Below, piece after piece: positions 1-64,000 of a stretch of 64,000 nt of DNA. Source of the stretch: Scyliorhinus canicula (lineage: Eukaryota); contig NC_052163.1 in the NCBI RefSeq assembly GCF_902713615.1, forward strand, positions 33,490,248-33,554,247. The letters run 5' to 3'. A program made the translations under genes and the position numbers. Position 1 is the stretch's first letter; every line of letters starts with the position of its first letter. The notes below the pieces were generated by a model that saw only the letters and a program-made list of their open reading frames with translations, made no database searches and was not told where the DNA came from.

Positions 1-858
1 CAATCCCTCTGCTAATGAACGCTAGCACACCATAGGCCTTCTTCACAGCTCTATCCACTTGAGTGGCAACTTTCAAAGAACTATGAACATAGACCCCAAG
101 ATCTCTCTGCTCCTCCACATTGCCAAGAACCCTACCATTAACCCTGTATTCCGCATTCAGATTTGTCCTTCCAAAATGGACAACCTCACACTTGTCAGGG
201 TTAAACTCCATCTGCCACTTCTCAGCCCAGCTCTGCATTCTATCTATGTCTCTTTGAAGCCGACAACAGCCCTCCTCACTATCCACAACTCCACCAATCT
301 TCGTATCATCTGACCCACCCTTCAACTCCCTCATCCAAGTCGTTAATGAAAATCACAAACAGCAGAGGACCCAGAACTGATCCCTGCGGTACGCCACTGA
401 TAACTGGGCTCCAGGCTGAATATTTGCCATCCACCACCACTCTCTGTCTTCTATCGGTTAGCCAGTTTGTTATCCAACTGGCCAAATTTCCCACTATCCC
501 ATGCCTCCTTACTTTCTGCATAAGCCTACCATGGGGAACCTTATCAAATGCCTTACTAAAATCCATGTACACTACATCCACTGCTTTACCTTCATCCACA
601 TGCTTGGTCACCTCCTCAAAGAATTCAATAAGACTTGTAAGGCAAGACCTACCCCTCACAAATCCGTGCTGACTATCCCTAATCAAGCAATGCCTTTCCA
701 GATGCTCAGAAATCCTATCCCTCAGTACCCTTTCCATTACTTTGCCTACCACCGAAGTAAGACTAACTGGCCTGTAATTCCCAGGGTTATCCCTATTCCC
801 TTTTTTGAACAGGGGCACGACATTCGCCACTCTCCAATCCTCTGGTACCACCCCTGTT
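1..858 (-). mobile_element. CR1 LINE ORF2 reverse-transcriptase fragment (young)
   Basis: [17 protein letters not shown]...NYRPVSLTS...QHGF...[14 protein letters not shown]...[13 protein letters not shown]. Confidence 0.93.
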
Positions 859-861
859 GAA

Positions 862-983
862 ACTATATGTATGTTTCTGGAACATACCTCTTCATTCACC
901 TGAGGAAGGAGCAGTGCTCCGAAAGCTAGTGTTTGAAACAAACCTGTTGGACTTTAACCTGGTGTTGTAAGACTTCTTACTGT
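862..983 (+). mobile_element. Penelope-like element terminal (pLTR) fragment
   Basis: Nearly identical to the arms of the element at 32777-33694; contains a hammerhead core. Confidence 0.8.
897..931 (+). ncRNA. Minimal hammerhead ribozyme motif (Penelope pLTR type)
   Basis: CAC-CTGAGGA-A-GGAGC(agt)GCTCC-GAAA-GCTA-GTG: CUGANGA box, 5-bp stem II, GAAA box, palindromic AGCT stem III, short CAC/GTG stem I. Confidence 0.65.
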
Positions 984-1328
984 ATTATTTCAAAGCATTC
1001 ACTAACTTTTCAGTGTTTTATAAGAGATATTTTACGTAGTGTTCGTATTGACATGCGGGATATTACCGCTAACTTGAAATAGTTAATCATCACTTAAAGA
1101 GCTATCATCTTTCCTTGTTGGACCTTTCTCTTGTCAGGTGTGAAAACTACATGTTAAATCCCTACTTGTAAAACATCCACGTAATCAAATCATGGTCTTG
1201 CTACAATTTGTTGAAAAATGTTAGCTTTCTCAAGACAATTTATTTCAAATGAAGAATCCAAATCTTCTGAATTCAAGAACCTGTAATATCTAAAACTCAG
1301 TGCAAGCCAACATCTTTATGATTATAGT

Positions 1329-1640
1329 ATTATTCATGGCCTTTATTATGGTTAAAAGCGGAGGCTTCGTATGACAATTAAAATGCCACAATCACAGCTT
1401 TATGCAACATATTTACACCAACAGTGATAGCCGAAATCCAGAGGTGAGGAATAAAATGCATCCAGGTTGTGCATTCAATGCAGTGGAGAGCAAAAAGATT
1501 AATTTAAGAAATTCTTCAAATATAGTGCATAAGCATTTCAGTTTCCAAGAAGAATGAAGGTATTGTGGCCAGAACAGTACACTGTTATGCACATTCTGGC
1601 GATGCCTCCGCTTTCAACCATAAGAAAGGCCATGAATAAT
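1329..1640. mobile_element. MITE-like element with ~41-bp terminal inverted repeats
   Basis: ATTATTCATGGCCTTTATTATGGTTAAAAGCGGAGGCTTCG (1329-1369) matches the reverse complement of 1600-1640 with 3 mismatches. Confidence 0.7.
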
Positions 1641-2468
1641 CTCAGTTTCAATAGCATATCCAGCGTCCATCAGTTCTGCCCACAGAATAGTCTCCATGGC
1701 CGGATAGCACAATTCAGCTCTCAACCGGGATAGTGACAGAGACTATAGTCCCAGATTGCTTCGAGAAAAATTGGCTGCATTTGGGTATTGGGCGCTAATT
1801 TGATGAGAGACTTGTCTGTTCTTGCACTCACTGACAAAGATCACATTTAAACAATAAACATTTGAGTTGGATACCAGAAGGCAACTGGTTCCAATGAAAT
1901 AGAGAGAACATTTGTGAGGAAAAGTGTTGGGATCAATTTTTTAAAAAAATATAAGCGTTCCTCTTACCCCTGTTAAAAGATTCAGACAACCCATCACAGA
2001 ACAATATTAAAGGGTCCTAACTGCAAACAATTTGTCCTAAATCCTTTATTAGGAAGCATGATCAAATTTTTTAGGGCACTGTAGATTCTGGGTGACAGCA
2101 TATACAGTTAGAAACTGATCTTCAGGTTAGGTAGATTGGCCACACTAAATTGCCCCTTAATTGGAAAAAAATAATTGGGTACTCTAAATTTCTTTTAAAG
2201 AAAGAAACCAATCACCAAAATGATTTAATCAATGTAAAACTCTGAGGTACCTTTGAAAAATGGGGAAATTGTCGCCTTTGATTGGATTGGAGAAGTAGAC
2301 AGGGTTTGTCATTTTATATCGCCTATTCGCAAAAATCAGTGTTTGAACAGAAATTGTACCTTTGTGTCAAATGTTGAGCACCACTAGAAAAATATCAATG
2401 ACTTTTCAACAACAATTCAAAAATTATCTCCATTAACAAAGCACTGTTTAAGTAAAGCTTTTCTATTA

Positions 2469-2885
<417 letters not shown>

Positions 2886-3175
2886 TTAACAATATTTTTC
2901 CAATTCCGGCAGTGTTTTCCTCTTCAAATAAAAACCTTAGCAATGATTCAGAAAGTAACATTTTAATCCGCTTACTCTCTGCACCCAATCAAACATATAT
3001 ATTCATGTGCATTGTGAAAATTGCTGAAAATTAGAAAATCATATAAGAATTTGGACGGAACATTAACTATTCATCATCAGGGTATCTAAGTATTTGAATC
3101 TTTACTGCTCACAGCCCATCCTGCACTAAATCCCATTTGCTCATCACCCCTGTAAACCAGCACTTGCTCCCTGTC

Positions 3176-3730
3176 TGTCATGGGAGTGTACCTTTAAGAA
3201 ATGGGTGCTTATCAAATAGCAGCAGTGATGTCATTGTGTGGGTGGAGCTGGGTTGTGTCTCTGGCTTTTACTTTCGTTTCGAGCTGGAAGCTGTTTGTGG
3301 CTTTGTTTTACTTTCGTTTCGGCAGTTAAAAGCTGATTTCAGACAAGGAAGGTTCATTTTGTCTCTCTCTGTATGTTAAAAGGTGTCCAGATCACTTGAT
3401 AATTTAAAAGTGATAACTGTCTTGTGTGAATAATTTATACCTACTGCTTTGTTAAAAAGGGTGTTTGGCTTATCGATGTTGTGAAGGAAAGTTATTACGG
3501 GTTACATATAGAGTAATGCATCTGTGGAGGGCAGTTGTGTTGGTAGTTGTTAAAATGTTAACTGAATTCAAAGAATAAACATTGTTTTGTTTAAAAATAC
3601 TTAAGATCACTATTGCATAACACCTGGAAAATAGGCCCTTGTGCTCCTCATAACCAAAATATATTAAAAGTTGTAGGTCAGGTAAACTCCATGATATACT
3701 TTGGAGTTTTCTAAACCCTGGCCCATAACA
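3176..3730 (+). mobile_element. Solo LTR (probably Gypsy-type)
   Basis: TGTCATGGG...CCCATAACA inverted termini; AATAAA ~3574; imperfect TGTC flanking duplication. Confidence 0.7.
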
Positions 3731-4377
3731 AATGTCCCAGTGAATGCAGCTCAAATCTCTTGTCTGGTTCATTAATCTCTGAATGGCCTGGTATTCCACT
3801 ACTTCTTCGCTCCTTGACCTATAGTTTTATGATTCATTTTTCCTACATCTGCTTGTCATCCTGCTTTCAGTATCAGAGCCATCAAACTTCACTACGTTTC
3901 TCTCTGGAGCTCACTTGTAAAATTCATTTGCACCTCTTTCTTAAATAGATGTGTTTTGTCGAGGCTTTCAAACAAATCATTCATTCAAATATCTAGAAAC
4001 TCATGTTCATTGCTACTGCTCTCTGGTATGAAATAGTCTAGGATTCATCCTTAAAAGTTCTATGTAAATTGAAGTTGTTTTCTGTTTTGATGAAAATTAT
4101 TCAGAACAATCCCATAAAGTATAAAGCTTTGTGAAATGAGTTAGGCTACTCTTGACCTATTCCCAAAACAAAAGACCAAAGTACAACAGAATAGCTGGTG
4201 TGGGTAATGAGGTTGTTGTAAAGGTGCAGAAAGACTGATTTAGCGCCAGTGTTCGTCTTCGCTGTGGGTGTAAAATATCACAACACTTGAAAAAATCTTG
4301 CCGGCGCAATCTAATTTTCCGGTTCTCCCCACCCTTGTGACATAATGAGGTTCCCATCCAGAAAGTTCCCCTTGTGC

Positions 4378-4457
4378 GTGGGTGGGTGCGTGGGTGGGTG
4401 GGTGGGTGGGTGGGTGGGTGGGTGGGTGGGGGGGGGGGGGGGGGGGGGGGGGGGGGG
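4378..4457 (+). repeat. (GGGT)n microsatellite followed by poly-G
   Basis: Directly visible. Confidence 0.9.
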
Positions 4458-5351
4458 CTTCCCTTTGTCCTGGGGGGGGGGGGGGTTCCTGATCTTTCCA
4501 TTGGAGATCAGGGCGCCCCGATTTCTACATTCCTGGCTCTCCAGCCCTGCCCCGCCAGCGGATGGTGTGAGCCTCGCCTCTAGATTATTTCTACAGCGTG
4601 CAGGATTACCTGGTGAGAAAATCCAGCTGTGCAGCTTGTGAGTTGCACGCTGGCTTTTTCGCCTCAGCCAGCACTGTGCAGAGAATGGAAAATTCTGCCC
4701 ATGATTGTCTTAGAGTGAGATTGTAGGTATATTTTTTGGGATAGAGTAGGCAAATGTTTCCTCTGTATTTAGCCATACTATACCTTGCCTTGAAATCCTT
4801 GATACTGACATAGCATGCCTGAAATTAAAGAATTATTTCTCCAGCATCTCTCAACTTGAACACAAAATTTACAAAAAAACAACTCCAGAAGGAAAACATT
4901 TAAGACAAAATTGCTTGTATGATCAGGATGAATAAGACAATATGTTTTATATTGTAGTACCAGGCAGCTAAACTGATTTGAGTGAGTGAGCAGGAATATA
5001 ACGGGACCCTTGAAAAAGTTTATTTCTAAGGCAATCCACAAACTCTTGACCCTTTTACCAAAATCAACTCGACTCTTTGTATGTTTTCTAAATTTGCCAA
5101 TTTTATTGACTACTTTGAGTAAGATATTGAACGGCATCCTTTTGAATAGCACCAACGCCATGACCAGCTTTTAAAACATTTCCAACCCAATTCAGGACAT
5201 GTTGTATACCTCACGAAGGATGGTGTTAGAAAGAGAAAAACATTTTTGGATTTGTCTGATAAGAGAATATTTACTAACTACTCAGTTGGGTAGATGATGT
5301 GCTACACAAGCAGCAACTGTCCTACTTTTAACACAGCTCATTATTTTACTT

Positions 5352-5547
5352 TTTAAAAAAAATTTAGAGACCCCGATTCATTTTTTCTAATTAAGGGGCA
5401 ATTCAGGGTGGCCAATCCACCTATCCTGTACATTGGGTTGTGGGGGCGAAGCCCACACAAACACGGGGAGAATGTGCAAACTCCACATGGCCAGTGACCC
5501 AGAGCCAGGATCAAACCTGGGGCCTCGGCGCGGTGAGGCAGCAGTGT
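5352..5547 (-). mobile_element. tRNA-derived V-SINE (HE1-like), 5'-truncated
   Basis: Same family as 6337-6550 (GGTGGATTGGCCA...AATTGCCCCTTAATT). Confidence 0.85.
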
Positions 5548-5743
5548 CATTATTTTACTTTTGGTTGAATGGAATGTCGAGCCCTCGGGCTCCAAAAGAA
5601 TTGCCAACTAAGGCCTGCTCTGTTACACTAGAAATTCACCATGAAAACTGTGGGATACAAGGAGAGACAACTCTGTACACAGTGACCTACATTACGGCTT
5701 TCCAGCAATTAATCATGAAACCTTGTTGTTTAAGTGCTGTTAC

Positions 5744-6132
5744 CTGTATGGAGGTCTCCGTTTTTCCCCTGCAAACTGGAATAAATCATCCTTAAAATAC
5801 TTTGGCACTTCATAATCCTCTAACAGTTTCTTCCTTTTCGGGTGTTCCCCGTAGCTGCTATCAAAAATGTAAAGAGGGCTATCATCTTTTGTAGTTTCCA
5901 TGTAGTCGGCATAATACTTCATTTTCATTTTAACTGAGTAGCCATCATTGTCTTCTCCACATTTAAATTTCTGATTTCTGTACTTGCGCTTTAATCTCTC
6001 CAGTGTCCACTTTTCGTGTGCTGCCCACCCATGTTCAGCATTTAACACCACCACAGGCTTATATGGTCTTTCATACTTCTCAATGAATTCTTCAACTGAT
6101 GTTTGGAGGGCATCTATCCTTTCTACATTGTC
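5744..6132 (-). CDS. JMJD6: JMJD6 coding exon 2
   Basis: Acceptor TTTCAG|GAC; DNVERIDA...[20 protein letters not shown]...EKRRPPYR; donor AG|GTAAC; 389 nt. Confidence 0.97.
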
Positions 6133-6336
6133 CTGAAACAAAGCGAAAAATATATATTCAAATTAATCAGTTGATGTTGGCAATTAGGAAATCTACATTG
6201 AGCCATTGCAGTGACGTAGCTGTAACTCAGGTAAAGTAAGTATATCCCCATTTGGTTAAAAAAAAAATTGATCAATTAATTTCTCGTTGGAAATTATGAA
6301 TTTCTTGCACTTTGGATAGACATCTTTCAATGAATA

Positions 6337-6550
6337 GGGCGGCATGACGGCGAAGTGGTTAGCACTGCTGCCTCACGGCGCTGAGGACCTGGGTTCGATC
6401 CCAGTCCCAGGTCACTGTCCATGTGGAGTTTGCACATTCTCCCTGTGTCTGCATGGATCTCACCCCCACAACCCAAAAATATATGCAAGGTAGGTGGATT
6501 GGCGATGCTAAATTGCCCCTTAATTGGGGACTCTAAATCGATTTCTTTAA
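6337..6550 (+). mobile_element. tRNA-derived V-SINE (HE1-like)
   Basis: GTGGTTAGCACTGCTGCCTCAC head, B-box GGTTCGATCCC, V-domain TGTGGAGTTTGCACATTCTCCC. Confidence 0.88.
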
Positions 6551-8639
6551 AAGTAACTACACCGAAACACACAATTGTAATATCCTCTTTAAAACCGACT
6601 GTTCTTTTGATCTTAAATTTGCACAAAAACCCTTTTGGCTGGCCTTTAATGGACACATTATAAATCACCAGCTTGTTTTCAAATTATATGAAAGCTATAG
6701 CATCTAACTAAACGTATAAAGGCTGCATAACAATATTGTTTAGATTGTTGCCAATTTATGGAAATTACTTAATAGAGATTATTAAAGTGCACGTCTGTAT
6801 TAAAATAGATCAGCAGAATAATCCTTTTCAATGTGCCCACAATCACAGAACCAAAGTTGAATGAATGCTTTGGTTTGTGCCAACTGCTCTCATGTTTTGT
6901 GACACTGTGTACAATTGGGAAAGTAAAACTAAAATTTAAATTTGTGTTGTCTTCAATAGCAATGCAGGTAAGTACACTACCAGACGTGGTAATACAGATA
7001 AGGAAGATTCCACATTTGTTAGCTAGTCTATGAGTTACAGCCACACGAAGACAGCAAATAAAAAGTATTATATATTTTGAGTTTACATTTGTTCCATACA
7101 CGTAGCACATTGGCTTTTTGAAAAGATTCCAGTTAATGTTATGGAAAATGCTTATTCAGTTGGATAAAGTAGTGAAGTGGTTATATTACTCAGCAAGTAA
7201 ACCAGAGGCCGAGACGAATAATTCAGAAAATGAGAGTTCAAATCCCATCACAGAAGTTTGAGAATGTGAATTCAGGTTACAAAGAAATTGGAAATATATC
7301 CTGTCCAATGTTTCCTTTAACTTTCCTTTGCTGTTTGTAACAGGTTTGTTGTGCTGCGCGGTCTCTTTAAGTCTGTCAGGTCGCCACACATCGGAAAGGG
7401 ACTATGGCATGGTCGTGCAGCTTAGAGGAAACAATGTTTCTGTTCCAATGGCAAGACAGACCCACAGAAATGGGTAATATGCAGTCAGGGAAATGTCCAT
7501 GGGCTTCATCAACATTTTAGATCAAACAGGCATAAGGCAACCTCTAGCAAATTACTAGCTACTACCCTCCCTCACCTGATTAATCAGTACTCCTTCATAT
7601 TAAACCCAAATTTTGGCAAGGGACCATAACAAACTCTGGGTGATGGAATTGAATGTCCATCAAGTAGAGTGGCTCCATAAGCATCACTGACCGGATCGTG
7701 ACGTTCATAGTTGCCAGGCTAGGATTGCAAAAAAAGTGGAGAGAACCAACATATGGGAATAATGAACTTGCCTTTACCAGTCTATCTGTTACAGATCTCA
7801 GCTTTGGAGGAGAGCCCGTGTACAGTTCTTTTGGAAGATCAACACCTATCTTTACACTGAGAACACCCTCCATTGTGTCACGGAGCACAATAACTATAAA
7901 CACACAAACCCCAATTTGCAACCTCAAGGCCGGGCATATCCTCCACATCTCCATCAAGCCTGATGACCAACCCTGGTTCAATGAGGAATGTACATGCCAG
8001 GAGCAAGCCCCAGTCAGTGCCAGATTAGCCAATTATTTTGCTGGGGCAGTGTTTGGCGCATGACAAATAAGCTTTAGCATCCTGGGAGGCTGATATGCAT
8101 CATAGGCATAGAGCTGTTTGGCTGAATGGTCAATTGCGATGCTGTAAAATTCTTTAGGATAACTGATGCTTAAGGTGTACTCCAGTAAGCAGTGATACCC
8201 CCTCAAAGGGAGAAAATGGAATGAAACATTGGTGAAGGAAAAGAAAGATGCAGAAATGTAATTCTTTATATATTTTCTAATGCTGTATAAATACGTTAGG
8301 TAAAGAATGGTGACAGTGGTGGTAGAATTGTTATAGACTAAGAAAATATACATTTTTAAATCTATAAACTTCAGACAGGTAAACACACCCAACTGGGCCT
8401 ATCATGGTGATCACTGCAACAGAGGAAACTGAAGTTGTATCATTCCACCCAGCTGTAAACATACCAGATTCCAGAAAGAATTCATTGTTCTGAGCAAGCT
8501 TATCAATTTGTCAGTGAATTAAGAAAGGAGGGCGGGCACGGTGGGGCAACATGTCAAATGTTAGTTGTCCAAATGTGGCTGCAGAATTCTACCCATCACC
8601 TAACTTAGCAACGTTAATGTAGGAAAAACTCCTCAAGAA

Positions 8640-10260
8640 GCTTCAACTGAGTCAAAACTTGCAGAGTCACAGAAGGGGATTTAGGAAAGGTGACTAAAAG
8701 CTTAGACCAATAAATTTCAGGGGGGTCTTAAAGGATGCAAGAAGGGAAATTAAGAGTTTAGGGCTAAGATGGGGAGGACACAGTTGTGAATGAGGTGACA
8801 AAAACACTAGGGGATGAATAATAGACCAGTGTTGGAGGAGCACACTATTTTCAGATGGTTGGAGATTATGGACAGGGAGGCCATGGAAGGATATGAACAC
8901 AAGGATGAGAACTTTAAATTGGTGGTGTTGCTGGACAGGAGCCACTTGGATCAGCAAGGGTAATGGGTGAATGGGATTTGACGTCACTTAACACACTGAC
9001 AGCAGAATTTTTAATGAACTGAAGTTTATGGAGGGTGGAACATGCCAAAATAATCAACTCAGGATGAAGTATTAAGCAATAGATGGGCAAAGGCAGGGTG
9101 AAGACAACAATGCGACAAGGGTGGTACTTGCCAGTCTTTAAGACAAACAATGTGTTTGGTTAAAACTGAAATTGAGGTGACAAACAGTCCAGTTCAACAA
9201 ACTATAATGGCCTGGGAAGGGAAAAGAATTAATGGCATAGAAATGGGAGTTTGTGAAATTACAGCTCATTAAGGACTATATGTCAAAAATGAAAGCTGGC
9301 AACAGAGGCAGTGATCAAGAGAGGTTGTGGTGGTGAGATAGAAGTGGGTATTATCAGTGGAACTGGACATCAAGTCTTTGGATATTGTCCCTGAGGAGAA
9401 GGATGTAGATGAGGAATAAAAACAGACCCCCTGTGGGGCTCCAGGGCTAAAGTGTGCAAGCAGGAACATAAGATATTGCAGAAGATTCTCTGGTTACAGC
9501 TGGATAGGTAACAGTAGAAGCATACAAGGGAAGTCCCACTTAGGTGGAAATAAGGCGTTGAAGTTTGAGGAAAGAAAATTAGTGGAACTAGGGTTGTGAG
9601 CGCAAGAGTTGAGATTTCCCAGGGACGCGTGCAGAAGAAAACGGGACTAAAAGGATCATGTTGATGGAGTATGACACAAGGAAGTGTGATCAAGAAAATA
9701 AGAAGTATGAGGGGGTGGCCATGAATATGGGAAGAACAGTTTATATGGAGAGAGTGGCTAAGGGAGGGCACTATTCAGAGAATAGTATACAGTGTGTTTA
9801 GATGGATGTTTAAAATCACAAACACTGCTAAGTCAGTCAATACAAGGATCGAGGAGGGAGTGAGCTGAGTGCGAAACTCAGGAGGAGGCTTATGTGGGCA
9901 GCAGCAAATTAGGATTTTAAAACAGTGACAAGGCAGAATAAAGTAAGAAAGGCCAAATAAAGTAACTTGCTCAAAGGGGACGCCAGGGGAATAATGGGAC
10001 AGAGCAAGGAAGAATTTGATCAGGATAATGACAACGGTTGGAGCATGGAAGGTGGTGGAAGGTGTTGACACCAAGTTCCTTTCAAGGCCATTATTCACTG
10101 TATGGTCACAGCTGGCAAGGGCCAGGAGGTGTAAAAAGCAGTTATAATTGGCACAGTTGACGTAATCAGCATTGGGAAGCATGAAAAGGACAAGTAGGTG
10201 GCTGTAATCGCAGTAGGCAGAAGCAACTGCATTGAGTCTTAAGAATGGAATTTTGACTGA
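8640..10260 (-). mobile_element. Ancient, degenerate L2-type LINE
   Basis: Broken ORF remnants (SHSPITLADP...PVQQ..FKVLILVF.S.HGL) typical of the L2 ORF2 C-terminus; strong purine skew. Confidence 0.6.
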
Positions 10261-11405
10261 ACAGACAAATTAGTTCTCCAGCTTAAAGATTTAATGTACT
10301 TTTTGGACAATCAGACAATTGATAAAGCATGGCACTGTGGTAGTAAATGAATTCCATCCATCCCAAGTTTCTTCTGAGTCATGGCTATTTTTATGGATGG
10401 CTGAAAAGTCACATTGGTGTAAAACGACATCACCAATATCAGCTCTTTTATTCGATAGATTGAAATCAGCATTAAAATAGACACCAAATAAACAGGTTAT
10501 TCCTGCTGCCACATGTTGACTTTTGACCTGCAGTAATGTATAAACAACGTTTTCTTTCCAGAAAATATCTACATATATGCAGCAAATTATAAGGCAGTAT
10601 CAGACTTACTGCAATACGAGGAACCACTGATTTTGAAAAGGGAGCTAGTTACCCCACATCGTCTGCAACCATTAATGTAAATATCATTATCTCTGTGAGC
10701 GAGTTTATCACGTTTAAAAGCTTGTCACGAAAGGCTGGAGGCCACTGTATCCCCCGGTGATGCCACAGCCCCGATTCCTCTGCTTCTCGCGTGAAACCGC
10801 CTCCTATTTAAGGTTATTTTTCACCCAGGGACTCTCCGCAAGGCCCGGGCCCAACCAAGAAGTGGGTCTTCCTTTACGTTTCCCCAGAGAGAGCCCAAAC
10901 TATGTTTCTCCACGCTCCCTCCCTCAGGAAGTGCCGGAGATACCCTGTGGAGGAATGGAGGAGACCAGCCGAGTATTCCCAACGAGTGATTTCCTTGCCG
11001 AGATTTCCAGCACTTCCCTGGTGGTGATGCCGGGCTCGGAGACTGGCTTTTAAGTGGCACAAGCTCCCGGTGACCGCGCTCTCCAGAATTGCCCTTCTCA
11101 AAAAGTGTCCAGGGGGCCCAGGTTTACCACGAGGTGGCGGCCCCCAGAAATCAATCTCCCCACTTCCCCCCACCCCAGGCCCGGCGCAGCAACACTCCAC
11201 CTTCTCCCGCCTGGCGCAGGTTTGGCCTCCCCTCCCCGGAGACTGAGCCATCCGGCTCTTGGGAGCTGGGCAGTCGGCCCACCTCCCTGGGGCGGCCCAA
11301 GAGGCCATGGCGCTGTGCCGAGTGTGTGTACGTGCGGGACGTGACCGGGTGTGTGTGTGTGGAACACCCCGGGAGGCGGCCCCGGGCCCCCCGGCCGCTC
11401 CTTAC

Positions 11406-11534
11406 CTTGACAGTGCTCAAGGATAAAGAGAAAGTTTCATGGTAGTTGTGTTTAGTCCAGTCGTAAGAATCTCTTAACTCGGGGCGAGCACTGCGCTTAG
11501 CTTCTTTTATTCGTTTCTTAGCTTTGTGATTCAT
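11406..11534 (-). CDS. JMJD6: JMJD6 coding exon 1 (bifunctional arginine demethylase/lysyl hydroxylase)
   Basis: ATG at 11534; [43 protein letters not shown]; donor AAG|GTAAG at 11405, phase 0. Confidence 0.96.
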
Positions 11535-11821
11535 TTCCTAAATCTCAGAGCCGGCGGTTCTCTCTCTCTCTCTTTCGTTTCCCCCGACCGCCGCCACCAG
11601 CACGACTGACGGCCCCCTTTCCCCCCCGGAGGCTCCCGGCTGCAGCCTTGTCGAGGGGGAGGGGGAGAGAAGCCTTCCAGAATCTTCACCCGCTCTCCGC
11701 AACGACCTGTCAATCAGGCCGCCGGGAGGAAGTCCCACCCACCCGCATCCGATTGGTGAATTAGCCCGTCACTCTTGTGACGTCGAGAACACGCCCCCAC
11801 CACCCAGGACACGCCGACGTC
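11535..11821. promoter_or_regulatory. Bidirectional CpG-island promoter shared by JMJD6 and METTL23
   Basis: Only 287 bp separate the two ATGs, inside a CpG-rich island (~10700-12050). ETS-like GGAAGT 11728, inverted CCAAT (ATTGG) 11752, CRE-like TGACGTCG 11778 and CGACGTCA 11815, GC-box-like CACGCCCC ~11790. Confidence 0.8.
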
Positions 11822-11920
11822 ATGAGCGACCAGCCGACGGCGAAGCGCTTCGTGTTTGAGGAGAAGCCGGAGCCGCCGCCGGGAGGTGGTGCCCAGCGGC
11901 TGGAGGTCTTTGTATCCGAG
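11822..11920 (+). CDS. METTL23: METTL23 coding exon 1
   Basis: MSDQPTAKRFVFEEKPEPPPGGGAQRLEVFVSE resembles the recalled mouse N-terminus (FRFREEP...LEVRVPQ). Phase-0 donor GAG|GTGGCT is weak but matches the exon 2 phase. Confidence 0.8.
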
Positions 11921-12766
11921 GTGGCTGACTGACTGGCTTCTTGCAGGAGATTAAAGCGCCGTCGGTCGGGTTAGATAGGCCCCCGGGTTAATTCGAGCGC
12001 CTTTTCCCCTCACTGGAGATTTCGAGCCAGTGTCTGGGGGCAATAGACCAATGGAAGGCCGATCCTTGCTCTCAGCTCCTCTCAAATGTGGTGTACCCTC
12101 CCCATGTGTGTGTGTCCGTCTCCCGGGATCAGGTTATTGAGTTGGATGATCAGCCATGATCTTAATGAAGTGCGCAACAGGCTCGAAGGGCCGAATGGCC
12201 TGCTCCTGTTTCCAAGAGCTGGGTAATGTTGGAAGTGACTGAGCAGGGAGTGTGCTGAGAGCTGCAATGCATGTGAACATAGTCCAGGGAGGGAGAATTC
12301 ATTCACCTTCTGTTTGAAGAAGCTGATATGAGGCCGACACCACATTGTTTTCCTGGACAAATTGCTGCACCCTTGAAACTCGTTCAGAGGTGTCCAGGTT
12401 AGGTGGATTGGCCATGCAAAATTGCCCTTGGTGTCCAAAGATGTGTGAGTTAGGTCATGGTGATAGGCCGCAGGAGCAGGCCTTGGTAAAGTGCTTTTTC
12501 AGAGGATAAGTGCAGACTGAATGGGCCAGATGGCCTCTTGCACTTTCGGGATTCTGTGGATAAAAGGCTGCTCCTTGCTTCTTTCGATCCTGCTTTGATG
12601 GATAGAAAACGATCCATTCTTGGAAGATAGGCTTAGTTTAAATTCTCCCAAAACTGATCAATTGGCCATTAATTTTGTGTCATTTGTGGAATGTCTACAT
12701 TTGCCTACAGAAACAACTATCATTCATTTTTGTTAGAAAAATGACTTGGTTATAAAATGCTTTGTA

Positions 12767-12958
12767 TGATGGCAGAGTGATTAGCACTGCTGCCTCACGG
12801 CGCCGAGGACCCGGGTCACAGTCCGTGAGGTTTTTGCACATGCCCCCCGGGTCTGCGGGTCTCGCGCCCACAACCCAGAGCGTTGCGCTGGTCGTTGAAT
12901 TGGCTATGCTAAATTGCCCCTTAATTGGAAAAAATAATTTGATACTCTAAATTAAAAA
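12767..12958 (+). mobile_element. V-SINE, diverged
   Basis: TTAGCACTGCTGCCTCACGGCGCCGAGGACCCGG...GCTAAATTGCCCCTTAATTGG. Confidence 0.8.
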
Positions 12959-12969
12959 ATCTACTTCAA

Positions 12970-15900
12970 CACCATTTTGTGGCACTCTTTCTACATCCCT
13001 TGATGTTTTTAATATGTAAAAAACTTATCAATCCCAGACTTGAACATACTGAACGACTGAGCCTCCACAGTCCTTTGAGGCAGAGATTCACCACGCTCTT
13101 GAGTGAAGACATTTCTCCTCCTCAGCCCTAAATGGCCTGCCCCTTATGAGATTGTGTCCCCTGGTTCTCGACTTTTTCCCACCCCCAAACCAGGGGAACA
13201 TCCATCCTGCATCTACCCTGTTGAGCCCATAAGAATTTTGTATGTTTGAATGAGATCACCGTTCATTCTTCTAAACTCGAGAGTCTAAAGGCTCAGTGTG
13301 TTTAACTTTTCCTCATAGGGCAATTCTTCCATTCCAGGAAGTCTTGTGAATTCTCTTTGTACTCCTTCATTGTTGCATTCAGATTTAGCGCCATTATGGA
13401 AAAGGACAAAGAACAGGAGTAAAAGTTATAGATTGGAGGAAGACAAATTTTACAAAGCTGAGAAGTAATCTGGTGAAAGTTGACTGGATACAGCTACTTG
13501 AAGAAAAACTGCTGAAAATTCAGTGGGAGGCATTCAAAAGGACGATTCTACAGGCATAGTGTAGACATGGCCCCACCAAGAAAAAGGGTGATACTGCCAA
13601 ATCTAGGGACACCTGGTTATCCAGAAACAAACAGGGTAACAGAGAGCAGAAAAAGAAAGCATATGACAGTCACAAAAATAATACTGTAGAAGGCCCAGAG
13701 GAGTATAAAAAGTATAGAGGTGAAGTACAGTATTAAAAAATATTGGCAGGTAAAATCAAGGCAAACCCAAAGATGTTTTATTCGTACATTAAGAGCAAGT
13801 GGATAACTAAGGAAAGGGGCTCATCAGGGATATACAAGGTAATTTCTGTGCTGATGCTTAATGACTACTTTGTCTCTGTCTTCACAAAGAAGAGGGATGA
13901 TGCAGATATTACAGTTAAAGAGGAGGATTATGAAATACAGTAATAATGACAGAGGAAGTACTGGAGGGATTGGTGTACTTGAAAAGGTGGATAAATCACT
14001 AGAACGGATGGATTGTATCCAACACTGTTAAAAGAAGACAGGAAGGAAATAGTGGATATTCTCAGGATCATTTTGTTCTGTGATGCAGCGGGATATAGGA
14101 GTCGGGAGTGCATGGATTGCAAAAGCTTAGTATGCATTTGCAGTAAGTAATTAGCAAGGCTAATAAAATGTTATCATTTATTGCAAGGGGCATTCAAGAG
14201 TAGGGAGGTTATGCAGGGCATTGGTGAGACCACATCGGGAATACCATGCACAGTATATGTCTCCTTATTTAAGGAAAGATGTAAATAGGTTAGAAGCAGT
14301 TCAGAGAAGATTAACGTGATTAATATCTGGAATGAGCAGATTTCCTTATGAGGAAAGGTTTGAAAGGCTAGTCTTGTATCCACGAGTTTAGAAGAGTAAG
14401 AGGCGACTTGATTGAAACATATAAGATCCTGAGGGGACCTGATATCGTGGATGTGGAAAGGATGTTTTCCTCTTGTTGGAGAGTCTAGAACTAGGGTAAC
14501 TGTTTCAAGTAAGCTGTCACCCATTTAAATCAGAGATGAGAAAAAAAGAACAGGCACTTCAAGTTGAGACACTTTGAATTCTCTACCTCAAAATGTGATT
14601 GAGGCAGAGTCTTTGAATATCTTTAAGCAGAGGTAGATAATTGATTAAGGGGTGAAAGATTATCTGCGGTAGACATGAACATGAAGTTGAAGTAAAAATC
14701 AGATCAGTAATAATCTCATTGAGTGGTGGAGCAGGCTCAATAGACCTGCTCCTAATTCATATGTAAGTACGTCTGTCTGTTCATTTTCCAATCCTCACAA
14801 GGTACAGGTGAGGTCCAAGAGGATTAGAGATCTATGAATGTTGTACCATTATTTAAAAGGAGTGCAAGGACTTCACCAAATAATTCCAGACCGGCCAAAC
14901 TGACTTTAGTGGTGGGCAGTTATTAGAATCAACTCAGAGACAGGACAAACTATCACTTAGAAAGGAACCGATTAATCAGAAATAGCATGCTTTTGTTAGA
15001 AATTTTAACAATTTTAATCAAATTAATCACCAGATATGTGTGAGGTAATGCATCTGGGGAGGGTAAATAAAGCTAGAGAACAATAAATGGGAGAATATTG
15101 AGTGGGGTAGAGGATGTGAGAGACTTTGAGTTCATGTACACTGGTTCCTAAAGGTAGCAAGACAGGTTGATAAGGTGGCTGGACAAGTGGTTAAGGTAGT
15201 AAAGAAAACATGTGGAATGTTTTCCTTTATTGGATGAAATATTGAATGCAAAAGCAGGGATGTAGTGCTGGAACTGTATAAAACGTTGGTTAGGCCACAG
15301 ATGTGTACAGTTCTGACTGCCACATTACAAGAAGGATATAATTGCTCTGGAGAGAGCACAGAGGAGATTCACAAGAATAATGCCTGCGCTTGAAACTTGC
15401 ATCTATGAGGAAAGATTGGATAGACTAGTCTGTTTTCCTTAGAATAGAGAGGCAGAGGAGTGACTTAGTTGAGGTGTACAAGATTATGATAGGCCTGGAT
15501 AGAGTATTCAGGAAAGACCAGTTTTCCCCTAGCCTGGGGGCACAGATTTAAGGTGATTGGTAGAAAGATTAGTGAGTGTTTGGAATTCGTTGCTTGGTTT
15601 GGTAGTGGAGGCAGAAACCCTCAATTCATTTAAAAGGTACTTTAATCTGCACCTGAAGTGTTGTAACCTGCAAGGCTGGTTCTGGAAGGTGGGATTAGAG
15701 TAGGAAGCTAGTTTTTTTCTTTCTTGGCGGGCACAGACATTATGAGCTGAATGGCCTCTTTTCGTGCCATAATGTTTTTGTGTTTCTATGGCAAGTATAT
15801 ATCTTGGGTAAGGACTACAAAACAGCATACAACACTCCAGGTGCAGTCTCGCCAAGTCTCTATTGCAGCAAGACATCTGTAGGAATTGGCTTGTGTTTTC

Positions 15901-16715
15901 AGACAGAAAAAAGACAAAAATATCCATTTTGTTCTGGACCATATGTGTCGGGGAGGAGAAAGGAAATTTCCTGAAGGAATGCTGACGTTTTGATTTGAGA
16001 ACCATTTTTCAATTTTCTCCTCTCCATATTATTTTGCTGGTTTTGTAACAGAGGATGCATCTACCATTGATACCTAGCCTTCCTATTTTAGAATCATTGT
16101 ACAAGTTCCTCTGAATACTGTTTTTGTTTATTGATCTGTGTGAGTTCAACATCGAAACTGGCAATTGAGAAATAACTTTGTAGTACGGATAACTAAAATA
16201 ATTTTATTTTACCAAATCCCTGAAAGATGCTGGGTGCAGAGCTGATTCACCAGGATGTTGCCTGGGATGGAACATTTAAGTCACGAAGAGAGGGTGGATA
16301 GGCTTGTGTTGTTTTCGTTGGAGCAGGTAAGACTGAGGGACAACCTGATCGAGGTGTACAAGATTATGAGGAGAACGGTCAGGGTGGATAGGGAGTAGCT
16401 GTACCCCTTATTTGAAAGGTCAGTTATGAGGGGACACAAATTTAAGATGAGGGATAGGAGGTATAGGGGGGATTTGTGGAAAAGCTTTTTTACCCCGAGG
16501 ATGGTGATGGTCTGGAATGCACTGCCTGGGAGGGTGGTAGAGGCTGGTTGCCTCACATCCTTTAAAAAGGATAAGCACAGAGGTATATGAACATCATATA
16601 CCTAATTCCATTTGCCAAGTGCTGGCAAATGGGATTACGTAAGGAGGTCAGGTGTTTTTCGTGCATCGGTGCAAACTCGATGGGCCGAAGGATCTCTCCT
16701 GCACAATATTATGTG
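12970..16715. mobile_element. Cluster of degenerate CR1 LINE fragments (mostly +, one - at ~12970-13370)
   Basis: Remnants KANPKMFYSYIKSK and LNDYFVSVFTK; three CR1 ORF2 3' ends with CR1 tails. Confidence 0.8.
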
Positions 16716-17199
16716 ATTCAATACTGAATAACACATTTCTGCAACAGATCAATTCATAAGGCAATTCCGCAACATTTCATATCAGGAATACATACAAAAA
16801 AAATCACATGTCTGGCCGTGTAATCTGACTTTTATTTCCGTAACAAAATTCCAGCCAGTTTTACAAATGAAAATAAAATTGTATTGAATTACATTGTGAA
16901 TCATTCAGGATTCCTTTACTATTATTTAAAATGTGTTTAGATACAAAGAGATAATACAATCCCAACTGGACATCATCTACATTTTGTTTATTTGTGATTT
17001 TAAAACTTTGCATAATTAATTCCATGAATATTTTTAAAAGGTTAAACAATCTACAAGAAACCAGAATTGGGGAATGAATCATTGAATACTACCCCACAGA
17101 AGGGGGTCATTCAACCCATCGAATCTGCACCAACTCTTTCGAAGAGCATTTCAGTTAGTCCCACTCCCCAGTTCTTTCCCCATGTCCCTGCTATTTTTC

Positions 17200-17780
17200 T
17201 TTCTATTTATTGGATTGAAATCTCTGCTTATGTTTCTGGTAGGTTTCCGAATGCCATGTCTGAACCTCTCCAATCTGGTTTCTGACATTGCCCCAGCACA
17301 TAAATAAATGGCTCTAATCAAAGCCAGAAATTACGTCCTCAATGACTGCACAATTCCTCTTGACCTACCTGCAGTCTTTCACAATGTTGACCATACTGTT
17401 TCTCCTTCAATATCTCTCCTCCATTTCTCAGTGGTGGGACTTCTCTCACCTGATTCCTAGCTTAACTTTCCAGCTGGAGCCAGTTAATCACCTGCTTTAT
17501 TTTCTGTTTTTGCAGTTATTTATGGAGACCACTGACTCTGTTGCCTAGCCACTGATTCCATCTGTATTTCTGTAACTTACCCCAGCTCCACAATTCTCTG
17601 GAAATTCTATTTCACCAAATTTGGCTTCTTGTGCATTCCCACTTCTCTGGCCCTCATTGGCAGCTGTTCCTTCAACTGTCTCGGCCATAAGCTCTGGGAC
17701 TTCTATCACAAACATCTCTGCTCTCGAAAACGCTGCTTAAAACTCAGTTCTTCGACCAAATGTTTGATCACCAGGTCTAA
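17200..17780 (+). mobile_element. Degenerate L2-type LINE fragment
   Basis: CTCTTGACCTACCTGCAGTCTTTCACAATGTTGACCAT corresponds to a decayed LLDLSAAFDTVDH motif. Confidence 0.55.
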
Positions 17781-18502
17781 GCGCGAATCTTCCATTCAGA
17801 GTCTGAACCACTATACCTGACCCTGATCAGACAAAAAAAAAATCCAGTTATCGTCCTTTGATATTTCAGGGCAATCTTCCGATGGAGGATCTTGCAGAAC
17901 TCATATTCACTGCAGGAATCCTCCGAGGGAGCAGTGGAGAGAATTTGCAAAAACCAGAATTTTTTACAGCACTAGAGATCCTGTATTCTGCAAGTAAATT
18001 ATTTAAATGGGCCAAAGTTTATTTGAAAAGCTACAGAGGGGGTAAATGTGGCAGATGGGTAGGGTGGAGGTTAGGGTGAGTGAGGCGTTGGAACAGGTGG
18101 AGTAGGGCGGGCCAGTCAGGTCGGGACGAGTGGTCTTGAGTGTCAGGTGATGGGGTCTGGTTAGGTCTGGTCGAGGGGTCACTTAGTGATTGGGAGTGGG
18201 TCCAACTGTATAGTTATCCAGGTGATATAGACTAGGATTTCTATCTAATGTTTCTTGGGCAATTGCCCAGGTAAGTAAGTTGGAACTGTCTGAAGTCTCC
18301 CACTAACACGGAGTTGGAGACTTTTGGTGGGTCCCAGCGAAGTTCAAACCTACTGGGCGATCCCACGGTGGCACATCTTCCAAGGTACATTTGGTTTCCA
18401 ACCATCAGATGATTGGAAGATCTGGATCCTAATGCTTTCCTAAATGAAAACAAAATGTTGCAAATACTCAACTTGTCAGGGAGTACCTGTGGAGAGAGAA
18501 AA

Positions 18503-18720
18503 CGTTTTTTTAAATTGAAAAAAAAGAAATTTGAGTACCCAGTTCTTTTATTTCCAATTAAGGGACATTTATCGTGGCCAATCCACTACTGTGCCCATCT
18601 TTGGGTTGTGGGGGTGAGGTTCATTCAGACTGCACACGGACAGTGACCGTGACATGGACAGTGACTGGGATTGAACCCGGGTCCTCGGCGCCATGAGGCA
18701 GCAGTGCTAACGCCACCCCT
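18503..18720 (-). mobile_element. V-SINE inserted into a Penelope-end remnant, 9-bp TSD GAGAGAAAA
   Basis: TSD at 18494-18502 and 18721-18729. Confidence 0.85.
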
Positions 18721-18879
18721 GAGAGAAAAAGTTAACATTATAAGTTGATGATCTTCAATCAAAATGTTTTTTTTCTTTGGGCTGTCCATTTTTGCCTTGT
18801 AATGTTCCTGTGAAATGTGTTGGTATGTTGTACCATGTTAAGGACACTGTATAAATGCAAGTTATTGTTGCTTCTTCAG

Positions 18880-18984
18880 GTATTGGATCCTCAATATGGT
18901 ATGTACATATGGCCATGTGCTGTGGTTTTGGCACAATACGTGTGGTTTTATAGAAACACCATAAGAGGAAAGACCATTTTAGAG
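18880..18984 (+). CDS. METTL23: METTL23 coding exon 2
   Basis: Acceptor CTTCAG|GTA; VLDPQYGMYIWPCAVVLAQYVWFYRNTIRGKTILE; donor GAG|GTAAA. Confidence 0.95.
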
Positions 18985-19402
18985 GTAAAATAAATTAACT
19001 TGATTCTGAATTGCATACACAGGCAGAAATAATTAGAAACATTTGGAATAAATTAGGGTATATTTGTTAGACAATCCAAGATGTGTTTTGCTCTGTAAAA
19101 GGATAAGTGTGCCCTCTGCTGATCAAGACTGAAAGTCCTTTTAATAAAAATTAGGTTTCACATTTCTAAAAAGTTACCAGTTTCCCAAAAAGAGTAACAT
19201 CAAGTATTACCCGTTGGTATTTTTTAGAAGTATGCCAGCTGAATTTTTGAAACATCTTTATATTACACTCAAGCAAGGTTGCATCAGAATAAAAAGATAT
19301 AATACGTTTAAATCCTAGAAAATGTAATATCTTATTGTTTTCAAATTGTTGCACACTATATGTCAATAGGGAATGGTGCAGGAATTAATTTTATATTTTC
19401 AG

Positions 19403-19640
19403 ATTGGAGCTGGTGCCAGCCTACCTGGTATAGTGGCAGCAAAATGTGCCGCGAGAGTGATTTTATCGGATGGCGCAGAGACTCAGAATTGCTTGGATAA
19501 TTGCCGCTTAAATTGCCAGATTAATAACCTTGAGGATGTGCCTGTCGTCGGTTTAACCTGGGGACAAATATCTCCTGATCTAGTGCTGTTACCACAGATA
19601 GACATCGTTTTGGGGTCTGATGTCTTTTATGAGCCGAAAG
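19403..19640 (+). CDS. METTL23: METTL23 coding exon 3 (SAM-binding motif I, DVFY motif)
   Basis: Acceptor TTTTCAG|ATT; IGAGASLPGIVAAKC...GLTWG...IVLGSDVFYEPK; donor AAG|GTAAAG; 238 nt. Confidence 0.96.
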
Positions 19641-20974
19641 GTAAAGATTTGAATTTTGCAAAACTAATTCTGTGTTTCTGCTTGTTTTTATATTTTTTTA
19701 CTGAATCATTTTCACTGCTTGAAACCTAGGTGTTCAGTAGCATGATGGAGCATTGTTAATTTCAATAGGAAGTATTCAATAGGAATAGTTAATTTCAATG
19801 AAGTTTCTACTTCATGGTTAACTGGTACTAATGACTGCTGGACTGATCACCGCTTTATCCAATCTACCATCTCCACCAGCCTGGCAACAGCAGAGGCAAC
19901 AGAAGCAATGCAGGAAGATTACCTTGAATGGTCTCAAAGATCCAACCAAGGTGGCTCTTCTAAGGAAGCACCTCATTGTCAACCTCCAGTGACCAGGAAC
20001 CACAATATGTCCATATTGCCTGGTTGATCTTAATGTCTATAACAAGCACCTGTGATTGTGACTTTATTCAAGATCGGATCAGTTTGATGGCAGAACACAA
20101 ACAACCGAGCTATTCAAGTATCACTTGCTCAACGTATGGTAGAGTCCGCAGGTCACACACTAGTCAGCCATGATTGAATGGTGGAGCAGACCTGATGGGC
20201 CAAGTGGCCTAATTCTGCTCCTGTCTTATCATCTTATAAGCCATTTCAGGACCTATCGATCTGCAGTGGAAGCAACTCATCCTTGATCTCGAGGGACTGC
20301 TCGGATTTAACCTGGGTGGAAGATGCCCCTGCTACATGTGCTGCCTGGCAACTTTCGAGACCGTGACAGGACTGTGGGGTTCTTTTGTTGAGCCCCCTGT
20401 GCCCGACAGAGGCTCTCCACTTCTCTCCCATCTGCCCTGTATTCCCCAGCCCCTTGCTCCCATGTTTGATTCCCCCCTACCCCGATCTCGCACCGATTCG
20501 ATTGATGATTGCTGCTTCGGATTGGGTTGTCCCAGTAGTGGCTGCTGCTCATGGTGGCTGTGCTGGGAACTAAGAGCTGCCGGCCTTTTGATTGGTCTCC
20601 AGCTCTCTTGAGGTTCCTCCTCAGATTGGGGTAAAAGTTTCACCGAGCCAATTAACTGTTAAATGGCTACAGGGTGAGCCAGTAGAGCAGAGTGGTCTCA
20701 CAATTGACCTGTACATCATACGGTCCAGCCCATGGGGCTGAGAACAGAAAAAAAAAGTATAATGGACAGCATTGGAAATCATCATGCTAGACAGCAATAG
20801 GAAACATTTCAAATATTCCAGAGTCCAGGAAAATTATTTCCTGTATTTTGCAGAACATAACACTAATGCGTCATCGTGACCGAATAAAGCCATAAGGGGA
20901 AATTTGATGATAAGGAAAGGGAGAAAGCAGGGAGAATATAAGGAAACCAGTAAAGTTTTTTAAAATTCTAGAAA

Positions 20975-21445
20975 GGCACGTGGTTTGCACTGCTGCTCCT
21001 GGTGTCGAGGACCCGGGTTTGATCCTGGCCCCGGGTCACTGTCCATGTGGAATTTGCACTCTCCCCGTGTCTGCGTGGGTCTCACCCCCACAACCTAAAG
21101 ATGTGCAGGGTAGGTGGATTGGCCATACCCTTTTATTAAAAAACATATACATGGCCAAACGGTACAAACACTAATTTTGTGTTGGAGAAACAGGCTACTC
21201 TCCCTCAGTACCAATGTACGGGGGGGGGGGGGGGGGGGGGAGGATACTCTCTGATTATTAAAGTTCACAACACATATGTACTAAAAAAACAAACAGTACA
21301 CTCACTAAACATTGCGCTGGAGAGACCAGGTCCCCGTGCCTCTGTACCAACAGAAGGGAAAGGAAGGTGGGTGGTGGGAAGAAAGGCAACACTAAATTGC
21401 CCCTTAATTGGAAAAAAAATAATTGGCGCTCAATTTTTTAAAAAA
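20975..21445 (+). mobile_element. V-SINE interrupted by a ~260-bp antisense insertion
   Basis: SINE breaks after GGATTGGCCA (~21125) and resumes at ACACTAAATTGCCCC (~21389). Confidence 0.75.
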
Positions 21446-22277
21446 GTAATGCGAAGGGGACCAATAAAATTTAATTCTCAAGAATTACAAAACAAAATAG
21501 TAAATATTCTACAGGTACACAAAAAGAAAGTTGGGATGAGAGTTGGCCACTAATGGATGATCTCGGAAACTCAGACAGCAATAGTAAAATGGCAGAAAGT
21601 TAGTTTGCTTCAATACTTACTAGGAAGATTGATCCGGTTTACATCACACAGAAGGCGAGATTAGAAATGATATAAATGCATTCAAATTGAGAAATATTGA
21701 ATAAACCAATGAAATTCAAAGAGGACCAAACTCCTGCTGTAATTATATAGTGTTTAATTGGATGCAGGTCATGGGAATTAGGTGAGTATTTGAGTCCCCT
21801 ATAAATAGACGAGTAAAACTCTCAGGATTTTTCTGTTGTCCTAAAGATATGAAAATTGGAATAAATTCATTCAACATAAACTGGTGGTTGAACAAGTGAT
21901 ATTCTTGGTCTCCATGGCACAACAACTCATGCCAACAAGCTGAGGAACTGCGAGTACAAAAGTAAAATACCGTGAATGCTTCAAATCTGATATAGAAACA
22001 GAAAATACTCATCAGGTTTGGCAGCATATGACAGATGAAAGGCTATTGACCTGAAACTTTCCATTGATGCTGCCAAATCTGCTGAATAATAATTGGAATA
22101 GATTGGAGTGGTGAGCATTATCACCTTTAGTATTTTTGCTTTTACATCTTTTCCCCCATGAAATATAATTAAATTTGCCATCAAATCCAATGTGAGACTG
22201 CACCTTATTCTTGTATGTATTCAGCATCCCTGAATGGGAAATAGATGTTTTAAGTGTCCTCTTTAATTTTATTTCAG

Positions 22278-22362
22278 ACTTCGAGGATATATTAATAACC
22301 ATTTTTTACCTCATGCAAAAAAATCCACATGTGCTTTTCTGGACCACATATCAGGAGCGGAG
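22278..22362 (+). CDS. METTL23: METTL23 coding exon 4
   Basis: Acceptor TTTCAG|AC; DFEDILITIFYLMQKNPHVLFWTTYQERS; donor AG|GTGAG; 85 nt. Confidence 0.95.
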
Positions 22363-23488
22363 GTGAGATATTGATTAGTGTAAGCACTTGAACAATATTT
22401 TTAATGCTTGTATGTATGAGTGCAGCTAAGCTTGACACCACCCAGGACAAAGTAGTCCTTAGAATGACACCCCATCTGCCACCTTAAACATATCCCTCCA
22501 CTGCCAATGCACAGAAGCAAAAAGCACTGCAGCAACTCACCAAAGCTCCTCAACAGCATCTTCCAAACCCATGACCTTTACCACCAAGAAGTAAAAGGGC
22601 AGCAGATGCATGTTACACCTGCAAGTTCCCCTCCAAGCCACACATCATCCTGATTTGGAACTATAACTGTTCCTTCAATGTTCCTTGGTCGAAATTATGC
22701 AACTGCCTAATACCACATGGACTGCAGTGGTTCAATAATGCAGCTTCCTACTACTTTATGGGCAATTAGGAATGGGCAATGAATTCTGGCCTTACCCATG
22801 ATACCCACGAATGAATAAAACCAAAACAACTTGGTATGTTTGACTGAAAACATTATTCCCAAGTATATGTTTATTCCAACGTAATTAAATAGCTTCATGA
22901 TTCATGCAGTTGATACTTGCCAGTCTTGCCTGGCATTAATTCATTCTTCCCTTTGTGTGCTAATTCCATTGTTCATTTTCAGCTCATCTGTCAGAGGGAA
23001 ATGTTGGCTTTCTGTCTGGCTGTGGCTTAAACGTAACCAGCTTCATAACATATCATTTATCAACTCTATGTTGGAGATCTAACCCCCAAGAACTTATTTT
23101 TACACATTTCTTTATCCTTGGGCCATATCAAAATATTTAACAAAAATCAAGTACTTTTGAAGTGCAGTACTTGCTCACTGTTGTAAGGTAAGCAACAATG
23201 ATAGCCAATTTTCTCAAATAAGTTTAAAACCAAAATATTGTTATGTGATATCTCCCCCCACCCCGTAGATCTATTTCTTTGAAATTCACAATTTTACCAT
23301 GCACGATAAGTAAATATTAAAGATTCAGTAATATAAAGATCTGTGTGAAATTAAAATATGGTAAATGTAAGAGAACATATGATTTGTTCCAACAAGCTGA
23401 AATGTTCCGTAGGTCGACTGCATTTATAGTTTAACAGAACTCGTTGGATTGTTGTAATTTTATTGTAATTTCTAAATTTCTCTTCCAG

Positions 23489-23669
23489 TGCTGACTGGTC
23501 AATTGAAGCATTGCTCCACAAGTGGAATTTAAAGTGTGTTCACATTCCACTCAAAACGTTTAATGCTAACGAACAACATCTTGCTGGATCCAGCCTACCT
23601 GGACGTCACACTGTTCACATGATGGTTATCACCTTAAGGACTAGTATTCCTTCAGCAACAAACAGCTAA
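23489..23669 (+). CDS. METTL23: METTL23 coding exon 5 (terminal)
   Basis: Acceptor TTCCAG|T; ADWSIEALLHKWNLKCVHIPL...LPGRHTVHMMVITL...NS*; TAA at 23667-23669. Confidence 0.95.
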
Positions 23670-24101
23670 TTCAGTAGCAAGGGCAACTGTTTTCATTGCA
23701 GTTTTAAAAAAAACATGTTTATAATCTCCACTGCTATCATCTTTCCATTCAGAACCAATGATACATGCACGGAATATTTCTGAAGGAAACTGTCTAAATA
23801 TCCCAGTTAGACACCATAAGTGGAATATCTGTTGTAGAAACATTTCGTTGAAGTATAGTTCTGCTGAAAGGATGCATCTGGCATGGAAGATACAGGAATA
23901 TAAATGTGAGATGCAAGATACTTTATAAACTACATTAATTGGCTTTACAACCAATATTTCCTTAGAAATAGTATCCCTATTCATGTTAAATCACGAGTAT
24001 ATGATTCAAAATCATTGCTCCATATTTATGTATTTCTTTATGCCCAGTGTTGTGCATTTTATATTACAGCCTAATCTTAATTCAGTTTAAGAATCATAAA
24101 T

Positions 24102-24107
24102 AATAAA
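24102..24107 (+). terminator. METTL23: Candidate METTL23 polyadenylation signal
   Basis: AATAAA ~430 nt downstream of the stop codon in AT-rich 3' UTR. Confidence 0.5.
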
Positions 24108-24559
24108 AAGAAACCCTTTGGGATACAAGTGGCTTCCAATTCCTGCACCTACTTCACCTCTGAATTCAAGCGTAAAGTTTTTTCCCCCGATGCAAGACAG
24201 TAATTTCTCTGTCCAGCTACAAGAAACGATCTTATTGAAAGAGTTACCTTTGAATGGTTTAAAAGTCCACCCACTCCTTGTGCTGAGTACTTTATTTCAC
24301 TCAAGTGGAGTATTTCTGAACCTATTCCTATTCTGTGAGTACTCGTTATATAATTACAGGATTTCATTGGGCAGGTTCAATGTGCTACTCGATATTTAAC
24401 AAAACTGGCCAGCAGAAGCTCATTTTGACTTGGTTGTGGTTTGTCATCAGTCTTGGCACTTGCTCCATTCCACAGAGTAACTTCTGTTACTTGCGAGTTC
24501 CGAGGTTAGTGTGGAATCCAGTTTGTTCTAAGCACATTCATTCCCAGGGTAAATGCGCA

Positions 24560-25045
24560 GAGACTTCCAGTGGTGGCCATGATGTGAGTGGTTGTCCTGC
24601 TTGCAGGCAAAAGAAAAAGAGCTCTTTTTACCAGATATTGGGTGTAATTTTGATGAAAAGGTGCAGTTGAAGGTTGGAGTAGTAGTTTCACTGGCTGTCA
24701 AACCCGGCAGAAGATGATGAGAAATCTGGCCAAAGAGTTGGAGGAAATCTGCGGTGCAGCAGCCGGTGTAAGGATTGCATGGGGAAGGGCTCGGTGCGAG
24801 GTGGAAAGCCCCTGATGAAGCAGTTGATGGCTTTTATTAAGGAGGAATTCTACCAGCAGAGAAAGGAAATGCGAGAGGATCGCTCAAAGGTCATTGAAGA
24901 AGCTGTGGCAACACGGAAGAGTTTGATGGAACGGGTGAAGAAGTGCTCGGAGGTGGAGGGGTCACACTTCTGAGAGATCGAAGGAGTGCTCTTGGACCAC
25001 AGCGATCGTGCGGTGGCAATGGAGGCAGGCATGGTGCTCTTACCA
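24560..25045 (+). mobile_element. L1/Tx1-like LINE 5' UTR/ORF1 fragment
   Basis: Coiled-coil-like remnant QLMAFIKEEFYQQRKEMREDRSKVIEEAV; GC-richer than the flanks. Confidence 0.55.
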
Positions 25046-26647
25046 ACTTGTTTTCTCACCAACTTGACAGCAATAATACCTGGGATCACACGAGTCAAAC
25101 AAAAGTTGTGTTCCATGTCTCCCTGTGGAGCCAAGACTGGCAGCTTAGTTCCCCAGTTATGACAAGCTATCTCTGCCCAAAGCTCTCCATTCGGTTCCGA
25201 AACCCTATCCTACTCATATTCATCTGTATCCACCTACCCAAATTTCTGCGCTTGCCCATTTGACACCTCTAGCTAATATCAGGCAGGCAATTACTTGATT
25301 GGCAGTTTGCAGGCAAGGCCGCAGATATAACAGTCCCTGAGCCTCCCACTGCTAAGGTCTGGAAAGAAAGTTTGGTGTTTTTATTGCCAAACTACTTTTA
25401 ATTCCACTTCTAGTTAAAATCAGGACTATTTCAATATACTGTAACCACAGTAGCAAATTGAGAGAGAACATTAACACTTTGTCTCAGTTAAAGAGCAGAG
25501 CCAGAAGATTTTGGTTTCAGCTTTTACAATGTTAAATTGTAAAACGTATTGTATGATACAGATGACTATACAAGTGTGTACTCTAAATCTAGCAAACAAC
25601 GCTACTGGTACAATAGCTACAACTTAACAGGAGCAAATTTGTGCTAGAAGGCAATTATAAATTATGAGCAATTTGCAGGCCAATTATTTCTCAGTCACGG
25701 GCAAGAATATCAACAGAATTATCATTCGGTGTATCTGATAACACTAGTCAAGGAGATGCTCCACATTTGATCCATCACCTATGACCCTGCCCAGCCATTA
25801 AGAGAAACTCCAACTGCCAGAAATGAGAGTCTCAAACAACTGCTTATGCAATTGTTTTATTCCCAGTGCATTATAGCAGTCGATGTGCAATATAAGCACG
25901 GTAGGATCCATTGTACGAAGAACTCTATTATTCATCATATGCAATGCAGTCCCTGAGCCTCCCACTGCTAAGGTCTGGAAAGAAAGTTTACAATAATTTA
26001 CAATGCAGCATTGCTCGTTTGTAATTTTCCTTTCGGGGGAAATAGAATCAAATACAATTGTTCCAGGTTATAGGCAGAGCTACTCTCTCCAGGGTGCATT
26101 AAATGGTCTGCTTAACAATGTGGTAAATTTTGATTTCCGACTGAAATCTGATAGCGTTCTATATTAGACATGTGAATTTTGTGTCTGTAGTCTAAACACA
26201 ATTCCAAGGGAAATCAGATACAGTTTATAAATTAGAACTAAATAGATAATTTCCCAGTGCAGCAGAAATCAACAAATGCAAATATTCAAGAAATAAAGCT
26301 GGGTTTTTATAAATCAAAATTAACGGTGAGGGCTTTGGGCCATATTTCCAGCACAACACTGGATCCATTCATGCAGTTGCTACAAAATAAGTTAAGATTG
26401 TCAAATTTAAGCGTTACCAAAAAGATCCAATTATTTTCAGAGCAGGCAAAAATGTTTTCATTTTAGAGATCTTATTTTAAAGCACAGATTAAACTATAAA
26501 TTACCAAACTTATAAAAAATTAAGGACACCAAAGATCCCCAGCTGTTCAATCACGCAACCACACATGTACAATGTCAATATCCCACGATTATGCTTAAAA
26601 AATGTTTTCTAAATAGTAGTCATACAGAATTAACACAGAAAAAAATC

Positions 26648-26653
26648 TTTAAT
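26648..26653 (-). terminator. SRSF2: SRSF2 polyadenylation signal (ATTAAA variant)
   Basis: Context TTTCTGTAATTAATTAAAGATTTTTTTCTGTGTT, similar to the recalled human SRSF2 3' end. Confidence 0.65.
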
Positions 26654-26809
26654 TAATTACAGAAATACAAGTTGTACAGGATTTTATGTACTGAAACAAA
26701 TAAAACTGTTAATTACAATCAATTAAAAAATTAACAGCATTCTAAACAGTATTCCACGTGTAAATGGATAAACCACATACCAAGTACAAAAACAAGGTAG
26801 CTAAAGGTG

Positions 26810-27050
26810 CTTACTGCCTGCTCCATAATTTACACGCAGCCACGTCTCTGGAGGTGCAGCTGACAGGCATTTTACCGGACAGCCATATTTTCTGCACGCC
26901 AAGGCATCATTACAGGAGCAATCAGGAGAATACAGGACACAGCCAAGCACTCTGCACTGCACTGCAACACGCCACCTTACAGCTAACCCGCTTTACAGAA
27001 CTGCTACACAACTGCGCCTAGTGCACAAAAATACATGAGACAATAAGATT
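26810..27050 (-). promoter_or_regulatory. SRSF2: Highly conserved SRSF2 3'-UTR element at the terminal acceptor
   Basis: TGTATTTTTGTGCACTAGGCGCAGTTGTGTAGCAGTT...GGTTAGCTGTAAGGTGGCGTGTTGCAGTGCAG...GTGCTTGGCTGT, nearly identical to the recalled human sequence. Confidence 0.85.
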
Positions 27051-27175
27051 AGTATTGGACTGAAATAATAAAAAAAAAGAAAAAGACATATGCAAAGTTG
27101 AAATTTAAAAGATAATTATTTCAGCGTACAGAAAGAGACATTACAAAACCTGGAAATATGTTCCATGCTTTTTAC
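27018..27175 (-). other. SRSF2: SRSF2 alternatively retained 3'-UTR intron (splicing predicted to trigger NMD)
   Basis: Donor AAG|GTAAAA at 27175; acceptor TGTATTTTTGTGCACTAG|GCGCAG at 27018; 158 nt. Confidence 0.8.
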
Positions 27176-27465
27176 CTTATGTACATATCCAAGCCAAAAT
27201 GCATCTGAAGTCGAACATTTCACTAAATTGTAAGAAATTTAAGTAATAGCAACACAGATGGCACATAACATAACGAGTCTTCTCAGACACTAATTTTAAT
27301 TCAAGACTTAAACTGACAAAACCTTATAAACAATGATGTTATAATAACCTTTTAAGTAGATCACTGCTTATTTTAGGAAGGTCTCTCCATCACCTAAACA
27401 GATGGCAAGAGATGATATTTCTTGCAAAGCATCTATCATGTAAATCTTCCAGCTGTCCAGAATAT
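27176..27465 (-). other. SRSF2: SRSF2 non-coding 3'-UTR exon
   Basis: Strong acceptor (CTTCTCTTTTTGTTCTAG|AT). Its 3' part TATGTGCCAT...AATTTAGTGA...GACTTCAGAT...AAG|GTAAAA resembles the recalled human 3' UTR before the retained-intron donor. Confidence 0.75.
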
Positions 27466-28316
27466 CTAGAACAAAAAGAGAAGTTTAAAGTTAAAAAGGT
27501 GTATTCTATTTCACAACTGCAGAAAATATCCAAAATTACCGTATGTACTAGAACTGTTAAAAAAAAAATCACATTTAGTCCACATAGGTGGTTCACCTCA
27601 TCAACATCAAAGTCTTTCCCAGGTTCTTAAAAACAGGATAATTAAATAATAAAAGTGCACTTCCTCCAAAGAGCACATTCCATTAAATTGGCATTTATAG
27701 AATTTTTGGGGTCAACTTTCAAGTCACGTGGTATTGGATCTAAAAAGTTAAATGAAAACTTTAAAGTTTCCACACCATTTAAACTTTCTTGAGTGTACTA
27801 CCTGAAGATAAAGTCGTCTCTACTACAGAAATTAAATTTGACATTTTGTCAAGATGTCAGAATAGGTTAAATATTTTGCAAATTCTAAATGGAAAACAGG
27901 TTAAAAACAGTATTTGGACTTTGGGAATCGTGAATAAAATTCTACATAAAATATAAATATTATAGTTCTCATGTCCGGAGCACAATTCAATTTAAGACAA
28001 TCCAACATCAATTATTTAGAAAGCGCATTTTTAAATTTTGGTTCTGTACACCTCCCCAATAAGAGGTAGAAAATAACTCTTAATACCCCATCTTCACTAT
28101 CAAAGTGCTACAGTATTACCCAGGAAGTACAAAATTCTAAAAGACAATATCGGGAGTTAGATATTTTATTGAAATTTCAGTACTACTTAACTGCAAATAA
28201 TTTGTTTTATCTTACATAGATCGTAAGATTAATATTCAATCTACAAAACAAAACTTCAAGTTAAATCATTGTACTAAGCTGGTCCAAAACTTAGAATGTT
28301 CCAATAGTATTATCAT

Positions 28317-28568
28317 CAGGTTGAATTAAGTAATAGTCTGTTGTGCACGTGTAGTTCCCAGTTAGTTTACTTTCAGGACGACATTTCACAAATTGCAGGC
28401 GCTATCGTTTAAATGCTATATAAAGTTGATTATATATATCACCAGGTTGAATGAAATAATAGTCTGTTGTGCACATGTAGTTCCCAGTTAGTTTACTTTC
28501 AGGATAACATTTCACAAGTTGCAGACTTTATCATTTAAATGCTATATAAAGTTGATTATACATATATA
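28317..28568 (+). repeat. Tandem duplication, 126-bp period
   Basis: CAGGTTGAAT...AAGTTGATTATA copies start at 28317 and 28443. Confidence 0.9.
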
Positions 28569-31500
28569 TAATATATATATATATATCTACAAGACTGCAT
28601 TTTATAGTAATATTAATCCAAGACTTCAACATCTATAATAATCCCACACTTGAAAGTCAGGAGCTTGATGAAATACTCACCCGTTGCCTGGATGGATGCA
28701 GCCACAACAAAACTGAAGAAAAGTGGCACTATCCAAGACAAAGCAATCCGTTTGCTCAGCACCCTTGCCAGTGAACTCAATATCCATACCTCCACCATCA
28801 GTGTATTGCGACTGCAGTACATATAATCCACAGGATGCAGTACATCAACTCACCAAGTTTACTCCAACAGCACCTACCTGCCAAATGACCTCTACCACCC
28901 TGAAGAATACGAGAAGCAAAATCATGGATACATCATCATGATCCCCAAGACACAAATGGATTCTGACTTGGGGCTAAAAATAACTGTTCCTTTAACATTG
29001 CTGGGTAAAAAATCTGAAGTGCCACCCAACCTCACTGGAGCATCACTGCTACTATTCTGTGTTTCTATTACAAGGACTGCAGCAGTTGAAGGTGGTCCAC
29101 CACTACTTAGTCAGTGTAACTGGGGTTAAGCAATTGCAGACCTTGCCAAAACTAATGCAAGAGCATATTAAATATTTGATTCTCAAATTGAAGGCACACA
29201 CGTATGGTGAACTCTGAAACCATTATAGAGGTGATGATAGAAATATTAGTTAACTCTGCCAAAAAAGAAATTATGTCTCATCTTACATTAAATTCTGAGA
29301 AATTAACTCAAATATCTTTAAATAATTTCAAATCTTATTTTGTACAAAAAATATTTAGATGACCATAATGTGGAATCTGTATCAGTCGCGAGATGCAACT
29401 TTACCAATAATTTTCCAGCATCTAAAGCAATCGGCAATGTAGAAATTTAAAAGAAATTGCAATATCAACCAACAAATTTTCCACAAACTTACAACTTTAA
29501 AAGCCGAAGTGCAAGCAAAAAGGTTAGCTGAAAATTAGAACTAAACTACATGGAAATAGGCTAATTTTTCACCCGTTTTACTTCCAAAAGGTGAGGAATT
29601 GTGTAACTGAAATAAGATAATCTCCTTTAATGAAAGAGATGAGACACTATGACAGTTGAAGAAGCTTGACTGTTACCACGTGGCTAATAAAGAGAACATT
29701 TAAATTTGCAAAATATTGATAGGTATATTGGACCCAACAAATGAACTGAAAATTGACATATCTAGAGTTGTGCATGGAAATATCTCAAGCCCAAATCCAG
29801 AATGAGCATCACGAAACTACAGACTACTTTTGTTGAGCACTCAAGTATCAGAAAAGTTTTGTTGGCAATGTGCAAAGAAGTTCCACTTGCAGGTTGAAGC
29901 TATATGCTGGGAGTGGCGAACAGGGGGTGTAGATTGTAAGTGAAGGTCTAATAGTGAAAAAAATGGAGCAAAGAAAGGATTTTAAAAAATACACAAGATG
30001 TTCAGGGCAGCTGTCATCTGCCCGTGAGATCAAACGTGCTGCTGGATTAAATGACATCGCCATATTTGTGATCTCCAGCAAATAGACTACTAGGCCCAGT
30101 GACACAGTGAGCACTTTAACTGGTTCAATCAGATTGCTACAAATGAAGACAAACTAATTGTAAAAATGAAACTAGGATATTTTGCAGTTACAAGGGTGGA
30201 ACGGTCATCTTATGATTACCCAATTATGGAAATTCTGGACAATGACAAAACATGTACAAGAATGAAGGTGTCAAATGAATACAAGATGCAGTCATGAGAA
30301 CAGTAAATTTACTGGAGACTAGTGGGCACAGCATTCTACTGAAATTGATCTTTGCTTACTGCACTCCGAATCTATGTAGACATGGCTAATAACGGCACTT
30401 TTGGAACAAAATTGGGTGGAAAAGCAAGGTTAAGGGCAAGGCACAGTCCAATTTTATTCTAGAGGTGGGTGCCATAAAAGTAATTCACTGTAATATTATG
30501 TCCAGTTATTTTGCCACCATGACCAGATGCCTAATTTGAAAAAATTAACAATTTTACGGCAATTAGAAAAATAAAACTCAAGATCTACTTGAATCATTAA
30601 ATGCCAATTTGTATACTGGTTGCAACAAATTGGATCATCCAGGTTTACAAGAATGGAGGGAGTGGTCAAATTTGTATTCTGTTCAATGTAACAAATGGCG
30701 TCAATCTGAAACATGAACCGTGGTTTTCTTTTTTCAAATGCTAACAGCTATTGTAATATTTTCTGGCTTTGCTTTAATTTGTTTTCGAAATCATACTCAT
30801 CCCCAGAGCAGCTTTTAACTATCATTAAACTTCAGACAGCAAGTTCTTTGCAAGATTAAGTTGAGTGTACAGGACTCAAATTTTCTGAAGTCCCTGAAGG
30901 ATAGAGGGACCAGCAGCATATATTGTTTTTTGTTCCAACACCATATTCTCAGATTGTCTATATCACTTGTTCTTTAAAACAAATATAATGAATTTCCTGA
31001 CTTTCTATTTCTGCCACTGCTGTACAAATGTGAATGTGGATGATAAACTAAGGAAATGGTTTGAAAAAGTTACTGTGCCTTTAGTGTGAAGGAGCCAAAT
31101 TATCAGAAGAGGCAGCATCTTGGATCATGACTTCAGCAACTCTGTAATTTCAACTGTTTGTTCATTCAGCTCTCACACTGCTGGGCACAGCAACTCCCCC
31201 AGGCCAGTACCCCTGCTAAATAGGAAAAAATGCAAGTTAAGGTAAACAATTCCTTGTAAACAATTTTTATTAAAGCAAGGATTTTCTCTGGAGAATGTTT
31301 CTCCCTCACTGATGCACACAGACAGTGTGCAAGAGGTAATTACCAGCATCACACTGCCTCTGGGCCGAATACTTCCAGCTGGAGCGTCTTGCAAATTCAG
31401 TCAATAGACCGTCAATTACACAATGTTTGCTTCTGGTTGCTGATCAAAAGGGAGGTCATTAACTCACAAATGATGAAATACACAGGATTACTCGGCCTGC

Positions 31501-31846
31501 AGTATTATTATACTGACTGTCCATGTTGATGAAAGTTTCAGTTGCATGAACAGCAGCATATAGATGGACATGCAAAGGTTTCAACAGTATAAAATTGGTA
31601 GCTCAGGAAAACATCTTCCTATGACTGAAATTTCACTGTAAGTCAAGGGTTAAAGGAGTTCGTATCAAGATTTTTCCCACCAGTTTCACGCAGTTTAATG
31701 CAACTCTAACACAAATTGTCTAGATATTTGTTGGTTCTATGTTCCCCCTAAAACGATAAATATGTTTTACTCTCCCATGTAAAAGGTCTCAAAAATAATT
31801 CCACCAACTTTGTGCATCTACTTACTTTGGTGCAATTTACCACTTT

Positions 31847-32111
31847 TTATGGTGATTCAATGCCATCTTTCTGTGGAGATCTTGAATAAATTGGGGTTCT
31901 AGACCTGGATTTCGACTTCGAACCGTGAGACATCCGAGATCCACTTCTAGACCTCGATCTTGACCGAGACTTTGATTTAGACTTTGATCTCTCAACAGAT
32001 CTAGATTTTGATGGGGATCTAGATCGAGAATATGATCGAGACCGGGACCGACTGTAGCGAGATCTTGATCTAGTTCGGCTTCTTGTACGAGATCGACGTC
32101 GTCTTCTAGGA
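31847..32111 (-). CDS. SRSF2: SRSF2 coding exon 2 (RS domain)
   Basis: Acceptor CTCTTAG|T; [27 protein letters not shown]...ESP*; phase-2 join matches exon 1. Confidence 0.96.
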
Positions 32112-32828
32112 CTAAGAGGAAAGGATAGTTTTAGTGAGACAAAACTCAGTAAAAGTGTATGAAATACCACTGGTAAGTCAGCATAAAGCTACTGTTTTGC
32201 ATATTTCGCATCCCTGGAACTGCTTCTGCAGCTAAAAGTGTTTCACAGGCAACAGTCACCCTGAACTGTCATTTTTATCTTGCATATGTGGTTCACGGGT
32301 ATTGGTACAAAATGGAACTATGGGCAACGCAAGTGAAGACGAACCACCAACTAAAAATCCACCTCTGTGCAGTTTCCAACAACCCCTGTAAATTATCAGC
32401 AGTATTTCCAACCTGACTTCTGCTGAGCTCATGAAACATGTCATACAGATTTCCACCTAGTTTTCATTCAAACTATTAAATGCAACTTTCAACTGCCAGG
32501 CATCATTTCTCCTAAAACAGCAAAATATAAACACTCAATCATCATGTCCCACACGGCACTAAGCAAGAGCTGAAATGGTCCAGAAGCAAACCAACCCAAC
32601 GAAGAGGGACTTGCACAGATTGAAGCAGTACATTGTTCTAAAGAGAGACACGATTTTTCCATTAAAAATTTTCACAGAACCAGATACACAAGACTGCACT
32701 AAAACACAAAAGACATACTTCAGAAAATGTCCATAAATTCATGATCTGGAGATGCCAGCGTTGGACTGGGGTGAGCACAGTAAGAAGTCTTACAACACCA
32801 GGTTAAAGTCCCACATGTTTGTTTTAAA

Positions 32829-32863
32829 CACTAGCTTTCGGAGCACTGCTCCTTCCTCAGGTG
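32829..32863 (-). ncRNA. Minimal hammerhead ribozyme motif, sense to SRSF2 pre-mRNA
   Basis: Core identical to 897-931: CAC-CTGAGGA-A-GGAGCAGTGCTCC-GAAA-GCTA-GTG. Confidence 0.65.
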
Positions 32864-33381
32864 AATGAAGAGGTAGGTTCCAGAAACATATATATAGACA
32901 AATTCAAAGATGCCAGACAATGCTTAGAATGCGAGCATTTGCAGGTAATTGAATCTTTACAGATCCAGAGATGGGGGTAACCCCAGGTTAAAGAGGTGTG
33001 AATTGTCTCAAGCCAGGACAGTTGGTGAGATTTCGCAAGCCCAGGCCAGATGGTGGGGGATGAATGTAATGCGACATGAATCCCAGGTTCCGGTTGAGGC
33101 CGTACTCATGTGTGCGGAACTTGACTATAAGTTGCTGCTCAGCCATTCTGCGTTGTCACGCGTCCTGAAGACCGCCTTGGAGAATGCTTACCCGGAGATC
33201 AGAGGCTGAATGCCCTTGACTGCTGAAGTGCTCCCCGACTGGAAGGGAACATTCCTGCCTGGTGATTGTCGTGGGATGTCCGTTCATTCGTTGTTGCAGC
33301 GTGGTTTCGTGTGGTACTGGGGTTACCCCCATCTCTGGATCTGTAAAGATTCAATTACCTGCAAATGCTCACATTCTAGGC

Positions 33382-33567
33382 ATGAAATGAAATGAAAATC
33401 GCTTATTGTCACGAGTAGGCTTCAATGAAGTTACTGTGAAAAGCCCCTAGTCGTCACATTCCGGCACCTGTTCGGGGAGGCTGGTACGGGAAATGAACCA
33501 TGTTGCTGGCCTGCCTTGGTCTGCTTTAAAAGCCAGCGATTTAGCCCAGTGTGCTAAACCAGCCCCT
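33382..33567 (-). mobile_element. Short tRNA-derived SINE with (CATTT)n tail, nested in the Penelope arm
   Basis: GGGGCTGGTTTAGCACAC...CAGTAACTTCATTGAAGCCTACTCGTGACAATAAGCGATTTTCATTTCA; same family at 40082, 58227 and 59030. Confidence 0.85.
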
Positions 33568-34514
33568 GTGTGGCATCTTTGAATTTGTCTATATATATAT
33601 GTTTCTGGAACATACCTCGTCATTCACCTGAGGAAGCTAGTGTTTGAAACAAACATGTTGGACTTTAACCTGGTGTTGTAAGACTTCTTACTGTCCATAA
33701 ATTCAATTTGCCTTCGAAAAGCAATCCTGATTATTGCATAAATAAATTTGTTAATGGTCAGGCTAAATTTCTGGAAATTCTAAACAATAGACCAAGAAAG
33801 GTGCCACCTGCCCAAACACTTCTTTCCAAATGTTGTCACAACTAAACCACGAAGAAACAAAATAAAAATCGTATTTTAACCGCAGAACCCAAAGTACACT
33901 GTTCGCCCTCAGTACAAGTGATGCTACATAATCCTTTGCGGCCAGGCTCAGTGAGCTCGTCCTTATCACAAAAAACTGCAACAAAAGAGTCAACTTTTAA
34001 TAACCGTCTGGAGCCTGTGAAAACAGAGCCTCCTCCTTCAGTGCAATATCTATTAGCTGGTACTACAAAGATAAACGGTTAAAATGAAAACATATCTACT
34101 GGAGAAAGGGGGGAATCTATCACCACTTAAAACAAACCCATATTAGCCAAGGAGAAAATCTCAGCAGGTCTGGCAGCATCTGTAGGGAGAGAAAAGAGCT
34201 AACGTTTCGAATACAGATGACCCGTTGTCAAAATTGACTAGCCTTTTGATTTGAAGTTAAATCTAACTAATTGTCTCTTATAGGCAAATTCATACGGCGA
34301 GGATTGGCTGAATCTGAAGCCTGCTCCCCTCAGCCTGAAGCAAACACTGACCAGCCCCAGCCTTACAGCTATCGTTAGACATGTCAAACAAAAAGTTTGA
34401 GGAGTGAAGGCCGATTTCGGAGTTTTAAAAAAATGTATTTAGTCCATCGCAGGAGCTTCGGGAGGGCGAAAGGAGGCCGTCAATCCAACCCCCGACAATC
34501 CCTCCTTCACTGAC

Positions 34515-34870
34515 CTGCGGCTGCTCCTCCGCCCGTAAGCGCCGCCGTACCGGCGGGACGAGCCTCCTCTCCGGTGGGACTCTGCCGGCCGGCCGTAGCG
34601 CGCCATCTGCACCCTCAGCTCCCGGCCGTCCAGCACCGCGCCGTCCATGGCGTCGATGGCATCCTCGGCGTCCCGCTTGTCGTGGAAGCGGACGAAGGCG
34701 AAGCCGCGGCTCTCCCGGGTGAAGCGGTCCCGCGGGATGTAGACGTCGCCCACTTTGCCATACTTTTCGAACACGCGCTTCAGCGTCTCGGGCGACGTGC
34801 GGTAGGTCAGGTTGTCCACCTTCAGCGAAGTCATCCCCTCGATGTCGGGCGGCATTCGACCGTAACTCAT
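34515..34870 (-). CDS. SRSF2: SRSF2 coding exon 1 (RRM)
   Basis: [71 protein letters not shown]...QMARYGRP; donor AG|GTCAG at 34514. Confidence 0.98.
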
Positions 34871-35450
34871 CCCTGTTGGCGGCCTGAGCTCCGGCTAACA
34901 AGCGGCTGGGGTGAGAGACTTGTTGACTCGGGATCGGTGCGAAACCCGCCACAAGCCACCGCCTGATCCGACCACAATCACAAGATGGCGCCGGCCCGAC
35001 CCGGAAACGCTCCCTCTCCTCGCCCAAAAGCGCAATAACCCAACCCACTTAATTTGATCAGACACAAGAACCTGTTCCCGGCGCACGTCCTCCCTCTTTT
35101 TTTTGGGGGGGGTGGGGGGGGGAAGAAAATCAACCCTTTTAATGTCTGCCCATATATTTTTTTTCTTTGCCGGCCCAGGAAGTTGTGCCACCGCGCCTCC
35201 TGGGAATTGTAGTTCTCCGGCCCTTGCACTTCTCCGTGTCAGCCCGCGCTAAAAGCGGCGGCGCTCGTTTTCGAACGGAAGGTCGTTAGCTACCGCGTCA
35301 CACCCGGCTTTTCAACAACCGAATAATTTTCAACAGCCCGTTTGGAGTGTGGTGCTCGCGTTTGTCGTTTCCGGTGCTGAGGCGGCTGTTTCTGGTTGTC
35401 GAGTCGGTGCCGGTCAGGAGATTGAGTGAGGGGAGGAGGAGCAGCAGAGT
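34871..35450. promoter_or_regulatory. Bidirectional CpG-island promoter and 5' UTRs of SRSF2 and MFSD11
   Basis: CpG-rich. YY1-like CAAGATGGCG at 34981; ETS-like CCGGAAAC 35001 and CAGGAAGT 35176; ZNF143/THAP11-type ACTACAATTCCCAG on the minus strand at 35200-35213. Confidence 0.8.
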
Positions 35451-35452
35451 CC

Positions 35453-36274
35453 GTCAGTGAGGTGAGGGCTATCAGCCAGCCAGCCAGTCAGTCAGTCAGT
35501 GAGGTGAGGGCTATCAGCCAGTCAGTCAGTCAGTGAGGAGGGCGATATCAGCCAGCCAGTGAGGAAGGGGCTATCAGCCAGCTAGTCAGCGAGGAGGGGC
35601 TATCAGCCAGTCAGTCAGTGAGGAGGGCGATATCAGCCAGCCAGTGAGGAAGGGGCTATCAGCCAGCTAGTCAGCGAGGAGGGGGATATCAGCCAGCCAA
35701 TGAGGAGGGGGATATCAGCCAGTCAGTGAGGAGGGGGATATCAGCCAGTCAGTGAGGAGGGGGATATCAGCCAGTCAGTGAGGCAGGGGATATCAGCCAG
35801 TCAGTGAGGAGGGGGATATCAGCCAGTCAGTGAGGAGGGGGATATCAGCCAGTCAGTGAGGAAGGGGATATCAGCCAGCCAGCTAGTCAGTGAGGAGGGG
35901 GATATCAGCCAGCCAGCTAGTCAGTGAGGAGGGGGATATCAGCCAGTCAGTGAGGGGGGAGGACAGTCAGTCAGTCAGTCAGTGAGGAGGGGGATATCAG
36001 CCAGTCAGTGAGGAGGGGGATATCAGCCAGTCAGTGAGGGGGGAGGACAGTCAGTCAGTCAGTGAGGAGGGGGATATCAACCAGCCAGCCAGTCAGTGAG
36101 GAGGGGGAGGACAGACAGTCAGTGAGGAAGGGGATATCAGCCAGCCAGTCAGTGAGGAGGGGGAGGACAGACAGTCAGTGAGGAAGGGGATATCAGCCAG
36201 CCAGTCAGTGTGAGGAGGGGGATATCAGCCAGTCAGTCAGTCAGTGAGGAGAAGGATATCAGCCAGGCAGTGAG
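35453..36274 (+). repeat. Minisatellite with ~26-bp core GAGGAGGGGGATATCAGCCAGTCAGT and variable CAGC/CAGT tetramers
   Basis: Directly visible tandem array of roughly 30 variant units. Confidence 0.95.
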
Positions 36275-36452
36275 TGAGGGAGGGAAGGAGGAGGGGGATA
36301 GTCAATGAGTGTAGTGAGAGATTTGTTGAGTGAGGAGGGAGAGAGTCCTCAAAAGCAATCCAATGCCTTGAATTTTGAAGACTTGTTTTGAAGTTCCTCA
36401 GTGGCAGCGTGAGATTTAAGATACAACTAGCAGGTGTCTGATACGCTTCACA

Positions 36453-36548
36453 ATGACGGCAGAAGGAACTAAACTGACGAATGTCATCATTTTGGGATTT
36501 GGCTTTATGTTGGTTTTCAGTGCCTTCCAAACCTGCGGCAACATTGAA
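36453..36548 (+). CDS. MFSD11: MFSD11 first coding exon
   Basis: MTAEGTKLTNVIILGFGFMLVFSAFQTCGNIE; donor GAA|GTAAGT. Confidence 0.93.
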
Positions 36549-36644
36549 GTAAGTGCTTGTCTTCTGAATCTTGGATACTGCCATTATTTCATACAGTGGG
36601 GAAGGAATTGATAGACTTTTGCATTTTTAAAAAGTATTTTAGCA

Positions 36645-36966
36645 CCATTGGAACCATGAAATCGCTATAGTGCCAAAGGAGGCCATTGTCCATTAAGTCT
36701 GCACCGACCCTCTGGAAGAGCAATCTACCCTGATCCACTCTGCGCAACCCCACCTCACCTTTGGACACTAAAGGGACAATTTTTGCATCGCCAATCCACC
36801 TAACCTGCAGATATTTGGGCTGCAGGAGGAAACCGGAGCACACGGAGGAAACCCACACAGACACTGGGAGAAAGTGCCAACTCCACACAGTCACCCAAGG
36901 CCAGGATTGAACCCGGGTCCCTGGTGTTGCGAGGCAGCAGTGCTAACCACTGCCACCATACTGCCC
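36645..36966 (-). mobile_element. Full-length V-SINE with CR1-type tail
   Basis: tRNA head, V-domain GGGTTTCCTCCGTGTGCTCCGGTTTCCTCC, and tail. Confidence 0.85.
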
Positions 36967-39399
36967 ACAGTTTTGTAGCAACACGATTGAGATCTTCAAT
37001 AAAAACGTAATATCTTATTGTCCTCAAAAAAAAGTTTACTGCTTCATTCAACAATAAAATTTCCTCTATAGTTTTGAACTGATGAGGTAGCTAACGTGCA
37101 GATTGAGTGGTCCCAAGTTGAAGTCTGCAAGATCGGTGTTTTATTTGTGTTAAATGATCTGTTGTATGTTCAGGTTGGGAAGGGCTAAGTGTAAAATTGT
37201 ACTATAAGTTCTTTTATTTTTAAATGAAGTTTTCCAAATGCATTTGAGTTTATCTAATTCAGAAAAAAAATCGAATCAAAGTCCATGTTCTTGTGTGTAC
37301 TTTGGCACTCAAGTGTTGGTATATTGCTCAGTTTATCACCGCTGAATCCATTGGTTAGCCTCTTAACATTCACACATCAGCACGTGACGAGACTGATTCA
37401 AAACAAAATCACTAATTTCCTCCTCTTATTATAGAAATGTTGGAGGGCAATTGGGCATATTTAAAATATAAAATATTTTTAAAAGTTAGCTAGTAATGGC
37501 TCCATTTAAATAAGACACTGAAAGGAAAGTTTGTATATGTGTGTTTGTCCCTTACCACTCATATTTCTCCACAGGCATGCTCAAATCTAGTGCCTGTCCC
37601 TGGAAAAGAATGGCTTTGCGTTATTTGTAACAACACTTTCAAGCTCCCTATTTTCCTGCTTTTAACGCTGATCACAGAGCAATGCAACAATTGACCACCT
37701 CACCTTGGCCTGTGACGTTTTTGGCCTCAATAAAACCTTCACTGTCTCCCTTCCTGGTTGTTTCCTCTGGTACAGCTGCTATGTCAGCTGGTACAGCTTC
37801 ACTAAGTCCAAGTGGCATGTAAAACACCTTATATACATTTATAGGTAAGATTTGGTTTAATCTTGTATGATTATGGTGTTTGTTTCCATTTCATTTGTAA
37901 ATAGCTTGCACTCTTGTACTAAAGCCAGAAATAAAATGGTTGAAGGTGTCCGTTCCCAGAATTCTTGAGGATATGGATGACATTTAACAATCAAAAGCTT
38001 TGTCAGCATGGAATGGTTAACAAGTGGTTAATGGTGTTATCGGTAATAGGGTAGCCTATATCACAAACAAACATGATGTTGAACAGATCAGTTGAAAAAC
38101 TGAAATGCAACACTATTTAAGGGATGGCTATGAGTGACTAGATTTTGAGACTTCTTTTGCAAATCTTAGAGAGCAACATTAATGTGCACCTCAGGACCTG
38201 AAACTGGATGAGGCAGCAGTTTGGTTTGAACAAAATGTCCACCATGGCCCCCATCTGTGGCAACCATAGGTTTGTAACAGCCATGCTTGATGCCATCTTT
38301 AAGAGGTGGCGACAGGACAGGGGGTCACTGACGCTTACAGACTTTGCACCGAGGACAAACTAGCGACCCTAGAAGAGCTGACGGAGAGACTGGAGCTCCA
38401 TAAAGGAAACAATATCTGACATTGGGTGGCACAGTAGCACAGTGGTTAGCACTGTTGCTTCACACGCTAGTGTTGCAGGTTCCTGCCGCTGTGAAGCAAC
38501 AATGTTAACGACTGTGCTGTCGGGTTGCCCAGGGAAACAAATTAAGTTTGCTGTGAGAGATAAAATTCATAATAAACATGAGCCAGTTCATAGTAGTTAA
38601 TTTTTACAAAGCTGTTGGCAACATGAAGTCTTAGAAGTAACATTTTTATAAATATGTATTGGTGTGTGCATGTTATGAAGTTCCTGTATGAAATAAACTT
38701 GATTGCCTCAATTCAGGTTCTCCTGAAAGTTCAATACTTGTTGGCAGCTAGTTTGAGAAAAAGGAAAAGCTGGCCTGATTACTTAGCTTATAGTAAGTGC
38801 TTCATTGTGTGCCAAAAGTGAAGTGTTCACTAGTTGAGCACTGATGTTTTTCACCTAGATTTAAGAAATATTTTTGATTTCTGAATTTAAGACTTTTAAA
38901 TTTAGCAAATGGATTAAATATGGAATTGATTGAAAACTCACTTTCAGACTGAATTCAAACCTGCATTGCCCTACCACTGAATTGAACATATTATGAAAGT
39001 CATTATTTGCAATTCATGATTAGAGACTGATTTCAACAACTGGTCAGATGAGGCCGGGTAATATCCTGTTTCAAGTAAATGACCAATCCCCATCAGATAA
39101 CATTTTGAAAATACTTCTCATGTCTAGACTGATGTAACCAGCCAATACCAGTTATCATTGCATCACTAAAGTGCTTGCACTTGGTCACGTTGACCACTGT
39201 TGTTCCAGAAGCTTAAGCAGTGGCCTCAAAGCCTCTTTCTACTTTGTCACATTCATCTGTAACATGGTTGTCACATTCATCTGTAACATGGTTGCGCTGA
39301 GTCGCCATAGTAACTTGTAAAGATGAGCATGTACTGAAGATTGATTGTGTAGAGTAACTTGTTCTTTCGATTAAAGTAACATTGATTTTTGTTTAACAG

Positions 39400-39455
39400 C
39401 AAACGGTCATCAAGAGCATCAACAGTACCCGGTTTCACGGAAGTGGATATACCAG
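39400..39455 (+). CDS. MFSD11: MFSD11 coding exon 2
   Basis: Acceptor TTAACAG|CAA; QTVIKSINSTRFHGSGYTS; donor AG|GTGTTT. Confidence 0.93.
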
Positions 39456-39700
39456 GTGTTTCTTTGTTTATCATCCTCTACAAAGTGATACTGTATTATG
39501 CTGAAATATTATACTTTGCAAACATTTTAATGTCTACAGCTTTGTAATGAAGTATATTTACACACAACCATTTTATCTGCCGGTCAGAAAAAATAATAAT
39601 TTGTGCATGATTTAATTGTTTTAATATTCCAACTGTTGGAGATTCGGATAATTATATCCAGCATTTCATTGTGCTAATATTTATCATATTTCTCTTGTAG

Positions 39701-39808
39701 CTTGGGTATAATTTATACTGTATTTTCTGCGTCAAATCTTCTGACTCCATCAATTGTTGCTCTTTTGGGAGCTCGACTTTCTATGTTCATTTCTGGATTA
39801 ATTTACAG
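39701..39808 (+). CDS. MFSD11: MFSD11 coding exon 3
   Basis: Acceptor TCTTGTAG|C; LGIIYTVFSASNLLTPSIVALLGARLSMFISGLIYS; donor AG|GTAAGA. Confidence 0.95.
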
Positions 39809-40081
39809 GTAAGATAAACCAATACCAAATTCATTTTCTTGTACTTTTATTTTCACCTGCATTTTCATTAATTATTTTCTTGTGTACCAAATTAAGAATA
39901 TTTTAACCCGAGGTTGACCCAGTTGAGTTTTTACGACAATTGTTTCATGGTCACCTTTGGAGACTTTTACTTCCAGATTTTTATTGGATTCAAATCTCAC
40001 CATCTGCTGTGGTGGGATTTTCTGGATTACTGGTCCAGTGACAATACCACAACACCACTGCCTCCCCATGGTTGATTTTCT

Positions 40082-40266
40082 GGGGCTGTTTAGCACAGGG
40101 CTAAATTGCTGGCTTTGAAAGCAGACCAAGGCAGGCCAGCAGTACGGTTCGATTCCCGTAACAGCCTCCCCGAACAGGCGCCGGAATGTGGCAACTAGGG
40201 GCTTTTCACAGTAACTTCACTCAAAGCCTACTCTTGACAATAAGCAATTTTCATTTCATTTCATTT
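40082..40266 (+). mobile_element. Short tRNA-derived SINE with (CATTT)n tail
   Basis: Same family as 33382-33567. Confidence 0.85.
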
Positions 40267-41486
40267 CTATCTCTTCTACCTGCCTGCCATTTTCCTTAAT
40301 TCCCAGAGGGATTGAAAGTCTGTCTATCTCACTGTTTTCTGGGATGGAGAACTCCAAAGATTCACAGTCCACTGAGTGAAGAAGTTTCTCCTAAATGATT
40401 GATCTCCTCATCCTGAAACTTTGTCCCCGAATTCTAGATTCCCCAACCAAGGGAAACAATCTGAAAGTCTACAATATCGAGCCCCATTAGAATCTTGTAA
40501 GTTTCAATGGGATTTAAACACCTGAGATTAAACACCTGAGAGTAAAGGCTCGTTTTACTTAGCCTCCCATCATAGGACAATCCTCTCATCCTAGGAACCA
40601 ATCCAGTGAGCCTTTACTGTACAGTCTCTAAAGCAAGTATACCCTTCCTTAGATAATGAGACCAAAACTGCGCACACTACTCCAGTTCAAGTCTCACTCA
40701 AGCACTCTACCATTGTAGGAAGACTTTATTCTTGCCTTTCAATCCCCTTGTAATAAAGGCCAACTTGCTATTTACCTTCCTAGTTGCTCGCTATACCTGC
40801 CTGCTAACCTCCTCTGTTCCTTGTATGAGTACATCCAAGTTTCTCTGAACATCAACATTTCAAAGTTTAATGAATAGTTAAAACAATTCTTGCTGCCAAA
40901 AGGTCCCACCAAAGCCATTTGCAGTATACCAAACTCAGAGGAAAATAGTTGTGGTTGATGGAGGTCAGTCCTCTCTATACCAGGGCATTGCTGCAGGGTA
41001 GTGTACTTGGCTCAATCATCTTCAGCTGCATCAATGACCTTCCCTTCATCATGAGGTCAGAGAGGGGATGTTTCATGACAATTGCAAAATGTTCAGCACC
41101 ATTTATCATTCCTCAGAGATTGAAGCAGTCTGTCCATATGTAGCAAGACCTGGACAATATTCAGGCTTGAACTGATAAGTGCCACCCCACTGCCCCATCT
41201 CCATGATCATCTCCAATATGAGCAAATCCACCATCGCCCATGATGTTCAAAAACACTGTCAACACTGAATCTTTATCAACATTCTAATGGTTACCATTGA
41301 CCAGAAACGGAACTGGACCAGCCATATAAATATTATGGCTACAAGAGTAGGTCAGGGAATTCTGTGGCGAATAACTCTCCTGACTCCCCAAAGCCTGTGC
41401 AACATCAACAGCTCAGGAATGTGACAAAATACTCTCCACTTAGATCTCTGAAAAACTTCACTGTTATTAGATCAAAGTCCTGGAAC

Positions 41487-41795
41487 TATTTAATCCCTAC
41501 AGTGCAGAAGAAGGCCATTTGGCCCATTGAGTCTGCACCAACCCTCTGAAAGAGTACTCCAACCAAGCCCACTTCCCGCCCTATTCCTATAACCCTTTAA
41601 CCTAACCTAATCCCTGGGCACCAAGGGACAATTTAGCACAGCCAATCCACCTAACCTGCACATCTTTGGACTGTGGGAGGAAACCCATGCAGTCACGGGG
41701 GGGAAAGGGCAAACTCCACACAGATAGACACCCAAGGTTGGAATTGAGCCGAGTGCTGTGAGCAGCAGTGCTAACTACTGTGCCACCGTGCCGCT
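41487..41795 (-). mobile_element. V-SINE nested in a CR1 3' fragment
   Basis: SINE head and body motifs; CR1 tail sequence on both sides. Confidence 0.8.
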
Positions 41796-43650
41796 CCACT
41801 GGACCTCCCTTCTGGACATATGCCTACACCACATGGACTGCAGCAGTTCAAGAATGCGGCTTTAGGACAAACAAATACAAAGAATAGGAGCAGGAAAAGA
41901 CCGCACTGCCTATCGAGCCTGCTTCATCCAATATGATCATGACTGATTTTGGGCTTAAACTCCATATTCCCATCTGCACCCAATATCCCTTAATTCCCAG
42001 AGAGGCCAAAAATATATCTATCCCTTCCTTAAATGTGTTCAAAAGGTTGCGGTGAAGCGGAGCTAAGCCGCACGTTCGGTGGCTCCCGCTATTTCCGGTC
42101 TTTTGGGCTCTTTTAAGGGCCCGTAGCGGTGCTGATTGGACTTTGCCCCGTGTGGGAACACTTTTTCTAAGATCCTCCGCTGGTGGATGGCCTGGACTAG
42201 GAGTGGAGCGGGCAAAAAATCGGCTTTGGAGCAGAGAAAGGTGTGAGGCAGGAAAAACAAGATGGCGGCGGGCGGGGAAGCAGCAGCAGTGGGCGCGAGA
42301 GCAGCAGGAGCTGCTTCAGCGCTCCTTCGAGGAGCTGAAGGCAGAGATTCTGGAACCGTTTAAGGCCTCCCTGGACAAGCTCATGGCGACTCAGACGGCT
42401 CAGGGTGCGGAGATCCGAGAGCTTCGACAAAAGGCAAGGAAGAACTCCTGGGCCTGGCGGTGAAGGTGGAGTCGCACGAGGCGCTCCATAAGAATTGGTC
42501 AGCGAGGATGGAGGAGATGGAGAACCGGGCCCGTCGGAAGAACCTGCGGATTCTGGGCCTCCCAGAGGGGCAGGAAGGTTCGGATTTGGGGGCCTATGTG
42601 GCTATGATGCTGAACACGCTAATGGGTGCGAGGTCGTTCCAGGGACCCTTGGAGCTGTAGGGTGCCCATCGGGTGCTGCTGTGGAAGCCCAGGCCAAGCG
42701 AGCCGCCTCGTGCGGTGCTGGTCTGTTTTCACCTCTTTGTCGACCGTGAGTGTGTGCTGAGTTGGGCGAAGAAGGAGAGGAGTAGCAAGTGGGAGAATAC
42801 GGAGATCAGGATCTACCAAGACTGGAGTGCGGAGGTGGTGAAGAGAAGGGCTGGGTTTAACTGGGCGAAGGTAGTGCTCCACAAGAAGGGGGTCAAGTTT
42901 GGCCTGTTACAGCCGGCACACCTGTGGGTCACTTATAAAGACCCCCAGCTCTATTTTGACTCCCCGGAGGAGGCCTGGACTTTTGTCCAGGCAGAGAAGC
43001 TGGACTTGAACTGGGGGCTGGGGAACGCTGTACATAGACCGGAGGCTTTGTCCTTCCTGGTATCCTTTCGCTTTATCGGTTCTATTGGATGATTTTTTTG
43101 CTGTTCTGCTTTTTTGCTTTTTGGGACTGTTATCTGTTTATTTGGATGTTTTGTCATGTTTGGATTTTAATATTTTTTCACTGGTTGAGAGTTTGGGTGG
43201 GGTTCGCGGTCCTGTTGGGTCATGTGCCCGTCTTTTCCCGTGTTTTGGGTCAGGGGGGCGGGGCTTGGGATCGAAGCGCGGGCTTTTCTCCCGTGCTGGA
43301 GGAGCAGGGGGCGCGGCCGGCACTGGGGGGATGGTTGTGTGGCACTGGGGAGGGTCATTAGGGTGACGGGAGCTGCCAGGGTCAGCAGGAGTCGGCTGAC
43401 TAACGGAAGTACAATGGAAGGGGTTACGCAGCTAGGGGGGGGCCTAGCCTGGAGGTGAGGCTGGGGGGGGGGGGGGCTGCTTTGAGGGGGGAGGAGGGGG
43501 GTGGTTTTGGGGGGGGGGGGGGGTACCGGGTTGCTGCTGGAATGGCCGAGAAGGAGCTGGAGCGTGTAGAGGGGGTCTGGGTAGGGGTCTGTCGCTGTGG
43601 GGAATGGGCTGAGCGGGGGGCACGGGCACGTGGCGGATTACGGAAGGGCG

Positions 43651-46600
43651 ATGGCTAGTCGACGGGTTAGGGGGGTAGGTGGCCCCCTGATCCGGCTGAT
43701 CACCTGGAATGTGAGGGGACTGAATGGGCCGATCAAACGGGCCCGTGTGTTTGCGCACCTGAAGGGGCTGAAGGCGGATGTGGCCATGCTTCAGGAGACG
43801 CACCTGAAGGTGGCGGATCAGGTTAGGTTGAGGAATGGATGGGTGGGCCAAGTGTTTCATTCGGGGCTGGATGCAAAAAATCGGGGGGGGGGGGGGGGGT
43901 GTGTGTCGTTTGAGGTGTCGAATGTGGTGGCAGACAGTGGCGGGAGGTATGTGATGGTGAGCGGCAGGCTGCAAGGGGAGCGGGTGGTGCTGGTCAATGT
44001 ATACACCCCGAATTAGGACGATGCGGGTTTCATATGGCGCATGTTGGGCTGGATTCCAGATTTGGAGGCGGGGGACCTGATAATGGGGGGGGGGATTTCA
44101 ACACGGTGCTGAATCCGCCAATGGATCGATCCAGTTCCAGGACGGGTAGGAGGCCTGCGGCGGCTAAGGTGCTGAGGGGGTTTATGGACCAGATGGGAGG
44201 GATGGATTCAGCGAGGTTTGCGAGGCCGAGGGCCAGGGAATTTTCATACTTCTCCCATGTGCATAAGGCCTATTCTCGGATTGATTTTTTTCGTTATGAG
44301 TAGGGCGCTGATTGCGAAGGTGGAAGATGCTGAGTATTCAGCGATAGCCATTTCTGACCATGTCCCGCACTGGGTGGACCTCGAGCTGGGAGAGGAGAGA
44401 GACCAACGCCCGCTTTGGCGCATTGAGGTGGGGCTGCTGGCGGACGAGGAGGTGGGGGGGGCGGGTTTGAGGATGTATCGAGAGGTATCTGGAGGTCAAC
44501 GACAATGGGGAGGTCCGAGTGGGGACGGTCTGGGAGGCGCTGAAGGCGGTGGTCCGGGGGGAGTTGATCTCTATTCGAGCCCACAGGGAGAGAAGGGAGC
44601 GGAGAGAGAGGGAGAGATTGGTGGGGGTGGACAGGAGATACGCGGAGGCCCCAGAGGAGGGATTGCTGAGGGAGCGGCGCAGCCTCCAGGCTGAGTTCGA
44701 CTTGTTGACCACCAGTGGAGGAAGGCACAGGGTGCGGTGTATGAATATGGGGAGAAGGCGAGCAGGATGCTGGCACACCAGCTCCCTAAGCGGGATGCAG
44801 CTAGGGAGATTGGTGGAGTTATGGATCGGGGAGGAAATGTGGTGTGAAGGGGGGCAGACATTAATCGGGTCTTCAGGGACGTTTATGAGAAACTGTATCG
44901 GTCCGAACCTCTGGCGGAGGAGGGGGGGATGGGGCGCTTTTTGGACCGGCTGAGATTCCCAAGGGTGGAGGAGGGACAGGTGGAGGGTCTGGGGGCGCCA
45001 GCTGAGCTGGAGGAGCTGGTCAAAGGGATAGGGAACATGCAGTCGGGGAAGGCGCCGAAGCCGGATGGGTTCCCGGTTGAATTTTACAAGATATATGCAG
45101 ACCTGTTGGGCCCCCTGTTGGTTAGGACCTTTAACGAGGCAAGGGAAGGGGGGGCTTTGCCCCCGACGATGTCTCGGGCGCTGATCCCCTTGATTCTTAA
45201 GCAGGACAAGGATCATCTGCAGTGTGGGTCATACAGGCCGATCTCACTCTTAAATGTGGACGCCAAGTTGTTGGCAAAGATCTTAGTCACGAGGATAGAG
45301 GACTGTGTGCCGCAGGTTATCCGCGAGGATCAAACGGGGTTTGTGAAGGGGAGGCAGCTGAACACTAATATACGGAGGCTCTTGAATGCTATAATGATGC
45401 CGGCGGTAGAAGGGGAGACGGAGATAGTGGTGGCGCTGGACGCGGAGAAGGCCTTTGATAGGGTTGAGTGGGGGTACTTGTGGGAGGTGCTGGAAAGGTT
45501 TGGGTTTGGGGAGGGGTTTGTCAGTTGGATGAGGCTGTTATATGAGGCCCCGATTGCGAGCGTGGCCACGAATAGGAGGAGGTCGGAGTATTTTCGGCTA
45601 TACCGAGGGACGAGGCAGGGGTGTCCCTTGTCCCCACTGCTTTTTGCGCTGGCAATTGAACCCCTGGCTATGACGCTGAGGGAGTCAGGGAATTGGAGGG
45701 GGCTGGTCCGGGGTGGGGAGGAGCACCGAGTGTCGCTCTATGCGTATGACCTATTGTTGTATGTGCCGGACCCGGTGGGGGGAATGCCAGAGGTGATGGG
45801 GATTCTCCGGGAATTTGGGGATTTCTCAGGGTATAAGCTCAACTTTGGGAAGAGCGAGCTGTTTGTGGTACGCCCGGGGGACCAGGAGGGGGGGATTGGT
45901 AGGCTCCCACTGAAAAGGGCGGAGAGGAGCTTCAGGTACTTGGGGGTTCAGGTGGCCAGGAGCTGGGGGGCCTTGCATAAGCATAACCTCACAAGGCTGG
46001 TGGAGCAAATGAAGGAGGAGTTTAAGAGGTGGGACATGCTGCCGCTGTCTCTGGCGGGTAGGGTGCAGTCAGTCAAGATGACGGTGCTCCCGAGATTTTT
46101 GTTCCTGTTCCAGTGCCTCCCCATCCTTATCCCGAAGGCCTTTTTCAAGCGGTTTAACAGGAGCATTACGGGGTTTGTGTGGGCACACTGGACCCCGAGG
46201 GTGAGAAGGGTGTTCTTGGAGCGGGGCAGGGATGGGGGGGCTGGCGCTGCCCAGTCTCTGTGGGTACTATTGGGCTGCTAACGCAGCAATGGTGCGCAAG
46301 TGGGTGATGGAGGAGGAGGGGGCAGCATGGAAGAGGATGGAGAAGGCGTCCTGTGTGGGCACGAGTCTGGAGGCGCTGGTAACGGCGCCGCTGCCGCTCC
46401 CTCCAACGAGGTATACCACGAGCCCGGTGGCGGCGGCTACCCTCAAAATTTGGGGGCAGTGGAGGCGGCACGGGGGGAGGTGGGGGCCTTGATGGGGTCC
46501 CCGATACCCCCCCCCCCCCCCCCCCCCCCCCCCCAGGGAACACCTTTAGGTACATGCAGGTAAGGGCGTTTGTCAGGTGGCGGAGTTCCCTCTGCTGCCG

Positions 46601-47280
46601 CCGCGTGGGATCCAGGACAGGGTGCTCCCGGGGGTGTGGGTTGGAGAGGGGAGGGTCTCGGCAACGTACCAAGTGATGCAGGAGATGGACGAGGCCTCGG
46701 TCGAGGAGCTGAAGGGTAAATGGGAGGAGGACCTGGATGAGGAGATAGAGGAGGGGACGTGGGCGGACACCCTGGGGAGGGTGAACTCCTCTTCTTGTGC
46801 GAGGCTTGGCCTCATGCAGTTTAAGCTGCTGCATAGGGCTCACATGACCGGGACAAGGATGAGCCGGTTCTTTGGGAGTGAGGACAGGTGTATTAGGTGC
46901 TCAGGGAGCCCAGCAAATCATGCCCATATGTTCTGGGCATGCCCAGCGCTGGGGGAATTTTGGAAGGGCGTAGCAAGGACGCTGTCGAGGGTGGTAGAAT
47001 CGAGAGTCAATCCGGGCTGGGGACTCGCAATATTTGGGGTGGCGGTGGAGCCGTGAGTGCAGGAGACGAAAGAGGCCGGCATTCTGGCCTTTGCGTCCCT
47101 AGTAGCCGGGCGGAGGATTCTTCTTCAGTGGAAGGATGCGAGGCCCCCAAGCTTGGAGGCCTGGGTCAACGATATGGCAGGGTTTATTAAATTAGAGAAG
47201 GTGAAATTTGCCCTAAGGGGGTCGGTGCAGGGGTTTTCAGGAGGTGGCAACCATTTCTGGATTTCCTGGCAGAACAGTAG
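43651..47280 (+). pseudogene. L1-like ORF2 (APE endonuclease + RT + CCHC), frameshifted
   Basis: Split over several ORFs (43597, 44034, 44218, 44519, 44929, 46232, 46577, 47057); catalytic YADD appears as YAYD at 45739-45750. Confidence 0.88.
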
Positions 47281-47309
47281 GAGAAGGCCAGTAGCAGCAG
47301 CATCCCGGG

Positions 47310-47582
47310 CAGGGCCGGCTCAAGGCACCGGCAACTCGGGCAGTCGCCCGGGGCGCCATGTGCTAGGGGGCGCCAGAGACTCGGGTCCCGCGCATGCGCA
47401 GTTGGGCCGGTGCCAACCAGCGCATGCGCGGTGGCCGCCCTCCCCCGCGGTCCGCCCCCTCGGTCCGTCCCCCCCCTCTCGGGTCCGCCCTCCCCGCCTC
47501 GGGTCCGCCCCCCCCTCGGCCCCCCCCAAGGGCGCCGAAGTTCAGCTTGCCCGGGGCGCCAGCAACCCTAGGGCCGGCGCTG
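47310..47582. mobile_element. hAT-superfamily MITE (273 bp) in the L1 3' UTR
   Basis: TIR CAGGGCCGGC / GCCGGCGCTG; exact 8-bp TSD ATCCCGGG at 47302-47309 and 47583-47590. Confidence 0.88.
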
Positions 47583-47886
47583 ATCCCGGGGGGGGGGGGG
47601 GTCGTTTCTTTGTTTTGGACTGAAGGGACAGGCATAGTTGTTCTGTGCTAATGACGGGCGCTATTTGTTTCTTCTTTTATGTATACACGGAGGGGGGGGG
47701 GCGGGTTTGTCCTTTCTGTTGAAGGGACTGGCAGTTTTATGCGAATGACGGGTGTTCATTTATCTCTTTGTGTGTGCACCGGGGGGGGGGGGGGGGGGGG
47801 GGGTGTTCTTTCTGTTCTTTGTAATTTTTTTCTTCTTGTTGATATTTTGTGAAAATTTTAATAAAAATTATTAAAAAAAACAAAAA

Positions 47887-48760
47887 GTGTTCAAAGGTGG
47901 AGTATCTGTAACACTCTGTGGTACAGAATTCCAAAGATTCACAAATCTGCAAGTGAAGTAATTACCCTTCAACTCAGCCCTAATTGTTTGGCCTCTTTTA
48001 TCCTGCGACTGTGCCCCATGTTTTAGATTCACCGACCAGCGGAAACAATCTCTTATCACTCTGTACCCTATCAAGCCCCTTCAGAATTTTGTAGGTTTCA
48101 ATTTGATCACCTCTCATTCTTCTGAACCCCAGAGACTATAAAACCTAATTTTCTCAGCAAGACAACCCTTTCATACCAGGGAACAATGTAAGTGAACCTT
48201 CATTGTATTATCTCCAATGCAAGTATATTCTTTCTAAGAAGTGGAGACTAAAATTGCACACAGTACTCCAGATGTTTCAGATAAACCCTGTGCAGCTGCA
48301 GCATGACTTCTTCAAGCTTATATTCCAATCCCCTTGCTTTATACGCCAATATGCTATTTGTCCTCCTAATTGCTTGCTGCACCTTCTTGCTAACTTTATG
48401 CATACCTTGTGCAAGCACACCCAAGCAAGTCTCTTCAAACATCAACATTGAGAAGTTTATCATCTTTTTAAAGAAATATATTTTGCTTTTTTGTTCTTAA
48501 TCAAATGAATAACCCCATGCTTCCCTATGTCTGTCATCTTGTTGCGCAATCACTTAATCTGTCTGTTTCTCTTTGCAGCCTCATTGTGCCCTCCCCAAAC
48601 TCTCCTTCCTATCTAGCTTGTTATCATCAGCAAACGTAGATATATGACTCACTGTCTCTCTATTGAAGTCATTAATAAGGATTGTAAAATAGCTGAGTGG
48701 CCAGCACTGATCCTTGCGGCACTCCACTATTTACTCCCTGCCAACTTGAAAAAGTCCCGT
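47887..48760 (-). mobile_element. CR1 fragment, continuing the CR1 at ~41865-42043 that the L1 interrupted
   Basis: LGVL...KVSKKVQQAIRRTNSILAYKARGLEYK...LEYCVQF. Confidence 0.8.
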
Positions 48761-49126
48761 TTATGTTTTCTATATGAATTGTAACAAAAACGATCAAGTA
48801 CAAGAAAAAATAAAGCATTGAAGATTAACAAGCTGTTACATTGTATTTTGAGCATTTTCTGTTTCTCTCATACTTTGCAATATCTGTATGTGAACACTTT
48901 TGGTTTGAGCAGTCTTCCCAAACTGAATATTGTCTAAATTACTTTGAAATATCAACCATGAAATGTTTTTTTAAATAAATTTAGAATACCCAATAATTTT
49001 TTTCCAATTAAGGGACAATTTAGTGTGTCAATCTAAGCGCCCTGATTTCTGTATCGTCCCGTTTTCAGCCTCTCCCCTTGTCTCTCTCTGCCCCCACCCT
49101 GTTCCCTGTACTCTTGTTGGCTCTCT

Positions 49127-49157
<31 letters not shown>

Positions 49158-49189
49158 TCCCTTTTGCTCTGTTGGCTGTTGCCAGTCCC

Positions 49190-49960
49190 TCCCGAACCTA
49201 CAGTGCTACACTGGGCAGCAATTGTGGAAACAGTGAGGGGATGGGTTAACGACCCAGAATGGGTGAGGATAGAGGAGACCTACTGTACAGGAATGACCCT
49301 CCGGCCATCGCCACGGCAGCGATCCCAACACGCCAACAGAACACGCTAATCTAGTGGTGGTCGCTACCCATAGAACCTGGAACCAGATGAGGCAGCACTT
49401 TGGTTTGACCAAAATGCCCAACATGGCCCCACCTACGGCAATCATAGATTTGCAACAGCCATGTTTGATGCCATCTTTAAGAGGTGGAGACGGGGGGGGG
49501 GGGGGGGGGTCACTGACGGTTAGAGACTTTACACTGAGGACAGACTAGCGACCCGAGAAGAACTGATGGGGAGACTGGAGCTACCTAAAGGAAACAAACT
49601 CTGACATGTACAGGTCAAAAACTTGACAAGAACCCAAATGAGCAGGTTCTGCCTGGAGGTAGACGACAAATGTGAACGACGCCAGGGAGGCTTAACCAAC
49701 CACCCCCACATGTTCTGGGTACGCCCCAGACTTGTTGGGTTTTGGACAGCCTTCTTCGAGGCAATGTCCAAGGTGGTGAGGGTGAAAGTGGAGCGTGTCC
49801 AAGAGTGACAGACTTCAGGGTATCGGACCAGCCAGAACTATTCATGGGGAAGAGAGCTGACACCCTTGCCTTTGCTTCTCAAATCACCTGTCAGAAAATC
49901 CTGCTCGGCTGGCGATCAGCAGGACCACTCGCAGCTGCAGACTGGCAGACTTTTCAAAAT
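49190..49960 (+). mobile_element. L1/Tx1-like ORF2 3' fragment (related piece at ~38160-38420)
   Basis: TRTQMSRFCLEVDDKCERRQGGLTNHPHMFWVRPRLVGFW, a decayed zinc knuckle. Confidence 0.75.
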
Positions 49961-50328
49961 GTCCCCACCACGTTCTCCCTGTGTTTTGCGTGGGTTTCGG
50001 CCCCGCAACCCAAAGATCTGCAGTGTAAGTGGATTGGCCACGCTAAATTGCCCCTTAATTGGAAAAATGGATTGGGTACTCTAAATTTATATTTTAAAAA
50101 AATGAATTTCCCCACGTGGGGAAGATAACATTCTCTCTCTGATGGTCTGAGGATGGCTTCCACCAAGTGTGGAGGCCATTCACAACCTGGACCTGTTCAA
50201 TTCCTATTTCAGTGCTCCATGCAGCATTCCTTGCGTTTTTCACAAAATCCTGGCTGTAATAGAAGGATTATTTTTGCTGAGTTAATTTGGGGCACATTTA
50301 TATTTAATCAAAATTGTCTACTTTTCAG

Positions 50329-50408
50329 TGCTTATGCTGCAATTTTTATTGAGCCATTCACTTGGTCGTTTTACTTGGCTTCAGTCATCATTGGGATAGC
50401 AGCTGCAG
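50329..50408 (+). CDS. MFSD11: MFSD11 coding exon 4
   Basis: Acceptor TTTTCAG|T; AYAAIFIEPFTWSFYLASVIIGIAAA; donor CAG|GTGAGT. Confidence 0.95.
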
Positions 50409-51299
50409 GTGAGTTTTCTTCCAATGTGCTAAACAACGTGAATAAGACCCGAGGAGAAAAGCTTTTAGTCTTTTGATTTATACTAATTAAATTTGACTTG
50501 TTAACTGAATGTTATCTGTTTTTGGATGGGAAAATAATGACTAAAATTCCATAATGCGTGAGAAGTTTTCTAATCCTATTTTTATTGCATTCTTAAATTT
50601 GTTTCATCCAAACTCTGTGAAACTCGTCAGACATGAGTAATTTGCCTTCTGATGGACAAAAGCTCAGCAAAGATTCCACTTGGATTTTTTTTGGACAGGG
50701 CTGATGTTTATTTAACCATCTTAGTACTTATTTTCAACTGCTGTAAGGACGTGACATTTTTCTTCCTCCTGTCTAGTTAGTTATTTTCTTTCACTTTAGA
50801 CATGATTCATGATTCAACAAGCAGTAGCAAGCTTCAGGTATCTATCTAGAGTGATCATATATGAGTGCTGGCTGTCTATTTGACTGAAGGCATCATAAGA
50901 TAAACTGATTTTGTCTTCAAAGATACATGCTTCTTAAGCGGTGGCAAGTGGATAGATCCCACCACTACCTTTTCTGAAACTGGCTGATTTGACACAGGCC
51001 TGGGGCTTCTCTACCTTGTATGATGCAGAATCACACCTGATGGAGCAGGTTTCAGCTTTGCTGACAGAAGTCACAATAGAAATTCTGGAATAATATAGAG
51101 AAAATAAACTTGTATTGAATTACAATGGCTTTAATTCGAAACATTTTAGGGCTTGATAGTTTAGTAGTTTCTAGTATTCAACAAGTCATCCAGATTGAGT
51201 TTTCAAATCTCACCATGGTACTCAATAAATCTGATAATTTTGTGGCAGTAGTACCAATGAAATTAATATGAACATTTCTGGATGAATTAATAATTATTT

Positions 51300-52226
51300 T
51301 TAAAATTTAAGAACCCAATTTTAATTCTTTTCTCCCCCCCCCCCCAATTTAGCGTGGCTAATTTAGGGGGCAGCACGGTAGCAGAATGGTTAACACAGTT
51401 GCTTCACAGCTCCAGGGTCTCGGGTTCGATTCCCGGCTTGGGTCACTGTCTGTGCGGGGTCTGCACGTTCTCCCTGTGTCTGCGAGGGTTTCCTCCGGGT
51501 GCTCTGGTTTCCTCCCACAGTTCAAAGATGTGCAGATTAGGTTGATTGGCCATGCTAAATTGCCCTTAGTGTCCAAAAACGTTAGGTGGGGTTACAGGGA
51601 TAGGGCTTAGGTAGGGTGCTCTTTCCAAGGGCCGGTGTGTCATAATATCCACTCATGTATATCATGAGATGCAGACAGGCAGTGATTGACACACAGGATA
51701 ACCAATGAACACACACGACACAGAACAACCAATCACCAGACAGGACATCATCACTATAAAGCCCACTCACAGGACATGGCTACTGAGATAGTCACAGTGC
51801 ACAAGCCAGTGAACATCATCACCATGTGGTAGAGAGCTAGTCTGGTCAAGCCAGTAGGAGGTTATCAGTTTGGTTAATAGAGTGTCAACCCACAGCAGAT
51901 TATGTACAGCAATCAGCAAGTTCAGTAAAACAGTGTTGGACCATCTCCTGTATCGGAAGCCTGTTTCTCGTTTCACTGCATCCAGTTGCAGTCGATGTTA
52001 GACCAACACAGAACACATCACAGTGCAGACTCGATGGGCCGAATGGCCTCCTTCTGCACTGTAAATTCTATGATTCAATCCACCTAACCCCCACATCTTT
52101 GGATTGTTGGGGTGAAACCCACGCAGACAGGGGGAGAATGTGCAGACTCCACACGGACAGTGACCCAGGGCTGGGATTTGAACCCGAGTCGTTGGCACTG
52201 TAGTCCCAGTGCTAAGCACTGCGCCA
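51300..52226. mobile_element. Nested V-SINEs: a minus-strand copy split by a plus-strand copy (51366-52075)
   Basis: Minus SINE breaks at TAGCGTGGCTAAT (~51362) and resumes at CAATCCACCTAACC (~52076). Confidence 0.8.
51638..52020 (+). mobile_element. Solo LTR (383 bp) nested within a V-SINE
   Basis: TGT...TCA termini; two CCAAT boxes, CTATAAA and AGTAAA; 5-bp TSD CGGTG/CAGTG; the host SINE resumes after it. Confidence 0.8.
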
Positions 52227-53449
52227 CTTCAGCATCAGAAAATACATTCAGTTCCTATTTCTTTGTCAGTTATACATGAATAGCTTCAATGTGAACAATG
52301 CACAGTTTAATTTCTCACTGCTTTCCCCAAACTAGTGAAATTAAGTGCAAAAAACCTGCCTATCTTTGTATTCTGTATTACTTCTCCTGGATTTGTTGTT
52401 TTCCATGGTATTAGCCCAGTATTTTATTTCGAGCATCACACCTGATGGAGCAGGCTACTATGTTTGATATTCAGGAAAGGATTATAAAATAATCTATTAT
52501 CTAGCTTGTGTCTATTTGGTGTTTCACTTTTCAAACTCTGCAATCATTGATTAAGTTGGTGTGTTCACATCTGTGTTATTCATTTATTTCAGTGTTTTGA
52601 AGCTCTGCCTCATGCTCCTCTCAATTTTCTTGGCTTTAATGAAACAAGATTAATTTAGTTGGTCTTTCCTTGTAAATTCGAACTGTAAAACATAAAATTA
52701 GTTTTGTTGCTCTGCTTTGAATCCTGTCCAACATATTGTTGACTCTTTGTAGATAGATGCATGAAAGATTAAAACAAACACATGTAATCTATTGAAAATT
52801 GGAGTAACTTATTTTATTTGATCTGTGGTCAATATCTTATCCATGTTGTTGGCAATAACCACTGATGGTTGGATATATTTGACCGGTAGCTACATCCAAA
52901 ACCATTCTTTTCTGCCATTCTTAATGAATACTGAATTATTTGTATCATTCCTTTTGGAGAGTCAACTGATGATGTAGTCTCAGGGACTGCAGGTTTGGGC
53001 TGCATGGCAAATGTTGCTTGGCTAAACACGATGCTTTTGGAGTTGTGTGAAAAACGGAATTAGGTGAAACCTGGAGAACGTGAAGCTAAAAACTGAGTGC
53101 AGAGTCAGTCTCAGTCCAGGCAGGAGCAGAGCTCAGCTGAGTTTCTTGAACACCAAGGTCAGATTCCTGTTCTCATTGACCTCCAGTCAGCATCACAGTG
53201 AAGCAGTCGTTAGTTTAAAAAGTTTTTTTTTGGAGAAGGGATTAATTGAGAAACAGCACAAATAAGTGTAAGTCAGGGCCATTATAATGAAGTAATGTAA
53301 GTAAGCAAAGTAGGGTAAGGGAGGTAAGTTAATAGCATTCTTTTATAAGCATAAGTTTTTTGTTAAAAAAGGATGTAAACAAGGGATTTAAGCGTAGCCA
53401 TGGCAGGTGAGCTTACACCTGTGGTAGGCAGATGAGCTTACATCTGTGG

Positions 53450-54100
53450 TATGCAGCTGCAACAGGCGATTAAGAAGGTGAATGGAATTTTGTCTTTCAT
53501 TGCTAGAGAGATGGAGTTTAAGACTAGGGAAGTTATGCTGCAACTGTATAAGATGTTAGTGAGGCCACACCTGGAGTATTGTGTTCGGTTTTGGTCTCCT
53601 TACCTGAGAAAGGACGTACTGGCGCTGGAGGGTGTACAGAGGAGATTCACTAGGTTAATCCCAGAGTTGAGGGGTTTGGATTACGAGGTGAGGTTGAATA
53701 GACTGGGACTGTACTCGTTGGAATTTAGAAGGATGAGGGGGGATCTTATAGAAACATATAAAATTATGAAGGAAATAGATAGGATAGATGCGGGCAGGTT
53801 GTTTCCACTGGCGGGTGAAAGCAAAATACGGGGAAGTAGATTTAGGACTGAGTTTAGGAGGAACTTCTTCACCCAAAGGGTTGTGAATCTATGTAATTTC
53901 CTGCCGAGTGAAGCAGTTGAGGCTCCTTCATTAAATGTTTTCAAGATGAAGATAGTTTTTTTGAAGAATATAGGGTTATGGTGTTCGGGTGGGAAAGTGG
54001 AGCTGAGTCCACGAAAGATCAGCCATGATCTCGTTGAATGGTGGATCAGGTTAGAAGGGCCAGATGGCCTACTCTTGGTCCTAGTTCTTATGTTCTTATG
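53450..54100 (+). mobile_element. CR1 ORF2 3' end with (TTCTTATG)n tail
   Basis: LYKMLVRPHLEYCVRFWSPYLRKDVLALEGVQRRFTRLIP...RRMRGDLIETYKI...FFTQRVVNL. Confidence 0.9.
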
Positions 54101-56670
54101 TATGCTTCTCCTGTGCTGTGTGGTAAATCATGGAAGCTTCAGTTGTCCCTGGTGACAAACTGTGCAGGAAGTGTATCCAACTGCAATATTAGTAACCGGA
54201 TTTAGGAGCTGAGGGAGCAACTATGGAGCATCCATGATGCAAAGCAATTAATGGATAGTACATTCAGTGAGGTGGTCACACCGCAGGTGAAGATTAAACA
54301 GGCAGAAAGGGCATGGGTGACCACCAAGCAGAGTCCTTTATGACCATCCTCCTTTCTAAACAGATATAGGGGCAGCAGGGTAGCATGGTGGTTAGCATAA
54401 ATGCTTCACAGCTCCAGGGTCCCAGGTTCGATTCCCGGCTGGGTCACTGTCTGTGTGGAGTCTGCACGTCCTCCCCCTGTGTGCGTGGGTTTCCTCCGGG
54501 TGCTCCGGTTTCCTCCCACAGTCCAAAGATGTGCGGGTTAGGTGGATTGGCCATGCTAAATTGCCCGTAGTGTCCTAATAAAAGTAAGGTTAAGGGGGGG
54601 TTGTTGGGTTACGGGTATAGGGTGGATACGTGGGTTTGAGTAGGGTAATCATGGCTCGGCACAACATTGAGGGCCGAAGGGCCTGTTCTGTGCTGTACTG
54701 TTCTATGTTCTATGTTCTATACCGTTTTGCATACTGTTGGGGTAGATGGCTGTGGGTGAATCTGCTGCACAACAGAAGAGGAAGAAAGTTATGGCTTTGT
54801 GGTAAGGGATTCAATTGTTAGGAGAACAAACAGGTGGGTTCCTACGGCCACAAAAGACATTCTGGGATCCTATGTTCACTCCCTGGTGCCAGGGTCAGGG
54901 ATGTCACTGAAAGGTGCAGGACGTATTGAAGGGAGAGGGCAAACATACATCGTGATGCACATTGCTGCCAACGATGTAGGCAGAAAAGGGATGAGGTCCT
55001 GCAAGCAGAATTTAGGGAGCTAGGAAGTAGATTAAAAAAACAGGACCAGATGGTCGTAATCTCTGGATTTCTTCTGGTGCCACATGCTAGGAAGCATAGA
55101 AATAGGAGGTTAGTCTCGATGAATGTGTGGCTATACAGATGGTGCAGGAGGGAGGGCTTTAGATTACTGGGACATTGGTATCGTTTTTGGGAATGGTGGA
55201 ACCTATACAAGGCGGACAGTTTGCACCTGAACCGAAATGTGACCAGCGTTCTTGCAGGGACTTTTGCTAGTGCTTGGAGGGGTTTTAAACTTACTGGATA
55301 AGGGCTGGGATCCTGAGAAAAGGTTCAGCAGGGATAGATGCACAGCTAAAATTAGAAGAAGCATCAAGTGTCAGGAAGGCATAACAGTTCTAGTTCAGTC
55401 ACAAGGGAGTTTGGCAAGATTGGATTGTATTTACTTTAATGCATGGGGTCTGACAAACAAGATAGATGAATTGAGGCCACAAATTAAAACATAGGGGTAT
55501 GATGTCATTGCTGTCAAGGAAACATGGTTGAGAGAGGGGCAGAATTGGCAGCTCAATATTCGAGGATATGAGACCGGGAAGGAGGTAAAAGAGGAGGAGG
55601 TGTCACAATTTTAATCAGGGACTCAATTGCAGCAATAAGGAGGGACAACATCTTAGGCTCTTCAAATAAATCCAAATGGGTCGAACATAAAAACAAAAAA
55701 GAGACGATCACATTGTTGGGAGTGTTTTATAGGCCCCCTAACAATCCAAGAGAAATGGATGAGCAGATATAGGATCATAGAAAAGTTACATTGCAGAAGG
55801 AAGCCGTTTGGCCCATCTTGTCCATGCCAGCCCAAGGACACCCAGTTTCCCTTTCTAATCCCACATTCCTGTACCTGGTCCATAGCCCTGTATCTTATGC
55901 ACTTAAGATGCAAATCCAGACACTTTTTAAGAGTTTAGGGTCTCTACCTCTACCACCAACTAGGGCAGCAAATTCCAGAATCCTACTACCCTCTGCATAA
56001 AAATGTTCGTGTCCTCTCTACACCTTCTGCCACTTATCTTGAATCTCTGCCCTCTGCATAAAAATGTTCTTGTCCTCTCTGCACCTTCTGCCACTTATCT
56101 TGAATCTATGTCCCCTGGTTCTAGCATCCTTGAGCAAGGGAAGCAATTTTATTCTTATTTTGTATGTAAGCACATTTCAGAGATGTATAAAAGCAATAGG
56201 GTAATGATAGTTAGGGATTTCAATTTCCCCAGCATTAACTGGGATAGTCATAGTGTCAAAGGTTTAGAGGGAACAGAAATCTTAAAATGTATCCAGGATA
56301 ACTTTTTAAAGACAGTCATAGAAGGTCCTACAAAAGTAGGGATAATCCTGAACTTAATTGTAGGTAACAAAGCCGGGCAAGTGGTTGATGTATCTGGGAG
56401 AGCATTTTGCAGACAGTGATCATAACTCATTAGATTCAAGATTGTTGTGGAAAAGGACAAGGTTGGGGCTGAAATCAAAGTTCTAAACTGGGTGAAGGCT
56501 GATTTGAATAAGATCAGAATAATATAATAATAATAATAAATGATTTGGCCAGCATGGGCTGGGATCAGAGGTAAATCTGTGACAAAACAGTGGGACCATT
56601 CAAGAAGGAAATTGGGAGAGTACAGGGCCAACATATTCCAATCAAGAAAAAGAGTGGGACCAACAAATCC
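54100..56670 (+). mobile_element. Degenerate CR1: ORF1 SGNH-esterase domain and ORF2 endonuclease, with nested insertions
   Basis: VRDSIVRR...HIAANDVG...VVISG...WCRREGFRLLGHW...DSLHLN; CIYFNAWGLTNKIDEL; IVRDFNFPSINW. Confidence 0.8.
54368..54720 (+). mobile_element. Young full-length V-SINE (HE1-like) with (TGTTCTA)n tail
   Basis: Intact A/B boxes (TAGCATGGTGGTTAG, GGTTCGATTCC), V-domain, CR1-like 3' tail. Confidence 0.9.
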
Positions 56671-57711
56671 TGTGAACTCTGGTAAGGTTGGTCTGGTTTC
56701 CCCCTGTTGCTCGTTCTGGGTGAGTGTGCTTTACACTCAATTTGGCTCTGTTTCGTTCCTTAGCTGTGGAGTCGCCAGGTATCAAGTTCAAGTTCAAATC
56801 AATAACTCCACACACCAGTTAGTAAGTTTAAACAAGACATGTTTATTATAATACAGTAATCTACTAATCATGCATATAAAACTATAAGACTAGGCTAATC
56901 CTACCACTAATAATTTTCACAGTAACTTCATTGAAGCCTACTCGTGACAATAAGCGATTTTCATTTCATTTCATTTCATTTTTCATAATAGGCCAAATAC
57001 TTATCTGGATAAGGGGACTGCCGGATCAGGGAACAACGGCCTCTAGCTTTGTCCTGGGTCCGCAGGCTTCCAGTAGTTATGGACTAAAGGGGGTCAGGAG
57101 TGTCTACTGTCGTAGCGTGCGTTGTATGACACTTAAGTGATGGCGGCTGCTGTCCAGGCCTCTCCTCTCCGTGGTCAAGTTCGAGAGCTGCTACGAAGGT
57201 GTTCTTACTGGGAGGGCCGGCTGAGAGAGCTGGTCAAGGAGAGGCTGGCAGAGAGAGCTGGGGTCGGGGTCTCTGTCTTATACCTCTCTCAGGGTCTCGC
57301 ACCCACCTGGGCGGACCATCTATACACTGGCAATCGATTGGGTCTCTTCCCAATCGATTGATTTGAATTCCCCAATAACGGAGCAGTCCCTCGATCACTG
57401 GCCGGTTCTTGGGACTTATTGTTTTGGACTTCTCTTGGCACCGAAAAGTCTGGCCTTCTATTCAATGTATCGATTGCCGTTAACTTGTTTCCATTGTACC
57501 TGGGAATCGCCCGGTATCGCCTCATTAGTATGTTAACTTGTTTTCTTTCACAGTGCTGTCTGGTTTCTGCAGCAGTCAGAACTGGTTTCTGCAGCAGTCA
57601 GAATACACAAGCGCTTTTGCAAGCTGCTTGCTTTTGCAACGTGTCCATTTTCCCTGCATTCCTTGTAATCTTCCATTTTGTGTTGGGCAGTGGCCACCCC
57701 AGGTGGCTACA
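56670..57711 (-). mobile_element. LTR retroelement 5' LTR with PBS-like motif and leader fragment
   Basis: Begins TGTAGCCACC at 57711; AATAAA at 56842-56847; TGGCGAC PBS-like at 56771-56777; nested SINE tail 56913-56985 with TAATA TSD. Confidence 0.65.
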
Positions 57712-58177
57712 CCCCCCCCACAGTCCAAAGATTGTAGGTTAGGTGGATTAGTCATGCTAAATTGCCACTTAGTGTCCAAAAGGTTAGGTGGGGTTACTAG
57801 GTTACGGGGATAGGGTCGGAGCATAGGCCTCGGTCGAGAACTCTTTCCAAGAGTTGGTGACACTCGATGGGCCAATGGCCTACATCTGCACTGTAGAAAT
57901 TCTATGATTTTATCAAGGGATATACCAATGATATACAGCATTGGATAAGGTGAAAAATTGAGGTTATGGCAGACATCGAGGGCTCGAAACAGCAGTCTCC
58001 CTCCAGCTGTATAGAATGTGCAAAAAAGGCAACTTAAAAAGGAAGTTAGGAGAGCAAAGAGGGGACATGAAAGGATACTGGCAAATAAAATAAAGGCTGA
58101 TCCGAAGTTGTTTTACAGGTACATTAAGGGTAAAAGGTAACTAGGGAAAGAGTAGGGCCCATTAAGGACCACATTAG

Positions 58178-58401
58178 AGCCGCTGCGATCGGCGGCGAGT
58201 CCGGGATTTAACACCTTCACCCCCTAGGGGCTGGTTTAGCTCACTGGGCTAAATGACTGGCTTTTAAAGCAGGCCAGCAGCACGGTTTGATTCCCAAACC
58301 AGCCTCCCCGGACAGGCTGCTTTAATGTGGCGACTAGGGGCTTTTCACAGTAACTTCATTGAAGCCTACTCGTGACAATAAGCGATTTTCATTTTTCATT
58401 T
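58178..58401 (+). mobile_element. Short SINE with extra 5' sequence inside a CATTAG TSD
   Basis: SINE at 58227-58401; TSD at 58172-58177 and 58402-58407. Confidence 0.8.
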
Positions 58402-58974
58402 CATTAGTAATTCATATGTGGATTCAGAGGACATAGGTAGGGTTCTAACTGAATATTTTTTTGCCAGAGTTCACTAGTGAAAGGGCTGGTGTGGGTATAG
58501 AAAGCAGGGAGGAGAACTAAAAGAAAATTGAAGAAATTAACAGACCGTGAGGAGGTTCTGAGTGGTCTGGCATCCTTAAAAGTAGAAAAATCTCCAGGGC
58601 CAGATGAAATGTGTCCCAGGCTGTTGAGTGAGGCAAGGGAGGGAATAGCAGGGGCGCTGGCAATTTTCAATTCCTCTCTAGCACAGTGGTTAGCAGTGTT
58701 GTTTCACAGTGCCAGGGACCCGGGTTTGATTCCCGGCTTGGGTCACTGTCTTTGCGGAGTGTGCACATTCTCCCTGTGTCTGCGTGGGTTTCCTCTGGGT
58801 GCTCTGGTTTCCTCCCAGAAGTCCTGAAAGACATTCTTGTTCGGTGAATTGGGCATTCTGAAGTTTCCCTCTGTACACCCGAATAGGCGCCGGAGTGTGG
58901 TGACTCGGGGATTTTCACAGTAACTTCATCGCAGTGTTAATGTAAGCCAACTTGTGGCACTAATAAAGATTGTT

Positions 58975-59794
58975 ACTATTTTTTAAAAAAAAACTTTTAT
59001 TCCAAATTTTTCACTTTATTCAATACAAAATAATAATAATGGCTTACTGTCACAAGTAGGCTTCAATGAAGTTACTGTGAAAAGCCCCTAGTCGCCACAT
59101 TCCGGTGCCTGTTCGGGGAGGCTGGTACGGATGATAGAGAATAACACACAAGTACACACCTAAACCCCCCAAAACACAAACTAACCTCACGCACAGCCCT
59201 CCACACCCGCCCTTAGCGAGTAATGGTTGACCAATTCCTTGTTGTAAACAATAAACGGCTCCCATCTTCGGTAAAACCCTTTAATTGCTTCCTCATGGTG
59301 TGTTTGACTTTCTCGAAGTATAGGAACTCCATCAAATTTCCCAGCAGACCCCCACGGCAGCAGTACTTGCCTCCGGGCAATCAGTGAGGCGAAGGCTAGG
59401 ACATCGGACCCCGCACCTGTCTGTAGCTCTGGTGAGTCCGAAACCCCAAATATGGTGCAACGGGACAGGGCTCCATCTCAATCTTCAGAACTGCCGACAC
59501 GGTGCTAACGAAGCAGATCCAGAAACCCACAAGCTTGGGGAAAGACCAGAACGTGGTTAGCCTGACCTCCCGAGCAGCACTTGCACTTGTCTTGTCTTGG
59601 ATTTAGTCAGGTGCATCCTATAAACTACTTTTACTTGGATTAAACCATATTTGGGGTTTCGGACTCACCAGAGCTACAGACCGGTACGGGGTCCGATGTC
59701 CTAGCCTTCGCCTCACTGATTGCCCGGAGGCAAGTACTACTGCCGTGGGGGTCTGCTGGTAAATTTGATGGAGTTCCTATACTTCGAGAAAGTC
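58975..59794 (-). mobile_element. L1/Tx1-like 3' end with a 151-bp inverted duplication and a nested SINE fragment
   Basis: AATAAA and A-tail on the minus strand near 59000; arms at 59306-59456 and 59644-59794. Confidence 0.75.
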
Positions 59795-59799
59795 TTCCT

Positions 59800-60173
59800 C
59801 CTGCGCAAGCATGGGAGATGCTCCCCCTTCACTTTAACCTCCTTTTCTCACCGAGCCAGGCCCGAATCACTCCTTCCAAGTAAAACAGCAATTTTTTCAA
59901 TTTAATATGCTCTATTCTCTGCTCATGTGGTCTCTACGTCAAAGAGACAATACACAGATTGGATGGCTGCTTCACAAAGCATGCCCATTCAGTTTGCAGG
60001 CTTGGCCCTGTGTTTCCAGCCACTTGTCATTTTGATTATCTGCTCCACTCCCACTTCAACATTGCTGTCCTTGACCTTGGTCTAGACTGTTCCAAAATGT
60101 GAGGAACAATGTTTCGATTAGGCACTTTACAGTCTTCCAGACTTAACACCGAAGTGAACAAATTCAGATCATA
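59800..60173 (+). mobile_element. Degenerate Penelope-like GIY-YIG remnant
   Basis: CGLYVKETIHRLDGCF.KH...FRLGTLQSSRLNTEVNKFRS*. Confidence 0.65.
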
Positions 60174-60479
60174 ACTTCTGCTCCCTTTTTTGGCATTTTT
60201 GTTCACTGTAATTCCCAACTTGGATCAAAAACTTGTTCTGTGTATGTGCATGGTTTCCCAGGCAGTACTGACCTTTATGCTTTGGTGACTTGGATAAGCT
60301 ATTGCAGGCGCCTAAAATCACTGGGCAATAACCATCAGCGGTGCCTTTGCAAGATCCTTAAAATCTGGAGGCAAGAAAGGCAAGTCTAACGATAGCGTCC
60401 TCTCCCAAGCCAACTTGCCCTGCATTGATCACTCAAAACCAGTTCTGCTGGACTTGTTGGTCATATGCCTGACACCAGA

Positions 60480-60855
60480 CTTCTGAAGCAACTGCATTAC
60501 TTGGAACTCACCCAAAGGAGACTCGTAGGAGGACAGGGAAAATGCTTTAGAGATGTCTTTAAAGTATCCCTGATAAGTTAAACATACCTGTTGACTCACG
60601 AGACCCTGGCTTGTGACTGATCAAAACGGAGAAACATTATTTGGGAAGGCACCAAACACATCTAGATACTTTGTTGGGAACTTGCAGAGGTGAAGTTGAG
60701 GCGAGAGCGCACAAACCTCCAAACCCTCCCCTTCAAACACCACCTGTCCTACATGTTGCAGAATCTGTAGATTCCATTTTGGATGTATCAGCCATCTCCG
60801 AACCCTTCGAGCCAGTGCGGAAACAAGTCATTCCTGAGGGACTGCCGAAGAAGAA
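60480..60855 (+). mobile_element. RTE-type LINE 3' fragment
   Basis: Ends GGAAACAAGTCATTCCTGAGGGACTGCCGAAGAAGAA; a related end lies at ~20262-20300. Confidence 0.5.
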
Positions 60856-61562
60856 TAGCGTTGGGGAGGGCTTAACATTATTGAAACAACAATTGCACAC
60901 CGTGCCAATGAAGCCAACAGTCAGTGGCTTTGATGTCACAGACACCAACTGTCCATGGATGGGTGGTTTGCTCCCAGCAGCTGCAGCATCAACAAGTACA
61001 GCCTTATTTGTTTTGGGATGTCAGCTGTCAGTAATAACCCCGCATTTCCCCATTAACAACTCTTGCAGACACATCTTTTATTTCTGTTCTTGTCTCATTA
61101 CTTTCCCACTTCTATCTCACACACTCACTCTTGACAATTAATATCTGTCCCCAAACCGATCACATACCCTTGTTATGTTTCCTGAAAGAATGCTAGAAGT
61201 CGTTCAGCAGTTGAAGGAAGGTTCACTGTGCTACACAATAAATGACTGCTTTAGCTTTTTACTTACAGAACTGTACTTGTAAAGATAATGCTTCTCTATG
61301 CTCTGCAACTAGTCCTGACCACACTAACAACCCTGAGCTTTAGTTCCGTCTCTGTCCTCCTCTCCGTCTCTCCACCAAGTGAGGTGGGGGGCCTTCGGCG
61401 TCACTCTTATGTCCCCGTGCTGCCCCCTGGTGGTGCTTCCATTTTCCATCAGCCCCTTATGTACATACTCAAGTGAGGATCACTACAACCCTATCTTTTG
61501 TTCTTTATCTCCCCTCCTCACTGCCAACACCCCCTTCACCTGCCTCTGTACTTGCTCAATGC

Positions 61563-62180
61563 AGAAACAGAAAATACTGGAAATACTTAGCATGTCAGGC
61601 AGCAACTGTGATCAGACAAACAGAGTTCACATTTCAGGCCAATGACCTTTCATCAGAATTGGGAAAAGTAGAAAAAGTATAATAGGTCTTAAGCAGATGA
61701 AATGGGGGAGGGTATGAAACGAACAAAAGGGAAGTTCTGTGATAGGGTAGAAGACAGGAAATATTAACTGACAGAAGAGTTGGCCAAAGGAAGTGGGACA
61801 AACCACAAAACAAATTGTGTGTCCAGAGGAGTAATGATGAACGGCTGCCACCCAAAAGCAAAATCAAGAGAGAGAAAACAAACAAAGGTAAGACGTAAAG
61901 GTAGCATGTAAAGAAAACAAAAGGGAGGCAGAGATTAGCATCTAAAATTGTTGAACATAACATTGAGTCAGGAAGGCTTTGAAGTGCCCAATCAAAAAAC
62001 GAGGTGCTATCCTCAAGTTTATGTTGAACTTCATTTGAAATTTGAAGTCGGCAGAAGATAGAGGTCAGAATGAGAGTAAAGTAGGGACTTTGCAACCTGA
62101 AGCTCGGGATTATGCTTGCAAACTGAAAAAAGAACTCCACAAAGTGGTCATCAATCTGTGTTTGGTTTACCCAATGAAAT
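61563..62180 (-). mobile_element. Degenerate Penelope-like element 3' end with a decayed hammerhead motif
   Basis: FIG*TKHRL and HLVF*LGTSKPS*LNVMFNNFR remnants; CTGATGA-A-AGGTC(att)GGCCT-GAAA at 61632-61656. Confidence 0.7.
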
Positions 62181-62379
62181 AGAAATGAGTAGGCAGAAAT
62201 ATATGTGCTGGCTCAAAAGTATACTTCTCTTTGCATGTTTTGGTCTTACATCCTTTTTTTCCTGCTGTTCTGCAGCTGTTCCTCATTCCACAATTTGCAT
62301 CGCCTCTAGACATATCTGTTGTATTTTTTACTTCACCGATTAGCATTCCTTTTGGACCTGTATCACTAACTCTTCGAAA

Positions 62380-63745
62380 CATAAAAAATAGGAGCCTGCG
62401 GAGGCCATTCAGCCCTTTGAGCCTGTTCCGCCATTCATTATGGTAATGATTGATCATCCAACTCAGTAGCCAAATCCTGCCTTTCCCCCATGTCCTTTAA
62501 TACCCTTCGCTCCAAGTGCTATATCAAATTCTCACCTCTGTCCAAAATGGTCTACCCCGCATCCTCAGACTGTGCCCCTGGTACTGGACACACCCACCAT
62601 CAGGAACATCCTTCTTGCATCTACCCTTTGCTCCTGTTAGAATTTTATAGGGTTCTACGAGATCCCTCCCCCCCCCCCCCCTCTTCCCCCCCCCCCCCCC
62701 CTCCCCCCCCGCATTCTTCTGAGCTCCAGCAAGTATAATCCTAACTGACTCAATCTGTCTTCATACATTTGCCCTGCCATAGCCCAAGAATCAGTCTGGT
62801 AAACCTTCGCTGCACTCCCTCTAGAGCAAGAACATCCTTCCTCAGATAGTGAAACCGAAACTGCACCCAATATTCCAGGTGTGCCTCACAAAGACTCTGT
62901 ATAATTGCAGCAAAACATCCCTGCTCCTGTACTTGAATCTTCTTGCCATGAAGGCCAACATACCATTTGCCTTCTTTACTGTCAATGCACCTACATGCAT
63001 ACCTTCAGTGGCTGGTGTACAAGGACACTCGGGTCTCATTGCATATTCCCCTCTCCTAAGTTATGGCCATTCAGATAATAATCTGCCTTGTCGTGTTTGC
63101 TACCAAAGTGGATCACCTCGCATTTATCCAAATCACACTAAAGAATCACTGCATCCTCCTCACAGCTCACCGTCCCACCCAACTTTGTGTCATGTGCAAA
63201 TTTGGAGTTATTTTGTTCCCTCATCTAAATCATTAATATAGCGGAGGTCCGAGCACCAATCCTTGCAGTACCTCAGATATCACTACCTAACAATCGGAAA
63301 AAGACCTGTTAATTCCTACTTTGTTTCCCGTCTGCCAACAGTTTTCTATCCATCTCAGTACACTACCCCTAACGCCATGCACTTCAATTTTACATGCTAA
63401 TCTCTTATATGAAACTTTGTCAAAAGCCTTCTGAAAGTCTAAATAAACAACATCCACTGGTTGCCACTCATCCACTCTACTAGATACGCCCTCGAATAGT
63501 ACCAATAAGATTAGTCATGATTTCCCCTTCAGTGTACTGCTATTAAATGTTTGATAATTCTAGAATTTTCCCCACCACCTTGGTGGTCTAGAATTCTGTT
63601 TTCTCTTTGCCTCCCTTTTTAAATAGTGGTGTTACATTAGCTACCCTCCAATCTGTAGGAACTATTCCAGAGTCTATAGAATCTTGGAAGATAACCACCA
63701 ATGCATCCATTATTTCTAGAGACACTTCCTTTAGTACTCTGGAGA
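62380..63745 (-). mobile_element. CR1 ORF2 fragments
   Basis: VDVVYLDFQKAFDKV, KKANGMLAFMARRFKYRSRDVLLQLYR; CR1 tail at ~62380. Confidence 0.85.
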
Positions 63746-64000
63746 TTATCAGGTTATTCGTTCATGGGATGTGGGCATCGCTGGCTGGCCAGCATTTATT
63801 GTCCATCCCCAATTGCCCTCGACGGGGCAGTTAAGAGTCAACCACATTGTTGTGGGTCTGGAGTCATATATAGACCAGACTAGGTAAGGATGGCAGATTT
63901 CTTTCCCCAAAGGGCATGAGTGAACCAGGTAGATTTTTACGACTACCAGCAATGGTTTCATGGTCATCTTATTCATGGACTTTTAATTCCAGATTTTTGT

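Follow-up and report, generated by a model that had tools for sequence, protein, structure and literature searches.

Penelope-like elements (PLEs) have been described to leave complex insertions in which a 5'-truncated copy adjoins an inverted 5'-truncated copy within a TSD (PMC8557442), and their signature includes a 30–40 bp tail at one end only (PMC8557442, PMC11167929). The tail has been explained by the existence of two reverse transcription (RT) start sites, with both strands being cleaved and extended (PMC11167929). The minimal hammerhead ribozymes (min-HHRs) of these elements are characterized by four emergent features, i.e., a bulge between positions 9 and 10.1, a G10.1-C11.1 pair, palindromic positions 15.2-16.2, and consensus families; single min-HHRs were inactive and dimers were weak (PMC4209133). 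A PLE hammerhead required the PLE protein, and RNA-seq ends at its cut site were not found (PMC11167929). Dual hammerhead motifs on opposite strands, 100–700 bp apart, have been reported previously (PMC4209133; Lunse et al. 2017, cited through PMC6765202). Two other groups of hammerheads are relevant here. The amniote intronic hammerheads HH9 and HH10 are canonical, deeply conserved ribozymes that have loop-loop contacts and a stable helix III (de la Pena & Garcia-Robles 2010; Garcia-Robles et al. 2012, cited in PMC7761336), and among the non-LTR retrozymes of animals, ~43% of the Xenopus copies are intronic (PMC7229834; Li et al. 2026, bioRxiv 10.64898/2026.07.22.740005).

Here we describe a hammerhead-bearing PLE insertion in the SRSF2 intron of Scyliorhinus canicula, using a window of 64,000 nt (contig NC_052163.1) whose coordinates are used throughout. 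The host gene was identified by the match of its exon 1 product to the solved SRSF2 RRM (2lea; E 1e-58). Positions 32742-33691 constitute a single TSD-flanked insertion, oriented in sense to SRSF2, which added 964 nt to the length of the host intron. The length of the TSD is given as 11-14 bp, because its first 3 nt (TGT) are assignable equally to the end of the element. The features of the intron and the insertion are listed in Table 1.

Table 1. Coordinates of the SRSF2 intron, the PLE insertion and its hammerhead motif (window positions).
Feature	Position	Strand	Basis or description
SRSF2 exon 2	start at 32111	-	
Host intron of SRSF2	32112..34514	-	2,403 nt, GT..AG, between the two coding exons
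SRSF2 exon 1	34870-34515	-	
TSD, left copy	32728..32741	.	TGTCCATAAATTCA, 14 nt, exact direct repeat of 33692-33705
PLE tail, 35 nt, 3' end of long copy	32742..32776	-	alignments
3' non-coding end of long PLE copy (left arm)	32777..32986	-	inverted repeats; sense to SRSF2
Private substitution, helix I	32825	-	A in this copy, G in the right arm and copy 866-983 and nearly always G in family reads
Minimal type I hammerhead motif	32829..32863	-	sequence; predicted cut between 32832 and 32831
C-terminal remnant of PLE ORF (GIY-YIG endonuclease end)	32988..33316	-	translation, phmmer
Short inverted PLE copy, inner part	33317..33383	+ (PLE sense)	97% pairing with 32920-32986
Nested SINE-like repeat, 183 nt, very high-copy	33384..33566	-	gap in arm alignment
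Short inverted PLE copy, outer part	33567..33691	+	tail-less, terminates at the family's internal end ..CTTACTGT
Site of 17-nt deletion	33634..33636	+	alignment; within AAG microhomology, stem II and GAAA box gone
TSD, right copy	33692..33705	.	TGTCCATAAATTCA, exact repeat of left copy

The insertion is composed of two 5'-truncated PLE ends placed head to head, one long and one short and inverted, within the TSD. The long copy runs from the remnant of the GIY-YIG endonuclease through the 3' non-coding end to the 35-nt tail, which occurs at this end only; in alignments the tail was absent from both the inverted copy and another family copy in the window (866-983). The right arm and this third copy share a common internal end base. 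When the left arm was paired with the two parts of the right arm, 183 of the 190 aligned bases were identical (96.3%), and the arms are further set apart by a TA indel of 2 nt, a single 17-nt gap and the 183-nt nested repeat in the right arm. The 17-nt deletion is the derived state, since copy 866-983 retains those 17 nt, and an insertion into the left arm as the source of the gap is ruled out by the same copy. The nested SINE-like repeat interrupts the right arm and arrived later; its word depth was up to ~1e6 in an RNA contig set (X15), and no tRNA was detected in it using ARAGORN and Rfam.

The remnant of the PLE ORF has an in-frame stop at 33156-33158 in addition to the natural stop at 32988-32990. 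Pfam was blank on the two pieces of the remnant taken alone, so the identity of the ORF was taken from a phmmer search, which returned 49 matches (best E 8e-17). Among these, P0037 and P0045 contain RVT_1 plus GIY-YIG and are matched by the remnant at their C-terminus, and P0012 contains RVT_1. This is the organization of a canonical EN+ PLE, i.e., an ORF in which GIY-YIG lies C-terminal to the RT, of which only the C-terminal end survives; the RT part is missing from the insertion due to 5' truncation. Together, the alignments, the direct repeat and the phmmer matches bear out a first-pass annotation made from the sequence, which had proposed a PLE-like insertion with a TSD and inverted terminal copies, and the arm alignment agrees with its claim that the right arm lacks 17 nt, including stem II and the GAAA box, between AAG repeats.

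The hammerhead motif in the left arm reads, along the minus strand from 32863 to 32829, CAC / CUGAGGA / A / GGAGC-AGU-GCUCC / GAA / AGCU / A17 (32832) / GUG, comprising helix I (CAC/GUG), a bulged A, a 5-bp stem II with an AGU loop and the palindromic AGCU. The min-HHR core (C3-U4-G5-A6-N7-G8-A9, G12-A13-A14, A15.1-U16.1, H17) is complete at 32860-32832, with A 32853 as the bulged base between 9 and 10.1, G 32852 and C 32840 as the G10.1-C11.1 pair, and AGCU at 32836-32833. All four emergent min-HHR features are present, and the motif conforms to the published PLE min-HHR descriptor. The strict descriptor had two matches in the window, both in family copies, and none in 300 dinucleotide shuffles, which upholds the minimal type I core that the first-pass annotation had placed on the SRSF2-transcribed strand. 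An identical motif is located at 900-929, within copy 866-983, and as judged from these sequences the hammerhead is a family trait. The search with hammerhead covariance models that had been suggested earlier was negative, as no hammerhead family of Rfam (type I, HH9, HH10, II or III) was detected by cmscan at E <= 10 in a 3.5 kb slice and a 141-nt slice, which is expected for a motif without helix III. The matches that were returned for the two slices were to unrelated families and at chance level.

Relative to the min-HHR expectation of ~4-5 bp closing the three-way junction, helix I of the SRSF2 copy has 3 contiguous bp (CAC/GUG), beyond which come an internal loop (U-U/U-U) and an extension that the private A at 32825 interrupts. 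This A disrupts the 1.7-2.7 G-C pair, and the T>C difference at the position was seen in 18/18, 31/31, 80/80 and 63/64 family reads. A second base private to this copy is that at 32812. In the monomer, helix III would consist of just one A-U pair closing a 2-nt loop, a structure that cannot form according to sequence and folding, and the lack of a helix III beyond the palindromic AGCU implies dependence on a dimer. No second intact hammerhead was found in cis, the facing copy being inverted and having lost its core, and the insertion thus provides no partner for a dimer.

The folding of the insertion was predicted at equilibrium for naked RNA, whose hairpin could be opened by helicases, hnRNPs, co-transcriptional kinetics or PLE protein in trans. 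The whole insertion had a predicted fold of -460.5 kcal/mol (z = -24.5), a fold-back whose duplex stretches are 32-67 bp long and 96-97% complementary. In this fold C3-G8, positions 15.2-17 and both strands of helix I pair with the inverted arm (P 0.997-1.0), which is transcribed ~0.8 kb earlier than the hammerhead, and stem II alone forms locally, bulging out of the fold-back as the first-pass annotation had proposed. For the isolated motif of the SRSF2 copy, the hammerhead-like fold (-7.6) was predicted to be 6.5 kcal/mol worse than the MFE (-14.1) with P(helix I) of 0.001, whereas for that of copy 866-983 the corresponding values were -14.0 and -15.0, with P(helix I) of 0.60. The private helix I change is therefore predicted to render the ribozyme fold uncompetitive even for the isolated motif. 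For a dimer, the predicted hammerhead fold was -17.7 compared with -39.8 kcal/mol for the best dimer, and helix III would be only 4 bp.

RNA reads were aligned over 32080-34545 from two raw poly(A) RNA runs (X20 and X21), the RNA contig set X15 and a run of a second species (X12). The SRSF2 intron is spliced out normally, with the exon-exon joint 32111^34515 present in X20 reads and in an X15 contig. The unique part of the intron had zero depth in X20, X21 and X12, and in X15 the depth of the unspliced intron was ~8.8 compared with 224-340 for the exon and joint contigs (unspliced ~3% of exon depth). Read depths indicated that the PLE family is very abundant in RNA, and the reads covering the element were all from other copies, with 84-86% of them continuing into unlike sequence. 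No joints from the exons into the insert were seen among those listed, and no pile of read ends was detected at 32832/32831, where the repeat reads derive from other copies. One flagged read start in X20 was at 33640 (in right-arm coordinates), the base directly after the predicted cut, which hints that transcripts or copies of the family may end there.

The insertion is very probably an inert fossil left by one PLE insertion in the SRSF2 intron. Its origin can be sketched from its anatomy and from what a PLE enzyme has been published to do in vitro. The PLE endonuclease would have cut both DNA strands, and each end would have served as a primer for reverse transcription of the PLE RNA from its 3' end. 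One cDNA would have begun at the outer start site, hence its 35-nt tail, and, at 575 nt, would have extended into the coding region of the endonuclease; the other, ~209 nt long, would have begun at the internal start site and is hence tail-less. Head-to-head joining of the two cDNAs would then have generated the inverted arms within the TSD of 11-14 bp. Subsequently, the SINE-like repeat inserted into the short copy, which also lost the 17-nt quasi-palindrome flanked by AAG repeats, as is typical of slippage deletion. The long copy gained point changes, including the one in helix I of the hammerhead, and the stop codon within its ORF remnant. The hammerhead itself is the family's own, inherited and not an adaptation to SRSF2. 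In the SRSF2 intron it is most likely unable to cut, because it is without helix III or a partner ribozyme in cis, it has a weakened helix I, the earlier-transcribed arm is complementary to both its core and helix I, and the hairpin wins overwhelmingly in prediction. Against an inert reading speak the catalytic core, intact at every conserved position, the factors that could open the hairpin and the X20 read start at 33640. The effect on the host would be an intron 40% longer that holds an interrupted RNA duplex of ~190 bp, and this predicted duplex may undergo ADAR editing.

The long inverted termini and the direct-repeat flank look fold-back-like at first sight, as if the insertion were a DNA transposon or MITE bounded by terminal inverted repeats, or a palindrome generated by assembly, rather than a PLE. 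We reject these origins as having next to no likelihood, given that one strand of the interior codes for an RT/GIY-YIG protein end, that the two 3'-terminal copies forming the arms are unequal, only one of them being tailed, and that the third, non-inverted copy shares the same end base. An artefact is further opposed by contigs from an independent run, with their own SNPs, that cross the flank-insert borders (32084-32773 and 33675-34182), extending 32 nt into the insert on the left and 17 nt on the right and satisfying a 31-nt bridging rule on the left only. It is very unlikely that the hammerhead co-transcriptionally cuts a fraction of the SRSF2 pre-mRNA, as a dimer with a PLE transcript or assisted by PLE protein, and thereby lowers SRSF2 output. 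The motif does lie on the transcribed strand with its conserved positions intact, the abundance of the family in RNA means that partner RNAs, and possibly PLE protein, exist, and this protein is able to assist hammerhead cleavage in vitro (PMC11167929). Against this stand the weakened helix I, the predicted pairing of the core with the upstream arm (P >= 0.997), the lack of a cis partner with a dimer helix III of just 4 bp, normal splicing with no end pile at 32832 (reads there being from other copies), and the low activity of published min-HHRs (PMC4209133). The earlier suggestion of a potential self-cleavage site relevant to SRSF2 is accordingly unsupported, and the accompanying statement, which credits dimers of such ribozymes with efficient cleavage, goes beyond the published activity, which is low for dimers (PMC4209133) and dependent on protein (PMC11167929). 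If the ribozyme did cut the SRSF2 pre-mRNA, transposon activity would be tied to splicing-factor dosage in a new way, but no finding points there.

A role for the fold-back as regulatory dsRNA, either an ADAR substrate or a structure that acts on splicing kinetics or intron retention and so affects SRSF2 dosage, appears highly improbable as well. The predicted fold-back is stable, and typical ADAR substrates include long inverted repeats in introns; on the other hand, the exon-exon joint is normal with little unspliced RNA in X15, none of the listed joints run from the exons into the insert, any editing may well be inconsequential, and the nested repeat, the deletion and the stop codon give the insertion the look of neutral debris. 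Fainter still is the chance that in cells with active PLEs the protein or transcripts open the hairpin and allow low-level cleavage of the SRSF2 pre-mRNA, or that a heavily edited dsRNA with bulged stem II tunes removal of the intron. Either of these, if true, would couple retroelement activity to the dosage of a master splicing factor.

Read as an inert PLE fossil, the locus is minor in itself, being one further copy of a hammerhead-bearing PLE family of extreme abundance in this shark genome, with an architecture that agrees point for point with published descriptions. Its value lies in the clean record that it gives of how PLEs insert in nature, as a single insertion appears to preserve the use of two RT start sites and priming from each DNA end. 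It also suggests that an intact ribozyme core on the sense strand does not equal a working ribozyme, since a complementary first-transcribed arm and one helix I change are predicted to suffice to disable it.

Compared with known systems, the insertion resembles the animal non-LTR retrozymes in being a PLE-related non-coding sequence that bears a hammerhead (PMC7229834; bioRxiv 10.64898/2026.07.22.740005). Retrozymes, however, are direct tandem repeats with at least two hammerheads and may release circular RNA, whereas here a single hammerhead faces an inverted, core-deleted copy, and at least two hammerheads in direct tandem repeats were not found. With the amniote HH9 and HH10 (cited in PMC7761336), it shares a sense motif in the intron of a protein-coding gene, where cleavage could compete with splicing. 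The SRSF2-intron motif differs from them as a young, decaying repeat copy unmatched by Rfam, and both its sequence and predicted folding indicate that it is without the stable helix III and monomer activity of conserved intronic hammerheads. It is closer to the min-HHRs of metazoan PLEs (PMC4209133; Lunse et al. 2017, cited through PMC6765202), with the same type I topology, CUGANGA/GAAA/UH boxes, 9/10.1 bulge and G10.1-C11.1 pair, a helix III limited to the palindromic AGCU, and a short, ill-defined helix I. Its differences from these are a stem II of 5 bp compared with 6-8 in described examples, a helix I cut to 3 bp with an extension interrupted by the private substitution, and a facing copy without stem II and the GAAA box. 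The insertion as a whole most closely matches the canonical EN+ PLEs of vertebrates (Poseidon/Neptune-type; PMC8557442, PMC11167929), with a C-terminal GIY-YIG end, 5' truncation, TSD, an inverted 5'-truncated copy forming inverted repeats, a one-sided 35-nt tail and a sense hammerhead motif in the terminal non-coding region; it keeps only the last 575 nt, without RT, and shows no essential difference from these elements.

The minus-strand ORF from 34870 encodes an RRM that matches the solved SRSF2 RRM (2lea) with an E-value of 1.1e-58, the next match being SRp46 (4e-43). The borders of the two coding exons define the host intron as 34514-32112 (2,403 nt); two raw X20 RNA reads and one X15 contig (depth 340) span the spliced joint 32111^34515. 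By homology with human SRSF2 this is intron 1, an additional upstream non-coding exon being possible. Donor and acceptor lie ~0.8 kb and 0.6 kb away from the insertion, respectively. A second short high-copy repeat in the intron has an X15 depth of ~65,000, with hundreds of RNA reads and conserved loose ends behind 34210.

Features of the SRSF2 intron, its insertion and the related copy (window positions)
Feature	Position	Strand	Remark
First coding exon, end	34515	-	GTCAGT directly after
Second coding exon, start	32111	-	after polypyrimidine tract and AG; reads on into RS domain
Second intronic repeat	34155-34237
Insertion	32742-33691		14-nt direct repeat on both sides
Left arm (in long copy)	32777-32986	-	reverse complement of right arm
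Right arm	33317-33383 and 33567-33691
Nested very high-copy repeat	33384-33566	-	183 nt, inside right arm
Hammerhead motif	32863-32829	-	CAC, CUGAGGA, A, GGAGC-AGU-GCUCC, GAA, AGCU, A, GUG
Third copy	866-983	+	solitary 118-nt 3'-terminal fragment, same family, no tail

The target-site duplication measures 11-14 bp, because the first 3 bases of the flanking repeat could equally be the last 3 of the element. The two arms are identical at 183 of 190 aligned bases (96.3%); a TA run contributes a 2-nt indel, and the right arm has a single gap of 17 nt. On the minus strand, the unique middle holds a single frame, interrupted by one stop at 33156-33158 and closed by a natural stop at 32988-32990, and its first ORF piece matched 49 proteins (best E 8e-17). 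In the longer of these, RVT_1 precedes GIY-YIG, and the alignment falls at their C-terminal end. This domain order is the defining mark of canonical Penelope-like elements (PLEs). ORF strand and domain order thus make the minus strand the sense strand of the element, as it is of SRSF2; the left part comprises the final 575 nt of a PLE, and the right arm is a second, shorter 3'-terminal copy in opposite orientation. The nested repeat is SINE-like and sense with SRSF2, has an (ATTTC)n-like 3' end, and is the most abundant sequence in the runs examined (word depth up to ~1e6 in X15); neither ARAGORN nor Rfam detected a tRNA in it.

All conserved core positions of the hammerhead are present in the long copy. 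The third copy contains the same 30-mer, which marks the motif as a trait of the family and the missing 17 nt of the right arm as a deletion. The deleted bases form a quasi-palindrome between AAG repeats, and slippage across the hairpin would be a sufficient cause of their loss. A strict hammerhead descriptor written for this analysis found two sites in the whole window, in the SRSF2-intron copy and the third copy, and none in 300 dinucleotide shuffles. The covariance-model check suggested in the first-pass annotation was formally negative: no Rfam hammerhead model matched, even when a 141-nt slice was searched with a limit of E ≤ 10, an outcome to be expected of a motif lacking helix III.

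The first-pass annotation had also proposed a potential self-cleavage site in the SRSF2 pre-mRNA, and on four grounds the hammerhead probably does not function here. The monomer has no helix III, because the A-U pair would close a 2-nt loop, and the same RNA offers no second hammerhead, because the facing copy runs antisense and its core is gone. At 32825 the long copy has a private A where G stands in the right arm, in the third copy and in virtually all reads of the family; the A disrupts a G-C pair of the helix I extension. When the motif of the SRSF2 copy was folded alone (61 nt), its hammerhead-like fold was predicted at -7.6 kcal/mol versus a minimum of -14.1, with a helix I closing pair probability of 0.001; the corresponding values for the family copy were -14.0, -15.0 and 0.60. 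Two SRSF2-copy molecules gave -17.7 as a double hammerhead versus -39.8 for the best dimer. The whole insert folds as one long hairpin (-460.5 kcal/mol, z = -24.5), in whose predicted ensemble the right arm is base-paired to C3-G8, to positions 15.2-17 and to the two strands of helix I (P 0.997-1.0), so that the catalytic core would be sequestered. Stem II is predicted to form a local hairpin, with G12-A14 unpaired, which bears out the earlier proposal that it bulges from the fold-back. On SRSF2 RNA the complementary right arm is transcribed before the hammerhead arm. The literature likewise sets a low prior for activity: minimal hammerheads (min-HHRs) show no activity singly and only weak activity as dimers even at high Mg2+ (PMC4209133), and in the one case of a PLE hammerhead studied with its protein, the protein was required and public RNA-seq lacked read ends at the cut site (PMC11167929).

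RNA reads were mapped to the locus. The raw oligo-dT runs X20 and X21 had zero depth over the unique parts of the intron. Thousands of their reads, on both strands, fell on the element and nested repeat; 84-86% of these continue into unlike sequence and therefore derive from other copies, so these runs carry no information on cleavage or editing at the SRSF2-intron copy. The contig set X15 contains RNA, since it has the spliced joint, and the unspliced intron is present in it as a minor species (word depth ~8.8 in unique intron versus 224-340 at exon and joint contigs). A junction was counted as bridged only with 31 nt inside the element: contig 32084-32773 runs from unique intron 32 nt into it and bridges the left junction, and contig 33675-34182, with only 17 nt inside, falls below this minimum. 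At five unique-intron positions (32563, 33729, 33774, 34426 and 34494) X15 contigs depart from the reference, which indicates that X15 represents an individual other than the assembled one, in which at least the left junction is also present. No exon-to-insert joint was among the joints listed. X12, a run of a second species, had no depth in the unique intron and says nothing on the presence of the insertion there.

One of only two places flagged in X20 as beginnings of molecules is 33640 on the plus strand (5 molecules, depth beside 17), the base just after the predicted cut in right-arm coordinates (G1.1). These starts must stem from other family copies; they could reflect in vivo cleavage of transcripts from the family, or copies in the genome whose start coincides with the cut. 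The X20 library may be reverse-stranded, which would speak against a sense-strand cleavage product, and the start was not flagged in X21.

The sole special point of the insertion is its location in SRSF2, and the analysis found no evidence tying the element to SRSF2 expression. It is a real feature of known kind, and most likely inert. An intronic position is common for hammerhead-bearing PLE relatives: of Xenopus retrozyme copies, 43% lie in introns, with modest depletion only (bioRxiv 10.64898/2026.07.22.740005).

The long copy extends 35 nt (32776-32742) beyond the end of the inverted copy, and the third copy, which adjoins or sits inside another repeat (1-865), terminates at the very same base as the inverted copy. 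Craig et al. described PLE main copies beside an inverted 5'-truncated copy, with a tail of 30-40 bp that is often confined to one end (PMC8557442). Frangieh et al. showed for a PLE enzyme that it cleaves and extends the two strands of the DNA and begins reverse transcription at two internal sites, the interval between which is the tail (PMC11167929). The SRSF2-intron locus agrees with these insertions point for point, and its structure is that of a textbook PLE insertion; it would have arisen in a single event, with both DNA ends priming cDNA synthesis. In RNA contigs, the PLE's final ~80 nt (32744-32826; the tail and the part downstream of the hammerhead) exceed the hammerhead bin 3-4 times and the ORF bins 7-30 times in abundance, which points to numerous very short 3'-terminal copies or to a non-autonomous relative sharing that end. 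The motif is likewise a textbook PLE min-HHR: three features that emerged in PLEs outside the search descriptor of Cervera and de la Pena (PMC4209133) all recur here, namely the unpaired base between positions 9 and 10.1, the G10.1-C11.1 pair, and the palindromic 15.2-16.2 with helix III going no further. Opposite-strand min-HHR pairs 100-700 bp apart have been on record since 2014 (PMC4209133).
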